Positions 1 to 64,000 of a stretch of DNA of 64,000 nucleotides are shown here, piece after piece (position 1 is the stretch's first letter; the number at the start of each line of letters is the position of its first letter). This stretch comes from Pseudomonadota bacterium (GTDB lineage: Bacteria; Bdellovibrionota_B; Oligoflexia; Silvanigrellales; Silvanigrellaceae). The position numbers and the translations under genes were made by a program. The notes beneath the pieces are model-generated. The model ran no database searches. It was given only the letters and a program-made list of their open reading frames with translations, and had not been told where the DNA came from. The stretch spans positions 9,765-73,764 of the forward strand of contig JBDLRP010000006.1 in assembly GCA_039799905.1 (NCBI GenBank), given 5' to 3'.

Positions 1-473
1 GTGACTGACGCCTCCTCTTGGCAGAGGACTCGATATTTCAAGTCGGAGCGGCCAAGCTGTTCCCATTCCTCGAGTCGGCGAATCAGCGAATGAGAATCCT
101 CTCGGTGATTCACGAACAGACCGCGCACATCCGTTAATTCAATCATCTCTGCCCAGCGAAAACCGACGGCTTCGGGCTGCCAAACCAACCAACCGGTTTT
201 TAATAATTCACAGCCGCTTGTCTGCCGCACGTGACCGCGCATTTCATTTGCGACCAAGACACACCACAATCGGATGTTTTCTTCCGGCATTGTGTATCGG
301 GAGTCTGTCTGGCAACCGCAGCGGCCAGACGACCGCCTCCCTGCGCCAAAGACACGCTCGATGTTGCGCAGACGAAGGAGTCGGATCATTGACAGGCTTA
401 GAACGCGCTGTGCCCAGTCAACATGACCATGTGTGGCCGTACTGTCGGGCGTCACGAGATTGTCTGACGACAC
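1..473 (-). CDS. Hypothetical protein, partial (runs off the left edge)
   Basis: Translated by hand: GTG at 473 after AAGGGGAAAGAA, open for about 157 codons to position 1 (VSSDNLVTPDST...RVLCQEEASV). Not in the ORF track because its stop is outside the window. Confidence 0.55.
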   Translation of the reverse strand, partial: MSSDNLVTPDSTATHGHVDWAQRVLSLSMIRLLRLRNIERVFGAGRRSSGRCGCQTDSRYTMPEENIRLWCVLVANEMRGHVRQTSGCELLKTGWLVWQPEAVGFRWAEMIELTDVRGLFVNHREDSHSLIRRLEEWEQLGRSDLKYRVLCQEEASV

Positions 474-561
474 TTCTTTCCCCTTTGCGTCCGTGAATAG
501 GCGGTAGTCTGACTTTGAAGCGATTCGATTGAGCCGTTCTTTCATTTTGCAGGAGTCAGGC

Positions 562-1038
562 GTGTTTTCAAAGAAGTCACAGTCTGAGATCACACCAAAC
601 CGTCAGCTCGAGGGAGCGCCAAAGCAAAGGTCTCGTGGTATATCGATGCTTGCGGACGGTTGCAGCTTTCAAGGTAAAATGTTCCTGCAAGGAGAATCGC
701 GCGTGGGTGGTCACGTCGATGGTTCAGTGATTTGTGACGGTGTACTGACCGTTGAGGAATCTGCTGTAATCAGCGGCGACCTGAATGGGGTTGTCGTACT
801 ATTCAATGGACGTATTGACGGTAATCTTAAAGCGACCGACCTGCTCCGACTGAGCCCGACGGCGCGAGTTTACGGCGACCTCGTAGCCAAGCGACTGATC
901 GTTGAAGACGGTGCCCGCATTGAGGGGCGTGTTTCCCAACTCACAGCGCACGAAAACAACCCCGAAAGCTCCATAGATTCAGAGGAATCCATGGAAAAAC
1001 AAAATACTGATGATCCAACCATGCAGTTGGCCGTCTGA
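562..1038 (+). CDS. Bactofilin (polymer-forming cytoskeletal protein, CcmA family)
   Basis: Beta-helix repeats such as FQGKMFLQGESRVGGHVDGSV and VYGDLVAKRLIVEDGARIEG. GTG start at 562 after AGGAG. Confidence 0.9.
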   Translation: MFSKKSQSEITPNRQLEGAPKQRSRGISMLADGCSFQGKMFLQGESRVGGHVDGSVICDGVLTVEESAVISGDLNGVVVLFNGRIDGNLKATDLLRLSPTARVYGDLVAKRLIVEDGARIEGRVSQLTAHENNPESSIDSEESMEKQNTDDPTMQLAV

Positions 1039-1050
1039 TGAAGTTTTGAG

Positions 1051-1530
1051 GTGAACGTGACGTCATCATCTGCGGCAGACAAAAAAAGGACGATCAAGGA
1101 AATTTACCGGAATTCCAGCGAGCGCATTTCTCTCGCACTAAAACTTTTTGGGCAACCCAAACAAGATGAGCCGCTGGTATTGCAGGCGGAGCGGGACTTC
1201 GAAACTATTTCTAGCCTGCTCGTCAATGTGGTCAATGCACAGCAGCAAGAAGACGCGAACGATTACAAATCCGCTATTATGGATGTCGGGTCTTGGCTTG
1301 TTGGCGTATATACCAAAGTCTATCTCGACAGCCACAAAACTCATCAACCGAACTGTCTTTATGTGGTCAAGCGGGGACTTGAAGTCCTGCACCTGATGCT
1401 TCACCGTGACCTTCGGCGCCGCCAGTTGTCACCGACAGAGAGTCAGGTTTTTCATGAGTTCAAGAAGCTCATTTCGACAATGCCCAAGCCGGCTGCGTCA
1501 AATTCCAACGGCTTCACGAAAGCGATGTGA
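1051..1530 (+). CDS. Hypothetical helical protein
   Basis: 159-aa ORF 12 bp after bactofilin on the same strand. No recognisable motif. Confidence 0.7.
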   Translation: MNVTSSSAADKKRTIKEIYRNSSERISLALKLFGQPKQDEPLVLQAERDFETISSLLVNVVNAQQQEDANDYKSAIMDVGSWLVGVYTKVYLDSHKTHQPNCLYVVKRGLEVLHLMLHRDLRRRQLSPTESQVFHEFKKLISTMPKPAASNSNGFTKAM

Positions 1531-1535
1531 CGCGT

Positions 1536-1877
1536 TTACCAATAGTCGGCGGTCAACACCAAATCCCCCTGCGCCCTGCATAGACACGTCAGTCGCAAAT
1601 CATCCGCAAGGCCTTGACGCTGGATTGTCTGGCTCTCGAATTCGGTTTTGCCGGTGATAGAACCCGCATGCGGTGAAACAGCCCGCACGGCACATTTTCC
1701 GCAAACCCCAACCCCCGAACACGAAGCTCCGACCGGCACGCCATATCTTCTGAGCAGCACCCAGAGATTCACACCGCGGCGCGCACTGATGGTTTTGAAG
1801 ATCTCGCCGCTTTTTTTTCGCAGCTCGATTGTAATCTTGTCTGCGGATGAAGCAGCCTGACTGAAAACGCGGGTCAT
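1536..1877 (-). CDS. 2Fe-2S ferredoxin-type domain protein
   Basis: CSGVGVCGKC...RLTCLC cysteine pattern. ATG at 1877 after GAGGTG. Confidence 0.85.
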   Translation of the reverse strand: MTRVFSQAASSADKITIELRKKSGEIFKTISARRGVNLWVLLRRYGVPVGASCSGVGVCGKCAVRAVSPHAGSITGKTEFESQTIQRQGLADDLRLTCLCRAQGDLVLTADYW

Positions 1878-1904
1878 GGACACCTCGGACTCATTCTTCG
1901 ACCA

Positions 1905-2684
1905 TCATTTACGAAATTGAGGTTTACGTTTCTCGGTGAAGGCGGTCAGTCCCTCGCGTGATTCGGCCGACTCAAAGCGCTGGGCAAAAGCGCGCGCTTC
2001 AATCTCAAAGCCAAGTTCACCGGTACTTTGAGCAGCAACCCGTGCGCAATGCTTTGCGGCGCGGACGGACTGTGGACCCTGTGATGCAATTGCGCGAGCA
2101 ACGGATTCAACACAAGCCGCCAATTCCTCACGCACAACAACACGATTCAACAAACCCAAATTGAACGCCGTCTGAGCGTCATATCGTTCAGCAGAGGTCA
2201 TCCATTCCAGAGCGCGAGCATAGCCCAGCCTGTGAACCAGCCGCTGAGTTCCGCCAAAACCCGGGATAAGCCCCAAGCCGACTTCGGGCAAACCAAATTT
2301 CGCATTCTGTGATGAAATCATGAAGTCGGCCGCAAGGGCGAGTTCGAGTCCTCCGCCCAGTGCAAAGCCCTGTACTTGCGCAACTACAACCTGCGGCAGG
2401 TTGTGCATAGCGTGAAAAACCTGCTGACCAAATCGGGAAAATTCATACGCCTGTGAGCTCTTGAAGTTGAGCATTTCCTTGATGTCAGCACCGGCCACGA
2501 AAGCTTTATCGCCAGCTGTCCTGAGAATAATCACGCTCAAGTCTTCACGAACGGAAAACTCCTGAACAGCTTTAAACAACTCACTCAGAACTTCCGGATT
2601 CAACGCGTTCAAGGCATCTGGTCGGGAAATCTCGAGACAGCCGATGCCCGTTTCAAAGTCTGAGACCTTAACAAATTGCGCCAT
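1905..2684 (-). CDS. Enoyl-CoA hydratase/crotonase family protein
   Basis: AFVAGADIKEM, GFALGGGLELALAADF and FGLPEVGLGLIPGFGGTQRL. Confidence 0.95.
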   Translation of the reverse strand: MAQFVKVSDFETGIGCLEISRPDALNALNPEVLSELFKAVQEFSVREDLSVIILRTAGDKAFVAGADIKEMLNFKSSQAYEFSRFGQQVFHAMHNLPQVVVAQVQGFALGGGLELALAADFMISSQNAKFGLPEVGLGLIPGFGGTQRLVHRLGYARALEWMTSAERYDAQTAFNLGLLNRVVVREELAACVESVARAIASQGPQSVRAAKHCARVAAQSTGELGFEIEARAFAQRFESAESREGLTAFTEKRKPQFRK

Positions 2685-2728
2685 CGCTTTCCCCTGTTTG
2701 TACATTGGTAAAAATTGTTTTTAACAGC

Positions 2729-3502
2729 CTAATCCCAACCTGGCAAAGTGAACGATTTAAAAGTGACGCCATCAGCAGTCGTTTTTGATCGCGTTTTCCG
2801 GCGCCCATGGGTAGCATGGAATTCCATCAAAACCTTTTGCGAAAGTCCGCTTCTGCTGTCGCGTAAAACAACGAACGAGCGAACGACTCCTTTTTTGGGA
2901 GCGATCCACCAGCCCCGTCGAAAGTGATCAACCTCGATTTTGATCTCTGCAGGTGTACCCGCCGTGACATCCGAATAATGAACGGAGCTCAAAAAATAGC
3001 GATCCGAGTGGATGACCTGACGGAGGTGCGCGTCGGCCTGACGGACAAGCATCCATTGACTGCAGTATTGGCTCTGTTGGACTCCGTCCTTCCTGAGCGA
3101 AATGGGGTACCATTGCCAGTCGACTTCGATATTTTGTGCTTCAGCCCATGTTTTTAGCCTTGACTGTTTTCGTTTTTCCATCGCTTTGAAAAACACATTG
3201 TGTTGGTCCACACGCTCTGCGCGGAATAGTCCATACATGCACTGGTCGCCACGTTTTGTGGTCTGCTTGAGCAGCCAGAGTTCACCGCGGTGAATGGTTG
3301 TTTGCAATTCTTGAAATTCACTTCGATTGACCATCACCAATGACTTTTTTCGCCACGAAATCTTCTCGCGCTTTTTGACGATATGCTCCTGAACTTCGGT
3401 TTGAGTTGCCGGCGACTGCGAGCTCCGGCTGCGCCATAACCGGCTTACAGCAAAAATAATCAGCAACGCTGCGGACAAAATCAAAAATAGTCGCACAAAC
3501 AT
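2729..3502 (-). CDS. Hypothetical basic protein with N-terminal membrane anchor
   Basis: 257-aa ORF with hydrophobic N-terminus LFLILSAALLIIFAV. Confidence 0.65.
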   Translation of the reverse strand: MFVRLFLILSAALLIIFAVSRLWRSRSSQSPATQTEVQEHIVKKREKISWRKKSLVMVNRSEFQELQTTIHRGELWLLKQTTKRGDQCMYGLFRAERVDQHNVFFKAMEKRKQSRLKTWAEAQNIEVDWQWYPISLRKDGVQQSQYCSQWMLVRQADAHLRQVIHSDRYFLSSVHYSDVTAGTPAEIKIEVDHFRRGWWIAPKKGVVRSFVVLRDSRSGLSQKVLMEFHATHGRRKTRSKTTADGVTFKSFTLPGWD

Positions 3503-3536
3503 AAAAAAAGCCCCAGATACTATGCTCTGGGGCTTC
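3503..3536 (-). terminator. Intrinsic terminator downstream of 3587..4081
   Basis: Minus strand reads AAGCCCCAGA-GCATAGTA-TCTGGGGC-TTTTTTT. Confidence 0.85.
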
Positions 3537-3586
3537 TCATAGTTCAGGACAATCTCAGCTCGGGCTGATCAACAATTTCCGATCCG

Positions 3587-4081
3587 TCAGGATGGATTAT
3601 TGTTCTTTTTCAAGTACGTCCGACTCGGCAAAACACGGGGGTTTTCGCCTGTCGTTGCGCTTGTCAACGACGCATAGCTGGCTCCAAGATTTGCTTGGTT
3701 CTGCCCAGCGGAAATCAAGGAACTCTTGTTAATGCCGACTGCGGATCCTGTTTGGACCTGCGACTGCGGGTTCGAATCCTCGAACCGATTCACACCCGAG
3801 AGCGGAATTCTACCACCCGCAGACTGAAGTCCAACACGTGAACTCTCGCGCAATTGCGCAACCCGCCTCAGGCGAGAGAGCAGACGTTCTCCCGAATCAA
3901 CAGATGCAACGAGCTTGTCCAGACCCGAAGCAACCTCGCGCTGATCGTTAACCGACGCTGAAGTCATCAGACGGCAGAGTTGACGGTGATCTTCAAACCA
4001 GTTTTCGAGATCTTTTACCAAATCATCGTTGTCTTGCGTGGCGCCCGACGGCGACACGTATACGACCTGTATGCCTCGCAC
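3587..4081 (-). CDS. Hypothetical protein (helical N-half, low-complexity C-half), probably sigma28-driven
   Basis: GTG start after a strong AAGGAGGTGA RBS. Has its own terminator and two upstream sigma28-like promoters. Confidence 0.75.
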   Translation of the reverse strand: MRGIQVVYVSPSGATQDNDDLVKDLENWFEDHRQLCRLMTSASVNDQREVASGLDKLVASVDSGERLLSRLRRVAQLRESSRVGLQSAGGRIPLSGVNRFEDSNPQSQVQTGSAVGINKSSLISAGQNQANLGASYASLTSATTGENPRVLPSRTYLKKNNNPS

Positions 4082-4117
4082 AGCTCACCTCCTTTCGCTC
4101 ACAAACGAAGCGCATGA

Positions 4118-4144
4118 CCTTCGGCAGTTTGTCCCAAGACTTTA
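4118..4144 (-). promoter_or_regulatory. sigma28 (FliA)-like promoter, proximal
   Basis: TAAAG-N14-GCCGAAGG versus consensus TAAAG-N14-GCCGATAA. Confidence 0.6.
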
Positions 4145-4181
4145 CTGCAAATCGAAGAGCGCTCCCTACCTCCTATTTGCC

Positions 4182-4208
4182 TCTTCGGCAGGGATTCTGA
4201 CAGCTTGA
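4182..4208 (-). promoter_or_regulatory. sigma28 (FliA)-like promoter, distal
   Basis: TCAAG-N14-GCCGAAGA. Confidence 0.55.
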
Positions 4209-4223
4209 ACACTTTTGCAAAAA

Positions 4224-5018
4224 CTAAAGACGAAATTGGATGGGCTGAGAAATAGCAGTATTTCTGAGGATATACCGAGAAGCCAAAACCAGCTGATCGT
4301 GTTCGACGGAAGTCCGACAGAGAACAGTCACGCGGTCGTTGAGACTTTCCTCGACAAGCCAAACCAAAATCTCCCGCAGGATCAGCTCCATACGATCACT
4401 CGGCCGCAAGCGCAAATAGTCTCGAAGCCGAACGAAGTTGCCATGCGAGAGACGCCAGCGGGCGAGCGCAGAAAAGAACGCTTCGAGCATTTCGGTGTCA
4501 GGCGCAAGAACTACCGTGGATGCACGCAGGTTTAGAACACGGCGAAACATCTCCCGTAAAACGACAGCTATCGCATCCGAGACACCCTGCGTTTCGGCGA
4601 TTTCACGCGAGCACCAAGGTTGTACAAGCGATGGCCCGTCGGCAGATGAAAAGTGAGGATGCACCCCCGAAAGAATCCATCTGCGGATTGAACGAACATC
4701 AATTGATTCAGACCTTCTGCGGAGTATTTGCCGCATGCGGCCGCCCGCCTCCGAGAATTCGGCCGCGCCGAGGAAGATTGGTTCTGATGAAAAGGGTAGA
4801 AGTGCTTCGCGCGAGACTGCACGCATCAACGTGTCCTTCAGAAAGACCGGTGATACTGCTAGTTCCGTGCTTGCTTTGCTGGATAGAACCGCTTGCGGCA
4901 CAGCAGCAAAGAATCCCAAGCCCAAAACGGAGTCGGGCAAGTCGCCGTCACGCGAAAGCTCGTTTAAAAACATGTTCAAACGATGTTCAGATTTAAACAG
5001 GTACAGTTCCCTTTGCAC
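4224..5018 (-). CDS. Hypothetical protein
   Basis: 264-aa ORF just downstream of nusB on the same strand. GTG start with purine-rich upstream sequence. Confidence 0.65.
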   Translation of the reverse strand: MQRELYLFKSEHRLNMFLNELSRDGDLPDSVLGLGFFAAVPQAVLSSKASTELAVSPVFLKDTLMRAVSREALLPFSSEPIFLGAAEFSEAGGRMRQILRRRSESIDVRSIRRWILSGVHPHFSSADGPSLVQPWCSREIAETQGVSDAIAVVLREMFRRVLNLRASTVVLAPDTEMLEAFFSALARWRLSHGNFVRLRDYLRLRPSDRMELILREILVWLVEESLNDRVTVLCRTSVEHDQLVLASRYILRNTAISQPIQFRL

Positions 5019-5062
5019 CTTTTCATCCTTCCATGAACTATTCTAACGGCCGGAGCTGTGGC

Positions 5063-5524
5063 CTATTTTCTCTGGCTCTGGGCCGACTTTGCAACGCTGT
5101 CGAGAACGCCGTTTATAAAGCTGCCCGAGGCCGATGAGCCAAACTGTTTGCCAAGTTCGACTCCCTCGGAAATGATAACATCTTTGGGAACTTCAGATCG
5201 TGTCATCAATTCTGCAGTGCAAATTCTGAGGATTGCGAGGTCGACCCGAGCGATGCGCGAGAGCTTCCAGTTCGAGGCCGACGATTCGATGCGGGCGTCA
5301 ACAGCCTCACGCTGTTCATTGAACGTCTGCACCGCCAGTCGGACGAATGGATGCAGTTGTTCATCAACCTCATTTTGCTGAAAAAAAGTCTGCATAACAG
5401 ACTCCGGCAGAAACGTTTGCTGGGCCGCTTCCAGTTGATACACAAGTAGGACAGCAAATCTGCGCGCATCACGTAGTTGATTGGGCTTGAGCGCCGCCGC
5501 GGCGAAGCTCCATTGCGAGATCAT
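5063..5524 (-). CDS. nusB: Transcription antitermination factor NusB
   Basis: RDARRFAVLLVY, NWKLSRIARVDLAILR and FINGVLD. Overlaps the ribH stop. Confidence 0.95.
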   Translation of the reverse strand: MISQWSFAAAALKPNQLRDARRFAVLLVYQLEAAQQTFLPESVMQTFFQQNEVDEQLHPFVRLAVQTFNEQREAVDARIESSASNWKLSRIARVDLAILRICTAELMTRSEVPKDVIISEGVELGKQFGSSASGSFINGVLDSVAKSAQSQRK

Positions 5525-5988
5525 TCGTTGCCTCCGGAACGGCTCAAGAGAGCGCGAGTTTCAATCATTTCTAGAACAGTCTCGGCTGTTTCAGCTCCCT
5601 TGTTGCCGGTTTTTCCACCCGCGCGATCCAATGCCTGCTCCAGCGTCTCGCAGGTCAGGATTCCAAATCCGACCGGCGCCGAACGGGCCAGCTGAAGGTT
5701 CATTAATCCGCTCGAGCATGTCGAACAAACATAATCATAATGGCTTGTTGAACCACGAATGACGGCTCCAAGAACAATCACACCGTCCACCTTCTGTGCA
5801 TCGAAAAGCCATTGGGCAGCCAACGGAGACTCAAATGCACCCGGCACTTCGATTTCGACGATTTGCTCGCTCTTGATGCCCCTACGCTTGAGCAACGAGT
5901 GAGCACCTTCTGCCAGTCTCCGCGTCACCAACTCATTGAAACGACAGATAACCATGCCGATTTTGATAGGTTTTTGGCGAACTGACAT
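5521..5988 (-). CDS. ribH: 6,7-dimethyl-8-ribityllumazine synthase
   Basis: RFNELVT, VPGAFESP, LGAVIRGSTSHYDYV and GNKGAE. Confidence 0.97.
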   Translation of the reverse strand: MSVRQKPIKIGMVICRFNELVTRRLAEGAHSLLKRRGIKSEQIVEIEVPGAFESPLAAQWLFDAQKVDGVIVLGAVIRGSTSHYDYVCSTCSSGLMNLQLARSAPVGFGILTCETLEQALDRAGGKTGNKGAETAETVLEMIETRALLSRSGGNE

Positions 5989-6053
5989 AAACCACCCCAA
6001 ACGAAAATTACACGACCGTCCCCCACCGTGGGGAGAGCGGGCTTACTCCAAAT

Positions 6054-7196
6054 TTACGACTCGAGTAAATGGCGGGCGATGATCATTCGCTGGATTTGCG
6101 AGGTGCCCTCGTAGATTTGGAAAATTTTCGCGTCACGCATCAACATTTCTACAGGATATTCACGGTTGTAGCCGTATCCGCCGAAAATCTGGACGGCATC
6201 CGTCGTGATCCGCATGCACGAATCTGCCGCAAGCAATTTCGCGATTGACGCTGTGTACGTGTTTCGCTGGCCGCCATCGACTTCGTTTGCCGATTTCCAA
6301 ACAAGCAGCCGGCTGGCTTCGATATCCCGCGCCATTTCAGCAATGATGAATTGCACCGCCTGATGTTCTGCAATCGGCTTACCAAAGGTTGAACGGTGTT
6401 TGGCGTAATCGATGGCACATTTCATTGCGCGCTCGGCAAGCCCAACAGCACCGCTGGCAACCACCGGGCGAGTTCTGTCGAAGGCGCCCATCGCAAGCCG
6501 AAAACCGTCACCCTCTTTTCCAAGCATGTACTTGGCAGGGATTTCGACGTTTTCAAAGGTCACACCGCGTGTGTCGGAGCAACGCTGCCCCATATTGTCT
6601 TCTTTCTTTCCGACAATCACTCCAGGAGTGTTTGCAGGCACAACAAATCCGGTCATGCCCTTATGTCCAGCCGCGGGATCGGTTTTCGCAAGAACAAAAA
6701 ACCACTTGGCATAGCCGGCGTTGGTAATCCACATTTTGGAACCGTTGATGACGTACTTATCGCCAATCTTTTTTGCGGTTGTTTTGATGCTGGCGACATC
6801 AGATCCAGCTCCCGGCTCTGTCACGCAGTAGGCAGCCATGTGAGGCTCATCAACCATGGGAGCCAAAAACTCTTTCCAGATTGTTTCGTTTCCGCCGAGA
6901 ATGACAGGCACTCCGGCCAATTCGTTAGCGAGCGCCGCAGTGCAAAAGCCGGCACTGCCAGTTGCAAGTGCCTCACCGATCAGCGAATGGCCGAAAACCC
7001 CGAGTCCGAGACCACCCACAGATTCAGGAACGAATGCATTGAGCAAGCCAAGCGAATGTGCCTTTGCGAGAAGGTCTGTAGGAAATCGAGCAGTTTCGTC
7101 GAGCTCACGTGCCTTGGGCCAGACTTCCTTGTTTGCAAAGTCGTGAGCGAGGTCAAAAAGTGCCTGAAATTCGTCACTGAGTTTAAACATAGACAT
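6054..7196 (-). CDS. Acyl-CoA dehydrogenase, MCAD (ACADM)-like
   Basis: [25 protein letters not shown] and [12 protein letters not shown]. Confidence 0.95.
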
Positions 7197-7272
7197 AAAA
7201 TGAACCCCCCGGTGTTACCTCAGCAGTCTATCACCGGCCTCCAACGGACGCCTCGCATCATCTCCAAAGGTT

Positions 7273-7287
7273 TGGCACGTCAATAGC
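7273..7287 (+). promoter_or_regulatory. Putative sigma54 -24/-12 promoter
   Basis: TGGCACGTCAATAGC has GG-N10-GC spacing and a perfect TGGCACG. It lies about 100 bp upstream of 7384. Confidence 0.45.
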
Positions 7288-7383
7288 GCCACGCATCCGT
7301 CAATATGATTTGCTGTACAGTCAGTCTGCAGTGCTAAAATCAAAGCACATTAATTTGCTTTCAGGCGGGAGGTTAAGTCACCA

Positions 7384-9144
7384 ATGGGTGCTGGCAAATC
7401 TAGCTTTATGAAAAGTGTGTTCAACGGAACCATTCCTGAATCACAGCTGCATCATTTTCCATTTTTCAACACAAACCGCGAAGAAGAATTTCGCCTCGTC
7501 TCGCAGTCGATCGGCGACTGGCTGAAAGACAACGTTGATCCCATGAAGCTTGACGACGAGAAGAAACTTTCGCCGGAAATTCTTCAGGGCCTGCGCGAAA
7601 TGGGTCTGTTTGGACTCATCATTCCAGAAATCCACGGCGGGTCTGAATTCACGCAGACACTCTATACGCGCACCCTTGAACTCATGAACAAGCACGAAAG
7701 CTGTGTGACTCTGACGGTGGGCGCGCACCAGTCGATTGGACTGAAGGGCCTCTACCTTTACGGCAACGAAGCACAAAAAAAGAAGTACATGCCAAGGCTG
7801 GCGACCGGCGAGATGATTGCCGCATTCGCGCTGACCGAACCTACCGCGGGTTCGGATGCCGCGGGTATCAAGGCGCGGCTGGTCAAAGATGGCGATCACT
7901 ACATCCTCAACGGTTCAAAGCTGTGGATTACCAACGGTGGCTTTGCCGATTTTTTCACGGTGTTTGCCAAGGAAAACGTTGACGGTGAAGACAAAATCAC
8001 CGCAATTATGGTGACCCGTGACATGGGTGGCGTGAGCCATGGTCCTGAGGAGCACAAACTCGGCATCAAGGCTTCGAGCACCGTCGAGGTTTACTTCAAA
8101 GATGTCAAAGTGCCTGCAGAAAACGTTCTTGGAAAACCGGGCGACGGCTTCAAGATTGCGATGGGAATTCTCAACCAAGGACGCCTCGGTTTGTCGGGAG
8201 GCGCACTCGGAACAATCAAGGCTGTAGTCGACCAGTCTGTGACCTATGCGAAAAACAGAAAAGCGTTTCAGCATGCCATCGCCGAGTTCGGCGTTATTCA
8301 AGACATGCTCAGCGAGATGATGTGTCACGCGTATGCCGTCGAATCGATGACCTATTTCACAACCGCGCTGGTTGATGCCGGTGACATCGATTATTCAATC
8401 GAGGCCGCAATCTGCAAAGTTTATGGAACAGAGGCTGCGTGGCGCGTGCTGAATCTTGGAATGCAAATTCACGGCGGCAACGGCTACATGAAGGATTACG
8501 GCCTCGAGCGCCGTTTGCGCGACAGCCGGATTGGAATCATCTTCGAAGGAACAAACGAAATTTTACGCATGTTCCTTGCGATGACAGGGCTCAAGGAACC
8601 CGCCAGCGAATTCAAACGCATCGGCAAAGAACTGCAAAGCCTGCAAAACATCCGCAACCTCGAGTCGCTCAACGATGCGATCGGAAAAATTGGTGTCATT
8701 TCGGAATTCGCCCTTAACCAAGTGCGGCAGTCGGTTGTCAGTGAAAAATTGGAAGGCTTTCATCCGTCACTGGAAAAGGAAGTCAGCCGGTTGTCTGACT
8801 CAGCCAAAGCTCTTGCGACGGCGGCAAACAAACTCATCCGCCAGTATGGGCAAAAGCTTGTCGACGAGCAGATCCAGCTCTGTCGTCTGGCGGATATCGC
8901 CATCGATACCTTTATGATTGCCGCTGTGTTGTGCCGTATCAACTCGGTGCTCGAAAAATGCGGCGGGCCGGAAAAGAATGCCACCGAACTTTCTGTGGCG
9001 CAGCTTATTGTCAGAAACGCAAAAGCCCGAATCAATCAGAACGTCTACAGTATTAAGGCCAATCGGGATGCCGAGGTCAAACAAATTGCTCAATATCTCT
9101 GCGAGGTTGAGCGCTATCCTTTTGAACTCAGCAAAATTTCATAA
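7384..9144 (+). CDS. Acyl-CoA dehydrogenase, VLCAD/ACAD9-like, with C-terminal helical extension
   Basis: GAHQSIGLKG, AFALTEPTAGSDAA, IFEGTNEILR and C-terminal EQIQLCRLADIAID. Confidence 0.93.
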   Translation: MGAGKSSFMKSVFNGTIPESQLHHFPFFNTNREEEFRLVSQSIGDWLKDNVDPMKLDDEKKLSPEILQGLREMGLFGLIIPEIHGGSEFTQTLYTRTLELMNKHESCVTLTVGAHQSIGLKGLYLYGNEAQKKKYMPRLATGEMIAAFALTEPTAGSDAAGIKARLVKDGDHYILNGSKLWITNGGFADFFTVFAKENVDGEDKITAIMVTRDMGGVSHGPEEHKLGIKASSTVEVYFKDVKVPAENVLGKPGDGFKIAMGILNQGRLGLSGGALGTIKAVVDQSVTYAKNRKAFQHAIAEFGVIQDMLSEMMCHAYAVESMTYFTTALVDAGDIDYSIEAAICKVYGTEAAWRVLNLGMQIHGGNGYMKDYGLERRLRDSRIGIIFEGTNEILRMFLAMTGLKEPASEFKRIGKELQSLQNIRNLESLNDAIGKIGVISEFALNQVRQSVVSEKLEGFHPSLEKEVSRLSDSAKALATAANKLIRQYGQKLVDEQIQLCRLADIAIDTFMIAAVLCRINSVLEKCGGPEKNATELSVAQLIVRNAKARINQNVYSIKANRDAEVKQIAQYLCEVERYPFELSKIS

Positions 9145-9186
9145 ACTGCGCCGCAAAACGGCGTTGGAATTCCGACTCGCCCGACC

Positions 9187-9213
9187 TCAGGTTTGACCGC
9201 GGACGTCCGAACC
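9187..9213 (+). promoter_or_regulatory. Possible sigma28-like promoter
   Basis: TCAGG-N14-TCCGAACC upstream of the ATG at 9241. Confidence 0.35.
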
Positions 9214-9240
9214 CACTCTCGCAGACAGGAGGTCTTGCGA

Positions 9241-9714
9241 ATGGGTTCGTTTCCAACATCGGGTTATGCCTGGATGGCCACCACCGGAGCTATTGTCTGC
9301 TTCGCTTTGGTATACTCCTCATTCATTGTTCGTAATTTCAGCATCAGGTCGGCCCGACATCCCGTACGTCGACTCGGCCGATCGATTTCAGCCATGAGCC
9401 GCGCAGGGCGCGGCAGCCGTGTGAGACGATTCGAATCCATTGCGCGCGGTGTTGTGAGCGATGTTGAAGATGCGCTTCAGCCACCCTTGTGCCACAGACA
9501 CGCTCGATCATTTCTGCCAATACTTTCTGATGTCCGCAGACGCGGCCAGCTGCTGCTGCAACAACAGACAAACGCACACCGTGTCGCATCTCCCGACAGA
9601 GAGCGGGACCTGACAAATCTGGTTATGCGACTCTTTACTCTGGAGGCACAGCTCAAAGCATTGCCAAAGCCGTCTGTCACAATCGAAGAAGTTTTATCTG
9701 GAAAGTTTGAGTAA
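9241..9714 (+). CDS. Hypothetical protein with one N-terminal TM segment
   Basis: ATG after CAGGAGG. Hydrophobic AIVCFALVYSSFIV followed by an Arg-rich helical region. Confidence 0.7.
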   Translation: MGSFPTSGYAWMATTGAIVCFALVYSSFIVRNFSIRSARHPVRRLGRSISAMSRAGRGSRVRRFESIARGVVSDVEDALQPPLCHRHARSFLPILSDVRRRGQLLLQQQTNAHRVASPDRERDLTNLVMRLFTLEAQLKALPKPSVTIEEVLSGKFE

Positions 9715-9730
9715 TAAGGAAGCCCGACGC

Positions 9731-10105
9731 ATGTTCAAAAGGACTCAACAAATGACCAAAAGTGCGCAACCACTGTCACACGAACACACACTCGCATCAG
9801 CTGCTCGTCCGCGCCGGCGGCCCGATGAAATCTGGCACTGCCGCGAATATTGGACCGGTGACTCACGCGATGGCCAATACACGAACGGCGATGGCTACCA
9901 TTATTTCGAAATGCGTGGCGACGGCGTGATTGTTAAGGCACTCGAGTACTACGAGACCGAAGACGGTGAGGAGCGCACCAACGAGGTGCCCGAGCTCGTG
10001 GGGATCAATTGGTACGAGTTTTTTGGCTTCGACGATGATGAGTTGCTCGAGGACGTCCCCGAGCACGAATTTACGTACGTCGAGCAGCTCATCCGAAAAG
10101 CCTGA
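9731..10105 (+). CDS. Hypothetical small acidic, aromatic-rich protein
   Basis: ATG after TAAGGAAG. C-terminal two-thirds rich in D/E/Y/W/F. Confidence 0.75.
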   Translation: MFKRTQQMTKSAQPLSHEHTLASAARPRRRPDEIWHCREYWTGDSRDGQYTNGDGYHYFEMRGDGVIVKALEYYETEDGEERTNEVPELVGINWYEFFGFDDDELLEDVPEHEFTYVEQLIRKA

Positions 10106-10210
10106 CTGAGTCGTTCGCACCGACTCCCAACATCCGACCCTGTGAATAATTGCCAAGCCCGCAAAGCTGATTAAATTGTCAGGTGACGTGAGCGGGTCTT
10201 GGGGGTTGGT

Positions 10211-11194
10211 ATGAACTATTATGAATTGCTGGGGATTTCGAAAACCGCCAGTGAAGATGAAATTAAAAAGGCGTATCGCAAGCTGGCGATGCAATTTCAT
10301 CCCGACCGAAATCCCGGAAACAAGCAAGCAGAAGAAAAATTCAAGCAGATTTCTGAGGCCTATGCCGTACTCTCGGACAAGGACAAGCGACGGCAATACG
10401 ATATGTTTGGCGACTCTGCCTTTCAGCAGGGTGGTGGATTTCGTGAAGATGTCTTCCGTGGAGCCGATTTCAGCAGCATCTTTCGCGAAATGGGATTCGG
10501 TAACGTCGACTTTGAATCCATGTTCGCCGGCATGGCCGGTGGCGCAGGAATGGGTGGAGGTGCGGCAGGACGAGGCCGCGCATCGGGCTTTCGCGGAGGT
10601 GGAGGATTCAGAACCGGAGGGGGTGGCTACAGAACTCCTCCAGGCTTTGACACCTCCTTTGATGAACAGGAATCATTTGACGTCGAACAGGAACTCACCG
10701 TCGGCTTCATGGATGTCTATCACGGCGGCGAACGTCAGGTCGTGCTCAACCTGCGGGGCGGTGAAAAGGTCAACGCACGCATCAAAATTCCAGCGGGTGT
10801 GGAAGATGGAAAGCTGCTGCGCCTGAAAGGACAGGGACTCAGCAAACCGAACGGCCAACGCGGTGACCTGTATCTCAAAATCAAAATGAGCGAACATCCC
10901 GAATTTCATCGCACCGGCGCGGACGTCGAATGTGACACCCTCGTACCATTCTCCACACTTGCATTGGGTGGACAAATCATGGTCATGACACCGCAGGGTG
11001 CAAAGAAGACGACTCTCAAAGCAGGCATGAAGAGCGGAGTGAAGATCCGCTTGAAGGGACTGGGCTTCGTCAAAGAACAGGGAAGCGAACGCGGCGACCT
11101 ATATGCCCGCATCACCGTGCAAACTCCAAATGAAAGCGAACTAACGCCGGAGCTCGTAGAGTTGCTGGAAAAATTAAAACAAATTGGTTTCTAA
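10211..11194 (+). CDS. Class B DnaJ chaperone (CbpA-like)
   Basis: J domain with HPD, G/F-rich linker, no Zn-finger repeats, DnaJ C-terminal domains. Confidence 0.93.
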
Positions 11195-11253
11195 ATTTTG
11201 CCCGAATAACCCTGAACTGCTATCGTTCCCTCATCGATTGAGAGGGGCGAATT

Positions 11254-11556
11254 ATGACAATGAGCTGGACGTTCAGAAATATCAGCGCGGACGAAGCAAA
11301 GACCATTTTGCAACAAGAACTCCAGGCTGCCGGAGTGCCATCTTTCGCGAGTGTTTCCTGGGAACAAAATACAATGCTGGTGCGTATTGAAAAAGGCGGA
11401 AAGAGCGAGTTCAAGCTCGCGCTGCAAAGCCAGGGCGCCGACACTAAATTCGTCGAAACAAAAAGAGACGTCGCCCTTTTTCACAAACCATTTGTCGGAC
11501 GAGTGGAAAGTTTTGTCGATCAAATTTTGAACAAAGCCGGAGCAGCAAAAGCCTGA
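11254..11556 (+). CDS. Small hypothetical protein (weak resemblance to PHA_gran_rgn family)
   Basis: SWEQNTM...FHKPFVGRVESFVDQILNK pattern and GAGGGG RBS. The family call is tentative. Confidence 0.6.
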   Translation: MTMSWTFRNISADEAKTILQQELQAAGVPSFASVSWEQNTMLVRIEKGGKSEFKLALQSQGADTKFVETKRDVALFHKPFVGRVESFVDQILNKAGAAKA

Positions 11557-11562
11557 ACCACC

Positions 11563-14136
11563 ATGCCTGAAAACTCTCAGCCGGCATTTGGACAACGAGT
11601 CGCCCGCACAGAGACAGCAAAACTGCGTGCTCTCTCGCTGGCAGCGTGTCTCGCTGCAGCTGCTTGTACACACACAACTGAACAGGACAATGCTGGCAAC
11701 TCGAATCAGTTGCAGTCATCGGCACATGGCAAAAACTTCCTAAAAAGCGACTCTCTCACCAACGACACTCTCATAAAATTACTGCCGGAAAATATTTCGA
11801 GCGGCAAAAGATTTGCAAACAGCGCAATCGGACAACGCCTCACGCGCATGACGGGCCGAGAATTCACACCCCATGATGTGCAAACACTGACAGCACTTCG
11901 CGCGCTCCTGATTGCACAACGGGAGGCCCGCGAGCAGCGCGCGGCTCAGACTCGCGAGCTTGCGAAACTCGTGCTCAAGACCGAACACCTGAGCACGCAG
12001 ATTTATGCAAAGGCATTGCGTTTTTTGGCGCTAGCAGATGTCATGACACTCTCGGAAGATACGAACGTCGGCGAGGAAATGCTTGCACGTCATCCGAAAT
12101 CTGAATTCAATTCTTTTCAGGCTCTTCAGTGTTCCATCGCGTGCCAGACCCACGGATGGCAGATTCTTGCACGCGAGGACAGCGCAATACTGACTGCAGC
12201 GGGCTATCGGCAGAGGCTCCTCAGTGAAGAGGCATTTGCCACGGTTGGTCAGCAACAGCCGTCTTGGCTCAAGACGATTTTTTCGCAATCCATTCCCGTT
12301 GCCAGTAAAAAAGACAAAGTTGAAGACCAGGGAAAGCCTAAGCAAAGTGACACACCTGTCCAGCGTGTCTCGCGCTTGCGGGCGCTGGTGGAAAACAAGC
12401 AGTGGACTCAGGCGTCGCTGTTCGCGAAAAAAATTCTCGGCGAACGATCTGGACAGAGCCAGACAACCAACTCGAAAAACGAATGCCCGGCTGATGCATT
12501 GTATGCGCAGTATGCAATCGCGCAGGCAACTCGTATTGCACAGGACCGCAAGACGTTTGCACGCCTACAGGATGAATTAGTCAGAGAACTCGATCGCAGC
12601 CGCTGCTCTCCTGAGGCGTTTGCCTTCGACAAAGAACAATTCGACTCCTTCAAATTAGACGCAAGGCTTTGGCTTGCGAGACTTCAATGGGAACAAAACA
12701 AAAATCCTGAGGCTTTTCACTCTGCGCGGCAAGTTCTCAATGAAGCCACCGTGCTGCAGGCATGGGAACATGTGATTGATGCCGCAAAGGTGCTTATCGG
12801 TCGCGTCGGTTTCGAAATGCTCAACCCTACCGAGAACATCAGTTTTCTGTCTGCGCTAGAGCCCGTTTCCTCGACAGCAGACTCCGAAGACTTTCAAGTA
12901 TGGCTCATCTCGCGGCGTGGACTGATGCAGTTTCTCGACGGTGATTTCGCCTCTGCGCAAAAGTCGTTTGAGCGCGTGATCGATTTGACCAGCGACACTT
13001 CGATGCGGGCGATGGCCTTCTACTGGATTGGCCGATCGCACCATGCAGCCAATCGTCTCAACGACGGCGAAAACGCCCTTCTCTCTTCCGGCATGACCGA
13101 TCCCCTGAGCATCTATGACATCTTCTCGGGCCAGTTGATGGCGCGGGATTCGGGAAGGGCATCGACACAGGCAAAACAGGCATTTTACTCGAGCTGGCAG
13201 ACAGAGCACGAAAGCTGGCTTCAACTCAACGAACGTCAGCCGTTAAAAATTATTGCATCCACTCAGCCGCGGACGCGGCTCACACTTCAAAGCGAAAAAA
13301 TTCCGTCGACGGTAAGCTCGCAATCTCAATTCGACAATTCACTTGAAACAGCAATAATGGTGATCGCCCTGCTGAGAGCTGCGAATCCGGCAATGACTCA
13401 GGATGAGTTTTCGCAGTTTTTGGCTCAATCGACTGAACTTCTTCCCAGCCTGCTCAAAGGCGAAACAGTGCGGCTGCGTCAGTCTTTTCAACGACAAAAT
13501 ACCCTGCACGACGAAGTCATTCCGCGCGCACATCAGGTTGCTTGGCTCACGCACATGTTGGGTGATCATTCGAGTTCCATCCTGTTTGTCGGGCGCTTGC
13601 GCGAGACACTCGGATGGGACAGTGATTATCTGCCATTCTTGTACTTCATTTTTTACCCGCGGCCATTCTCGCAAGAATTCAATGCCGCAGCCGAAAAATG
13701 TTCAGTGGACGTAGATCTGCTCTATGCAATTGCCAGACAGGAAAGTCTTTTCCAACCTGCTGTCAGAAGCCACGTCGGCGCAGTTGGACTGATGCAGCTG
13801 CTTCCGACAACGGCGAGTCGTGTGCTGACAAAGACTGCCGGCATGGCTGCCAAAGAGAAGTTCGACCTCACAAACCCTGCGACAAATACAATCGCCGGCG
13901 CCTGTTACCTTAAACAGCTTTTGGACCGCTACAACAACAATATGACCTTTGCTGTAGCTGCTTACAACGCCGGAGAAGCGGCGGTCGACAGCTGGGTGGG
14001 CAAACGACAAAAACTAGCCGACATGCCTTTTTTCATTGAATTCATTCCATTCGCCGAGACAAAAACATACGTCCAGCGGGTGCTGAGAAATTATTACAAC
14101 ATCAAATGGATTTATCGCTCTTCTCCGGAGAAGTGA
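11563..14136 (+). CDS. Soluble lytic murein transglycosylase (Slt-like), probable lipoprotein
   Basis: AIARQESLF, GAVGLMQL, AAYNAGE and IPFAETKTYVQRV. Helical TPR-like N-region and AAAC lipobox-like site. Confidence 0.92.
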   Translation: MPENSQPAFGQRVARTETAKLRALSLAACLAAAACTHTTEQDNAGNSNQLQSSAHGKNFLKSDSLTNDTLIKLLPENISSGKRFANSAIGQRLTRMTGREFTPHDVQTLTALRALLIAQREAREQRAAQTRELAKLVLKTEHLSTQIYAKALRFLALADVMTLSEDTNVGEEMLARHPKSEFNSFQALQCSIACQTHGWQILAREDSAILTAAGYRQRLLSEEAFATVGQQQPSWLKTIFSQSIPVASKKDKVEDQGKPKQSDTPVQRVSRLRALVENKQWTQASLFAKKILGERSGQSQTTNSKNECPADALYAQYAIAQATRIAQDRKTFARLQDELVRELDRSRCSPEAFAFDKEQFDSFKLDARLWLARLQWEQNKNPEAFHSARQVLNEATVLQAWEHVIDAAKVLIGRVGFEMLNPTENISFLSALEPVSSTADSEDFQVWLISRRGLMQFLDGDFASAQKSFERVIDLTSDTSMRAMAFYWIGRSHHAANRLNDGENALLSSGMTDPLSIYDIFSGQLMARDSGRASTQAKQAFYSSWQTEHESWLQLNERQPLKIIASTQPRTRLTLQSEKIPSTVSSQSQFDNSLETAIMVIALLRAANPAMTQDEFSQFLAQSTELLPSLLKGETVRLRQSFQRQNTLHDEVIPRAHQVAWLTHMLGDHSSSILFVGRLRETLGWDSDYLPFLYFIFYPRPFSQEFNAAAEKCSVDVDLLYAIARQESLFQPAVRSHVGAVGLMQLLPTTASRVLTKTAGMAAKEKFDLTNPATNTIAGACYLKQLLDRYNNNMTFAVAAYNAGEAAVDSWVGKRQKLADMPFFIEFIPFAETKTYVQRVLRNYYNIKWIYRSSPEK

Positions 14137-14557
14137 GCTCTTGAGAGGGCGCAGAGTTCAGTTCACCCTGTGCCACACTTCCGCCGGCGGCCTGAACGGT
14201 CGGGAGCAGATTAGACTCGCCCTCCGTCTCAGTGGTGTCGGATTGGACCTCGGTTGCTGCATGCGCGGCAATGCTTGGTTCTTCCGTTGTGGCTGAATTT
14301 TCCTGATGATGCTTTGTTTCTTCGGGGTCTGTGGTGTGTGAGCGCGCGGGTTGTTCGTGCTGCTGTTCAGTCAGAAGGTCACGCGCCACCTGATCTCGAA
14401 CATCCAGCCACGAGCGCTGCAGATCATTCGTTACACCGCGAAAGTTGTTCCAAGCTTTGACCATTTTTCGCATATTTTTGGGAAGGTCCTCGTTGCCGAA
14501 TAACAACAAGGCAACGAGAGCTACGACGAGAACTTCTCCTCCGCCGATTCCAAACAT
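14102..14557 (-). CDS. tatB: Twin-arginine translocase TatA/TatB subunit
   Basis: MFGIGGGEVLVVALVALLLFGNEDLP followed by an amphipathic helix and a disordered tail. Confidence 0.8.
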   Translation of the reverse strand: MFGIGGGEVLVVALVALLLFGNEDLPKNMRKMVKAWNNFRGVTNDLQRSWLDVRDQVARDLLTEQQHEQPARSHTTDPEETKHHQENSATTEEPSIAAHAATEVQSDTTETEGESNLLPTVQAAGGSVAQGELNSAPSQELTSPEKSDKSI

Positions 14558-14586
14558 ACGAAAACTCCCGCTTGGACCTCGACGAA

Positions 14587-15690
14587 TTACTTTTTGGCCA
14601 GCTCAGCTTCAATCAGTCGGACAAATTCAGCGCGATCGACAGCACCACCCAACTTTCGGCCATTTACAAAATACGCCGGTGTGCCATTGATTCCAATATT
14701 TTGTCCGTCCGCCGCATCTTTGAGAACCTCGGCTTCCATCTTTGGATCCTTAAGGCACTCTTCAAATTTGCCTGCATCCAAAGACAATTTACCTGCCAGC
14801 TCTCTGTAAAGAGAGATATTGAGGCGTGCGTAGTTTTCAAACAGCGCATTGTGCATTTCAAAATACTTGCCTTGAGCCCCCGCACAGTTGGCTGCCACAG
14901 CGGCCGGGAGTGCCTCAGGGTGGATTTCGCGCAACGGAAAGTCACGATAAACCCAGCGCACTTTACCTTTGTACTGCTCGACGATTTCCTTCAACGTCGG
15001 AACCATGCGCGCACAGAATGGACATTGAAAGTCGGCAAATTCAACGATCGTGACCTTGGCATCTTTTGGCCCAAGGAAGTAATTGCCCGCGTCGTCCACA
15101 TCAAGCTTGGGCTCGACCGGACGGCGCACTGCAACGCGTATTGCGCCGGAGTTCTTTGCTTGTTCGACAAGCTGTCTGAAAACACCCTCGCGCTGACGTC
15201 CTTCCAAATAGGCGCGTACCTGTTCAGCCCGCTGATTCTCCGGGATGCGTTGCAACGCCGGATTTGCCTTGTTCTCTTCCAGAAAACTCTGAATTTCAGC
15301 AGCGGGTACGCTCACTTTATCGTTGAAATAGGCAGCTTGTGCTTCCTCAACTGAGGCAAACTTGCGCTCGGTTTTCATCTTTTCGAAAAATTCAGACACG
15401 TAACGCTGGATGAGAATCTGTTCTGCAGCATTGAAGACCTGCATTTCAGCTTCATAAAGCTTTTGTGCTTCGCTGCCGTTGAGCTGCGCACGCTGCACCT
15501 GTGTTGAACCAAAACTGCCAAGCGAGCCGCTGTCACCAGCCGCAGGTGCTGCGACTGCCTCGGACGGTGAAGATGGAGAGAATGGAAGACGTGATGAAAT
15601 ACGCTCTTTGTCGAGTGCAAATAACGGGACGAGACCAAGAAGTCCGCCCAGCACGAAAGCGGCACCGATAAGAACCTTGCTCTTTGACAT
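14587..15690 (-). CDS. DsbA-family thioredoxin-fold protein with helical N-terminal domain
   Basis: EFADFQCPFC and cis-Pro motif GINGTPAYFVNG. N-terminal signal or anchor. Confidence 0.9.
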   Translation of the reverse strand: MSKSKVLIGAAFVLGGLLGLVPLFALDKERISSRLPFSPSSPSEAVAAPAAGDSGSLGSFGSTQVQRAQLNGSEAQKLYEAEMQVFNAAEQILIQRYVSEFFEKMKTERKFASVEEAQAAYFNDKVSVPAAEIQSFLEENKANPALQRIPENQRAEQVRAYLEGRQREGVFRQLVEQAKNSGAIRVAVRRPVEPKLDVDDAGNYFLGPKDAKVTIVEFADFQCPFCARMVPTLKEIVEQYKGKVRWVYRDFPLREIHPEALPAAVAANCAGAQGKYFEMHNALFENYARLNISLYRELAGKLSLDAGKFEECLKDPKMEAEVLKDAADGQNIGINGTPAYFVNGRKLGGAVDRAEFVRLIEAELAKK

Positions 15691-15716
15691 GTTCATACTC
15701 TCCAGATTCAAACTAA

Positions 15717-16574
15717 TTAACGGAATTTACCTTCCAGTTCAGAGATATCCCTACGATACGCGGATTCTTCGGCGACGCCAACGACATCAGGGAGTGTTTT
15801 AGCAAACTCAAGCGTCTTCAGCGCGTCTGCCTTGCTTTGCACTTTGCTTTGCACTTCTGAGAGGTAGATGTGGTTCAGTTTGCTTTCCGGTGCCAAAGAA
15901 ACCGCCTTCTTGAGGTCGTCCATGGCAAGTTTGTTGTCGCCGATGGAAACTACTCCGGGCAATTTATTGTAGAGACGGCCGCGCACACGCAGCGGACCTG
16001 CGAAGTGATATTTGGCGTCGATTTTGATGGCCTCGGTTAGGGCGTCACGCATCGGTTTGGCGGAACTCAGCGCGTTAAGAATTCCCTTCGCTATCCCCCA
16101 GCCGCCAAGAGTGACGGCATACCAGTAGTGCCCCTCAACCCGGTCGGCTGCCAACTTGCGAGCCTTTTCGCCGGACTCAGTTCCCACCTGGAAGACTTCC
16201 ATTTTCTCGGCCGAACTGCTTCCTTTCGGCAGCGCGAAAAAGCCGCCGTAATAAGACATGCGCGAAATACGCCAAAGAACTTCGTAGTCATCGGGCAAAG
16301 CCGGTTTCTTTTTCAGGAATTCGATAATTTTAGAATGAATTTCGTGACGGACGTTCCAAGCTGCATCCAACGACTTTACGTTGCTCTCAAGAACAATCTG
16401 AGCCGCGGATTGTGCGGGGGTCACTGCGGTGGCTGTGGGAGTTTGGCCCGCAGGCGCGGCACCGGCGGGTGTCGAAGTCCCCGCATTAGCTGCAACAGCG
16501 TGCAAACTCGACAATGCAGGGATAGAAAGTACGCAACTCAGAAAGACGGAACGAACACGACAAGCGGACTTCAT
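15717..16574 (-). CDS. Exported TPR-like helical protein (RMDN/TatT-like)
   Basis: Signal peptide, A/P/T-rich linker, YEVLWRISR and EGHYWYAVTLG. ATG at 16574 after AGGAG. Confidence 0.75.
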   Translation of the reverse strand: MKSACRVRSVFLSCVLSIPALSSLHAVAANAGTSTPAGAAPAGQTPTATAVTPAQSAAQIVLESNVKSLDAAWNVRHEIHSKIIEFLKKKPALPDDYEVLWRISRMSYYGGFFALPKGSSSAEKMEVFQVGTESGEKARKLAADRVEGHYWYAVTLGGWGIAKGILNALSSAKPMRDALTEAIKIDAKYHFAGPLRVRGRLYNKLPGVVSIGDNKLAMDDLKKAVSLAPESKLNHIYLSEVQSKVQSKADALKTLEFAKTLPDVVGVAEESAYRRDISELEGKFR

Positions 16575-16597
16575 CTTTTGATCTCCTATTGCAGAGA

Positions 16598-17815
16598 TCA
16601 AAGATATTGCTTGAGTGCCTCCACCTTGTCGAGCTTCTCCCATGGAAACTGACTGCGGCCGAAATGACCGTATGCGGCTGTTTCGCGGTAGCTGAAACCA
16701 TGTTTTGCGGGATGCTTAAGATCGAACTGCGCGATGATATCCGCGGGCTTCATGCGGAATGTCTCGCGCACGGCAGCTTCGATCTTCGTACGGCCGATTT
16801 TCTCGGTACCGAACGTCTGAACATTGACACTCACAGGATCAGCTACGCCGATCGCGTAAGCAATTTGCACCAGTGCGCGGTCTGCAAGACCGGCGGCGAC
16901 GATGTTCTTTGCGATGTAGCGACCCAAATATGCGGCAGAGCGGTCGACCTTGCTGGGGTCCTTGCCCGAAAATGCACCACCGCCATGCGCGCCGTGTCCG
17001 CCATACGTGTCAACGATAATTTTGCGGCCGGTCAGGCCGCAGTCGCCCTGTGGTCCGCCGGTGACGAAGCGCCCCGTGGGGTTGATAAAGTAACGTGTCT
17101 TGGAATCGAGAAGATTCGCCGGAATTGTTTTCTTGACCACTTCGTCGACGACGTACTGGTGAAGCTTTTCAAGGCTGACGTCGGGAGTGTGCATCGTGCT
17201 GACAACCACTGTGTCAACACGCTTGATAACACCGTTGTGGTACTCGACAGTAACCTGAGATTTGGCATCCGGACGCAGGAAAGGAACTTTTTCGACTTTG
17301 CGCTTGTGCGCAAGGTTGCTAAGGATGTTTTGCGCATACTGCAGAGTCGCCGGCATCAATTCGGGCGTTTCGTTGATAGCATAGCCGAACATCATGCCCT
17401 GATCGCCTGCACCCATTTCCTTGTGCAGACCCTCACCCTCGTTCACACCGACGGCGATGTCGTGCGACTGCGCATCGACAGCGACAATCACACCGCAGCT
17501 ACGGTAATCGAACCCGTTTTCCGGATCGTCATAACCAATCTCGCGAATCGTTTCGCGGGCGATGTCGGCGTACTTGCGCGCCTTCATTTTGCATTCATCG
17601 TTGGTGGTGATCTCACCCGCAATAACAACCAGACCGGTTTTTACAAGCGTTTCGCATGCCACGCGCGCATGCGGATCGTATTTCAGAAGTTCGTCGAGGA
17701 TTGCGTCCGAAACCTGGTCGGCAACCTTGTCCGGATGACCTTCCGAAACGCTCTCGGAGGTAAAATAAGTGATTTCGGGATTGGATGACTGCATTGCAGC
17801 ATGACTTCTGAACAT
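16598..17815 (-). CDS. metK: S-adenosylmethionine synthetase
   Basis: [35 protein letters not shown] and TAAYGHFGR. Confidence 0.99.
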
Positions 17816-17854
17816 AAAACACCTCGCACGGGTGAACGGTGAACAAGTTTAAAA

Positions 17855-18213
17855 AACGAGGAGAATCTGTAAGCCGGATTCTGTCGACGACCACAATTTC
17901 TCTTGCTCACACCGTTACCGGCGGAGTCCTTGCAACCAACCCGGGCGTCAAACGGATCGAGCCAATCCTTCGCCCCTATTTGGTTTTGCTTCGGGTGGGG
18001 TTTGCCAAATGCCGTGTCGCCACGGACACCCGTGAGCTCTTACCTCACGATTTCACCATTGCCGGACTTGCGTCTTAGGCTTTGTATTTTCTGTTGCACT
18101 TTCCGTCGGGTTACCCCGCCTGGCCGTTAGCCAGCACCCTGCTCTTTGAAGTCCGGACTTTCCTCACTCATGTCTCTGATAAGACACGGCGCTGCAGCCC
18201 GATCCTCCTCGTT
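17855..18213 (-). ncRNA. rnpB: RNase P RNA, bacterial class A
   Basis: Minus strand has GAGGAAAGUCCGG, GGAAAGUGCAACAGAAA, GGUAAGAGC, GGCAAACCCCACCCGAAGCAA and ACAGAAUCCGGCUUA. The ends AACGAGGAGGAUC and GAUUCUCCUCGUU pair as P1. Confidence 0.97.
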
Positions 18214-18257
18214 GGGGCCGTCATAGCCCACCACCCCCCTGACTTCAAGCAGGATAT

Positions 18258-19349
18258 TTAAACAGTTTGCGCGGACGACCGTCGGTTAAAAATGGCCCTG
18301 ATTTGCCCGGAACTGATGTGAGCATAAAGGAGACCCACCGCCGTGTTTACGAGCAGAAGAACAGCGCTTTGCAGCACCCCTGCCGAGGCTACGAGAGCGG
18401 GAGAAACTGCGAAAATACCGAAAATTGACGCCATGATCAGCTGGTATCCGCCGATTCCGGCAAAGCCCAAAGGTAGCAGGGCTGACAGCGAGATCAGCGG
18501 GTACGCGCAGACGATCTGCAGAAAACTGAGCGACTCGCCAATCGCAAGAGCCGATAAATATAAGGAAAGACTGGTTAATAGGAGACTCGACATGCTGATG
18601 AGCAAGGGTACGAGCAACCTCCGCGGATGGCGACTGGCGGCATCAACATCGTGCCGAAGTGTCTCAAAATGCCCGAGAATCATGTTACGCCAACGCCCAG
18701 AAAACGACTGAGCGGCAAGTCCGTGCACTTTCCAGCGGCGTTCCAAATTCCGCAACAGGCCCAAGCGCACCAATAATGGTGTGGTCAGCAAAAGGAACGA
18801 GCCAATGCCGGAGCTGAGCAACAAAAACCCCGGTCCATTCAGGAGCCCAGACTGTCCGTCCCGTGAAATTGACTGAAAGCAGAGGTAAGCGGAAAAAATA
18901 AATCCCAAAACCAGAATTCCGAGGAATCCGATCAGCCGGTCGGCAAATGACGCAATCGCAAGCCTCGCCTTGATGCCGGCCAAACGACCCGGTTGACCAT
19001 TCGCCTTTGGCGCGGCGGATTGACTGCCCACCATCAATCCGACCCGCAAAACTTCGACAACAGCGAGCGAACCGGGGGCCCACTGCCCGACTGCGGTGCT
19101 GACAAAGGTCGCAGAACTCACCTGCCGCAACGGCGCAGAAATACCCAAAACGCGGAGCAAAGCGGAATATCTGATCATCATGACAAAGGCCGTCAGCAGC
19201 TGAACGCCGGCAATCATCAAAAGTATAAGCGGACGACTTTCAAACGCGTTGACAATATCGCCCGTTCGCAAAAAACCAAGACGATGCATTAAAAACAAAA
19301 AGCCGATGCAGAGTAAAAAAAGCACCAGGGTGCGCAACAAGATTTTCAT
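18258..19349 (-). CDS. Lysylphosphatidylglycerol synthase TM-domain (flippase-like) membrane protein
   Basis: Multiple TM helices, ASFADRLIG and LLPLGFAGIG. Confidence 0.8.
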   Translation of the reverse strand: MKILLRTLVLFLLCIGFLFLMHRLGFLRTGDIVNAFESRPLILLMIAGVQLLTAFVMMIRYSALLRVLGISAPLRQVSSATFVSTAVGQWAPGSLAVVEVLRVGLMVGSQSAAPKANGQPGRLAGIKARLAIASFADRLIGFLGILVLGFIFSAYLCFQSISRDGQSGLLNGPGFLLLSSGIGSFLLLTTPLLVRLGLLRNLERRWKVHGLAAQSFSGRWRNMILGHFETLRHDVDAASRHPRRLLVPLLISMSSLLLTSLSLYLSALAIGESLSFLQIVCAYPLISLSALLPLGFAGIGGYQLIMASIFGIFAVSPALVASAGVLQSAVLLLVNTAVGLLYAHISSGQIRAIFNRRSSAQTV

Positions 19350-20779
19350 GTGCGCGGCTCTCCCGTATCGGCGCGGCGATCATTTTCAGGATCGATACCG
19401 AAGCTTTTCAACTTGCGATAAAGATGACTGCGCTCAAGACCAATCCTCTCGGCGGTCTTGGATATATTGTAGTCGTTGTCGCGCAGCTTGCTGATGATGA
19501 ACTGCTTTTCAAATTCAGCTCGGGCATCGCGAAAATTGTCGACCGAAACCCAGGATGGAAGAGTGATTCCAGAAGAATCACGCCGTTCGGAGAGTCCATC
19601 CGGAAGATGGTGAGCGTCGATAATCTGGTCGGCAACCATGATGCTCAAACGCTCCATGATATTCTTGAGCTCGCGAATATTTCCAGGCCAGCTGTAAGCA
19701 AGCAGACAACGCTCTGCCGCCGACGAAAACCGCTTTGTCGGCACGCCTTCCTCGGCACTGAATATGCCAATGTAATAATTCGCCAGAGCGATGATATCCT
19801 GACCGCGTTCGCGCAACGGTGGCAGCTGAATCGGAATTACATTGAGGCGGTAAAACAAATCCTCACGAAACTCACCCTTGCGGATTGCCTCCTGAAGATT
19901 TTTGTTCGTCGCGGCAATCACCCTGACATCGACGTCAAGTGAATCGTCACTGCCAATCCGCTCAAAGCGCTGCTCTTGAAGCACACGCAGCACCTTGCTC
20001 TGCACCTTGAGCGACATATCGCCAATCTCATCGAGAAAAATCGTACCGCTATTGGCTTGTTCGAATTTACCGCGTTTACTCTGCATGGCTCCGGTGAAGG
20101 ATCCCTTTTCAAAACCGAAAAGCTCCGACTCGATGAGATCCTCGGGAATCGCCGCGCAGTTAATCGCAACAAATTGTTTTCGCGAACGCTGGCTTCTCTC
20201 ATGAATTTGTCGCGCGACATTTTCCTTGCCTGTGCCGTTCTCGCCGGTGATCAGCACAGTTGAGTTTTTTCCGGCCACAACTTCGACAGTCTCACGAACT
20301 TGGGTCATGGCCTTGGATTCGCCGATGAGCCGGTAACGCTTCTCCATGCGCATCCGCAGATTCGCATTTTCCGCACGCAATGAGCGGATGCGCAAAGCGT
20401 TCTCGACACTCATCAGCAATTTTTCAAGGCTGAGGGGTTTTTCCAAAAAGTCTATGGCGCCCAAGCGGGTCGATTTGACCGCAGTCTCGATATTCGCATG
20501 GCCCGAAAGCATAACGACACTGACATCGTTGCCCTGTGCGCGGATCTTTTCGAGAACCGACAATCCGTCGATATCCGGCAACCAGACATCCAGCAAACAA
20601 ACCTCAGGCATTTCACGGTTGAGCAATTTGAGGCCGCTTTGCGCGTCGTGCGCGACAGAGACCTTGTGGCCTTCATCGCGGAGGATGTCGGCAATCATGG
20701 AACAAATCTCCCGTTCATCATCAATGATCAGCACTTTGCCCGTGTATGACGAAACGTTCTCGTTGTTCTGTATGTTCAA
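19346..20779 (-). CDS. ntrX: Sigma54-interacting response regulator, NtrX-like
   Basis: Receiver domain (IIDDE, LLDVWLP), AAA+ domain (GENGTGKE, GSFTGA, FLDEIGD) and Fis-type HTH. Confidence 0.88.
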   Translation of the reverse strand: MNIQNNENVSSYTGKVLIIDDEREICSMIADILRDEGHKVSVAHDAQSGLKLLNREMPEVCLLDVWLPDIDGLSVLEKIRAQGNDVSVVMLSGHANIETAVKSTRLGAIDFLEKPLSLEKLLMSVENALRIRSLRAENANLRMRMEKRYRLIGESKAMTQVRETVEVVAGKNSTVLITGENGTGKENVARQIHERSQRSRKQFVAINCAAIPEDLIESELFGFEKGSFTGAMQSKRGKFEQANSGTIFLDEIGDMSLKVQSKVLRVLQEQRFERIGSDDSLDVDVRVIAATNKNLQEAIRKGEFREDLFYRLNVIPIQLPPLRERGQDIIALANYYIGIFSAEEGVPTKRFSSAAERCLLAYSWPGNIRELKNIMERLSIMVADQIIDAHHLPDGLSERRDSSGITLPSWVSVDNFRDARAEFEKQFIISKLRDNDYNISKTAERIGLERSHLYRKLKSFGIDPENDRRADTGEPRT

Positions 20780-20800
20780 ACCATTCTCCCCGCAGAAGCC

Positions 20801-22951
20801 TCAAGCCGGAAGGGCGATGCTGAATATCGTACCACGCGGTTCATTGGCTGACACCCAGAGGCGCCCTCCATGCTCATGAACAATCTGCTGAACAATCACC
20901 AGACCAAGCCCCGTTCCAGTGCGTTTGGTGCTAAAATAGGGCTCAAAAATCCGCTCACGAACGGCCTCGGGAACGCCATGCCCCGTGTCGACCACGGAGA
21001 TCTCAACCTCCGGACGAGCGCCTTGCTGCACCTGCACCCTGACTACGACGCTCTTGGCGTCTTCGAGCCCTGATGAGGCAGAGACTGCATTCGAGATGAG
21101 ATTAAACAGAGCACGGCTGACTTGCTCAGGATCATAACGGAGCTCAATAACCGGAAGCGGAGTCTGAGCAGCAATCCTTTGAAAGGCACCCGAGGCCTCG
21201 TCAAAACACTCAAGCATGACGTTGACCTGTTCAAGGTTGTCGGAGAATCCGGCAACCGTCAGCCGCAATGTGTCGAGGATATTTCCAGTCTTCAGTCGCG
21301 GACCGGGCATGCGCGCAACAGAAACAAACTCATCAACAAGCTGACGGATCGTGTCCGAGGACTGAACGATCACGCGCAGACTTTCACGCATGATCTCATG
21401 CTCCTCTCCTTGTACCTTACCGAGAATTCTTCTTTCCAGCCTCTGTGCTCCAAGCAGAATAGGCGTCAGTGGATTCTTGATTTCATGGGCGACCTTGCGA
21501 GCCACTTCACGCCATGCAGCAAGTCGCTGTGCACGCGCGATGTCTGTCACATCCTCGATGATGACAAGAAATGCTTTCTGTTTATTGGGCTTGACTAGCG
21601 CGTGCGCCGTGACGACCAGCTGACAATCCCTTGCAAAAATTCTACCGGAAAATTCACTGACAACACGGCGCTCGACGCCGTCTATCAACGGAAGCAGCAA
21701 TAATGGCCTCAGCCAGTTCAGATAAAAATCACGCGGAAGGAGATCTCCCAGCGGCCTGCCCTGTGCTGTGCGTTCTTCCATGAGGAACAACCGTTCCGTG
21801 GCCGGATTGCAGGCTTCAAGCCGGAGCTGATCATCGACGGCAAGAACGGAAGCCTGAACCTCCTGCAATACCGATGCATAATATTCAGTCTTCTCACTGA
21901 GCAGAGCCGCCTTGACCTCCAATTCATGCGAGGATGCACGGGCACGCTGATTTGCATCACGTAGGTCAAAAACCATCGAACGGAAACTTCGCGCCAGCTG
22001 GCCAAGTTCATCATCTGAGACGATGTCATCTATTTTTACTTCGTAATTTCCGGCGGCAACCGATTCAGTGGCCAGTGCCAGCGATTGCAGAGGACCCGTC
22101 AACTCGCGAGCGATGGTCACTCCCAGCCAGAGCGCAGAAAAGATCAGCAGCACCGTGATGGCACCGAGCAGGATGTAATAACTGAGCCGCAACAGCTCGA
22201 TGCCCGGCTGCGCCTGCGAAACCTCGAGTGTCAGAAACTGCCACTGCGTGTGGATCGTCGGCGGCGCGACAATACCGACAAATTTATCGCCGTTGCGCGC
22301 GACAGCGACAAATCTGGTTTTGTTGAGTGGCAGCCATTTTGGTTCGTCACTCAGTTCGGATCGATTTTTGAAGATGACGGATTGAATTTCAGGAAGAAAA
22401 TCTTTGTATCTGTCGTTGAGGACGAGCGACGTCTTGCCTACTTCGTCAACAGGAATCACGAAGTCCACCAACTGTTTTTGTGCCGGCGAGTGAACAGAGT
22501 TCGCAAGTACTGCAAGAAGTTTTTCGCGGTATTCGGCTTCACTTTTCAAACTCGCCGTCGACGTCTGCTCGACACTCGGTGGCAGCCAGCGCTCAAAGTG
22601 GGCATTGACGAATTTTGTCGAGATGTAGAGTAGAATGAGGGTTGGAACCAAAGAGAAGAACAGGAAAAGAGTGACCAGACGAGTGCGCAGCGAACTTCCG
22701 AATATAGCCCTTTGCCGCTCGACGACCAGCTTGACCGCATTGCGGAAACTCAAAAAAATCAAAACAAATGCGAGCAGTGCGTTTAGGTTCACGACACTGA
22801 AAAACAAGATCACCGAAAGAAACGACTGGTTCTGCAGTACGGCGGTCAGTCCGTCAAAGATTCGCGTTTCAATCCACGTTCCCAGAACGAACAATGACAA
22901 TGCAAATAGCAGGGCACTGGCCAGTCCGATGACACGCGTCGTGTTGCTCAT
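20801..22951 (-). CDS. ntrY: Sensor histidine kinase, NtrY-like (TM-HAMP-PAS-HisKA-HATPase)
   Basis: AQRLAAWREVARKVAHEIKNPLTPI and FEPYFSTKRTGTGLGL. Confidence 0.88.
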   Translation of the reverse strand: MSNTTRVIGLASALLFALSLFVLGTWIETRIFDGLTAVLQNQSFLSVILFFSVVNLNALLAFVLIFLSFRNAVKLVVERQRAIFGSSLRTRLVTLFLFFSLVPTLILLYISTKFVNAHFERWLPPSVEQTSTASLKSEAEYREKLLAVLANSVHSPAQKQLVDFVIPVDEVGKTSLVLNDRYKDFLPEIQSVIFKNRSELSDEPKWLPLNKTRFVAVARNGDKFVGIVAPPTIHTQWQFLTLEVSQAQPGIELLRLSYYILLGAITVLLIFSALWLGVTIARELTGPLQSLALATESVAAGNYEVKIDDIVSDDELGQLARSFRSMVFDLRDANQRARASSHELEVKAALLSEKTEYYASVLQEVQASVLAVDDQLRLEACNPATERLFLMEERTAQGRPLGDLLPRDFYLNWLRPLLLLPLIDGVERRVVSEFSGRIFARDCQLVVTAHALVKPNKQKAFLVIIEDVTDIARAQRLAAWREVARKVAHEIKNPLTPILLGAQRLERRILGKVQGEEHEIMRESLRVIVQSSDTIRQLVDEFVSVARMPGPRLKTGNILDTLRLTVAGFSDNLEQVNVMLECFDEASGAFQRIAAQTPLPVIELRYDPEQVSRALFNLISNAVSASSGLEDAKSVVVRVQVQQGARPEVEISVVDTGHGVPEAVRERIFEPYFSTKRTGTGLGLVIVQQIVHEHGGRLWVSANEPRGTIFSIALPA

Positions 22952-22985
22952 TTTTGAGTCGCTCCCGTGCTGCCCTGCTTGAAGG

Positions 22986-23510
22986 TCAATTCTCGCCCGA
23001 CGGAACAATGCGGACGTCTGACCATTCCGGATGGTTGGCCATCTGCTGCGAATCCGGCACACCGCCGGCGCGGCGGAGTGATTCGGGAAGCGGAATTGGT
23101 TTGCCGCTTTTCAAGTCAACAGAAACGAGGCGCAGTTGAGCGATAAAATGAGTCTGACGATCCATGTCGAGAAAGGACTCAGTGCCTTCATTGACTTGTG
23201 TTTGCCGATCGGCGCTGACAATCTTCTGGATCACTTTCAGGCTGCTTTTACGGACGGCAACAAGTCGGGTTTCGACGCACATTTTCGCACCGAACTGCAG
23301 CGGAGATAGATACTTTCCATGAATTTCGGCCACAACGAAGGCAATTCCGTCCTTAAGGCACTGTTCGAACGGAACGCCAATTTCGCGCATAGCATGGCAT
23401 CGTGCCCGCTCAAGATATTTGAGATAGTTGGGATGATGAACAACTCCACCTCCATCGATGTCCTCAAATTGGACCTCAATGGGCAGGCGGCAGGTCGAAT
23501 TCCAACGCAT
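22986..23510 (-). CDS. YbgC/4HBT-family acyl-CoA thioesterase
   Basis: EDIDGGGVVHHPNYLKYLERAR. Confidence 0.88.
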   Translation of the reverse strand: MRWNSTCRLPIEVQFEDIDGGGVVHHPNYLKYLERARCHAMREIGVPFEQCLKDGIAFVVAEIHGKYLSPLQFGAKMCVETRLVAVRKSSLKVIQKIVSADRQTQVNEGTESFLDMDRQTHFIAQLRLVSVDLKSGKPIPLPESLRRAGGVPDSQQMANHPEWSDVRIVPSGEN

Positions 23511-23530
23511 GAGGGGTCCCCGGGTAGAAA

Positions 23531-24319
23531 ATGGTTTTGAATTTTGCTGAAGCACTTGAACGTCTACTACCTGTTGTTGACGACGTCTATTCGCGCTGGT
23601 CGAAGGATCGTGACCAGCTGCAGGCAGCGCACGAGGCGCATCCCGAAAGTCCGCGCATCAGCTGCAAAAAAGGCTGCGGGGCCTGCTGTCATTTCCCAAT
23701 CATTCCGGCGACTGCCGGCGAGGCCTTTGTACTGTTGGCTCGCCTGCTTGCCGAAGGACAATCGGTCACGGACCTGCATGCACGGTTTATGCCCTATGCC
23801 CGCCGATATCTCGAACGTGCCGTGCGAGAAAATTCTCTGCCCATGACCGACGAACAGCAACGGCTTTTTCTGCGCGAGAAACTTCCATGCCCGATGTTTG
23901 TCTCCACTCCGGAGACCGGCGCCCTCGGCGGTCATTGCGGGATTTTTCACATCCGGCCACAGATCTGTGACTTCTTCCACAGCCTCGACCACCCTGATCT
24001 TTGCCTTCACAAAAAGCCACATGGCTCTTTTGCCGACATCACCCAGCGTGGGCATGAATCGCTCGACGAGTTGCGCGATGCCGAACGCAGCGTTTTTGGC
24101 AGGAGCACACTCGGTCATTTGCCACTTTTGGTCGCTGCCCTTTTGACGGATGCAGGCCTGAAATTGTTCCTAACCGTCGTAGAACCAGACAGTGCCGTTG
24201 AAAATGCGCAGGACATTGAGGATTTTAGCTTGTACGTCGGTCTGCTTGAGTGTCTTGGATACGGATGGGGAGACGGCGACTGGGCCTCCCTTGCCAAAGC
24301 ACAAGCAGAGGTGATTTAA
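23531..24319 (+). CDS. YkgJ-family cysteine-cluster (CxxCxxCC) protein
   Basis: CKKGCGACC, CPMF and CGIFHIRPQIC. Confidence 0.85.
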   Translation: MVLNFAEALERLLPVVDDVYSRWSKDRDQLQAAHEAHPESPRISCKKGCGACCHFPIIPATAGEAFVLLARLLAEGQSVTDLHARFMPYARRYLERAVRENSLPMTDEQQRLFLREKLPCPMFVSTPETGALGGHCGIFHIRPQICDFFHSLDHPDLCLHKKPHGSFADITQRGHESLDELRDAERSVFGRSTLGHLPLLVAALLTDAGLKLFLTVVEPDSAVENAQDIEDFSLYVGLLECLGYGWGDGDWASLAKAQAEVI

Positions 24320-24362
24320 GGCGCGCGAAGGGCGATTTTTTGCTTGGAAGGAGCAGACCACT

Positions 24363-25373
24363 ATGAGCACAAAGAAGACATTAACACTCATCCCCGGGGA
24401 CGGCATCGGCCCTGAAATCAGTGAGGCTGTCACCAAAATACTCGACGCTGCGGGATTACAGGTGAGTTGGGACCATCAGGAGGGTGGAGAAGTCTGCGCA
24501 TTGGCCGGACGGGGAGTCATGCCGGACGCAACCATCGACTCCATTGCGCGCCACAAAATCGCCCTCAAGGGCCCTACTACGACGCCGACGGGCGGCGGAC
24601 ATCAAAGTGCGAACGTTACGTTACGCAAGCGCCTCGACCTATACGCAAACGTGCGGCCCGCAAAGAGCCTGCCTGGCTACAAGACAAAGTTCGACAACAT
24701 CGACATGATCATCGTCCGTGAAAACACGGAAGACACCTATGCCGGCGTTGAACACATGGTCGCCCCGAATGTTGCTCAATGCCTCAAGATCATCACCTGG
24801 GAAGGCAGCGAGCGTGTCGCACGCTACGCTTTCGAAATGGCCCGCAAGCTCAAGCGCAAGCGCGTCACTTGCGTTCACAAGGCCAACATCCACAAGCTTT
24901 CGGACGGATTGTTTTTGCGTGCGCACGAAAAAGTTGCCGCAGAATTTTCCGACGTGAATTTCGACAGCATCATTGTGGATAACCTGTGCATGCAGCTGGT
25001 GACCCGCCCCGAACAATTTGATGTTTTGGTTCTGCCCAACCTTTATGGAGACATTGTTTCCGACCTCTGTGCAGGATTGGTAGGCGGCCTGGGAGTCGCA
25101 CCCGGCGCGAACATCGGCAACAACGGCGCGGTGTTTGAAGCTGTGCACGGATCGGCACCCGATATCGCCGGTCAGGGAAAAGCAAATCCGACGGCATTGC
25201 TGCTTTCTGCAGTCATGATGTTGCAACACATGGGTGAACTGTCGATGGCAGAGCGCATTGAGAAGGCTCTTCACACAGTCCTTGGCGAAGGAAAATCACT
25301 CACTCGCGACCTCAAGGGTACGGCAAGCACCACGCAATTTGCCGACGCCATCATTGCGGCACTGAAGAAATAA
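24363..25373 (+). CDS. Isocitrate dehydrogenase, IDH3-like, probably NAD-dependent
   Basis: IPGDGIGPEI, KGPTTTP..SANVTLR, HKANI, NLYGDIVSDL and HGSAPDIAG. Confidence 0.85.
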   Translation: MSTKKTLTLIPGDGIGPEISEAVTKILDAAGLQVSWDHQEGGEVCALAGRGVMPDATIDSIARHKIALKGPTTTPTGGGHQSANVTLRKRLDLYANVRPAKSLPGYKTKFDNIDMIIVRENTEDTYAGVEHMVAPNVAQCLKIITWEGSERVARYAFEMARKLKRKRVTCVHKANIHKLSDGLFLRAHEKVAAEFSDVNFDSIIVDNLCMQLVTRPEQFDVLVLPNLYGDIVSDLCAGLVGGLGVAPGANIGNNGAVFEAVHGSAPDIAGQGKANPTALLLSAVMMLQHMGELSMAERIEKALHTVLGEGKSLTRDLKGTASTTQFADAIIAALKK

Positions 25374-25383
25374 GGAAGATAAA

Positions 25384-25704
25384 ATGACCAACGACACACG
25401 ACTGATTTCCGGAGTAGACATCTTTGTTGAAGCGCCGTTCACCGCAGGACTTCCTGCGCAAATTGGCAATCTCAAGCTCGCCCATATCTCGAGCCGCGGC
25501 ACAAAACTCAAAGGCGCCGAACTCGAAAAAACAATTCTCGACGTTGGCTGGCTCTGCGCACGGTACGTATTCGATGCGCCTGTCAATCATGGGGCGGAGG
25601 CGGATGCCGCCATTTGTCAGGTGGTTCAGAAAGTGGGCTCGCAGTTCAAATGGTCAAGCCTCATTAAGCTTTACTCACAAGACGGCAAACCGCAGTTTTC
25701 GTAA
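25384..25704 (+). CDS. Stand-alone isocitrate dehydrogenase C-terminal domain (Thermus-type tail)
   Basis: GVDIFVE, LAHISSRGT, WLCARY and WSSLIKLYSQDGKPQFS parallel the tail motifs GVDVFVE, LKMISNRGT, HYRCRF and WMHLEKL..FDGEPGF, recalled from memory. Confidence 0.7.
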   Translation: MTNDTRLISGVDIFVEAPFTAGLPAQIGNLKLAHISSRGTKLKGAELEKTILDVGWLCARYVFDAPVNHGAEADAAICQVVQKVGSQFKWSSLIKLYSQDGKPQFS

Positions 25705-25726
25705 CCAGTGAATGGACAGGCAAACT

Positions 25727-25764
25727 AAAAAGGCGTGACAGCAAACTGCGGTCACGCCTTTTTT
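25727..25764. terminator. Bidirectional intrinsic terminator
   Basis: AAAAAGGCGTGAC-AGCAAACTGCG-GTCACGCCTTTTTT between convergent genes. Confidence 0.9.
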
Positions 25765-25782
25765 ACGTTCCAAGGGAACGAA

Positions 25783-27015
25783 TTACATGTGCTCGCAAAT
25801 CGCCTTGGCGAACTCACTGCACTTCACCTCACGTGCACCGGCAAGCTGACGGGCAAAGTCATAGGTCACAACTTTATCTTTCAGCGTAGCCTCGAAAGCC
25901 TTTTCAATCAGCTGGCAAACTTCCTTCCAGCCGAGATATTCAAACATCATGACACCGCTCAAAATGACACTTCCCGGATTGACCTTGTCCTGACCGGCGT
26001 ATTTTGGTGCCGTGCCGTGGGTCGCCTCAAAAACCGCAAAACCGTCACCGATATTTGCTCCCGGCGCGATTCCCAGACCGCCGACCTGTGCGGCAAGAGC
26101 GTCTGACAAATAATCACCGTTGAGGTTTGTTGTGGCCAGAACGTCATATTCATCGGGGCGAAGAAGCGCCTGCTGGAACATATTGTCGGCGATCGCATCC
26201 TTGATGAGAATTTTCCCCGCAGGAACCTGACCCTGACACTCGTCCCAAGTCACGCAGAAATCGCGGAACTCTTCTTTGGCCACTGCATAGCCCCAGTCAC
26301 GAAAGGCACCTTCGGTGAACTTCATGATGTTGCCCTTGTGCACCAGCGTCACGCTCTTTCGCTTGTTTTCGATTGCGTAGCGGATGGCAGCTCGCACGAG
26401 CCGCTTTGAGCCGAACTCACTCACGGGCTTGATTCCCAGACCTGAGTCTTCACGCACTGTTCTGTTGAAGGCAGTCTTCAAAAAATCACGCAGTTTGAGC
26501 GCCTCGGGGCTGCCCGATTTGAACTCAATTCCAGCATAAATATCTTCCGTATTCTCACGGAAGATAACCATGTCGACTTTCTGGGGTTCGCGCACAGGAG
26601 CGGGCACGTTGGGGTACCACTTCACCGGACGGACACATTGATAGAGGTCGAGAGTCTGCCGCAATGTCACGTTCAAACTGCGGATACCGCCACCGACGGG
26701 AGTGGTGAGCGGACCCTTGATCGACACGCGGAATTCACGCAGCGCATCGACTGTTTCCTGCGGGAGCCAGTCGTTGTATTTTTGAAAGGACGCTTCACCC
26801 GCAGGAACTTCCATCCAGTGAATTTTGCGCTTGCCGCCGTAGGCCTTGGCAACCGCGGCATCAAAAACCAGCTGGCTCGCAGCCCAAATGTCCGGTCCGG
26901 TACCGTCGCCGCGGATGAATGGAATGATTGGTTCTGCGGGAACATTCAGCTGTCCCTTGCCATCGACGGAAATTTTTTGTCCGGCGTTCGGCACTGAAAT
27001 TAGTTTGTAACTCAT
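25783..27015 (-). CDS. icd: NADP-dependent isocitrate dehydrogenase (E. coli-type homodimer)
   Basis: [28 protein letters not shown] and HGTAPKYAG. Confidence 0.97.
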
Positions 27016-27019
27016 AAGT

Positions 27020-27988
27020 TCACCCTTCCTGCTCAAGGCGGTTTAAACAAACCCGAAAATCATCGGGTAAAGGAGCATCAAATGCAAATGTCCTGCCGTC
27101 CGCCTCCTGCCAGCTGATGCTCTGTGCATGCAGCATATGACGGGCTGCCCATTGCCCGCAGGGGTGACCGATAACGTTGTTTGCGTAGGTTTTATCGCCA
27201 AACAAGGGAACACCGAGAGCCTGCAGGTGCACCCGGATTTGATGCGTCCGGCCGGTTTCGGGCCGACACTCGATGAAGCTCGCCTGCAGCTTTGGAAATG
27301 TTTTGAGAACCAGATAAGCGGTGATTGCCGACTTTACATCTTTGCTCTTTACTTGAGCGGAACGTGCAGAGGAAGCACCCATCACGGCCATATAGGTGTT
27401 GGCCCGCGACGAATCTTTGCGAATTGGCCACGTCAAATCACCCTCGAGCGCTGACGGAATTCCCAAGGCAAGTGCGACGTAGCTCTTCTTCATCTTTCGC
27501 TGCAAAAAAAGCTGCTCCAACTGATTTTGCGAAGCCCTGCCCCTGGCAATCAGCATGACACCCGATGTGTCTTTATCGAGCCGGTGCACAAGAAAAAGAT
27601 CATCCAGTTTATACTTATTCGGGTATTGGCTGCACAGAGCGTGAATGACCGTGTCTTCGCTGGAGGTCAACGTCGCCTGTGATGGCAGACCGGCAGGCTT
27701 GTTTATCACCAAAAATTGTTGAGTCTCGGCAAGCACTGTCACTGGGATACTTTTCACCTGATCACTCTTGAGTGGCCGTTCTTCATCCCAAAACAGCTCG
27801 ATCAGGTCGCCCTCCGATACATTTTTCTTGGCAATCATGACCCTTTTTTTGTTGAGATATGCGCCACCGCGGTCAATAATCATTTTTATTTTTTTGCGCG
27901 AGAGCGCTTGGCACAACGCCGAGGCAGCAACATCAAAACGCTCGCCGTTGAGAGAGGCTGGCACCTGTGCTTTAATCTGACCTAGCAT
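27020..27988 (-). CDS. RluA/RluD-family pseudouridine synthase with S4 domain
   Basis: [15 protein letters not shown] and [10 protein letters not shown]. Confidence 0.93.
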
Positions 27989-28016
27989 TCACAACCTCAT
28001 TCGGGGAGAACAACTG

Positions 28017-28841
28017 ATGGTGTTGGCAAAATTTTTTGCCCGGACACGGATTGCGGTTTCGCTTGCGTGCGCAGCAGGCTGCCCACAGGCATTCGCTGCA
28101 GAGCCGGTTGCCCATACAAAAACGGTGAAGCAGGAGCTGAACAACGGCATTACTTACTGGCTGGATGCAACTTTTTCAAATAAAAAAGTTCATATTGTGC
28201 AGATTGATTTGACCAACCCTAAGATAAAATTTCGCGCATCGACGAGCCAAGAGCGCGGCATGACACCCTCTGAATTTGCCGCAAAAACCGGCGCCATTGC
28301 AGTCATCAACGGTGACTTCTTTGATGCCGCACAGCGAACGATTGGCCTTGCCGCAGGGCTAGGTTCTGTCTGGCCAAACACTGCCGACACAAAAGAGTGG
28401 TCTTTCTTGGCATGCACAGACAACAACAGCTGCTTCATTGACCCATTCAACACCGTCACCCCGCATCAACCGGCTTGGACGAGCGTTGTCGGAGGATGGC
28501 AAATTCTCATTGATCCGGATTTTGAATGGAGCAAGGCAGACGACTCCGAGTGTGGAGATTTTTGTCTCGTCGAACATCCGCGCACAGCGGTCGGACTCAA
28601 TGCTGACCGCAGCAAAATGTGGTGGGTGATGGTGGAAGGCAGGCAAGGTGCACTCACGGGATTGACGCTCGCAAATACCACACGCGTATTCAAAAAACTC
28701 GGGGCCACATGGGCGCTGAATCTCGATGGCGGAGGCAGCTCGGGACTTATTCTCAACGGCCGCCGAATCAACGGCCGTCCGTTCAACGAACCTCAGGAAC
28801 GCAGAGTCGCAAATAGTCTTGCAGTGATTGCCACTCCCTGA
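28017..28841 (+). CDS. Exported phosphodiester glycosidase (NAGPA-like) family protein
   Basis: INGDFF, HPRTAVG, VEGRQ, ALNLDGGGSS and a signal peptide. Confidence 0.88.
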   Translation: MVLAKFFARTRIAVSLACAAGCPQAFAAEPVAHTKTVKQELNNGITYWLDATFSNKKVHIVQIDLTNPKIKFRASTSQERGMTPSEFAAKTGAIAVINGDFFDAAQRTIGLAAGLGSVWPNTADTKEWSFLACTDNNSCFIDPFNTVTPHQPAWTSVVGGWQILIDPDFEWSKADDSECGDFCLVEHPRTAVGLNADRSKMWWVMVEGRQGALTGLTLANTTRVFKKLGATWALNLDGGGSSGLILNGRRINGRPFNEPQERRVANSLAVIATP

Positions 28842-28847
28842 ATGCGC

Positions 28848-29933
28848 TTACTGCGGCGGCTCTGCAATGAGGGCTGTTAGATCCTTGGCAAATGATGTTC
28901 GCTTGTAGAAATCGGTCTGCTCTCCGCCGTCGGGCTTGAGTTGAATTTCAATCAACGCGCCAATATCGGTGCGGCCAATCAACAACCGCTTGTTAGTGCG
29001 GGCAATGAGACCCAGCGGTGTTTTACCCATATTGTTGACGCCCGAATAAATCTTCGTTGCATTGCTAAGATTGGTGCCATCGAAATCGTAGCGCATCAGC
29101 AGCGGATTGGTTTCATGTTGATACAATACGTACACTTTCCCATCGGAATTTTGCATCACATTGACGGCCTTGTGCTGAGCAGTTGTTTCTGGACCATCGC
29201 CATAATTCAAAGTTCCCTTACAGGTCACAGCCCCGGAACTCAGAGTCAGGATGTTGATCCGGGGGACCGTTCCACTGGATAAAAGCGCGATTGCAGAAGT
29301 GTCACCACCCTGAATCAAAGCGGAATGGTTGACACTGTCTATCGGGCAACCTGTTGCGGCGGGGGATGATGAAGAGAAAAACTCATCTGCGCTAAGACCG
29401 CCATCACTGTTGTATCGGATTGATTTTATGCCGGTGCCAATTTGCGCGTGTAGAACTCCGCTCTGAAAGCCAGTCACAAGCGACTTTGCGCGTAAGGACT
29501 TGAATGCCGCCTTGATTGAACTTTCTGCACCCCAGGCTTTGTTCTTTACCAATGCCGATTTCACATCGAGGGTACCCAACGTTTCTTTGTCCGTTCCCGC
29601 ATCAACAAAAAACATCAGCGTTGACGCATCGAGAAAATGAAACGCCGTAATGGGTCCGTAATCCAAACCCGCTTCAAAAAGATCCACCGTCAGCGAAAGG
29701 CGACCACCACCATCAAAGCGAACGGCAATCGGACCACCACCGTCTTTGGGATTTGCCGCCAACCAAAAGGACACAGCGTTTGTCTCGGGAGCTTCGGTCG
29801 CAACTGGTGTGGGTGTCGGCGTGGGATTGGCATTGTCCGCACCCTTGGAAGACTCTTTTCCGCATGAAATCGCTGAGGCGACAAAACCAAGTGCAACCAG
29901 CGAAGGTAAGTATCGGCTCTTGAAAATGTTCAT
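28848..29933 (-). CDS. Hypothetical beta-rich lipoprotein
   Basis: Lipobox-like ASAISC and a PTPTPTP linker. Confidence 0.7.
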   Translation of the reverse strand: MNIFKSRYLPSLVALGFVASAISCGKESSKGADNANPTPTPTPVATEAPETNAVSFWLAANPKDGGGPIAVRFDGGGRLSLTVDLFEAGLDYGPITAFHFLDASTLMFFVDAGTDKETLGTLDVKSALVKNKAWGAESSIKAAFKSLRAKSLVTGFQSGVLHAQIGTGIKSIRYNSDGGLSADEFFSSSSPAATGCPIDSVNHSALIQGGDTSAIALLSSGTVPRINILTLSSGAVTCKGTLNYGDGPETTAQHKAVNVMQNSDGKVYVLYQHETNPLLMRYDFDGTNLSNATKIYSGVNNMGKTPLGLIARTNKRLLIGRTDIGALIEIQLKPDGGEQTDFYKRTSFAKDLTALIAEPPQ

Positions 29934-29955
29934 GACATTCAGCCTTTCACACGGT

Positions 29956-31050
29956 CTAAAAAACCGGTTCCTTGAGATCCACACCGCGCTCGATATCGGT
30001 ATCAACCTTCTCACGGCCAAAAATTTTCCACGCCGAAAGAACACACACACCTGCAAAAATCATCGTCGCAAGGAAGAACAGCGGATGGAAAAATAGAGCG
30101 AGTGCCAAACTCAGCACAGCGAGTGAACCGCACACGACCATGTTTGTCATCACCTTATCCGCACTTGATAACGGCAACTCAGCTTCAAGCACAGCAAGAG
30201 AATGACCCTGCACCAGCAGACGCCGCTCGCGTGCGGTTGTCATGAACCGGAACGGACTTTTCGGTGCAAACGAGTAGCGCACGACCCAAAAGGGTAAATG
30301 AACCAAATGTATACCTACAATCTCAATTTCAGTGCGGTGTTCATACAAAGTTCCGACTTTAGTCTTTGCAACACGACGATGGTATTCCTGGATTTGATCT
30401 TTGGCGCGTGCAATCGCAGAGCTCTCGCGCACCTGCACACCGGAAATGGTCAGACCGTTCGCATGATCAAACTTGAATCCTTGGCGCGCATCGTAAACGG
30501 TCGCAGAAGCTGCGCCTTTGACAACACCGAGAGTCTCGTCGAGCGGAAATCCGTCCCAGTCGACCAGAACATCTTCCTTGGGGTGATGCAGACGTTCCAG
30601 CCCCCAGTGTTCCTTGGGTGACTTTCTTGCCAAAATTGACCAACGATACCTTCGACTGAAGCGATTTTCTTCCTTCAAAAACCGCGCACTGTACTCGCTT
30701 CCCTGCCCTTTGTATTGGTTCGCCTTCTGGCTGTGACCGCTCCAAAATGTGTGGGCTTCAACAGAAATCACCCAGTAGGGCAGACTGATTCCGTAAGAAC
30801 CGAGAATCTGGAACTCATTCTTGACCTTGTCGGGCCGGTGATATCTGTTCGTGATCCAGTCGTAGAAAATTCCTTCGACCTGCTCGCGATCCAAACGATT
30901 TGGCACGATGAAGTGATCACCGATGATGTCTTTTGCACCCTCTTCCAGATCGAGGATGAAGCCCGTTGAACAATACGGACACAGGTGAATGTAGTCATCA
31001 ATGTTGTATTCAAACGACGCATTACACGCCGCACACGATACCTGAAACAT
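29956..31050 (-). CDS. Zinc-ribbon protein with C-terminal TM helices
   Basis: CAAC...CPYC at the N-terminus, LPYW and LPFW motifs, two C-terminal hydrophobic segments. Confidence 0.8.
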   Translation of the reverse strand: MFQVSCAACNASFEYNIDDYIHLCPYCSTGFILDLEEGAKDIIGDHFIVPNRLDREQVEGIFYDWITNRYHRPDKVKNEFQILGSYGISLPYWVISVEAHTFWSGHSQKANQYKGQGSEYSARFLKEENRFSRRYRWSILARKSPKEHWGLERLHHPKEDVLVDWDGFPLDETLGVVKGAASATVYDARQGFKFDHANGLTISGVQVRESSAIARAKDQIQEYHRRVAKTKVGTLYEHRTEIEIVGIHLVHLPFWVVRYSFAPKSPFRFMTTARERRLLVQGHSLAVLEAELPLSSADKVMTNMVVCGSLAVLSLALALFFHPLFFLATMIFAGVCVLSAWKIFGREKVDTDIERGVDLKEPVF

Positions 31051-31113
31051 GCAGCCACCCTTGAAGGTTGAGACTCAGTTCCAGATTAACGCCATTGTGT
31101 GGTGCAGACGATG

Positions 31114-31764
31114 TCAATGCGATTGCGGATGAAAAAAGTTCCTCAAGTTCTGCACCAGCTGCAGGGCACTTTGACCGAGAGGCCGTGAATCATCAGAGTT
31201 TTCAATGATAAAATGGGACTTAGCACGACGCACTTGGTCGGAGACTTGAGCGGAAAAAATTGCCGAAACGGTTTCCTGCGGCAAACTTCGTGAATGGGCA
31301 AGCCGTGCGCGACGGACCTCTTCCGTCGCTATGACGGAAACGACCGCATCGAACTGCTTCTCACGTCCAGCTTCAAAAATAAGCGCTGCCTCGTAAAAAA
31401 CCCAGATGCCGCCAGCCAGCAAATTCAATTGCTCGCAGACGCTTTCGAATTTATGAAATAACGCCGGATGAATGATGTTCTCGAGCGATCTTCTTGCCGG
31501 CTCATCGGCAAAGACACGGTCGCGAACCCAGCGCCGCTGGTAGACAACCTGACCGTTCTCATCTGTCGCGTAGCATTGATCACCCAACAGCGATGTAATC
31601 TGTTGGCGAACCTCCGGCTCAAGTACCACCTGAGCAACCAAAACATCCGCATCAAAGACAGGATAGCCAAGCAAGGCAAGCTCGCGGACCAGTGATGACT
31701 TTCCTGATCCTATGCCGCCCGTCACCGCAATTTTTTTGAGGCGACCATGCTGCCGGCCCGTCAT
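31114..31764 (-). CDS. coaE: Dephospho-CoA kinase
   Basis: AVTGGIGSGKS, FDAD, LENIIHP and EAALIFE. Confidence 0.95.
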   Translation of the reverse strand: MTGRQHGRLKKIAVTGGIGSGKSSLVRELALLGYPVFDADVLVAQVVLEPEVRQQITSLLGDQCYATDENGQVVYQRRWVRDRVFADEPARRSLENIIHPALFHKFESVCEQLNLLAGGIWVFYEAALIFEAGREKQFDAVVSVIATEEVRRARLAHSRSLPQETVSAIFSAQVSDQVRRAKSHFIIENSDDSRPLGQSALQLVQNLRNFFHPQSH

Positions 31765-31767
31765 TAA

Positions 31768-32526
31768 TTATTTTCCGTTACGCGGCTTGTTTTTAAATTG
31801 ATTCTGCCGGTTGCGGCCCTGAAAATGGTTGCCGCGATTTCCGTTCTGGTTTCCGCTCTGGTTGTAGCGGCGGTTGTTGCCCTGATGATTGCCACGGTGA
31901 TGACCTTGCATCGAATGGTGACTCATTTGCGGCTGCTGCACGTTTCCGTTGGCATCCGGTGCAACGTATCCAGTACGTGTCATCAAGTGGCTCGGTGCAG
32001 GCCTTTGCGCATCTTCGAATGCACGCCGCGTGACACCTTCTGCGATCAACTCGATGAGAATGTCTTCGGGAAACACACCTTCCATACGCGCAACTTGTTT
32101 GACCTGATTCATGAGTGAGTAACTGAGCGTGAGCAAAATCTGGTTGCCGGTTTGCCCAGTCGATTCATCAGCGGCGACAAATCCTTCGCCTTCGTAGTAG
32201 CCCTCGTCATCGCCATACCCGTTTGAACCCTGCTGATCCTGATAGCCGGCATAACCCTGTTGCTGCGAGAGTTCTGATTCACCTTGCCATACTTGCTCGG
32301 ATTGAGTCTGGGTCATTTCGGGCGCTTCCTCCAGATGATTTTCGCTGTGCAAATTGTTCACTTTTGTCGGCAATGAGAGCTGTTCGCCCGCCGTTTCGGC
32401 GGGCAACTCGTCATCGACATCAGAAGTCACAGCTGTCTTTGCCTTCTTTGCGGGAGATTTGCGGGGGCGAGGACTGGCAGCCGGTTTGGCTCCGCTGTCC
32501 TGAAAAGTACCGGAAATAAAAATCAC
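31768..32526 (-). CDS. Mostly disordered protein with a central ribbon-helix-helix-like segment
   Basis: ILLTLSYSLMNQVKQVARMEGVFPEDILIELIAEG flanked by basic, acidic and N/Q/G/R-rich tracts. Start uncertain (GTG 32526 or 32586). Confidence 0.7.
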   Translation of the reverse strand: MIFISGTFQDSGAKPAASPRPRKSPAKKAKTAVTSDVDDELPAETAGEQLSLPTKVNNLHSENHLEEAPEMTQTQSEQVWQGESELSQQQGYAGYQDQQGSNGYGDDEGYYEGEGFVAADESTGQTGNQILLTLSYSLMNQVKQVARMEGVFPEDILIELIAEGVTRRAFEDAQRPAPSHLMTRTGYVAPDANGNVQQPQMSHHSMQGHHRGNHQGNNRRYNQSGNQNGNRGNHFQGRNRQNQFKNKPRNGK

Positions 32527-32620
32527 TGATATAAAACTCCGAGAGGAACAACCGTAATAAGTCCGTGGAAGATCAAATTCGGCCACAACTTATGAGAGAC
32601 TTCTGAAAAATAAATTCCGA

Positions 32621-32634
32621 TGATCAATTGATCA
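32621..32634. promoter_or_regulatory. Perfect 14-bp palindrome, candidate operator
   Basis: TGATCAATTGATCA in the intergenic region downstream of era. Confidence 0.35.
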
Positions 32635-32746
32635 ATGGAGACAGACTTCGCTGATGGAGTCTGACGGCAAAGAAGGATGAACGAATCTGAGTACTCCTCG
32701 GCCACCCTAGAACACTGACACAGGGACAAAATAAAAACAAGAAGAT

Positions 32747-33715
32747 TCATTCTTCCGTTTTATCAAGACCCGCGTACTCCGCCAGAAGGTTGTCGGAATC
32801 TATCCAGTTCATTTGCACCTTGACAAACAATTCCAAGTGAACCTTTCGACCCAAATGTTTTTCGAGCGATTCACGAGCGGCCTGACCAATTGACTTAATT
32901 CTGCTCCCACGTGCGCCAATCACCATTCCCTTGTGATTCTCCTTGTGCACGATGATACTCGCCTGCATCACCGTGAGGCCGCTTTTATTCTCGAACCTGT
33001 CCACCTTGACTGCGGCACTGTAAGGAAGCTCCTGACCCAATTGGCGAAAGAGCTGCTCACGAATCAGCTCACCGCAAACAAATTGCTGCGGCCTGTCGGT
33101 GATGTCATCTTCAGCGTAAAGCCACGGACCTTCGGGCATCCGCTGCGAAATAAAATCCTTGAAGCGCTGAACGTCGACAGGGCGCTTTGCCGAAATAGCC
33201 AAGGGTTCGGCAAGAGCATTTGTAACACTGCTGCCGGCCGCCTCTGACGCTGCGCGCAAACATGTGCTCACTCGATCAGAAATGACGCTCAGGTTCTCTT
33301 CAATAATTTCACTTTTGAGCTTGTCTGTTTTGGTCGCGACAACAACCAGCGGCTTGGCGCATTGTCCGGCGATTTGCACAAAAAACGATTCGTCTTCCTC
33401 TGACCAACCTGAACTTGCGTCCACCAAATAGCAGACCACGTCGGCATCCTGCAGGACCGACCACGCGGTGGCGTTCATGCGCTTATTCAGTTTAGGCAAT
33501 CCGCCTGTCTTGTGAATGCCAGGCGTATCAAGAAAGAGAAGCTGACTTTCGGCGTTGGGACAAATACCCAGAATCTTGTTGCGGGTTGTCTGCGGCTTAG
33601 CACTGACAACTGCCAGCTTTGTACCAATGCAGGCATTCATCAGCGTGCTCTTGCCAGCGTTAGGCTGGCCCAACAGCGCTACGTAGCCACATCTTTTGGA
33701 AACATTCATGTTCAT
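32747..33715 (-). CDS. era: GTPase Era
   Basis: GQPNAGKST, QTTR, DTPG and a KH domain with GMVIGARG. Confidence 0.97.
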   Translation of the reverse strand: MNMNVSKRCGYVALLGQPNAGKSTLMNACIGTKLAVVSAKPQTTRNKILGICPNAESQLLFLDTPGIHKTGGLPKLNKRMNATAWSVLQDADVVCYLVDASSGWSEEDESFFVQIAGQCAKPLVVVATKTDKLKSEIIEENLSVISDRVSTCLRAASEAAGSSVTNALAEPLAISAKRPVDVQRFKDFISQRMPEGPWLYAEDDITDRPQQFVCGELIREQLFRQLGQELPYSAAVKVDRFENKSGLTVMQASIIVHKENHKGMVIGARGSRIKSIGQAARESLEKHLGRKVHLELFVKVQMNWIDSDNLLAEYAGLDKTEE

Positions 33716-34570
33716 TCACTCGTCCTCTTGAATATCTGTCTCTGAAGCATACTGCTTCACCATCTCTGCCGTCAGTACGCCTGATTCCATCATCTTTTGC
33801 ATCCGTCCCGCCACAAGCTTACTCGCCTCGCGCTTGTTTGCGGCGCCGGCTCTTGCCAGTTCAGTACGGCCGACAAATCCGGCCACAATAAACTGAGTCT
33901 CTTGCGGGGTTGAGACCGTCTTTACGAGTTTGTAAACCGGAGGACGACCGCAGACACTCTGTGTCCATTGTTGAAACCGTGTTTTCACATCAAAGTCACT
34001 GAGAGTGCGCTCCGCAACAACAAGGTCGGCAGCAAACAGGCTTCTGAGCCACTCCCAGACATGTGCCTGACCGGCGTCCAGCAACAAGGCGGCAGTCACG
34101 GCTTCAAAACCATCGGCAAGAATATTCTGCCGCTTCTCCGACTTGAAACCGCCCTTGGCAATTTCGCCGCGCCCGAACATAAGCAGGTCGTGCAGCCTGA
34201 GCTGACGCGACTTCTCGGCGAGATTTTCGGTTCCGACGATTGCAGCGCGCAACTTGGACAACTCACCCTCGGCCATTTTCGGATACGCAGACATCGCCTC
34301 GCTCGCCACAAAGAAGCTGATGAACGAGTCACCCAAAAATTCAAGCCGCTCGTTGCTGAAAATCGCAGATTTGTCTGTCGGCCAATAGACGAGAGCGCTT
34401 CTGTGAATCAGCGCCACCGTGGCGATCTTTCGGTTTGAGTATTTGTGTGATTGAGCCCTCTCAAGGGCGGCTATTCGCTCATCAAGGTCTGGAAAGTACT
34501 TGCGCAGTCTGGCCTCATCAAGGGGTGCAAGCCATTGCGCGATAGCCGCTGAGTTCTGCTCAAAACTCAT
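33716..34570 (-). CDS. rnc: Ribonuclease III
   Basis: NERLEFLGDS, LADGFEA and a C-terminal dsRBD. Confidence 0.95.
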   Translation of the reverse strand: MSFEQNSAAIAQWLAPLDEARLRKYFPDLDERIAALERAQSHKYSNRKIATVALIHRSALVYWPTDKSAIFSNERLEFLGDSFISFFVASEAMSAYPKMAEGELSKLRAAIVGTENLAEKSRQLRLHDLLMFGRGEIAKGGFKSEKRQNILADGFEAVTAALLLDAGQAHVWEWLRSLFAADLVVAERTLSDFDVKTRFQQWTQSVCGRPPVYKLVKTVSTPQETQFIVAGFVGRTELARAGAANKREASKLVAGRMQKMMESGVLTAEMVKQYASETDIQEDE

Positions 34571-35679
34571 GTGCCAACGACCCGCTCAATAAAGCCACCG
34601 CCAAGTACTTCTTCGCCGCGATAAAGTACGGCGATTTGTCCGGGTGTCACCGAGCGCTGCGGCGAAACAAACTGAATGCGGTCTTCACCCGAGAGTTCAT
34701 CACGCGACAAAAATCCAGCTGCCGCAGTCGAACGGTAGCGAATTTTGATGTCAAATGACTCACTGCTCTCGACGGGGCGTATCATGTGAAAGTGATCAAA
34801 AGAGAACCCCTGCTTCAGCAAAAACTCTTCGCCGCCGACGTAGACTCGCCCTTGCTCCGGCTCGATGCGGGTCACATACAGCGGCCGGTCTGCGACAATC
34901 CCGACACCTTTGCGCTGGCCAACGGTGAATTTGTGAATACCGTCGTGATGACCAAGCACGCTGCCGTCCTCATGGCAGATTTCACCACTGATAATCCTCG
35001 AGGACTCGACATTTCGCTCGATAAATTTCGCGTAATCGTTGTTCGGAATAAAGCAGATTTCCATGCTTTCTTTTTTCTTGGCGTTGACCAGTCCGAACCG
35101 TTCGGCATGCTCCCTGACTTCGGCTTTAGTCATGCTACCAAGCGGAAAGATCACTTTCGAAAGCCGCTCTTGAGTCATTGAATACAAGAAGTAGCTCTGA
35201 TCTTTTTGTTGATCTACGCCCTTGAGCAAACGGTACAATCCGCTCTCGCCGCAATATTCGATCCGCGCATAATGACCGGTCGCTACCGCATCACATCCAA
35301 GACGGACGGCGCGATCCAACAGATGATCGAACTTGAGAAAGGTGTTGCAGGCAACGCACGGATTGGGCGTCCTGCCGCGCAGGTATTCTTCGGTAAAGTA
35401 ATCGACGACGTTGGTCTGAAAATCGTCCTGATAGTCCATCACGTAAAAAGGGATGCCAATCTTGTGCGCCACTTCACGGGCGTCGGCGACGTCATCATGA
35501 CTGCAGCAGGTGTCGAACTTTGCACTTGGATCGCAGCTGGTTTCATTCTTTGAATAATCCCAGAGCTGCATCGTTACGCCAATGACCTCGTGACCCTGCT
35601 CTTTTAAAAGCGCAGCGGCGACGCTGCTGTCAACGCCGCCTGACATCGCTACTAAAATACGTTTTTTGAGTTTAGTCAT
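34567..35679 (-). CDS. mnmA: tRNA 2-thiouridylase MnmA
   Basis: AMSGGVDSS, TPNPCVACN, ATGHYA, KDQSYFL and VTPGQ. Confidence 0.98.
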   Translation of the reverse strand: MTKLKKRILVAMSGGVDSSVAAALLKEQGHEVIGVTMQLWDYSKNETSCDPSAKFDTCCSHDDVADAREVAHKIGIPFYVMDYQDDFQTNVVDYFTEEYLRGRTPNPCVACNTFLKFDHLLDRAVRLGCDAVATGHYARIEYCGESGLYRLLKGVDQQKDQSYFLYSMTQERLSKVIFPLGSMTKAEVREHAERFGLVNAKKKESMEICFIPNNDYAKFIERNVESSRIISGEICHEDGSVLGHHDGIHKFTVGQRKGVGIVADRPLYVTRIEPEQGRVYVGGEEFLLKQGFSFDHFHMIRPVESSESFDIKIRYRSTAAAGFLSRDELSGEDRIQFVSPQRSVTPGQIAVLYRGEEVLGGGFIERVVGT

Positions 35680-35700
35680 GAGTCGCCTGTCCGAAGACTG

Positions 35701-36198
35701 TCAGAGGTCATCTGAGATGGGTTCGATTTCGTGCTCGCCATGTCCATGTTGTCGGAAGAGTTCATCCGCCTGCTGCTCCAGGGAGCGGTTGCGAACAAAT
35801 CCCCGGATATAAAATTCGACGCCCTCGCATGTGTGTTTGTCCCACGACAAAGGAACAAACACATCACGGCCGTCCGACAGATACTCCTGCCAATAGACGT
35901 CGATGTAGTCGAGCATGAGAGAGGCAAGCTCTTCGCTGTTGGTATGTGCTGCACCCTGCTCCACAGCTTCTTCACGCACATGCAAGAGCTCAATGGGATA
36001 GAAAACCGATTTGTCGGCGCGCTCAAGTGTCACCTTCAGCTGCACCTGATGAGCGTCATAGCCCGACTCAACAAGAAACCGTTCGTTGTCGAGCATTGAG
36101 CGATACTTTGTGTTCAAAAGACTGATTATCTTTTGAACCTCAGCCGAGTCCCAGACTGGCGTCAGCGCTTCAGTATTTTTATAAGCAAGCTTCAGCAT
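35701..36198 (-). CDS. Hypothetical acidic protein
   Basis: 165-aa ORF that directly abuts the upstream gene's stop (TGA-ATG). Ends NRSLEQQADELF. Confidence 0.75.
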   Translation of the reverse strand: MLKLAYKNTEALTPVWDSAEVQKIISLLNTKYRSMLDNERFLVESGYDAHQVQLKVTLERADKSVFYPIELLHVREEAVEQGAAHTNSEELASLMLDYIDVYWQEYLSDGRDVFVPLSWDKHTCEGVEFYIRGFVRNRSLEQQADELFRQHGHGEHEIEPISDDL

Positions 36199-38157
36199 TC
36201 ACTCCCCCTGACCCGTTGAATCGAGCATCTGCGGCAATCGTCCGAAAAAAAGTCTCGTTTTTTCAACTTCTTTCAGTCTCTCATATGGACGAACCGAAGT
36301 ACTTGCACGGGCCGTTGCGTTTTCCTCCAATAATATGATCGGAAAAACAGGCAAACGATTTAGTGTCGCGTTCAAAATATGTCCCAGCGCAGGGTCGATC
36401 GGCATATGCAGAGTTTGCAACCACTTTCGAAGGTCCGCGTAACGTCCGCGGCTGAGCAACTGCAAAACCGACATCTTCAACTGCTCACCATCACTCAAAG
36501 TAATGAGCATTTCATCACTGACTTTAGAGTCAGATTTTGCGCCTTTGGACAAGGTAAAAACAACCATCTGCAGTGCATCCATGGCGAGATCCTGAAGGCT
36601 CTGCCAGCCAGTCTGAAACACCGCCTCCGGGCCGATGGCCGATAAAATCTTGGACGCACGGATGACTGTTTCGGCTTCTGACTTAGCAGCTTCCGTGCCA
36701 GAGAATTCAGCGGGCAGAAACTTATCTGTATCTGCCATGAGCCGCTCGAGACCGATATTCAGACATCCGCGGACCGCCAACAGGACGCGTGCAAGCTCCG
36801 AAGGCTCATGTGCCGCTCCGAGCGCGGATGCAACCGCATTCGTCGTGCGTGCGATGCGCGCTTTGTAATTTGCGACATTTTCAACAGACTCTTCACCCAA
36901 CCAAGCCATCACCTGATCCAGAAGAAGACTGGATTTGTCGTCGCGGACACGCTGCCGCAACTCACGCGCCTTTTGAATCTCGAGATTCAACATGATTTGC
37001 CGAACTCTTGCTCCCATACGTTCAACAAACGCATCAACGACATCTTCGTCCTGCAGGAGGATGTCTGACTGCGGCGCACTCGTGCCGACGAGCCGGACAA
37101 TTTCCTGAGTGCCGAGGCAGTTCTCAATTTCCTCCGCCAACTCATCCGAGTCGCGAGAATTGAGAAAATCAATCAGCTGTTCGCGCACATCATCATCCAT
37201 TGCTGCAGATGCGTCGACGGCTGCGTCCTGCACTTCTTTCGTATCAACGAGCGAGCCGGCTTGCGACTCGCTCTTGAGAGCAATGCGAATGAGGTCCGTC
37301 AGTTGTTTTGCAGACTTCGGGTTCAGCATGTGACGGGCTTCATCGGCATCGACAAATCCCTGGTCTTCCAATCTTCCGGCGCGCCAGCGACGCGCCTCCT
37401 CAACCGACTCTTCGCGGATGAGCATCGCAGAGTGGGCAAGCACCGACTGTGCAAGCCTAATATTTTGTTTGTAGAGTGCATGAATAAACTGATGAAAAAC
37501 TTCGAAGTCAGACTGTTCGAACGTTTTCATCTTGAGTCCGAAACGATTGTCGGGAGTGACCCAATAGTCGTCGCTAAGTTCTTCCTGACTGCGATGCAAT
37601 CCCACCGGAATGATTTCGCACGCGGCAGTCATACAACCAATCAACAAACCCTCATCGAGTTCCATGACTCGTTGCGCAGCGAACTCAGGAGTAATTTCAT
37701 TCCACCATTTGATCCACTGCAGAAATCTTTCACCCGAAGGCTGCTCATCGGCGGCAACAAGTTCACCGTAGGAATGAGTCTTTGTCCACAAATCATAATC
37801 GAGCAAACGCACCAAAGCGTTGCCGCGCAACCATTCAACAACCTCGAGTGAATCCTCGACGCCATGATCGAGCAGACTGCGGTATAACAAGTGCGGTGGA
37901 AGAATCTGAACGAGGTAAGGCAACTCGCGTTGTGCAATCAACCAGTCGATGTCGATCGCCGCAGCCGCGAGCGATGATGCGTTTTCACTGTCGGCCCTCC
38001 AGGGAAAAGATTTCAGACCGATCGCATCCAACGACTCGAGCTCGCGCTCAAGCCTTGCCACCACCGACGACGGTGGAGTCGCATCCACAGCTTGCGCCAC
38101 GGGATTGACGGATTGAGTTTTCAAAGTGGTCGGGTTCTGAAGTCCATCAGTTGTCAA
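36199..38157 (-). CDS. Large helical protein, DUF6178-like
   Basis: RLLDYDLW and EEARRWRAGRLEDQGFVDADEA motifs, recalled from DUF6178 proteins. TTG start after AGAGGAA. Confidence 0.65.
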   Translation of the reverse strand: MTTDGLQNPTTLKTQSVNPVAQAVDATPPSSVVARLERELESLDAIGLKSFPWRADSENASSLAAAAIDIDWLIAQRELPYLVQILPPHLLYRSLLDHGVEDSLEVVEWLRGNALVRLLDYDLWTKTHSYGELVAADEQPSGERFLQWIKWWNEITPEFAAQRVMELDEGLLIGCMTAACEIIPVGLHRSQEELSDDYWVTPDNRFGLKMKTFEQSDFEVFHQFIHALYKQNIRLAQSVLAHSAMLIREESVEEARRWRAGRLEDQGFVDADEARHMLNPKSAKQLTDLIRIALKSESQAGSLVDTKEVQDAAVDASAAMDDDVREQLIDFLNSRDSDELAEEIENCLGTQEIVRLVGTSAPQSDILLQDEDVVDAFVERMGARVRQIMLNLEIQKARELRQRVRDDKSSLLLDQVMAWLGEESVENVANYKARIARTTNAVASALGAAHEPSELARVLLAVRGCLNIGLERLMADTDKFLPAEFSGTEAAKSEAETVIRASKILSAIGPEAVFQTGWQSLQDLAMDALQMVVFTLSKGAKSDSKVSDEMLITLSDGEQLKMSVLQLLSRGRYADLRKWLQTLHMPIDPALGHILNATLNRLPVFPIILLEENATARASTSVRPYERLKEVEKTRLFFGRLPQMLDSTGQGE

Positions 38158-38261
38158 TTTTTCCTCTGCTTTCAGGTCTGTAAGGCCAGACCCAGTGTTT
38201 TCATATCCGCCAAAAATCCATCATGGCAACAGGTTTTTGTCTGCCGCCGACGGAAAAGGGC

Positions 38262-38288
38262 AAAAGTCTTTGCAAAGGTGTCCGATAC
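38262..38288 (+). promoter_or_regulatory. sigma28-like promoter
   Basis: AAAAG-N14-TCCGATAC, 27 bp before the GTG at 38316. Confidence 0.5.
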
Positions 38289-38315
38289 CATGTCGACTAG
38301 GGAGAGAGGTCATGC

Positions 38316-39326
38316 GTGGCTAAGTCGATCTCACGAAAATCATTGGGGCATCGGGTCGCTGGCGGGCAACCGCACGATCAGTCATTGCTCGTGACCTTTT
38401 GGGGCGTCCGAGGCACTCTGCCAGCTGCCGGCGCAGACTTCGTAGAGTTTGGAGGCAACACGTCTGCCGTCGAGATTTCGACCGCGGACGGGGCGAATGA
38501 GGCGGCATCGACCTCACTCATTCTGGATGCGGGTACAGGAATAGTTCAGTACGGAGAACGCGGGCTGTCGCTCGGACGGCGCTCGTTCCACATTTTGCTG
38601 AGCCACTTCCACTACGACCATATTATGGGTCTGACGAGATTTTCGCCGCTTTTTAAAAATGACGTGGATATCCACTTCTACGGTCAGGCGAAGGGCGGTC
38701 TCGAACTCCACACGATCATTGAGAAAATTTTTTCATTCCCATTCTTTCCTGTGGAATACCGGCACCTGCCATCGCGAAATAATTTGTACTTTCATACAGT
38801 TGTGCCAGGTTCGCCATTCGAGGTTGGCTCGCTCGTCGTGATCGCGCACAACCTCCACCATCCACAACAGGCTGTTGCGTATAGGGTTTGGGACAAGGAC
38901 CTCAGAGTGAGTGTCGTCTATGCAACCGACCATGAACACGGGACGGATGCTGACCTCTCGCTTGCTGCTTTTTCACGCAACACTAACTTATTTCTTTTCG
39001 ACACCACTTACACCGACGAGGTCTATCAAAACGGCCGGATTGGTTGGGGGCATTCAACCGCTCGCCGCGGGGCCGAGATCGCCGCAATGGCGGAGGTTCG
39101 TTCGTTTGGACTCTTCCACCACGACCCAGAAGCAACTGACGTCCAGCTGAAAAGCCAGCTGTTGCCGGAAGCACTCGCTCACTTCCCCTCGTCGTTCCTG
39201 TGTAAGGAAGGGGAATCTATCGAATTGCTCGCCCAGAATGCCGAAGATCAGCTGCCGATGGTGGTTGGCGGAGGGACCCCCATCCGCCGGACACTTCTCA
39301 GCAAACGGAGAAAAATCAGCGGTTGA
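38316..39326 (+). CDS. MBL-fold metallohydrolase (phosphodiesterase/RNase Z-like subgroup)
   Basis: FWGVRGT, GGNTS, DAGTG, SHFHYDH, TDHEH, GWGHST and FHHDP. Confidence 0.9.
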   Translation: MAKSISRKSLGHRVAGGQPHDQSLLVTFWGVRGTLPAAGADFVEFGGNTSAVEISTADGANEAASTSLILDAGTGIVQYGERGLSLGRRSFHILLSHFHYDHIMGLTRFSPLFKNDVDIHFYGQAKGGLELHTIIEKIFSFPFFPVEYRHLPSRNNLYFHTVVPGSPFEVGSLVVIAHNLHHPQQAVAYRVWDKDLRVSVVYATDHEHGTDADLSLAAFSRNTNLFLFDTTYTDEVYQNGRIGWGHSTARRGAEIAAMAEVRSFGLFHHDPEATDVQLKSQLLPEALAHFPSSFLCKEGESIELLAQNAEDQLPMVVGGGTPIRRTLLSKRRKISG

Positions 39327-39393
39327 CCCGCCCAAAAGATTATGGGAAGCCCCAAAGCGTTGCGTTAATACCAACTCTGGGGAAGCATTCGTT

Positions 39394-41394
39394 TTGACGC
39401 CTGACCACGCCTCATCCAATACAAAACAGACCGACTCAGGCAAACGCGGCCCGTCAGCCCGTACATCCGAGAGACCCTCACACAAATTTCCGATCAGTCA
39501 GTCGCAACGGCCGGCATGGATTACCAAACAGCCGCGCAGTCTGCAGTTTATCTTTTTTGATTTGGAAACGACGGGCGGGAATCCATCAAACAGCGAAGTC
39601 ATCGAGATTGCGGCCATCAAGGAACGTGATGGAAAAGTCATTGGCCGCTTCCAGACGCTCATCAACCCACGCAGACACATTCCGCGGCCGGTGCGAGAAA
39701 TAACGGGCATCGATCAATCCATGGTGCGCGATGCGCCGGTCATCGAGGACGTCATTGACGAGCTCATGGAATTTGTCGGCGACAGCATCCTCGTTTCTCA
39801 CGGCGTGCTGAACGACTTTTCATTTATTGCGCATTACGCGCGCAAGCTGCGGGCAAAAGAGCTTCCGAATTTTTACGTCTGCACGCACTTACTTGTCTCC
39901 AACTTCATGCCCAATATTCCCGTCAAGAGCCTTTCGGGTGTGGCAAGTTACTTCGGGCTTAATGTCGGCAACGCACACCGCGCGATGGCCGACGCTGAAA
40001 TGACGAGAGATGTCTTCTGGGAAATTCAAAAAGTCTGCGAAAAAAATGGATTCAAATCGTTTGAAGATCTGTTGAAGATTCAAGCAGACAATCAAACGCT
40101 CAACCGGCTCGGTCCCGGATTGCTGTCGCATCATGTCGAAAAGGCACCCAGCACCCCCGGGCTGCTTTACCTTTTCAATTCCTCACGTGAAGTTGCCTAT
40201 ATGTCGGCTACGCCGAACATGAGAAAATCGCTCATGAACGTGACCGAACTGAGCGACGAACGCGACTTCAACCGCCTCTTGGTCGATGTAACAGACTTTA
40301 AATTCGAACGAACGGCACACTTTTTGGCAGCGCTACTGCAGGAAAAGAAGGAACTGAAGAAACTCGAATTGTCAGTCGATCCGCGCAAGTTTGAGGGACG
40401 TGCCGACAACACAGTTCAAATTCTCATCCCCGAGGATTTGCTGAACTACTGGATGGAAAATCCTTCGGCACTGCCGTTTTCCGCTCCCGGAAGAACTCAC
40501 AAAGTTCTCGGTGAAGGCTTTCTTTTAGGCGAAGCGCGCGACGAGAACGCCGAAGACTCTGATTCCAATTCAACGTCGCGCATGGGCCTTCCTGCGGAAG
40601 AACGAAACCTTTACGTCTACGCGCATCCCGAAAACAGCGGTCGGGAAGCTCTGCGTGTGCCGATCCGCAAAACCCGCAGGTTGGTCAATGCTGTCAAGAA
40701 TCCAAAATACAAGGTAACCCGCCTGGCCGACAGCAAGCGTTCGGCAGTGCACATGGGGCACCTCGTTTCTGGAACAGGCTGGTTTTTTGGCCCGGTCGAG
40801 CAACCGAAATCGACACGCAAGAAACTCGATGAACTGCTTGTCGTCTGGCCGTTTCATGACCAAACTCTTCCGCTCGAGTCGCGCGCTGACTACCTGACAC
40901 ACGTCATACACGTTCTTCAGGGCAAGTTTGATGAGGAAATCGAGCGCATCGCGAAAAAGAAGAACTCGGTAAAAAGCATCTTTAATCCGCTGATGCGCAG
41001 ACAACTGAACCAAACGATCGAACTCATCAAGGCCTTCAAGAGCGAAGCATACGACCTGCCGTTGACAGCACGTCCGAAATCCGGCCTCGCAGTTCTGACA
41101 AACAACGACACAAAAGAACTCGATGTGGCTATCGTAGTGGGCGGCCGTATCCGCCAGCAACTCAGACTTCCCACCGAAGAGGCCGACAAACTCCGTTCAA
41201 GGCGATTCTTCACCCGTCTTATGTCGCCCTATCACGAAGATTTGTTCCGCGAAGACGATTGCATCGAATTCAACGAAGATGTCTGCAATGATTTAGAGCT
41301 TTTTGCGCATTGGTTTACAAAAAGACGTGGCGAGGGTGAATGGGTCGACTTCGAAACCCTCGCTCCGCTGTACAACCCAGAAACATCAGAATAA
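39394..41394 (+). CDS. DEDDh 3'-5' exonuclease (DnaQ-like) fused to a degenerate UvrC/Cho-like GIY-YIG region
   Basis: FFDLETTG, SHGVLND and AHRAMADAE, then PSTPGLLYLF..VAYMSAT.NMRK and WFFGPV. Start uncertain (TTG 39394 chosen). Confidence 0.8.
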   Translation: MTPDHASSNTKQTDSGKRGPSARTSERPSHKFPISQSQRPAWITKQPRSLQFIFFDLETTGGNPSNSEVIEIAAIKERDGKVIGRFQTLINPRRHIPRPVREITGIDQSMVRDAPVIEDVIDELMEFVGDSILVSHGVLNDFSFIAHYARKLRAKELPNFYVCTHLLVSNFMPNIPVKSLSGVASYFGLNVGNAHRAMADAEMTRDVFWEIQKVCEKNGFKSFEDLLKIQADNQTLNRLGPGLLSHHVEKAPSTPGLLYLFNSSREVAYMSATPNMRKSLMNVTELSDERDFNRLLVDVTDFKFERTAHFLAALLQEKKELKKLELSVDPRKFEGRADNTVQILIPEDLLNYWMENPSALPFSAPGRTHKVLGEGFLLGEARDENAEDSDSNSTSRMGLPAEERNLYVYAHPENSGREALRVPIRKTRRLVNAVKNPKYKVTRLADSKRSAVHMGHLVSGTGWFFGPVEQPKSTRKKLDELLVVWPFHDQTLPLESRADYLTHVIHVLQGKFDEEIERIAKKKNSVKSIFNPLMRRQLNQTIELIKAFKSEAYDLPLTARPKSGLAVLTNNDTKELDVAIVVGGRIRQQLRLPTEEADKLRSRRFFTRLMSPYHEDLFREDDCIEFNEDVCNDLELFAHWFTKRRGEGEWVDFETLAPLYNPETSE

Positions 41395-41472
41395 ACTGCA
41401 CTCCATCACGCTCTCACGGCGTTCGCAGGAACACTGCGCCAACGCCGATGATCGCACTGTCGGAGTTTGCTC

Positions 41473-42585
41473 ATGAATTTTAAAATGAGTTCGATGCTGA
41501 ACGCTCTCTGCCGTTCCGCCCATCGCCTGCTTCTCGTTGTCTCTGCAGTTTCGCCACTCAGTGCGCAATCCAACGAGGTCGCCAAGACACCAAACTCCAC
41601 CGCATCCGCTGCAAACAAAGAGCCGACCCTGACGGCTAATACACTCGATGCAGTTATTGTGACCATTGCAGACGAACCAATGCTGCTCAGCGAGCTCCAG
41701 CGTGCAGTCTTCATCGCAAGCGAAAAGCGGACGCGACTTTCACCGCAGGGACAACTGCTGGGAGGACAACTGTCGACGGCCGATGCCGAGATCATCCTTG
41801 AACAACTCATCAATCAGAAGATCCTTGGAATCCGCGCACGCGAGCTTGGGTTGAATCTCGGCGATGACGAACTCGACTCGGAACTGCGCGCATTCTTGCA
41901 ACAACAGAACATCAGCGAAGATAAATTCCAGGAAATTCTTCAGGCTGAGGGAGAAACGGTCGAATCGCACCGCGAGGAATTCCGCAAACAGGTCGAAACA
42001 CAACGCTTCATCGGGCGCGTTATAAGGCCGCTGGTATCCGTCACCGATGATCAAATCCGCGGCTATTACATGCAGATGAATGCCAACAAAGAAAAATCCC
42101 AGCTGGTCCGCCTGCGCCAACTGAAGATAGATTTTCCATCAGGCCTATCCGAGGAACAGAGACAGGCAAAAATCCGCGTCATTTCCGAAATCCAAAAGGA
42201 TCTCAACAGCGGCAGACCATTTTCCGACCTCGTCCGACTCCATTCAAATGCCAAAGATGCGCAGCAGACAGGCGGCGAAATCCCACCCATTCCGCTCAAA
42301 GAATTGCGTGACGAACTGCGCGTGAAAGTAATGGAGCTCATCAGAGCGCAAGGAAGTGGCGAAAAACCATCGGCATTCATTGGACCTATCGACCTAAAAT
42401 CCTCTGTCTTGTTTTTTGAGTTTCTTGGAACACAGCTGGGTGATCAAAAGGAATATGAAAAGCTCAAGCCTCAGCTGGAAGCAAAGCTACTGGACATCAA
42501 ACTCAGAGAGCGGCTTGATGAATACCTGCGCAACGAGCGTTTGAAAGTGAAAGTCGGCAGACGCGAGATCCGCTTTAGCAGATAA
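41473..42585 (+). CDS. SurA-like periplasmic chaperone / peptidyl-prolyl isomerase
   Basis: Signal peptide, LDAVIVTIADEPMLLSEL, ILEQLINQKIL and parvulin-like FSDLVRLHS...GGEI. Confidence 0.8.
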   Translation: MNFKMSSMLNALCRSAHRLLLVVSAVSPLSAQSNEVAKTPNSTASAANKEPTLTANTLDAVIVTIADEPMLLSELQRAVFIASEKRTRLSPQGQLLGGQLSTADAEIILEQLINQKILGIRARELGLNLGDDELDSELRAFLQQQNISEDKFQEILQAEGETVESHREEFRKQVETQRFIGRVIRPLVSVTDDQIRGYYMQMNANKEKSQLVRLRQLKIDFPSGLSEEQRQAKIRVISEIQKDLNSGRPFSDLVRLHSNAKDAQQTGGEIPPIPLKELRDELRVKVMELIRAQGSGEKPSAFIGPIDLKSSVLFFEFLGTQLGDQKEYEKLKPQLEAKLLDIKLRERLDEYLRNERLKVKVGRREIRFSR

Positions 42586-42586
42586 T

Positions 42587-43705
42587 TTATTTCTTCTTGT
42601 CACCAAAAACCTGCCAGCGTTTTTTCATTTCTGCCGGCGCGGAATTTTCGTCCACCACCTGACTGAGTGGAACACTCTGCGGCGGAGCCGACAGATCGCG
42701 CGCGGTGAATGCGGGATCCACCTCGCTGACCCCGTGTGAATCACGTTCGACCCGAGTGACCCCAATCATTGATTGCGGAAACATCGAATATTCGTGGCCA
42801 TCTCTTGCCACTGAAGGCTGCCCGGCTGCCGCTGACACACTTGTACTGCGCTGCTCTGACTCGCGTCTGGCAGAGTTTGAAAGCGTTTCGGGAACGATCT
42901 CAATCATGCTGAGCGGAACCTCAGTGCTTGAGTAATTTGCGGGGCGATCCGCAGTGTTGTCATCTGGACCAGCCCGACGCGAGCGCTTGATGCGAACGAA
43001 AAGGCCCAGAATGATTCCAGCTCCTACCACCATCGCACCCCAGCGAATCAGTTCTTCTGTTGTCAGTGCTTTTTCTGAGTTGGTTCCTGTCTGGGCGCCC
43101 TTGAAGTCGATGGAAATCATATATGGATAATATAGCTCAAGATTGCGATCGAAATTGAGCCGGTGGTCCGAAAGCGTGATGCGATAGCGAACCTTCTCAT
43201 TTCCAGTGATAAGAATCGCCTGCCCCGCTTCAACGCCATCGGTAGTGAAGGAAACATAATAAAGGAAGGCGCTGCGTCCCGCCGGGAGATCATTGAGAAT
43301 ATTTTTCTGAAAGATCTGAAAGCCTGTTCCCTTGCCATTGTATCGGACAAAACTATCTTCAATTTCCTTCGCGACTTCCTCAAGACCTTCAGGGGTAAAT
43401 GACACAGGCTTGCGCACGGCCGCAACAGTTATGCTCGGGTCCGCAATCATACCTTTGGGCAATTTGATTCTGTCGGCCTTCAGTGAAGGCTTGAGTGTCA
43501 CGGCGTATCTCTGCGACGAAGGTTCGGCCCTCCACTTGGGTGGAATTTTGATTGTAAATTCGAGTCCAGCTTCGCTGTGTTGGTAGACGTCTGTAGAAGC
43601 TGGCGTCGACTGTGAAAAAGCGGGCAGCGCAAAAGACAAGGCCGCTGCAACAAGCAAAGACCAAGCAGTCTTGAACAAAGAATTTTTCAAAACCTCAGAC
43701 GGCAT
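42587..43705 (-). CDS. Hypothetical single-pass membrane protein (exported PsbP-like domain, TM helix, disordered tail)
   Basis: Signal peptide ending AFS, FTIKIPPKW and TM WGAMVVGAGIILGLFV-RIKRSRR. Start overlaps the end of the upstream gene. Confidence 0.65.
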   Translation of the reverse strand: MPSEVLKNSLFKTAWSLLVAAALSFALPAFSQSTPASTDVYQHSEAGLEFTIKIPPKWRAEPSSQRYAVTLKPSLKADRIKLPKGMIADPSITVAAVRKPVSFTPEGLEEVAKEIEDSFVRYNGKGTGFQIFQKNILNDLPAGRSAFLYYVSFTTDGVEAGQAILITGNEKVRYRITLSDHRLNFDRNLELYYPYMISIDFKGAQTGTNSEKALTTEELIRWGAMVVGAGIILGLFVRIKRSRRAGPDDNTADRPANYSSTEVPLSMIEIVPETLSNSARRESEQRSTSVSAAAGQPSVARDGHEYSMFPQSMIGVTRVERDSHGVSEVDPAFTARDLSAPPQSVPLSQVVDENSAPAEMKKRWQVFGDKKK

Positions 43706-45245
43706 ACTGCAGGGCCTCAGGCTGATGGACAAGTCTCAAAGAGCGCTCCACTGCACGCACCACGTCTTCACTTGTCTCGGGATCGACATCGAGAAAGAAC
43801 ACAGGTGATTGCGCAGAAAAATTCTCACATCCAAAAAAGTCGAGCATGGCAGTTGTCTCTCTGCCGAGCTGCAGATCGAGCGGTGTCTCGAGCTCCTGAT
43901 AGCGGCCGACACAAACCGCAAGTCCGTACCGAGAGTCAGGTGTGACGTCACTGAGAGTGCACATGACACCGACCACTTGTTGTTGACCTGTGCGCCAGTC
44001 CTCGCTGCCGAATCGACGCGCAACAAGAACCAGGTCACCCTTGTGCACGGAGTCGGGGCTTCTCATCAGAAGGTTTGCATGTTTGCGAAAATTACCAACG
44101 TCGTTGTCATCAACGGAAAGAATCCATGCGCGCGGCAGGGCTGCTTCAACTGAGGAAGCACTTTTAGCTGTATTTTTTCGCCAGTCATTGGCGTGTCCGG
44201 GTTCGGCAAGTTCGCTCAGAGCAAGGCGCAGAGGCGCTTCGGAAAGACCAAGTTTCTCGGCAGCAACGATTGCGGCTGAAATCGCCTTGACCGCCTCTTC
44301 TCGATGCTCCTCCATCCGGTAGCGTTCGTAAAGGCGCTTGCACAACGCGCCAAATGTCGCGCTGTAGTCATAGTCGTTCTGCTCAAACAAGCTGGCGGAA
44401 GACAGCAAAATATCCCGTGCCGCAAGAAGATCACCGGTCTTTTCGAGGCAACTTGCCAGCGCGATCAATGCATCGGTGTTCTCTGGATTGTCGGCGACGA
44501 GTTCCTGAAGAACACGAACTGCCTCGCTCCAATGCCCTTGTGCGACAGCAAGCCGTGCAGCTCCCCAGAATGGCTCTGGACAGCGCGGGAATCTTTCATG
44601 GATAAGTTCAAACGCGCGCGAAGCTTCCTCAAGATAATCATTTTCCAGCGCATAAATCAGATAATTTCGCGCAAGAAAATAATTTCTGGAATTTCTCACA
44701 TTGAGGGCCTGCAAATATTGCAGACCCTTTTCGCGGCGAAGACGCTGTGGCGATTCGGCATTGAAGACGGCAACCGCCTCTACATGCAGAATGCTCTTTC
44801 GCGCCGATGTTGCATTCAGAGATTTGATGATTTTGCTGCTGAAGCGACGCTCGCCGGAATAGGCAAGCGCCATAACGGCGAGCGGAAGGAAACCCTTCGA
44901 GGAGTGGCGGAGACTGATAAGGTGGCGCGCGAGCGCTTTGAGGCCAGTGAAATTGTATTCACTGCGCAGCGATTCAATCCAGAACCTGTAAAACCGGTAG
45001 GTGGCTCGGAATCCGCAGCCGGCTGCGATGATTCGAGAGGAAAGGTCTTCAACCTGATCCCAAGCTCCCTTCCAGAAGAGTAGCTCGCAGCATCTCGTTG
45101 CGTCCTTCAACTGCTCGACTGTCAGGTGGCCTCTGAGTAGTCCCCGCTCGACACGTTCAAGCAACGGTGCGATCTCCGGATTGAACGTTCCCGACGCACT
45201 GAGATTTGCATGAGGATAAAATCTGTTTCCACGGCGCTCACCCAT
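43695..45245 (-). CDS. TPR protein with a C-terminal EVE/PUA-like domain
   Basis: TPR helices such as WSEAVRVLQELVADNPENTDALIALA, and C-terminal WIL...KGDLVLV...VVGV...SDVTPD...LETPLDL. ATG after AAGGAG. Confidence 0.7.
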   Translation of the reverse strand: MGERRGNRFYPHANLSASGTFNPEIAPLLERVERGLLRGHLTVEQLKDATRCCELLFWKGAWDQVEDLSSRIIAAGCGFRATYRFYRFWIESLRSEYNFTGLKALARHLISLRHSSKGFLPLAVMALAYSGERRFSSKIIKSLNATSARKSILHVEAVAVFNAESPQRLRREKGLQYLQALNVRNSRNYFLARNYLIYALENDYLEEASRAFELIHERFPRCPEPFWGAARLAVAQGHWSEAVRVLQELVADNPENTDALIALASCLEKTGDLLAARDILLSSASLFEQNDYDYSATFGALCKRLYERYRMEEHREEAVKAISAAIVAAEKLGLSEAPLRLALSELAEPGHANDWRKNTAKSASSVEAALPRAWILSVDDNDVGNFRKHANLLMRSPDSVHKGDLVLVARRFGSEDWRTGQQQVVGVMCTLSDVTPDSRYGLAVCVGRYQELETPLDLQLGRETTAMLDFFGCENFSAQSPVFFLDVDPETSEDVVRAVERSLRLVHQPEALQYAV

Positions 45246-45377
45246 ATGTCTCACTCCTTCCGGCTATCCTGAGGATATCAACCGGTGAAACTATCGGTGA
45301 GAAACAAAACTTCACTGAGAGCGTTCACGTCAAAGACATTTGCCGGGATGAAAAGACGGGCAGGCAATTCGGTTCAA

Positions 45378-47840
45378 TCAGAACTCAACAACCTGATCTG
45401 CAAAGCGAAGAAACTCCTCGCGGTTCTCCAGGACGATAAAGCTTGCACCACGGGAAACCATCATGCGCAGAAGTCGGCCGAGTGTGGAAATGTCGGGAGT
45501 GTGCAATCCGGTGCCAGGGTGAAGAAGCAAAAACCATGCTCCTTCAAGTTGAGCTCGGCGCAATTCGAGGGTCAGTGTCAGCCGTTGTAGTTCTCCACCG
45601 CTCAACGAATCCATTCCCTGTCCCAACGTCACATAGCCAAGGCCAAATTCGAGGGCAGCGGCAAGCCTGTTTTCCACAAGCCGGACGTGGGCAAAAAATT
45701 GCCGCGCCTCGTCGAGAGTCAGATTCATGATTTCTGCAAGATTCAGGCCTTTGAATCGGGGAACCAGACTGCGCTGTGCAAGCTTTGTTCCCAAACATTC
45801 CTCACAACTGACTTCTACCGGCGGACCATATCGTTGCGGAATTTCGATGTATCCGCGCCCTTCACAGGATGTGCAGCGCCCGGCTTTTGAATTCCATGAA
45901 AAATGTGATGGTGTCAGGCCCATAATTTGCGCCTGCGGCAACTGAGCAAAGATCTCGCGTATGGGAACAAGAATATCGAGCGCCGCGGCAACTGTGCGCC
46001 TTGATGTGCGCACAAGGCTGCCGGGGCGGACGTCATGGAGCGAATTTACCAGCAGCGGCCCCTCAGGCCGAAGTCGACAGAATTCCAGTTGCCGCGTTTC
46101 AGGCGAATCCATTTCGATAATTTTTTCAAGCGCGGGCCAAACGCACAACTCAAGAAAGGATCCTTTGCCACGCCCCGCCTCGCCGCGGATGAGAGTGAGG
46201 CTTGATTGAGGCAATCGAATGGAGGCCTTGCTCGCCGTGCGTACTTTGATGTTTTCCAGAATAAGTGCCGCTGGTTCGTTTTTTTCAGATGTGTCGGCAG
46301 CCTTGCTCTTACGACCGCGCAAGGGAGCAAGACTTGGCCGCAGAAAATATGATGCCGGATTGTTTTCAACAGTGGACTCGAACAAGGCCTTTTCTTTTGC
46401 AAGTAACATTTTATCGATGTCGGCTTGCCCTTTGAAATGCTCGACAATCCGACCGCCCAGTCGACCCGCACCCGGACCCATCAAAAAAACTTCGTCACAG
46501 TGTTTGAGAAATTGTGGATGATGCTCAACCACAACGACTGACGAGCCGGTTTCGACAAGGTGACGCAGGACAACGACGAGTTGGCCGACCTCGGCACTTG
46601 TGAGCCCCTGACAAGGTTCGTCCATTATATAGAGTGCACCGCGCAGGCGATTGGAAATCATCGAGGCAAGCCTGAGACGCTGCAGATCTCCGGGCGACAA
46701 GCTCCCACCATCGCGGTTGAGATTCAAATGATTCAAACCCAGTTGACACATTGTTTCAACGAGTCTGACGGCTTCGGACAAAACCTGATTTTTTGCGCGC
46801 TGTCCGCCGGCGTCAGTGACAAAAGTACTGTTGAGCTCGAGCAAAAGGTCGGCCAATTTCAACTGGTGCAATTCTTCAAAGCGAAGACTACGCACACGGA
46901 CAATCGGTCGGTTTGGATCAAGCCGCGTGCCCGAACATTTTTTACACGGGTACAGGTCCGCCGGTAATTCCTCATCCTGCGCGCCGGTGCCGGCACATGT
47001 TCCGCACTGTGCAAGCGACGAGTGGCTGAAGTAGCGGGGATCCAGACGTGGAGCACTTTCTCCGCACTGAGGACATGCTGATTTGGTATTGAATTTTTCA
47101 AATGCTGACTTGTTCTCGATCTTGACAACGCCCTTGCCGTATTCGATCGCCTGCGAAACAGCGCGTTCGAGTCGAGCCTGCCGTTCAGGAACAACCTGGA
47201 CGGCATCAATCAAAACCTCAATGGTGTTGAGCTTCTTTGCATCAATAGTGATTTTTTGATCGTCATCCTGAAGGGAATAGCTCTCTCCGTTGATACGAAT
47301 GCGCGAAAAACCGAGTTGGCGAAATTTCTCAATTTCACTTCCGAATGCACCCTTGCGCTTTTCTACAATAGGAGCCGTGATGGTTATTTTTTCGCCGCTA
47401 TACAGCTCAGAGATTTTCGCCATCAATTCACGGAATGTCGTGGCCCGCAGCGGAATGTCACAGTTGCGACAATGAACGTCACCAAAAGCTGCAAAGTAAA
47501 CACGCAACAGATCGCTCACACCTGAGATTGTTCCGACCGTTGAGAGCTTTCCTGCGACGCCCTGACGCTGCGACAAACCCAGAGCTGGCGGCAGACCGCG
47601 GATGGCGCGAAATTTGGGGCGGACCGTTCTCGACCAAAAGGAATGCCCCATCAGCTGGACAGGTGCATGGCTAGCGTCGGCGAACCGGCGAAATGCTTCA
47701 ACATAAAGCGTATCAAAGACGAGACTCGATTTTCCCGACCCGCTGACACCCGTGAAGGCAATGAGCTTGTTCTTGGGAATTCCGACATCGACGGACTGCA
47801 AATTGTGCTCATGTGCACCTTTTACCTCGATCGTCTGCAT
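45378..47840 (-). CDS. UvrA-like ABC ATPase, divergent
   Basis: KGAHEHNL, TGVSGSGKSSL, STVGTIS, Zn-finger cysteine pairs, FSWNSKAGRC and LGLGYVTLGQ..LSGGELQR. Confidence 0.9.
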   Translation of the reverse strand: MQTIEVKGAHEHNLQSVDVGIPKNKLIAFTGVSGSGKSSLVFDTLYVEAFRRFADASHAPVQLMGHSFWSRTVRPKFRAIRGLPPALGLSQRQGVAGKLSTVGTISGVSDLLRVYFAAFGDVHCRNCDIPLRATTFRELMAKISELYSGEKITITAPIVEKRKGAFGSEIEKFRQLGFSRIRINGESYSLQDDDQKITIDAKKLNTIEVLIDAVQVVPERQARLERAVSQAIEYGKGVVKIENKSAFEKFNTKSACPQCGESAPRLDPRYFSHSSLAQCGTCAGTGAQDEELPADLYPCKKCSGTRLDPNRPIVRVRSLRFEELHQLKLADLLLELNSTFVTDAGGQRAKNQVLSEAVRLVETMCQLGLNHLNLNRDGGSLSPGDLQRLRLASMISNRLRGALYIMDEPCQGLTSAEVGQLVVVLRHLVETGSSVVVVEHHPQFLKHCDEVFLMGPGAGRLGGRIVEHFKGQADIDKMLLAKEKALFESTVENNPASYFLRPSLAPLRGRKSKAADTSEKNEPAALILENIKVRTASKASIRLPQSSLTLIRGEAGRGKGSFLELCVWPALEKIIEMDSPETRQLEFCRLRPEGPLLVNSLHDVRPGSLVRTSRRTVAAALDILVPIREIFAQLPQAQIMGLTPSHFSWNSKAGRCTSCEGRGYIEIPQRYGPPVEVSCEECLGTKLAQRSLVPRFKGLNLAEIMNLTLDEARQFFAHVRLVENRLAAALEFGLGYVTLGQGMDSLSGGELQRLTLTLELRRAQLEGAWFLLLHPGTGLHTPDISTLGRLLRMMVSRGASFIVLENREEFLRFADQVVEF

Positions 47841-47987
47841 TTTGCCTGTTTCCTCCGCCGTCCCAACATTGACGCTGTGCGCACTATATCAGAGTCGGGT
47901 ACGATTGAAGTGTCTCCCGAGGGGAGAATTATTGGGGCGTTGTAACGGAGGCTCTGCTGTCCGGTATGACCAGAGACGGATAAAAAA

Positions 47988-49151
47988 ATGATGAACGGTC
48001 AAACAAAAATGGCGAGCCCGGACGTGTCAAAACAAGTCGACTTTCAGGCAATTCTCAAAGCCCATGAACAGGGTCTGAATCAGAACGAAGGCAAACTCAG
48101 CCTCATTGCAGGTGATGCGAGTGACCGCAAATTCTATCGCCTCGAGTCGGAAGGCTTGAATGCAATTTGTATGAAGTTTCCCAAGTGGGACGGCGGTTAC
48201 GGCGGTGATCCGCTGAGTTGGCTCGGAATGCACTCAGCATTGATCGGCATCGGAATCCCGGTACCGCAGATACTTTTTGTCGACGAGAAAAACCACTGCA
48301 TCTGGACAGAAGATTTCGGCGATCATTTTCTCAATTGCAACCTCGGCAACAGGGTTCTCGATGAACTTGATCCGGAGTGCAAAACGACTCTGGCTCTCTA
48401 CAAAGAGGCTCTCGAACTTTTGGTCCACGTGCAATATCCGCGCCGACATCTGCTGAACCATCCGGCGCAGGAGAGGTCATTCGATTTCGAAAAACTGATG
48501 TTCGAGATGAATTTTTTCATCACCCATTTCATTAAGGGATGGCTAGGTTTGCCATTCACCGAAAGCGACCCGCGTGACCGCGATCTGCTCAGGGAACTTG
48601 AATCTCTGTGCACCCTGTTGCAGGGAGCAGAACGGGTTCTGTGTCACCGCGATTATCACGTGCGCAACGTGATGGTTGTCGCCGGAAGCGTCAAATGGAT
48701 TGATTTTCAAGACGCACGGATGGGTCCGCACACCTACGACGTCGTCAGTCTGCTGCGCGACAGTTACACGCGCATCACACCCTCGACCCGCTCGTCATTG
48801 TTGAAATTCTATGGCGCCAAGGTGAACGAGGCACGCACGCGGGCTGGCAAGGCATCGATGAGCAACGAAGAACTCTTTCACGAGGCGTCACTGATGGGAT
48901 TGCAACGCAACGTCAAGGCGCTCGGTAGCTTTGGCTATCTCGCAACCCAGAAACAGAAGACCTCGTACCTGAAGTACATCGGCTCCACCATCGAAACGAT
49001 TCTTGCAGATGATTTTTCACGACAGGCAGGAATGAGGATCGCAGACGCATTTCCGGCGACGATTGAATTTCTTCGCGATGTTGTCCAAGGCCGCTGGAAG
49101 GCATTGTTTGAAGCGAAACTCAGGGCCTATGGTATCAACGAAACCTTTTGA
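47988..49151 (+). CDS. amgK: AmgK-like anomeric MurNAc/GlcNAc kinase (APH family)
   Basis: AGDASDRKFYR, HRDYHVRN and IDFQDARMGP..YDVVSLLRD. Confidence 0.8.
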   Translation: MMNGQTKMASPDVSKQVDFQAILKAHEQGLNQNEGKLSLIAGDASDRKFYRLESEGLNAICMKFPKWDGGYGGDPLSWLGMHSALIGIGIPVPQILFVDEKNHCIWTEDFGDHFLNCNLGNRVLDELDPECKTTLALYKEALELLVHVQYPRRHLLNHPAQERSFDFEKLMFEMNFFITHFIKGWLGLPFTESDPRDRDLLRELESLCTLLQGAERVLCHRDYHVRNVMVVAGSVKWIDFQDARMGPHTYDVVSLLRDSYTRITPSTRSSLLKFYGAKVNEARTRAGKASMSNEELFHEASLMGLQRNVKALGSFGYLATQKQKTSYLKYIGSTIETILADDFSRQAGMRIADAFPATIEFLRDVVQGRWKALFEAKLRAYGINETF

Positions 49152-49160
49152 GAGCAGCAC

Positions 49161-49496
49161 TTACTTGAGCTGCGAAATCGGCACAACCTCGAACTGACCA
49201 GCAGCCCTGTCGACGAGAATCGTGACGGTCTGGCTCACTTTGTCGATCATGTAAGGATAGTCGCCACGCGCCTGGCCAAACTTGTTGTCCAGCCAAAGCT
49301 TCACCGCCGCCGACACCTTGACGTCGGTCAGTGTCATTTCGAGTTCAACGGTCTTGCCCTGCTCTTGATACGAGAGCTTCTTCGGAGGCGGAACGTTGAT
49401 GACGATACTTCCGGCGAAGGCGCTTGCACTGCAAACAGCCTGAGCAATCACAATCCCTGTCACCACAACGCGAAGCACTGGATTAAGCTTTGTCAT
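49161..49496 (-). CDS. Small exported hypothetical protein
   Basis: Signal peptide ending ASAFA. Overlaps the upstream gene's end. Confidence 0.65.
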   Translation of the reverse strand: MTKLNPVLRVVVTGIVIAQAVCSASAFAGSIVINVPPPKKLSYQEQGKTVELEMTLTDVKVSAAVKLWLDNKFGQARGDYPYMIDKVSQTVTILVDRAAGQFEVVPISQLK

Positions 49497-50037
49497 GACG
49501 CGTGATCCTCCCCGAAATAATAAGGTCAAAGGCGGTGTTCTGTTCACCGGACTCCGCCACTCCCGGATTCGAAGCGTGTTTCAAAATGACCTGACGCAAA
49601 TCTTCGAGCAGGGCTTCCGAGGCCCGCACACTCTCTCCCAAGCCGTGGTAGTAACAGTAAAGGCTGTTTTGGGGAGTGTCGCTCATCGAAGCAACCTTGG
49701 ACAACGCAGTTGCGCGATCGGCGGCAACCTGGGCGGCTGACAACGAATCATGGCCCATGAATTCAAGACCACTGACAAGCGCTTCGTATCCACAGGCACG
49801 AGTTTTCGATGCCTTGATAGCTTCATTTTGAAGCAAAAGCGGGACGTGCAGGTTTTCAATATAAAGCTGCACAATTTCGGGTTCGCCCGAATGTGCCAGC
49901 AAAACACCCGTGTGTAGCGGGCGGTCGGCAACGATGTTGTGAAAAACCTCGATGAGCTCCGGATGATGCTTGATGAAGCGATAAAGCTGCGCATGAGCCT
50001 CTTCGCTTATCAACATTTTAGGCAACGAATTTGTCAC
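49483..50037 (-). CDS. Hypothetical protein
   Basis: GTG start after GGAGGG; 184 aa. Confidence 0.7.
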   Translation of the reverse strand: MTNSLPKMLISEEAHAQLYRFIKHHPELIEVFHNIVADRPLHTGVLLAHSGEPEIVQLYIENLHVPLLLQNEAIKASKTRACGYEALVSGLEFMGHDSLSAAQVAADRATALSKVASMSDTPQNSLYCYYHGLGESVRASEALLEDLRQVILKHASNPGVAESGEQNTAFDLIISGRITRHDKA

Positions 50038-50153
50038 GAGATTCCCTCCGCACGTCCGTTGTTAATTGGCCGGTCGACCAAACTTGTAACATTCACACTA
50101 CCACCCTGCAAGTCCTGCCGCCATAATTTTCTCGCCGTTGGCAAACCGATTTC

Positions 50154-50183
50154 AAAAAAAAATGCGAGTCATCGGACCCGCAT
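50154..50183 (-). terminator. Intrinsic terminator after the XRE regulator
   Basis: Minus strand reads ATGCGGGTC-CGAT-GACTCGCAT followed by a T run. Confidence 0.85.
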
Positions 50184-50188
50184 AAAAT

Positions 50189-50878
50189 TCACCGTCGCAT
50201 CAATTCAAAATGGGTGAAGTAATGCTTGAGCAGCTCACGCAATCGCTCAATAATCTGCTGTGACTGCGCGTCGTCGCCTTTGGGTTTGCGCCAATCGATG
50301 TAGTCCTCAAGAACTTGCCGCTCGAATCTCAGCCGTGTGTCGTAGGGCAACTGACAGAGCAATCCGCCCAGTCGCACCCACCAGCGGACGCGTCGCGGCA
50401 TCAGCGGCTCGAGGGTTTCGTCGCTCCGGCGCCCCCCAACCTGTTGCGCGCGCTCATCAGGAAATACTGGATTTTCGAGAACTTGCAAAAACAGTTCACG
50501 CTCTTCGATCGAGACTTCTGCAAAATGGGCAAGGAGTTTTTCTTGCCATGGGTCCAGCTGGGCACCGCCCTGTAAGTCAGATTCCATCGCCGCAAGCCGA
50601 GCGAGAAACTGAGTCAGCTCCATACCCTCGAGGTCTGCGATACGCAGGAGAAGGTCGAGGGCAATTCCCTTGGAATTGTCGGTCGTGTTTTGTTCATATT
50701 CCCGATATCGATTGAGCGAGAGTCCAAGTCTGCCCGCCATTTCACTTTGAGTGAGTCCCTCGCGTGCCCTGAAGCTCGACAGAAAACGGGCTATCCCTTC
50801 CAGATAGCCTGCCAGTCGCGGGTGTGAGGGTAAGCTCGACATGGTTTTTGAGAGCCTCTCGATCTTCTGTGCGGTCAA
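50189..50878 (-). CDS. XRE-family helix-turn-helix transcriptional regulator
   Basis: FRAREGLTQSEMAGRLGLSLNRYREYE. Confidence 0.85.
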   Translation of the reverse strand: MTAQKIERLSKTMSSLPSHPRLAGYLEGIARFLSSFRAREGLTQSEMAGRLGLSLNRYREYEQNTTDNSKGIALDLLLRIADLEGMELTQFLARLAAMESDLQGGAQLDPWQEKLLAHFAEVSIEERELFLQVLENPVFPDERAQQVGGRRSDETLEPLMPRRVRWWVRLGGLLCQLPYDTRLRFERQVLEDYIDWRKPKGDDAQSQQIIERLRELLKHYFTHFELMRR

Positions 50879-51014
50879 TCCGTCATGACTTCTGTCACCC
50901 GTTTAATCATGCCCATCTTGAGCTGTCTAGCAAGTGTCCCGTACGCTTGATTGAGCAAGAGTGTGCTGAACCCTCCGAATCAAGCGGGCTGAATTAGATT
51001 GGGGAGTCTTGAAT

Positions 51015-52367
51015 ATGCAACAAAAGGAACTTCAGGGAATCGTCTTGTGCGCAGGCCTAGGCACCCGACTTAGGCCACTGACGTCGGTCGTTCCCAAACC
51101 CGCCGTTCCAGTCGGTCCGGTGCCGGCAGCGCTCAGAAACATAGAACAAATGCTGGATTCAGGAATGTCCCTGGTTCACTGCAACACGCATTACCTGGCC
51201 CAAGAGCTCGAGAACGAGCTGCAGGCTGCGTGTCTGTCGCGATCCATCAGTCCCGATAGAATCAGATTTTGGAACGAGACCGATTTGTTAGAAACGGGTG
51301 GTGGCATTGCACGCATCGTGCATGCACTTGCAAGTGAAAAGGGGCGTTCCGAGATTCCTGACACCATGGTGGTCTCGGGCGATATCGTTGCTGACATCCC
51401 TATTGAGAAGATGAGAGAACTCTGGAGCGGGCGGGAGTCAAGTTGCACGACACTCATGGTCAGTCTTCCGCTCGACAGACCCAGAAAGGACGTCACTTGG
51501 GTGGATTTGGAAAACCGACGCGTACGCGGTTTTGGCACAGACTTTGATGAGGCGACCGCCAACTCGCGCGGACTCAGCGCACGGGTTTTTTCAAATCATC
51601 AGATTCTTTCGGGGACCATTCTCGAACGGCAGGGCATCGAAAAAAAATCCAGCATAGATTTGTTTTACAGAAGCGCGCTGCGTTTGGGTGAAGAGATAAT
51701 TCATCTGCCGTGGAGCCCAAACGCACAGTGGTTCGACATCGGAACTCCCGCGTCCTATTTGCACTGCGCAAGCTTGCTTAAGCAACCCATGACCCCACGC
51801 ATGAGTGATCACAGCTTGAGCAGAATTTCTCTTCTTTTGCCTTCCTCTGAAGACATCGAAAGTGATCAGGCAGACAACCCAAGCATGATCAGACACGATC
51901 GTCCGAGAGCAGGAGTGAATAGCTTTGCGCAGTTTTGCCTACGCAAGACAACGCAAGATTCAAAATGGTGCTGGCTGGGTGAACTGCACTCTCTGACTGC
52001 TCAGCTGGCCGCCGCACTCGATCTCATCTTATGCTCTGCTCTTTCTGATGGTGTGTCCGGAAAAGGACCAGATGATTCCGCTCAGGGGGATTATTTCTTA
52101 CACACTCTGGAGGATTTCTCTCTCCAGCGGCCTACGGCCTCGATGCATGCCCCGCTTGATCTTTCGAGGCTTGAAAATTGTGAGGGTTTCCTCACTGCCA
52201 GATTGCCTTCAACTCACACTTCATTCGCCCGGCTGCAGACCCCGCTCCTCGTATCGCTCGATCTTCTTCTCGGGGCCGGCACTCGCCTCACTCACAACTC
52301 GCTCAGTCAAGACTCTCTTTCACAATTCTGGATTCTCTTCATTCCGCAGAAGCTGTCAGCTGGCTGA
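51015..52367 (+). CDS. MurU-like sugar-1-phosphate nucleotidyltransferase with long C-terminal extension
   Basis: LCAGLGTRLRPLT..PKP, NTHYLA, LLETGGG and WFDIGTP. Confidence 0.8.
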   Translation: MQQKELQGIVLCAGLGTRLRPLTSVVPKPAVPVGPVPAALRNIEQMLDSGMSLVHCNTHYLAQELENELQAACLSRSISPDRIRFWNETDLLETGGGIARIVHALASEKGRSEIPDTMVVSGDIVADIPIEKMRELWSGRESSCTTLMVSLPLDRPRKDVTWVDLENRRVRGFGTDFDEATANSRGLSARVFSNHQILSGTILERQGIEKKSSIDLFYRSALRLGEEIIHLPWSPNAQWFDIGTPASYLHCASLLKQPMTPRMSDHSLSRISLLLPSSEDIESDQADNPSMIRHDRPRAGVNSFAQFCLRKTTQDSKWCWLGELHSLTAQLAAALDLILCSALSDGVSGKGPDDSAQGDYFLHTLEDFSLQRPTASMHAPLDLSRLENCEGFLTARLPSTHTSFARLQTPLLVSLDLLLGAGTRLTHNSLSQDSLSQFWILFIPQKLSAG

Positions 52368-53517
52368 ATTCACCTTCGACCGAAACGACTGATTCATCAC
52401 TTGTGCCGGTTTCATTGTCGGCGTTCTCATCACTGTCTTTGCCTTGCGTTTCGAGTTCTGCTTCGTTCTCGTCCTTGATGGCAACTTTGCTTGTTGCGCG
52501 GTAGGTCAGGACCATTCCAACACGGATTCTGTCGGGATTGAGCACCTGCGGATTTTCTTTCCAGAGGGCGCGCCATGCACCTTGGGTTCCGTAGAATTTC
52601 GCAGCGAGCCGAGACAGTGTGTCGCCTTTGCTGACCGTGTATGCCTGACGGTTACCAATTTCATATTTCTCGGCAAACGCTTTGGAAGAGTCGTCCAGAG
52701 TGAAGTAAATGACATCTCCGGGGTAAATCTTGTTCGCGTCTGCCAGTCCGTTTTCTGCCTGAAGCGCCTTCCACTTCTTGCGTGAGCCATAGATCTTCTG
52801 GGCGATGGCACCGAGCGTGTCGCCACGCATCACGTAGTAGGCCATTTTGGAGCCCATTTCCGGAAGTGCAGTGGGTCCGGTGGGTGCGGCAGCTGACGCT
52901 GAATCACCGGCCGGAGCAACGGCAGGCTGGCTGGCCACGCTAGCATCTACCGGAACAGGAGCTGCCTCGGTGGGCGCTGCTGCTGCAGTACCTGGGTCAT
53001 AGGGAGCAGCGTTCGACGGAACCGCTTCGGAATTTGCGGGAGATGCAAATGGATTGCCTGCGTTGGCATCCGCAGCAGCTGCTGGGTTGCTGGCCTCCAT
53101 GGGTGGCGGCTCCGCTGCAGCGTTTCCGTTCACTTCAGCATTGATTGCACCGCCACCATCTTCTGCTGGGGCAGTGTTCGTGGCACCGCCTTGCTCGTTG
53201 GCAATCGCATTGTTGAGCTCGTTGCCAATTGGATTATTCGAAGCTGCGGCCTCGCCTTCGGGTTTGGCCGTGTTCGCGTTCTCTGTGTTGGCGTTGGCGG
53301 CGGCAGCATTACCGTTCTCAGCAGCCTCGCCATTGGCGTTGGAACCAGCATTGTTGCCCGACGCTGCTTCCTCACCGGCTGTTGCACCCTCGAGTGCCGG
53401 GTTGGGCGACTCGTCACCTGATGAACTGCAGGCTATCGGTCCGACGGCAAGAAAAATTGCCGCAACTGCCGGAAGCAGATAACTTCTCATTTTGGAGAGC
53501 GGTCGAAAACGCATCAT
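52339..53517 (-). CDS. Lipoprotein with disordered N/A/P-rich linker and two LysM domains
   Basis: GPIAC lipobox-like site, YYVMRGDTLGAIAQKIYG and YTVSKGDTLSRLAAKFYG. Confidence 0.9.
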   Translation of the reverse strand: MMRFRPLSKMRSYLLPAVAAIFLAVGPIACSSSGDESPNPALEGATAGEEAASGNNAGSNANGEAAENGNAAAANANTENANTAKPEGEAAASNNPIGNELNNAIANEQGGATNTAPAEDGGGAINAEVNGNAAAEPPPMEASNPAAAADANAGNPFASPANSEAVPSNAAPYDPGTAAAAPTEAAPVPVDASVASQPAVAPAGDSASAAAPTGPTALPEMGSKMAYYVMRGDTLGAIAQKIYGSRKKWKALQAENGLADANKIYPGDVIYFTLDDSSKAFAEKYEIGNRQAYTVSKGDTLSRLAAKFYGTQGAWRALWKENPQVLNPDRIRVGMVLTYRATSKVAIKDENEAELETQGKDSDENADNETGTSDESVVSVEGEFSQLTASAE

Positions 53518-53579
53518 TGCCGGATACCCTCATGAAGGATTCCAATGTTAAGACACCAGTCCCAACACCATTTGCTGAT

Positions 53580-53606
53580 GGTTCGGCGTCTCTCTAAAAA
53601 GCTTTA
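53580..53606 (-). promoter_or_regulatory. sigma28 (FliA)-like promoter
   Basis: TAAAG-N14-GCCGAACC upstream of the LysM gene. Confidence 0.6.
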
Positions 53607-53680
53607 AAGCCTTTGCGTAAATTTTTGGCATCTCGAATTGCCCGCCGCCAAAGATCTGACTCAAGGCCACCGGAGGCGGA

Positions 53681-54772
53681 ATGGACCAGTTCAATCACAT
53701 CACGGTTTTGCTGCAGGAAACTATCAATCTTGTATCGGCAAACTTTGCATCTTCTCTTGCCACGCGAAAATCTCAAATATGGGCAGACTGCACTCTCGGC
53801 GGTGCCGGACACACGCTCGCCCTGTTCGACCGCTTTGCGGAGACGCTTCGAAATGCGGAACACACGGATTGTCGCATCGAACATCTGTGCTGTGACCAGG
53901 ATCCCGTTGCTCTGGAGGTAGCCGGACAGCGCCTTCGCCAATGGAAAGAACGTCATGGCGAGCTTGCAGCAAACATCACCGTCACGCTGCTTCCCATCAA
54001 CTTTCGCGATCTTTCGAGTTGGCTGAGAGAAAACAGACCATCACAAAAAGTCAGTGGTCTGATCGCAGACTTTGGCGTCAGCTCTCCACAGATAGACTCG
54101 GCAGAACGGGGTTTTTCATTTCTTCGTGAAGGTCCGCTCGACATGCGCATGAACACAGAGGGCTACACGACGGCGCACAGCATTCTGACGACTTGGGAAG
54201 CCGACGAACTGCAAAGAATCTTCTCCGACTATGGGGAAGAACCCCGCTCCCGCGCGCTGGCCCGCGCGATTGTCCAGGACCGTGGCAAGGGACTGCTTCC
54301 ACTGTCAAATACAGTGGAGTTCGCAAATTATGTCTCGCGTGTCTTGGGGTATCATCAGAGTCGGGTGCACCCTGCAACACGGATTTTTCAGGCGTTGAGA
54401 ATCGCGGTGAACGAAGAGCTCAGTTCAATTGAAGAACTGCTCGCAGCGATGCCAACCCTGATGGATGCCGAAAGTTGTGCGGGATTGATCAGTTTTCACT
54501 CACTGGAAGACAGGCTTGTGAAAAGATACTTCAGGGCTTGGGAACAAGGCGATTTAACGCCGGAAGCGAAGCGCAAGAGCGAAAAGCAGCGCTGGACAGA
54601 GAGCCAGCTTGGTCTTTTTGCCGCTGCCGACAACAAGCAAAATTCGTTTGGCCGCGAAGAACCGCGCGGCGGCATCGTGGCGGGCGACGAAGAGGTCAAA
54701 ATCAATCCCCGAGCACGTTCAGCACGTTTGCGGGGTTTTAGTTTCACAAACGCAGCGCCTGTTAGAACGTAA
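53681..54772 (+). CDS. rsmH: 16S rRNA m4C1402 methyltransferase RsmH
   Basis: HITVLLQE, DCTLGGAGH, DFGVSSPQID, HPATRIFQALRI and NPRARSARLR. Confidence 0.97.
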   Translation: MDQFNHITVLLQETINLVSANFASSLATRKSQIWADCTLGGAGHTLALFDRFAETLRNAEHTDCRIEHLCCDQDPVALEVAGQRLRQWKERHGELAANITVTLLPINFRDLSSWLRENRPSQKVSGLIADFGVSSPQIDSAERGFSFLREGPLDMRMNTEGYTTAHSILTTWEADELQRIFSDYGEEPRSRALARAIVQDRGKGLLPLSNTVEFANYVSRVLGYHQSRVHPATRIFQALRIAVNEELSSIEELLAAMPTLMDAESCAGLISFHSLEDRLVKRYFRAWEQGDLTPEAKRKSEKQRWTESQLGLFAAADNKQNSFGREEPRGGIVAGDEEVKINPRARSARLRGFSFTNAAPVRT

Positions 54773-54800
54773 AAAACCAAGCACGCTAGGAGGACTCGCT

Positions 54801-55142
54801 TTGAAATTTCACTGGAAGCGCATTGACGCCAGTCTCCTATGCTTCGCACTTGTCGTACTCGCAGCAGTGCCCGTCGCAGCGTTGCGAACAAAAACCTATG
54901 CAATCGGCTATGAACTGGGACGCCTCAAGTCGGAGGAAAAGCTCCTCCGACAGCGCAACGTCGAGCTGCAAACCCAACTCGCTTCGGTACAGCGCGCAGT
55001 CCGCGACAGCAGATTGAAAACAGCCGGACAAGGCAAACCCGCACAGCTCAACCTTCCCTCGCAAACAAACGTCTGGCGCCCACAAAACGCGCCGGTGAAA
55101 TCGGAGACTCAGACGGGTGAGAAAAATATTCAAAAGCCGTAA
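54801..55142 (+). CDS. ftsL: Cell division protein FtsL-like
   Basis: One TM helix plus a coiled coil (GYELGRLKSEEKLLRQRNVELQTQLASV). Sits between rsmH and ftsI. Confidence 0.7.
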   Translation: MKFHWKRIDASLLCFALVVLAAVPVAALRTKTYAIGYELGRLKSEEKLLRQRNVELQTQLASVQRAVRDSRLKTAGQGKPAQLNLPSQTNVWRPQNAPVKSETQTGEKNIQKP

Positions 55143-56952
55143 GAGTGCACCGACGAAAAGGTTGCACGACACAGCGGATGGCACAGATCTTCAATTGCGT
55201 GTCAAACTGTTCGCGGGCGCACTTGCCGCCGCGGGCGTCCTCATGATTGGCCGCTATGCACAACTCGCCGTGCTTCCCACCGAGATGAATGAGAAGCTCC
55301 GAAGCCGCGCGACAAAACAATTCGAGTCGGAAGTTACGCTGCTCCCGCCACGCGCGAAGATTGTAGACCGATCGGGACGCACGCTGGCAGTCAGCGTGCT
55401 TCACCCAAGCCTGTTTGCCATTCCCAAGCGTCTTCCGGCTGACCGCGCCACGCTTGAAAAAATTGCAAAACAAATCCGTGTGCCGGTCAGCGTGTTGGTT
55501 GATTTAAGGCGGACGAAAAAGGGTTTCGCGTGGTTGCGTCGACATATCCCACCTCACGAGCTTTCCGGTATGGGCGATCTCCAACAGTGGCGCGAGTTCA
55601 TCGGTGTCGCCGAAGAGCCCAAGCGCATCTATCCGGAGAGGGAAACTGCAGCACATTTGATCGGGTTTGTCGGCATAGACAACAACGGACTTGAGGGTGC
55701 TGAGGCGATTTTTAATGCCAAACTCAATGGTGTCGGGCAGATTGCCAAAGTCACCCGCGATGCACGCGGTCATATCACGCTCACGACGCCCAACGGTGCG
55801 GTGCAACCCGAGACGCAGAGCCCGCCGCTGGAACTGTCAATCGATTTGTCTATCCAGATGACAGCTGAAAGTGCCTTGCGTGAGGGAGTCATAAAATCAC
55901 GTGCACGCGCAGGTTCTGCGGTCGTGATGGACGTGACGACGGGTGAAATTCTCGCAATTGCAAGTTATCCCTCCTACGACCTAAATAGTCCACCGGCGAA
56001 TCAACCGGAATCACGCCGCTTCAGACCACTCATGGACGCACTTGAGCTCGGCTCGGTTGTCAAACCGATGTTTATTGCACGCGCCATCGACAAAAAGAAA
56101 ATCCGCGCAAACGAGCCTTTCTTTTGCGAAAACGGGTCGATGGCTGTCCCAGGTGGAAAAATCAGAGACACGCATCCACATGCAACACTACTTCCTTCGG
56201 AAGTCATCAAATACAGCAGCAACATATGCACATATAAAATCGTCCAGCGTCTTGGCAGAACGGGTCTCTATGACGCACTTGGCGCATTTGGTTTTACGCG
56301 GACTACTGCGACAGGCCTGCCGGGTGAATGGTCCGGACGCGTACAGAAGCCCGAGGTGTGGCGTGAAATGCGCTTTGCCAATATGGCTTTTGGTCAGGGC
56401 ATTGCTATCAGTCCGCTGCAAATGACACGTGCCATGGCGATTCTCTCTGGAGGTGGAACCGATCCGGGAATCAGGATTCTTGCACGCGGAGACCAAGATG
56501 AAAATGACGGCCTGAACCTGCCGGCACTCAGAGTTATTTCTGATGAGACCAGCAAACTCGTCACCAATATGATGAGGGGAGTCGTTGAAGAGGAAGGCGG
56601 AACGGGAAGACTGGCATCCATTTCCGGTCTAGCAGTGGCCGGAAAAACGGGAACCGCGGAAAAATACGATCCCAAGACTCGCTCGTATAGTGAACGGATT
56701 GCCACCTTCACAGGCGTGTTGCCGGCAGAAAAACCACGTCTGGCAATCACTGTTGTCATCGATGAACCGCAAGTCAGACCTGCTTATGGTGGAGTGCTGG
56801 CAGGACCAGTCTTTTCTGAGATAGGGCAAAAAGCCATCAACTATCTGAACTCACAAGGCCTCATTCAACTCGAAGAAAATCCTATCCAACCCATTCCCGA
56901 CAAACTCGCAAAACAGGTGCCCGCCGGAGGAAACACTCATGATCGGCGGTGA
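55117..56952 (+). CDS. ftsI: Septal transpeptidase FtsI (PBP3)
   Basis: SxxK (GSVVK), SxN (SSN), KTG and N-terminal RAKIVDR. Confidence 0.93.
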   Translation: MRKIFKSRKSAPTKRLHDTADGTDLQLRVKLFAGALAAAGVLMIGRYAQLAVLPTEMNEKLRSRATKQFESEVTLLPPRAKIVDRSGRTLAVSVLHPSLFAIPKRLPADRATLEKIAKQIRVPVSVLVDLRRTKKGFAWLRRHIPPHELSGMGDLQQWREFIGVAEEPKRIYPERETAAHLIGFVGIDNNGLEGAEAIFNAKLNGVGQIAKVTRDARGHITLTTPNGAVQPETQSPPLELSIDLSIQMTAESALREGVIKSRARAGSAVVMDVTTGEILAIASYPSYDLNSPPANQPESRRFRPLMDALELGSVVKPMFIARAIDKKKIRANEPFFCENGSMAVPGGKIRDTHPHATLLPSEVIKYSSNICTYKIVQRLGRTGLYDALGAFGFTRTTATGLPGEWSGRVQKPEVWREMRFANMAFGQGIAISPLQMTRAMAILSGGGTDPGIRILARGDQDENDGLNLPALRVISDETSKLVTNMMRGVVEEEGGTGRLASISGLAVAGKTGTAEKYDPKTRSYSERIATFTGVLPAEKPRLAITVVIDEPQVRPAYGGVLAGPVFSEIGQKAINYLNSQGLIQLEENPIQPIPDKLAKQVPAGGNTHDRR

Positions 56953-58642
56953 ACTGGATGTCGATTTCCGACTGCAGCCCAATCGTGCTCTTTTGTTGCT
57001 GGAGGCGGAGGGTCTGCTGACCACAACACCGCCCGAAAGTTCTCATCTCCGGCGTGGCTCAGCCTTGGCGACAAGTGATTTGAAAATTGTCTGGGACACT
57101 CGGCGGCTGCCGACCGACAAATCAGCTGAGAAGGTCATTTTCGTTGCAAGAAGAACGGAGAGATTCGACACACATTCACATGTCCCCGAATTACTCAACG
57201 ACGGGCACGTTGTCGTTGCGCAGCAGGACTGTCTACAGCCGAGTATCGACGGTGCAGCCGAAAGTGCGGGTGCGACATGGACCAAAGATTTGCAGGCTCA
57301 CCCGAACCTTATCTCCGTTTCATCAGTCGACATGGCGCGTCACCTCTTGCTTCAGTGTTCGAGCGAGGTACATGCGCGCAATTGGACGACAATTGCCATC
57401 ACGGGAACCAACGGAAAAACTAGCACCACGCAAATTGCTGCGACGATGCTGGAGGAACTCAGCCAGAAATCTGTCCTGCGCCTTGGCACGTTGGGAATCC
57501 AGATTGCAGGCCAGATTTTTGATAATCCTTTTCCGACTCAACCGGATTTTGCCGGATTGCTGGCCTCCCTGCGAATGGCGGAAAAGACTTTCACTTGCAA
57601 TCAACTGGTCATGGAGGCGACGAGCATTGGCATCGCTGAAGGACGCCTCGGCCACTGGCCGGTGCAATGTGCGGCGTTTCTGAACCTGACGCAGGACCAC
57701 CTCGATTACCATGGGTCGATGAGCAGCTATCTTGAAGCCAAACTCGACCTCTTCAGACGGCATTTGCATCCGACTGGTCAAGTTGTGCTCAACTGTGAAG
57801 ACCCCGAATGGCAGAAGGTTGTGCGCGCAGCGGCTGGAAAAACACGACTATGCGTTGGATTTGGCAAGAGTCTGATGCGAGACGTATTCTTCGCCGAAGC
57901 ATCGGCTCATTTCTCCGGTGTGCGTTATCTTGAAGTCAGTCATCAGCGGAGTGGCATTGGCGGCATCGCAGGGCAATGGACCTTGTGGCTCGACAAACTG
58001 ACCAGTGTGGCGCAGTGCCAGTACATGGTGCGGCTGCTTGGTGCTGTTCAACATGAAAATGTCTCGGCAGCGGCCGCAATGATGGTCTCACTTGGATATC
58101 CACTCGCGCAGATAGGCGGCATCTGTCAGTCTATCGGCCCAATCCACGGCCGTCTCGAGCCCGTTTCGACATCCGATGACAACGGTCTACCTGCAGTTTT
58201 GGTCGACTACGCACACTCTCCCGATGCCCTGGAAAAGACATTGCAGACGTGCAGAGCGATACTTCCCCGCGAAGGAAAATTGATTTGTGTTTTTGGCTGC
58301 GGAGGTGACCGTGATCCAGTCAAGCGGCCGATCATGGGCAGAATTTCTGCACAACTTGCAGACATAACCTGGGTCACTTCGGACAATCCAAGAACAGAGG
58401 ATCCGCAAACGATCGTCAATGACATTTTGAGAGGCATTCCCGAGGATCGCAGCGGGTGCACTCAGGTGCAAATTGACCGCGGGCGTGCGATTTGCGATGC
58501 CATCGCGGCCGCGTCTGAAAAGGACATCATTCTTATCGCCGGAAAAGGCCATGAGGATTATCAAATCATCGGTGCGACAAAGTATCCGTTCTCTGACTCC
58601 GAGGTGGCTCGACAGGCCCTGAAAAGCAAACGTAAGATTTAA
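56939..58642 (+). CDS. murE: UDP-MurNAc-L-Ala-D-Glu--meso-DAP ligase MurE
   Basis: ITGTNGKTST, NLTQDHLDYH, VDYAHSPD, DNPR (DAP-type) and AGKGHE. Confidence 0.95.
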   Translation: MIGGELDVDFRLQPNRALLLLEAEGLLTTTPPESSHLRRGSALATSDLKIVWDTRRLPTDKSAEKVIFVARRTERFDTHSHVPELLNDGHVVVAQQDCLQPSIDGAAESAGATWTKDLQAHPNLISVSSVDMARHLLLQCSSEVHARNWTTIAITGTNGKTSTTQIAATMLEELSQKSVLRLGTLGIQIAGQIFDNPFPTQPDFAGLLASLRMAEKTFTCNQLVMEATSIGIAEGRLGHWPVQCAAFLNLTQDHLDYHGSMSSYLEAKLDLFRRHLHPTGQVVLNCEDPEWQKVVRAAAGKTRLCVGFGKSLMRDVFFAEASAHFSGVRYLEVSHQRSGIGGIAGQWTLWLDKLTSVAQCQYMVRLLGAVQHENVSAAAAMMVSLGYPLAQIGGICQSIGPIHGRLEPVSTSDDNGLPAVLVDYAHSPDALEKTLQTCRAILPREGKLICVFGCGGDRDPVKRPIMGRISAQLADITWVTSDNPRTEDPQTIVNDILRGIPEDRSGCTQVQIDRGRAICDAIAAASEKDIILIAGKGHEDYQIIGATKYPFSDSEVARQALKSKRKI

Positions 58643-58666
58643 ACAAAAAAGAGGGCGCCCGCTAAA

Positions 58667-59773
58667 ATGTTGCTCGCACTGATTCAAAAGTTCACTGTCT
58701 ATGAACCCAAACTCAATGCTCTGACCTATTTGTCGAGCCGTGCGATTCTCGCATTGATCACTTCAATACTGATATCACTCGCCCTTTATCCGCCGTTTAT
58801 TATGCGCCTACGCGCGATGAAACTTGGTCAGCCAATCCGCGAGCTCGGCCCGGCAACTCATATGGAGAAAAAGGGGACTCCCACCATGGGGGGAGTCGTT
58901 ATTCTTTTCGCCACACTGCTGAGCGCGTTTTTGTGGACAGACTTGAAAAATCATCATCTCTGGACTCTGACTATTGTTACTTTAGCTTTTGGTGCCGTGG
59001 GCTTCTTTGATGACTTTCTGAAAATTACAAAAAAGAATCCCAAGGGGCTCGCAAGTCGCTACAAATATCTGGGACTCTCTGTCGGCGCCTGCATCGCCCT
59101 CGCTTGGCATTTCAGCCAGCCAGGGGCTATCGATCCATCAGCATCAACCCGCTCCAGCCTGTCGGTTATTTACTTTCCCTTTCTCAAAGACGTTTCCATC
59201 AACCTCGGTTGGCTTTATTTGCCATTTGCCTATTTTGTGCTGGTCGGTTCGAGCAACGCAGTGAACCTGACGGACGGGCTCGATGGACTTGTGATTGGTC
59301 CTGTCATCACCTGCTCGATTGCACTGTTGGTGTTGAGCTACGTGACAGGAAATATCGTGCTGGCGAAGTATCTATACTATCACACCGTTGCCGGCTCGGG
59401 AGAGATCGCCGTATTTCTGGCTGCGCTTATCGGCAGCTCGATCGGTTTTCTTTGGTACAATACATGGCCAGCGCAGATCTTCATGGGCGATTCGGGCGCG
59501 CTTCCGCTCGGAGGCATTCTTGGTGCAGTGGCGATGATCACTGGCCATGAAATTCTCTTGGTCATCATGGGAGGCGTTTTCGTCGTAGAAGCGCTTTCGG
59601 TCATTATCCAAGTCGGCTCATTTAAAATGCGTCAGAAGCGCGTCTTTCGTATGGCTCCCATACATCACCATTTCGAAAAGGGCGGCTGGCCGGAACAGAA
59701 GATCACCATCCGCGCCTGGATCATCAGTTTCATGCTCGCGCTTTTCAGTATTCTCACACTTAAATTGAGATAA
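58667..59773 (+). CDS. mraY: Phospho-MurNAc-pentapeptide transferase MraY
   Basis: KGTPTMGG, NAVNLTDGLDG, FMGDSG and MAPIHHHFE. Confidence 0.98.
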   Translation: MLLALIQKFTVYEPKLNALTYLSSRAILALITSILISLALYPPFIMRLRAMKLGQPIRELGPATHMEKKGTPTMGGVVILFATLLSAFLWTDLKNHHLWTLTIVTLAFGAVGFFDDFLKITKKNPKGLASRYKYLGLSVGACIALAWHFSQPGAIDPSASTRSSLSVIYFPFLKDVSINLGWLYLPFAYFVLVGSSNAVNLTDGLDGLVIGPVITCSIALLVLSYVTGNIVLAKYLYYHTVAGSGEIAVFLAALIGSSIGFLWYNTWPAQIFMGDSGALPLGGILGAVAMITGHEILLVIMGGVFVVEALSVIIQVGSFKMRQKRVFRMAPIHHHFEKGGWPEQKITIRAWIISFMLALFSILTLKLR

Positions 59774-59777
59774 GCAC

Positions 59778-61361
59778 ATGGACGTCCGCGGACTTCATAT
59801 TTGGATTGTGGGGGCGGCACGCAGCGGTATTGCAGCCGCCCGTCTGTTGCATGAGCGGGGGGCGAGACTTTTTGTCACCGACCTCGGAAAAATTGGCGAC
59901 GAAGAAAAGAAGATTCTCACCGACCTCAAAATTCCTTTTGAGGAAGGTCAACACACCATCGAAAGACTTCTTAAGGAAGCGCAGCTGGTGGTTCTCTCGC
60001 CGAGTATTCCACTCGACAAACCACTGCCAATGGCTGTCCGCCAGTCGGGAATTCCGCTTGTTAGCGAGATAGAGGTTGCCAGCTGGTTCATCCCGCCATC
60101 GGCAATCGTCATTGGCATTACGGGAACCAACGGCAAGAGCACGACTACCCATTATGCGGCTCAGTTATTTGCGCTGGGGCAAAGGAACTCGGTTGCCTGC
60201 GGCAACTATGGACGTCCGCTTGCCGACGCACTGATGGATCCTGCCCGCTACAACGCCTTCGTCACAGAGCTCAGCAGCTACCAACTGGAGACGACCTATT
60301 CGCTGCAGCCAGACGTCAGTATTTTTCTAAATCTTCAAAACGACCATCAGGCACGCTATGGCTCGTTGGATGAATACCTGAAGGCAAAATGGCGCCTTGT
60401 CGCGCTCACACGATCGACAGGACTCGTCGTCATCGACGAATCGGTCTTGCGGCGCGCGATCGCCATTGGTCTCCCACTACCGGAGAGCCGCATCACGGTC
60501 ATCCGCGGCTTACGAGATGCTCGTGTGCCGTTGACTCCATTGAACGAACATCCTGCCAACCAGACATTGCGCAAAGCGCAGAGTCGCTCACGCGCCCATC
60601 TGCCGATTCCGACCTACGGGTTGACCGCGACGCTTCCCATGGAGGCTCAGATCGATCCAGACAAGCTCTCCTATGTGTGGATTGAAAAATCTTCGACCGA
60701 TGAGCGAGCTGTGACACTGGTGGTGCAGGACTCTCAGCGCGGGTCAGCAAACCTGACTCTTGAGATCAAAGATCCCTGCCTTCCAGGAGTACACAATCAG
60801 ATCAACATCGCGGCCGCGAGCCTTGCGGCAATGCATGACGGCATGCATGCCAATATCATCCGTGCGCAGTGGAATTCGGCAACCACTGTCTACAAGCATC
60901 TTTCTCATCGGCTCGAGGATGTCTCGCGCGGCCGCTTGCTGGTTTCCGCAGGCGGCAACAAAAAATCATTGCGAGCAATCAACGATTCAAAGGCAACAAA
61001 CGTAGAAAGCACGCTCGTAGCTGTGCAAAGCTTTTCCCATTCAATCCGGCTTTTGCTCGGCGGCGAACCCAAGGGTGACTTCTACGGCGAACTGTTGCCC
61101 TACGTGGGAAAAAACATCTGCAAGATTTATCCCTTCGGAAGAGCAGCACCACTCATTTGCCAGCAACTGTCGGGTATCGGTGACCGACTGGCTCCTCCAT
61201 CTGCAAAGATGCTCGACGCCGCGCGGTTGGCACTCGAAGAATCCGAACAAGACGACGTTCTTCTCCTGAGCCCGGCATGCGCAAGTTTTGATGAATTCAA
61301 AAACTTCGAACACCGTGGAGATGCCTTCCGGCATTGGATTCTACAACACATGGAAAAGTGA
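59778..61361 (+). CDS. murD: UDP-MurNAc-L-Ala--D-Glu ligase MurD
   Basis: ITGTNGKSTT, ELSSYQL, NDSKATN and LSPACASFDEF. Confidence 0.95.
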   Translation: MDVRGLHIWIVGAARSGIAAARLLHERGARLFVTDLGKIGDEEKKILTDLKIPFEEGQHTIERLLKEAQLVVLSPSIPLDKPLPMAVRQSGIPLVSEIEVASWFIPPSAIVIGITGTNGKSTTTHYAAQLFALGQRNSVACGNYGRPLADALMDPARYNAFVTELSSYQLETTYSLQPDVSIFLNLQNDHQARYGSLDEYLKAKWRLVALTRSTGLVVIDESVLRRAIAIGLPLPESRITVIRGLRDARVPLTPLNEHPANQTLRKAQSRSRAHLPIPTYGLTATLPMEAQIDPDKLSYVWIEKSSTDERAVTLVVQDSQRGSANLTLEIKDPCLPGVHNQINIAAASLAAMHDGMHANIIRAQWNSATTVYKHLSHRLEDVSRGRLLVSAGGNKKSLRAINDSKATNVESTLVAVQSFSHSIRLLLGGEPKGDFYGELLPYVGKNICKIYPFGRAAPLICQQLSGIGDRLAPPSAKMLDAARLALEESEQDDVLLLSPACASFDEFKNFEHRGDAFRHWILQHMEK

Positions 61362-61405
61362 CCATCCGCACACCTGATGGCTGATGACCACAAGGAGATC
61401 CATCA

Positions 61406-62545
61406 ATGGCAGGCAAAAAAGAACATACCTTCAGCCAGTTTGATGCATACGGCGGTCAAACGCTGTGGTTTCCAGTCATCGCGCTGCTCTCTTTCGGATT
61501 ACTGTTTGTGTACAGCGCATCGAGTGTCTACGCCGGACAAAAATACGGCGACGAGTTTCTGTTCGCCAAAAAACAACTGATATATTTTATACCCGGCGCA
61601 GCAGCCGCCTACATCGGCGCGCGCTTTCCACTTGACAAATTACAACGCTGGGCAACACACATTTTTCTTGCCACGACACTTCTCACGGCTCTGACACTAG
61701 TGCCCGGTGTTGGCAAGAAGATTCTCGGCGCGTCGCGTTGGATCGCAGTGGGCGGATTGCAGATCCAGCCGAGTGAGTTCTTGAAAATATCGTCGGTGCT
61801 TTTTCTTTCCAAGGTTCTCGCTGACAAGAAAATCGACTGGCGGAAGCTCTGTCTGCTGGTTCTTGGTTTTGCCATCCTGCTCAGGCAGCCAGATTTCGGC
61901 AGTTCAGTGATTCTGATGGCAGGCTTATTTGCAGTGCTGTTTTTTTATGGAATCCCCAAACGATATTTCTTTGGTGCAGTGCTGGCGATCCTGCCTTTGA
62001 TCGGTGTTCTCGCCGTTGCGGCACCCTACCGGCTCAAGCGACTCGTCACTTTTCTCGATCCGTTTGCCGACCCGCTCGGTTCCGGCTTTCAGGTGATTCA
62101 ATCATTTGTTGCCATCGCCAGCGGCGGAATCTTTGGCAAAGGCCTCGGTGGAAGCCAGCAAAAACTGTTCTTTTTGCCCGAAGCACACACAGACTTCATA
62201 CTATCGGTGATCGGCGAAGAAATGGGTTTCGTTGGCCTTGCAATCATAATTCTCATCTACGGGATGCTTTTTTACTCACTCCTGCAAGTGCTCGTTGCAG
62301 TCAACAGCGCCTTTGCAAGGATGTTGACCGCAGGCCTGCTGGCCATGCTGGCTTCGTCGACACTCATCAACATGGGAGTTTGTGCCGGACTTCTTCCCAC
62401 AAAAGGACTCACGTTGCCGTTTATTTCATCCGGCGGATCGTCGCTCGTGGCGAATCTTTTTGCGATGGGAATACTGGCGCAGATTCACGCGGCAGCGTAC
62501 ATGCGTCAGCATGGAGGAATACGCGCAGATGTTCAAAGCGATTGA
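61406..62545 (+). CDS. ftsW: SEDS family protein FtsW
   Basis: GASRW, QPSEFLK, QPDFGS, LPEAHTDF and GLTLPFISSGGSS. Confidence 0.95.
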   Translation: MAGKKEHTFSQFDAYGGQTLWFPVIALLSFGLLFVYSASSVYAGQKYGDEFLFAKKQLIYFIPGAAAAYIGARFPLDKLQRWATHIFLATTLLTALTLVPGVGKKILGASRWIAVGGLQIQPSEFLKISSVLFLSKVLADKKIDWRKLCLLVLGFAILLRQPDFGSSVILMAGLFAVLFFYGIPKRYFFGAVLAILPLIGVLAVAAPYRLKRLVTFLDPFADPLGSGFQVIQSFVAIASGGIFGKGLGGSQQKLFFLPEAHTDFILSVIGEEMGFVGLAIIILIYGMLFYSLLQVLVAVNSAFARMLTAGLLAMLASSTLINMGVCAGLLPTKGLTLPFISSGGSSLVANLFAMGILAQIHAAAYMRQHGGIRADVQSD

Positions 62546-63944
62546 CCGAATTCATTTTGTCGGAATTGGCGGCAGCGGTATGTCGGGTCTGGCCGAGGTG
62601 CTGCTCAACCTCGGTTACAAGGTGAGCGGGAGCGACACAAAAGACTCCTCCATCGTCAGGCGGCTGCGCAGCCTCGGAGCCGAAATCAATCAGAACCATT
62701 CCGCCGACAATGTATCTCAAGTGCAAGTGGTCGTTGTCAGCAGCGCTATCAATCCGCAAAATCCGGAGATTCGCGCAGCGCAGCAGGCACGAATTCCGAT
62801 CATCCACCGCTCTGAAATGCTCGCTGAACTCATGCGGCTCAAATATGGGGTCATCGTCGCCGGTACACATGGCAAAACGACGACCACAAGTATCATGGCC
62901 AACGTTCTGCACGAGGCCGGGCTCGACCCAACTGTCGTCATTGGCGGGATTCTCAACTCGACGAATTCTAACGCCAAGTTGGGCAGCGGAGAATGGTTTC
63001 TTGCTGAAGCAGATGAAAGCGACGGCAGTTTTCTAAGGCTCAGTCCGACGGTTGCGGTGGTCACCAACATTGATCGCGACCACATGGACCATTATGAGTC
63101 ATACGATGAGATCGTTTCCGCCTTCTCCGCATTTCTCGACAAAGTTCCCTTCTACGGTGCGATATGCGCATGTATTGACGACCCCGGAGTCCAGCGGGTC
63201 ATTCCAACCCTGCGCAGGCGGATAGTGAGTTTTGGACTCAACAAAGATGCTGACGTCAGTGCGCACGACATCACCCACCTCGGAGGTGTCAGCGAATTCA
63301 CTCCCGTGATCAACGGAAAAAAATTGAGCCGCGTAACGCTGAAAATGCCTGGCCGCTACAATATTTTGAATGCTCTTGCTTCGATTGCCGTGGGTCATGT
63401 GCTGGAGATTTCTCCGCAGCTCACTTGCTCTGCGATTTCAGGGTTCGAGGGTGTCCTGCACCGCTTCACTCAATTGGGGGTTGTCGGACGCGTGGCAGTC
63501 ATCGACGACTACGCCCATAACCCCAAAAAAATTGCGACCGTTCTGGAGGGCATACGCGAAAGCTGGCCCAACCATCGGGTCTGTGCAATCTTTCAGCCGC
63601 ACAGATATTCGCGCGTCAAACATCTGGCAGATGAATTTTCTACAGCCTTCGTTCACGCCGACCACGTCATCGTGACGCCTGTATACGCAGCCAGTGAAGC
63701 TCCGATAGAAGGCTGTGATCACGAGAGCTTGGCGAGTCTCATCCGACAAAACTCATTCCGCGGCTCAACTCTTCCCGTCGAGACCTGTCAAAACCTCGAC
63801 CAAGCGGTCTCACTTGGAATGACCTTCGCGTGCAAACATAAAGAGAACGATCAAGGATGTACGGGCGTATTGCTCATCACTCTCGGTGCCGGAGATGTGC
63901 AGTCCGTAGGCCCCCGTCTCCTGCGGGAATTGAGTGTTTTGTGA
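62529..63944 (+). CDS. murC: UDP-MurNAc--L-alanine ligase MurC
   Basis: IHFVGIGGSGMSGLA, AGTHGKTTTT, EADESDGSF, DDYAHNP and FQPHRYSR. Confidence 0.97.
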   Translation: MFKAIDRIHFVGIGGSGMSGLAEVLLNLGYKVSGSDTKDSSIVRRLRSLGAEINQNHSADNVSQVQVVVVSSAINPQNPEIRAAQQARIPIIHRSEMLAELMRLKYGVIVAGTHGKTTTTSIMANVLHEAGLDPTVVIGGILNSTNSNAKLGSGEWFLAEADESDGSFLRLSPTVAVVTNIDRDHMDHYESYDEIVSAFSAFLDKVPFYGAICACIDDPGVQRVIPTLRRRIVSFGLNKDADVSAHDITHLGGVSEFTPVINGKKLSRVTLKMPGRYNILNALASIAVGHVLEISPQLTCSAISGFEGVLHRFTQLGVVGRVAVIDDYAHNPKKIATVLEGIRESWPNHRVCAIFQPHRYSRVKHLADEFSTAFVHADHVIVTPVYAASEAPIEGCDHESLASLIRQNSFRGSTLPVETCQNLDQAVSLGMTFACKHKENDQGCTGVLLITLGAGDVQSVGPRLLRELSVL

Positions 63945-63950
63945 GGAGTC

Positions 63951-64000
63951 ATGTCGCAACTCAAAAAGCAGACAATCGCCGCGCGGAAACAAGCGCGACG
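63951..64000 (+). CDS. Start of the next dcw gene (basic N-terminus, possibly FtsQ), partial
   Basis: GAGGAG RBS then ATG-SQLKKQTIAARKQAR, running off the right edge. Confidence 0.45.
   Translation, partial: MSQLKKQTIAARKQAR

Follow-up and report, generated by a model that had tools for sequence, protein, structure and literature searches.

A UvrA-family protein of Silvanigrellaceae with a degenerate distal ATPase site and no insertion domain: a probable support subunit of an asymmetric UvrA pair

Introduction

What role is left to a UvrA-family protein in which one of the two ATPase sites is degenerate and the insertion domain is missing? This question is raised by a gene in a 64,000-nucleotide window from a Silvanigrellaceae genome (the window being the whole stretch of DNA analysed; positions are counted within it unless a contig is named). 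An earlier note on this DNA had read the product as a half-pseudo-ATPase with a changed sensing role. In the literature outside subscription journals, we found no account of a natural UvrA without an insertion domain, of a UvrA heterodimer, or of UvrA in this bacterial class.

Results

The protein, its motifs and its fold

The gene, listed among the open reading frames of this genome, starts with ATG and encodes an 820-residue protein, P0001 (uvrA subunit 'B'), whose features are collected in Table 1. Its translation agrees with the earlier description of the reading frame and of all eight motifs, and their assignment to a proximal site (ATP-binding domain I with signature II) and a distal site (ATP-binding domain II with signature I) is that given in PMC12796330.

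Table 1. Features of the P0001 gene and its upstream region
Feature	Position	Strand	Basis or remark
P0001, uvrA subunit 'B'	45378..47840	-	no insertion domain, degenerate distal site, short C-terminus
Walker A1 (proximal) GVSGSGKS, residues 31-38, intact	47727..47750	-	GxSGSGKS in 26/26 orthologues
Wedge / dimer-axis helix, residues 58-70	47631..47669	-	alignment, structure model
UvrB-binding domain, residues ~130-250	47091..47453	-	Pfam, residue comparison
16-residue loop instead of ~110-residue insertion (DNA-binding) domain	46947..46994	-	alignments, Pfam, independent contig
Signature 1 (distal) LSPGD, residues 381-385	46686..46700	-	xPGD in 25/26 orthologues
Walker B1 (proximal) YIMDEP, residues 404-409, intact	46614..46631	-	DEP in 26/26
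H-loop 1 (proximal) VEHH, residues 438-441, intact	46518..46529	-	26/26 orthologues
Walker A2 (distal) GEAGRGKG, residues 553-560; Lys present, Ser/Thr absent here	46161..46184	-	
Signature II domain and zinc-3 hairpin	45561..46010	-	among best conserved P0001 parts
Signature 2 (proximal) LSGGE, residues 746-750, intact	45591..45605	-	within signature II domain
Walker B2 (distal) FLLLHP, residues 770-775; Asp-Glu replaced, His at catalytic Glu	45516..45533	-	26/26
H-loop 2 (distal) VLENR, residues 803-807; Asn for His	45420..45434	-	26/26
Ribosome-binding-site-like GGAGGA	47851..47856	-	upstream of P0001 gene
Conserved two-part upstream element, candidate promoter or regulator site	47869..47891	-	spacer to divergent amgK-like gene

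The zinc-module cysteines 124/127, 256/259, 279/282, 299/302, 656/659 and 679/682 are present, giving three zinc modules, and only 16 residues lie between the intact pairs 279/282 and 299/302. Cysteine spacing is thus 20 in P0001, as against 123 in the genome's other UvrA (P0002, described below) and 114-139 in canonical copies; alignments to solved UvrAs skip about 95-115 template residues where P0001 runs from about residue 292 to about 298, and no match to the insertion-domain family PF17755 was found in P0001 with Pfam. The insertion domain is therefore missing, as had been claimed from an estimated remnant of about 15 residues. The distal Q-loop Gln is replaced by Pro; in the wedge the equivalents of Tyr62 and Gln65 are replaced next to a four-residue insertion, and model confidence is low at residues 65-71; the C-terminus falls about 39 residues short of the canonical end, with the second Gly-rich loop gone.

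The UvrB-binding region had been described as kept. This holds for the domain (PF17760, 88.9 bits), which is folded in the model and has Lys159-Gly160, Arg176, Asp205 and Arg216, but not for all of its residues, as Arg206 is absent and Asp219 is Arg, the state of 32/36 orthologues. The best structural match of the single-chain model (pLDDT 85.6) is the class I UvrA 3uwx (TM 0.74), which suggests that an ABC fold is retained in the altered second domain. The dimer-contact residues of the set in PMC12796330 (Arg54, Phe66, the Gly80-Ala84 stretch and Leu507) are largely present. P0001 falls below the family cut-offs of both TIGR00630 (549.8 of 729.8 bits) and PRK00349 (550.8 of 1147 bits).

Conservation, selection and the order of loss

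We aligned 26 orthologues, comprising that of the genome itself, 24 from its family and one from another family of the order. In all 26, Walker B2 has His and no Asp-Glu and the distal H-loop His is Asn, while proximal Walker A1, DEP and VEHH are kept throughout, so that the loss falls on the distal site alone and is not random decay, as the earlier note had argued. Had the gene decayed in one lineage, or been misassembled, close relatives might keep DEP/GKS; within the order a distal DEP was found in 0/26. Walker A2, also listed as damaged, is so in part: the Ser/Thr after the Lys is lost in 13/26 only, and the Lys itself is present in 26/26. The equivalent of Arg480, a residue tied to distal nucleotide binding in PMC6486640, is invariant in 43/43 sequences. 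Since the Lys and the Arg480 equivalent are both retained, the evidence favours a non-hydrolysing distal site over an empty one, and the P0001 distal site may bind nucleotide but not hydrolyse it.

An orthologue, partial in one case, was found in 33/33 family genomes searched, with Silvanigrellaceae, Silvanigrella and Oligoflexia among the sources of close orthologues. Among the 7 of 12 genus relatives used, uncorrected pN/pS values were 0.018/0.48 for the nearest genome and 0.12-0.15/0.71-0.79 for the other six, and pN was 0-0.08 in the last 60 residues, which include the dead Walker B and H-loop; this is the purifying selection on the distal substitutions for which the earlier note had proposed to look. 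Contigs from three other DNA runs differ from the P0001 gene by substitutions only, and one of them, assembled in another study, covers 46477-47827 and crosses the deletion without a gap. The shared substitutions in 26/26 together with purifying selection rule out a pseudogene, and the independent contigs, one gapless across the deletion, rule out misassembly. One RNA run yielded a single 206-base piece, which has no bearing on expression.

P0001 and its class-wide relatives form one clade (support 0.999). None of the relatives has the insertion, all carry Arg at the distal Q-loop (19/19), and most of them retain the distal Asp-Glu and His together with the wedge and C-terminal loop. Judged from these alignments, loss is stepwise, the insertion going first, in the class, and distal catalysis, wedge and C-terminal loop later, on the long stem of the order; on the same comparison, only this order of freshwater bacteria has lost distal catalysis in full and the C-terminal loop with it. 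Tyr62 of the wedge probes DNA, and ATP-dependent UvrB loading depends on it (PMC12796330); the distal site, like the insertion domain, serves damage discrimination (PMC7835731; PMC3025350). Wedge, distal site and insertion domain are thus sensing elements, and P0001 is without all three, with the proximal site left. The proposed change in sensing role treats P0001 alone, and a support role within a pair fits better.

Gene surroundings

A consensus scan found no promoter at the P0001 gene start. The two-part upstream element (Table 1) is conserved among members of the genus and can still be recognised in the family's other genera, and a loose pattern of it has just four matches in the genome. 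Across 40 synteny loci of the order, many of them too short to show these neighbours, a TPR-repeat gene downstream (43695-45254, minus strand) is in place at 32, an amgK-like gene upstream (47988-49151, plus strand) at 34, and a murU-like gene further upstream (51009-52367, plus strand) at 15. The TPR protein matched no named family. Elsewhere in the window (39238-41394, plus strand) a 718-residue DEDD exonuclease has a long C-terminal part without a family match.

The partner and the excision-repair set

The earlier note had asked whether the genome holds a canonical uvrA elsewhere. The genome (93.8% complete) has only one other uvrA, P0002 (C13:21114-24008, minus strand), which is complete but divergent and, like P0001, lies below the TIGR00630 cut-off, with 614 bits. 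A single uvrB, one full uvrC and mfd each score over their cut-offs; a second, partial UvrC-like match lies in a 371-residue frame (G000:C32:43944-44615). P0002 has all eight Walker, signature and H-loop motifs, the insertion domain and the hairpin Phe; the wedge Tyr/Gln/Phe and both Q-loops of the partner are kept in 15/15 order members examined. Its UvrB-binding domain gave no Pfam match at 1e-4 and folds in the model with pLDDT 84-94. The two genes are unlinked, being on separate contigs here and about 240 kb apart in genome G023; P0002 directly follows an ABC gene, and no upstream motif is common to the two.

Co-occurrence and rates

Canonical-type matches scoring over 1,140 bits occur in 32/104 genomes of the phylum. 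Within the family, a canonical UvrA occurs in 1/27 genomes and in none of the other 26, and the single-contig genomes G103 and G106 contain the pair and no further uvrA. Among 77 class genomes outside the family, a threshold of E 1e-200 gave both genes in 58, only the P0001 type in 9, only the partner in 6 and neither in 4. Rechecks recovered fragments or divergent copies in nine genomes, raising the count with both genes to 67/77, a tally that takes in family f7, of whose four second genes one was placed in the tree. Three genomes with only one of the genes and three with only the other (85-91% complete) were left, besides the 4/77 with neither assigned, two of which have canonical copies only.

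In genome G021 (L063) and in all four f7 genomes (L077/L078 of G032; G067-G069), both uvrA genes are insertion-less and there is no canonical copy, so that excision repair in these genomes is, on their gene content, without any insertion domain; lending an insertion domain is therefore not the sole reason for a pair. In G070 the orthologue (C6:240079-242580) and a canonical uvrA (C5:90084-92898) are both in frameshifted pieces, through either decay or sequencing error.

Selection acts on both uvrA genes. Across 16 shared genomes, with one control gene, the stem leading to the order makes up 10.8% and 11.1% of tree length for these two genes, as against 3.9% for UvrB: both sped up together on that stem. 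On the same genomes, with pairs that are not independent, the distances of the two uvrA genes correlate at 0.98 (0.90 after removing UvrB), and the rate of P0001 tracks that of its partner (r 0.98) more closely than that of UvrB (r 0.88). UvrBs of the order (L004, L128-L147) often replace acidic domain-2 strand residues that class relatives keep, which is a possible co-change with the UvrA pair.

Fused double-length UvrAs and the ancestry of the pair

The longer relatives found were double-length UvrAs of about 1,700-2,400 residues, which we take to be classes IV/V. They form a known family, NCBIfam PRK00635, with Thermodesulforhabdus norvegica WP_093394543 as an example. In one subfamily (50 doubles, partly redundant and picked by a motif) the insertion is absent from the C half in 46/50 and from the N half in none; in a more diverse set several N halves are insertion-less as well. 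A search of 50% representatives returned, among its best 150, mostly doubles and eight single proteins of the P0001 clade, with no intermediate forms. In 6/121 diverse doubles (one truncated row dropped), a single ATPase site within one half carries at least two substitutions, as independent cases: N halves of P0328, P0349, P0377 and P0378 and C halves of P0336 and P0389. Some doubles consist of two class-II-like halves, and P0123, P0243 and P0244 are UvrA-family proteins of 2,300-2,400 residues, P0123 with five Walker A motifs. One class genome with both single genes also has a fused 1,803-residue UvrA (L094, G045:C5), which groups with doubles from elsewhere and with neither single gene, suggesting transfer or a binning error.

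The partner clade groups with N halves in four larger-set trees (0.999, 100, 93 and 95), weakly in a fifth, and has 16/39 N-specific sites, among them a motif within the insertion, as against 0/11 C-specific sites; by this evidence its origin lies in the N-terminal halves of fused doubles. The P0001 clade has 3/11 C-specific sites and its placement varies. It lies inside the C halves in one tree (100/95) with the Silvanigrellales rows left out, near some C halves in a tree with four such rows (0.72), without a resolved position in a second tree with four, and as sister to partner plus N halves in two trees without them; these rows were left out of the AU tests and of some trees as long branches, and all mixture-model trees were short searches. 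Fission of a fused gene received AU p values of 0.73, 0.47 and 0.09, its main alternatives likewise not being rejected; duplication within the class (0.038, 0.094, 0.089) was rejected once. The swapped assignment, with the halves of P0001 and P0002 exchanged, was rejected (p 0.007). Under LG, on 47 rows that include the UvrB-binding domain, a tree constrained to fission scored about 18 log units below two alternatives, and in profile scores the C halves were closer to the P0001 clade than to the partner in just 23/50 doubles.

The UvrB-binding domain itself differs between the halves. Gly160 is found in 26/26 C halves and 13/14 proteins of the P0001 clade and does not predominate in N halves or partner; Arg206 is found in 25/26 N halves, 9/11 partners and 4/26 C halves, and is not a leading state in the P0001 clade. 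C halves and the P0001 clade thus keep Lys159-Gly160 and His198 and lose Arg206, and the reverse holds for N halves and partner, so that to judge from these residues the domain is divided alike in doubles and in the gene pair, whatever their ancestry. P0001 has the C-half architecture: no insertion, Lys159-Gly160 present and Arg206 absent.

Discussion

P0001 lacks three sensing elements and travels with a UvrA that keeps them, for which a support role in a pair is the better fit. We propose that it is probably the support subunit of an asymmetric heterodimer with P0002, replacing the symmetric dimer, and we somewhat favour an origin of this pair by fission of a fused double-length gene. In the UvrA homodimer the two protomers already behave differently, in that one releases its insertion domain (PMC11985968). 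The heterodimer would form through ATP-binding domain I, as suggested by the contact residues largely kept in P0001, which would contribute one signature-II/zinc-hairpin arm and a functional proximal ATPase as well as a dimer surface. DNA would be held by both signature-II arms and the lesion read by P0002, with the proximal site of P0001 helping to drive the closing step. Its distal site may serve as a nucleotide-bound strut, binding without hydrolysis; in C. thermocellum UvrA, mutation of the distal Walker A leaves both sites empty (PMC12796330), so that an empty distal site goes with an empty proximal one.

One UvrB would then be loaded on a fixed side. Domain score and the analogy to the released protomer point to P0001 as that side, whereas the residues point to the partner, where Arg176, Arg206 and an acidic residue at 219 are present. 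We take these three to be UvrB contacts, Asp219 forming a salt bridge to an arginine of UvrB or Mfd. Docking on the UvrB-binding domain of the partner together with signature II of P0001, which as one of the best conserved parts of P0001 fits a second UvrB contact, seems slightly the better bet; docking on the UvrB-binding domain of P0001 itself is less likely, and use of both domains improbable.

Several observations sit less easily with a heterodimer. Binding between the two is deduced from sequence; the partner looks complete and its UvrB-binding domain folds in the model, so it might act as a homodimer; the genes lie apart; six genomes (85-91% complete) have one gene only; and two proteins of one pathway may shift in rate together without touching each other. 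Fission in particular is weakened by the unstable placement of the P0001 clade and its few C-specific sites. If the partner homodimer were the whole sensor, P0001 might have left excision repair or only modulate it, by stripping intercalators in the manner of class II UvrAs or as a dominant brake on the partner. The partner does have every known element, P0001 has lost three sensing elements, and class II UvrAs act without UvrB (PMC9328131); but Ecm16 requires its insertion domain for DNA binding (PMC10192343), the P0001 gene is found in almost all genomes of the class and in synteny with housekeeping genes, and its rate follows the partner more than UvrB, and we consider such a role rather unlikely.

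We likewise think it unlikely that P0001 and its partner divide the work as two homodimers, P0001 serving transcription-coupled repair with Mfd, where lesion finding is not needed, and the partner global repair. Loss of the insertion domain would fit that role, as would a UvrB/Mfd-binding domain that scores well in P0001 and finds no match in the partner; however, Asp219, the presumed salt bridge to UvrB or Mfd, is Arg in P0001, the proximal site, which P0001 keeps, has been published as less important there, and the parallel with the fused doubles is left unexplained. The C. thermocellum distal Walker A mutant, empty at both sites (PMC12796330), also speaks against it. Decay of a spare copy in one lineage, or an assembly error, would account for the long branch and the several lost motifs, but is very improbable given the low pN/pS, the pN of 0-0.08 at the dead Walker B, the orthologue in 33/33 genomes and the agreement of independent contigs.

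The support subunit that we propose can be set beside several known systems. P0001 has the fold of class I UvrAs (G. stearothermophilus 2R6F/3UWX, C. thermocellum 9GXK, M. tuberculosis 9GA3; TM 0.70-0.74), with tandem ABC domains, three zinc sites, the UvrB-binding domain and the proximal site in common, but unlike them it is without the insertion domain and the distal catalytic Glu, His and Gln, and has an altered wedge and a C end shorter by about 39 residues; class I UvrA is a symmetric homodimer, whereas P0001 is likely to be in a heterodimer. Double-length UvrAs (PRK00635) resemble the gene pair in having two unlike units, the C half often insertion-less, but are one chain, whereas P0001 is a single 820-residue unit with a stop codon and an unlinked partner. 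ABC heterodimers with one degenerate site include TAP, TM287/288 and CFTR, which like P0001 keep the Walker A Lys and have the catalytic Glu, switch His and signature changed at one site; these are two-site membrane transporters, and the P0001 pair would be a DNA sensor with one such site of four, so that the likeness is one of analogy only. Class II UvrAs (D. radiodurans UvrA2, Ecm16, DrrC) are, like P0001, UvrA paralogues minus one accessory domain. They are, however, defined in PMC9328131 by a missing UvrB-binding domain and first zinc finger, both of which P0001 has, which places it outside this class, as the earlier note had held of UvrA2. P0001 is neither class I, class II nor a fused double, and most likely works like the C half of a double.

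Our fullest reading, which we offer tentatively, is that excision repair in Oligoflexia relies on an obligate UvrA heterodimer derived by fission of a double-length gene, and that in Silvanigrellales one subunit has since lost lesion sensing and one ATPase, leaving a 'one-eyed' sensor with three ATPases and a fixed side on which a single UvrB is loaded. For annotation there is a practical warning, in that neither uvrA gene passes the UvrA cut-off and the P0001 type is filed as 'hypothetical protein'. It is an open question how the two protomers of UvrA and their four ATPase sites share the work, and whether a single UvrB suffices or two are needed; in a homodimer the answer stays hidden, since any mutation affects both halves. 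The cultured genera Silvanigrella and Fluviispira belong to the family of P0001. If UvrA here is indeed made from two genes, each site and surface could be changed on one side only, and an asymmetry that is passing in cryo-EM of homodimers would be fixed in the genes.
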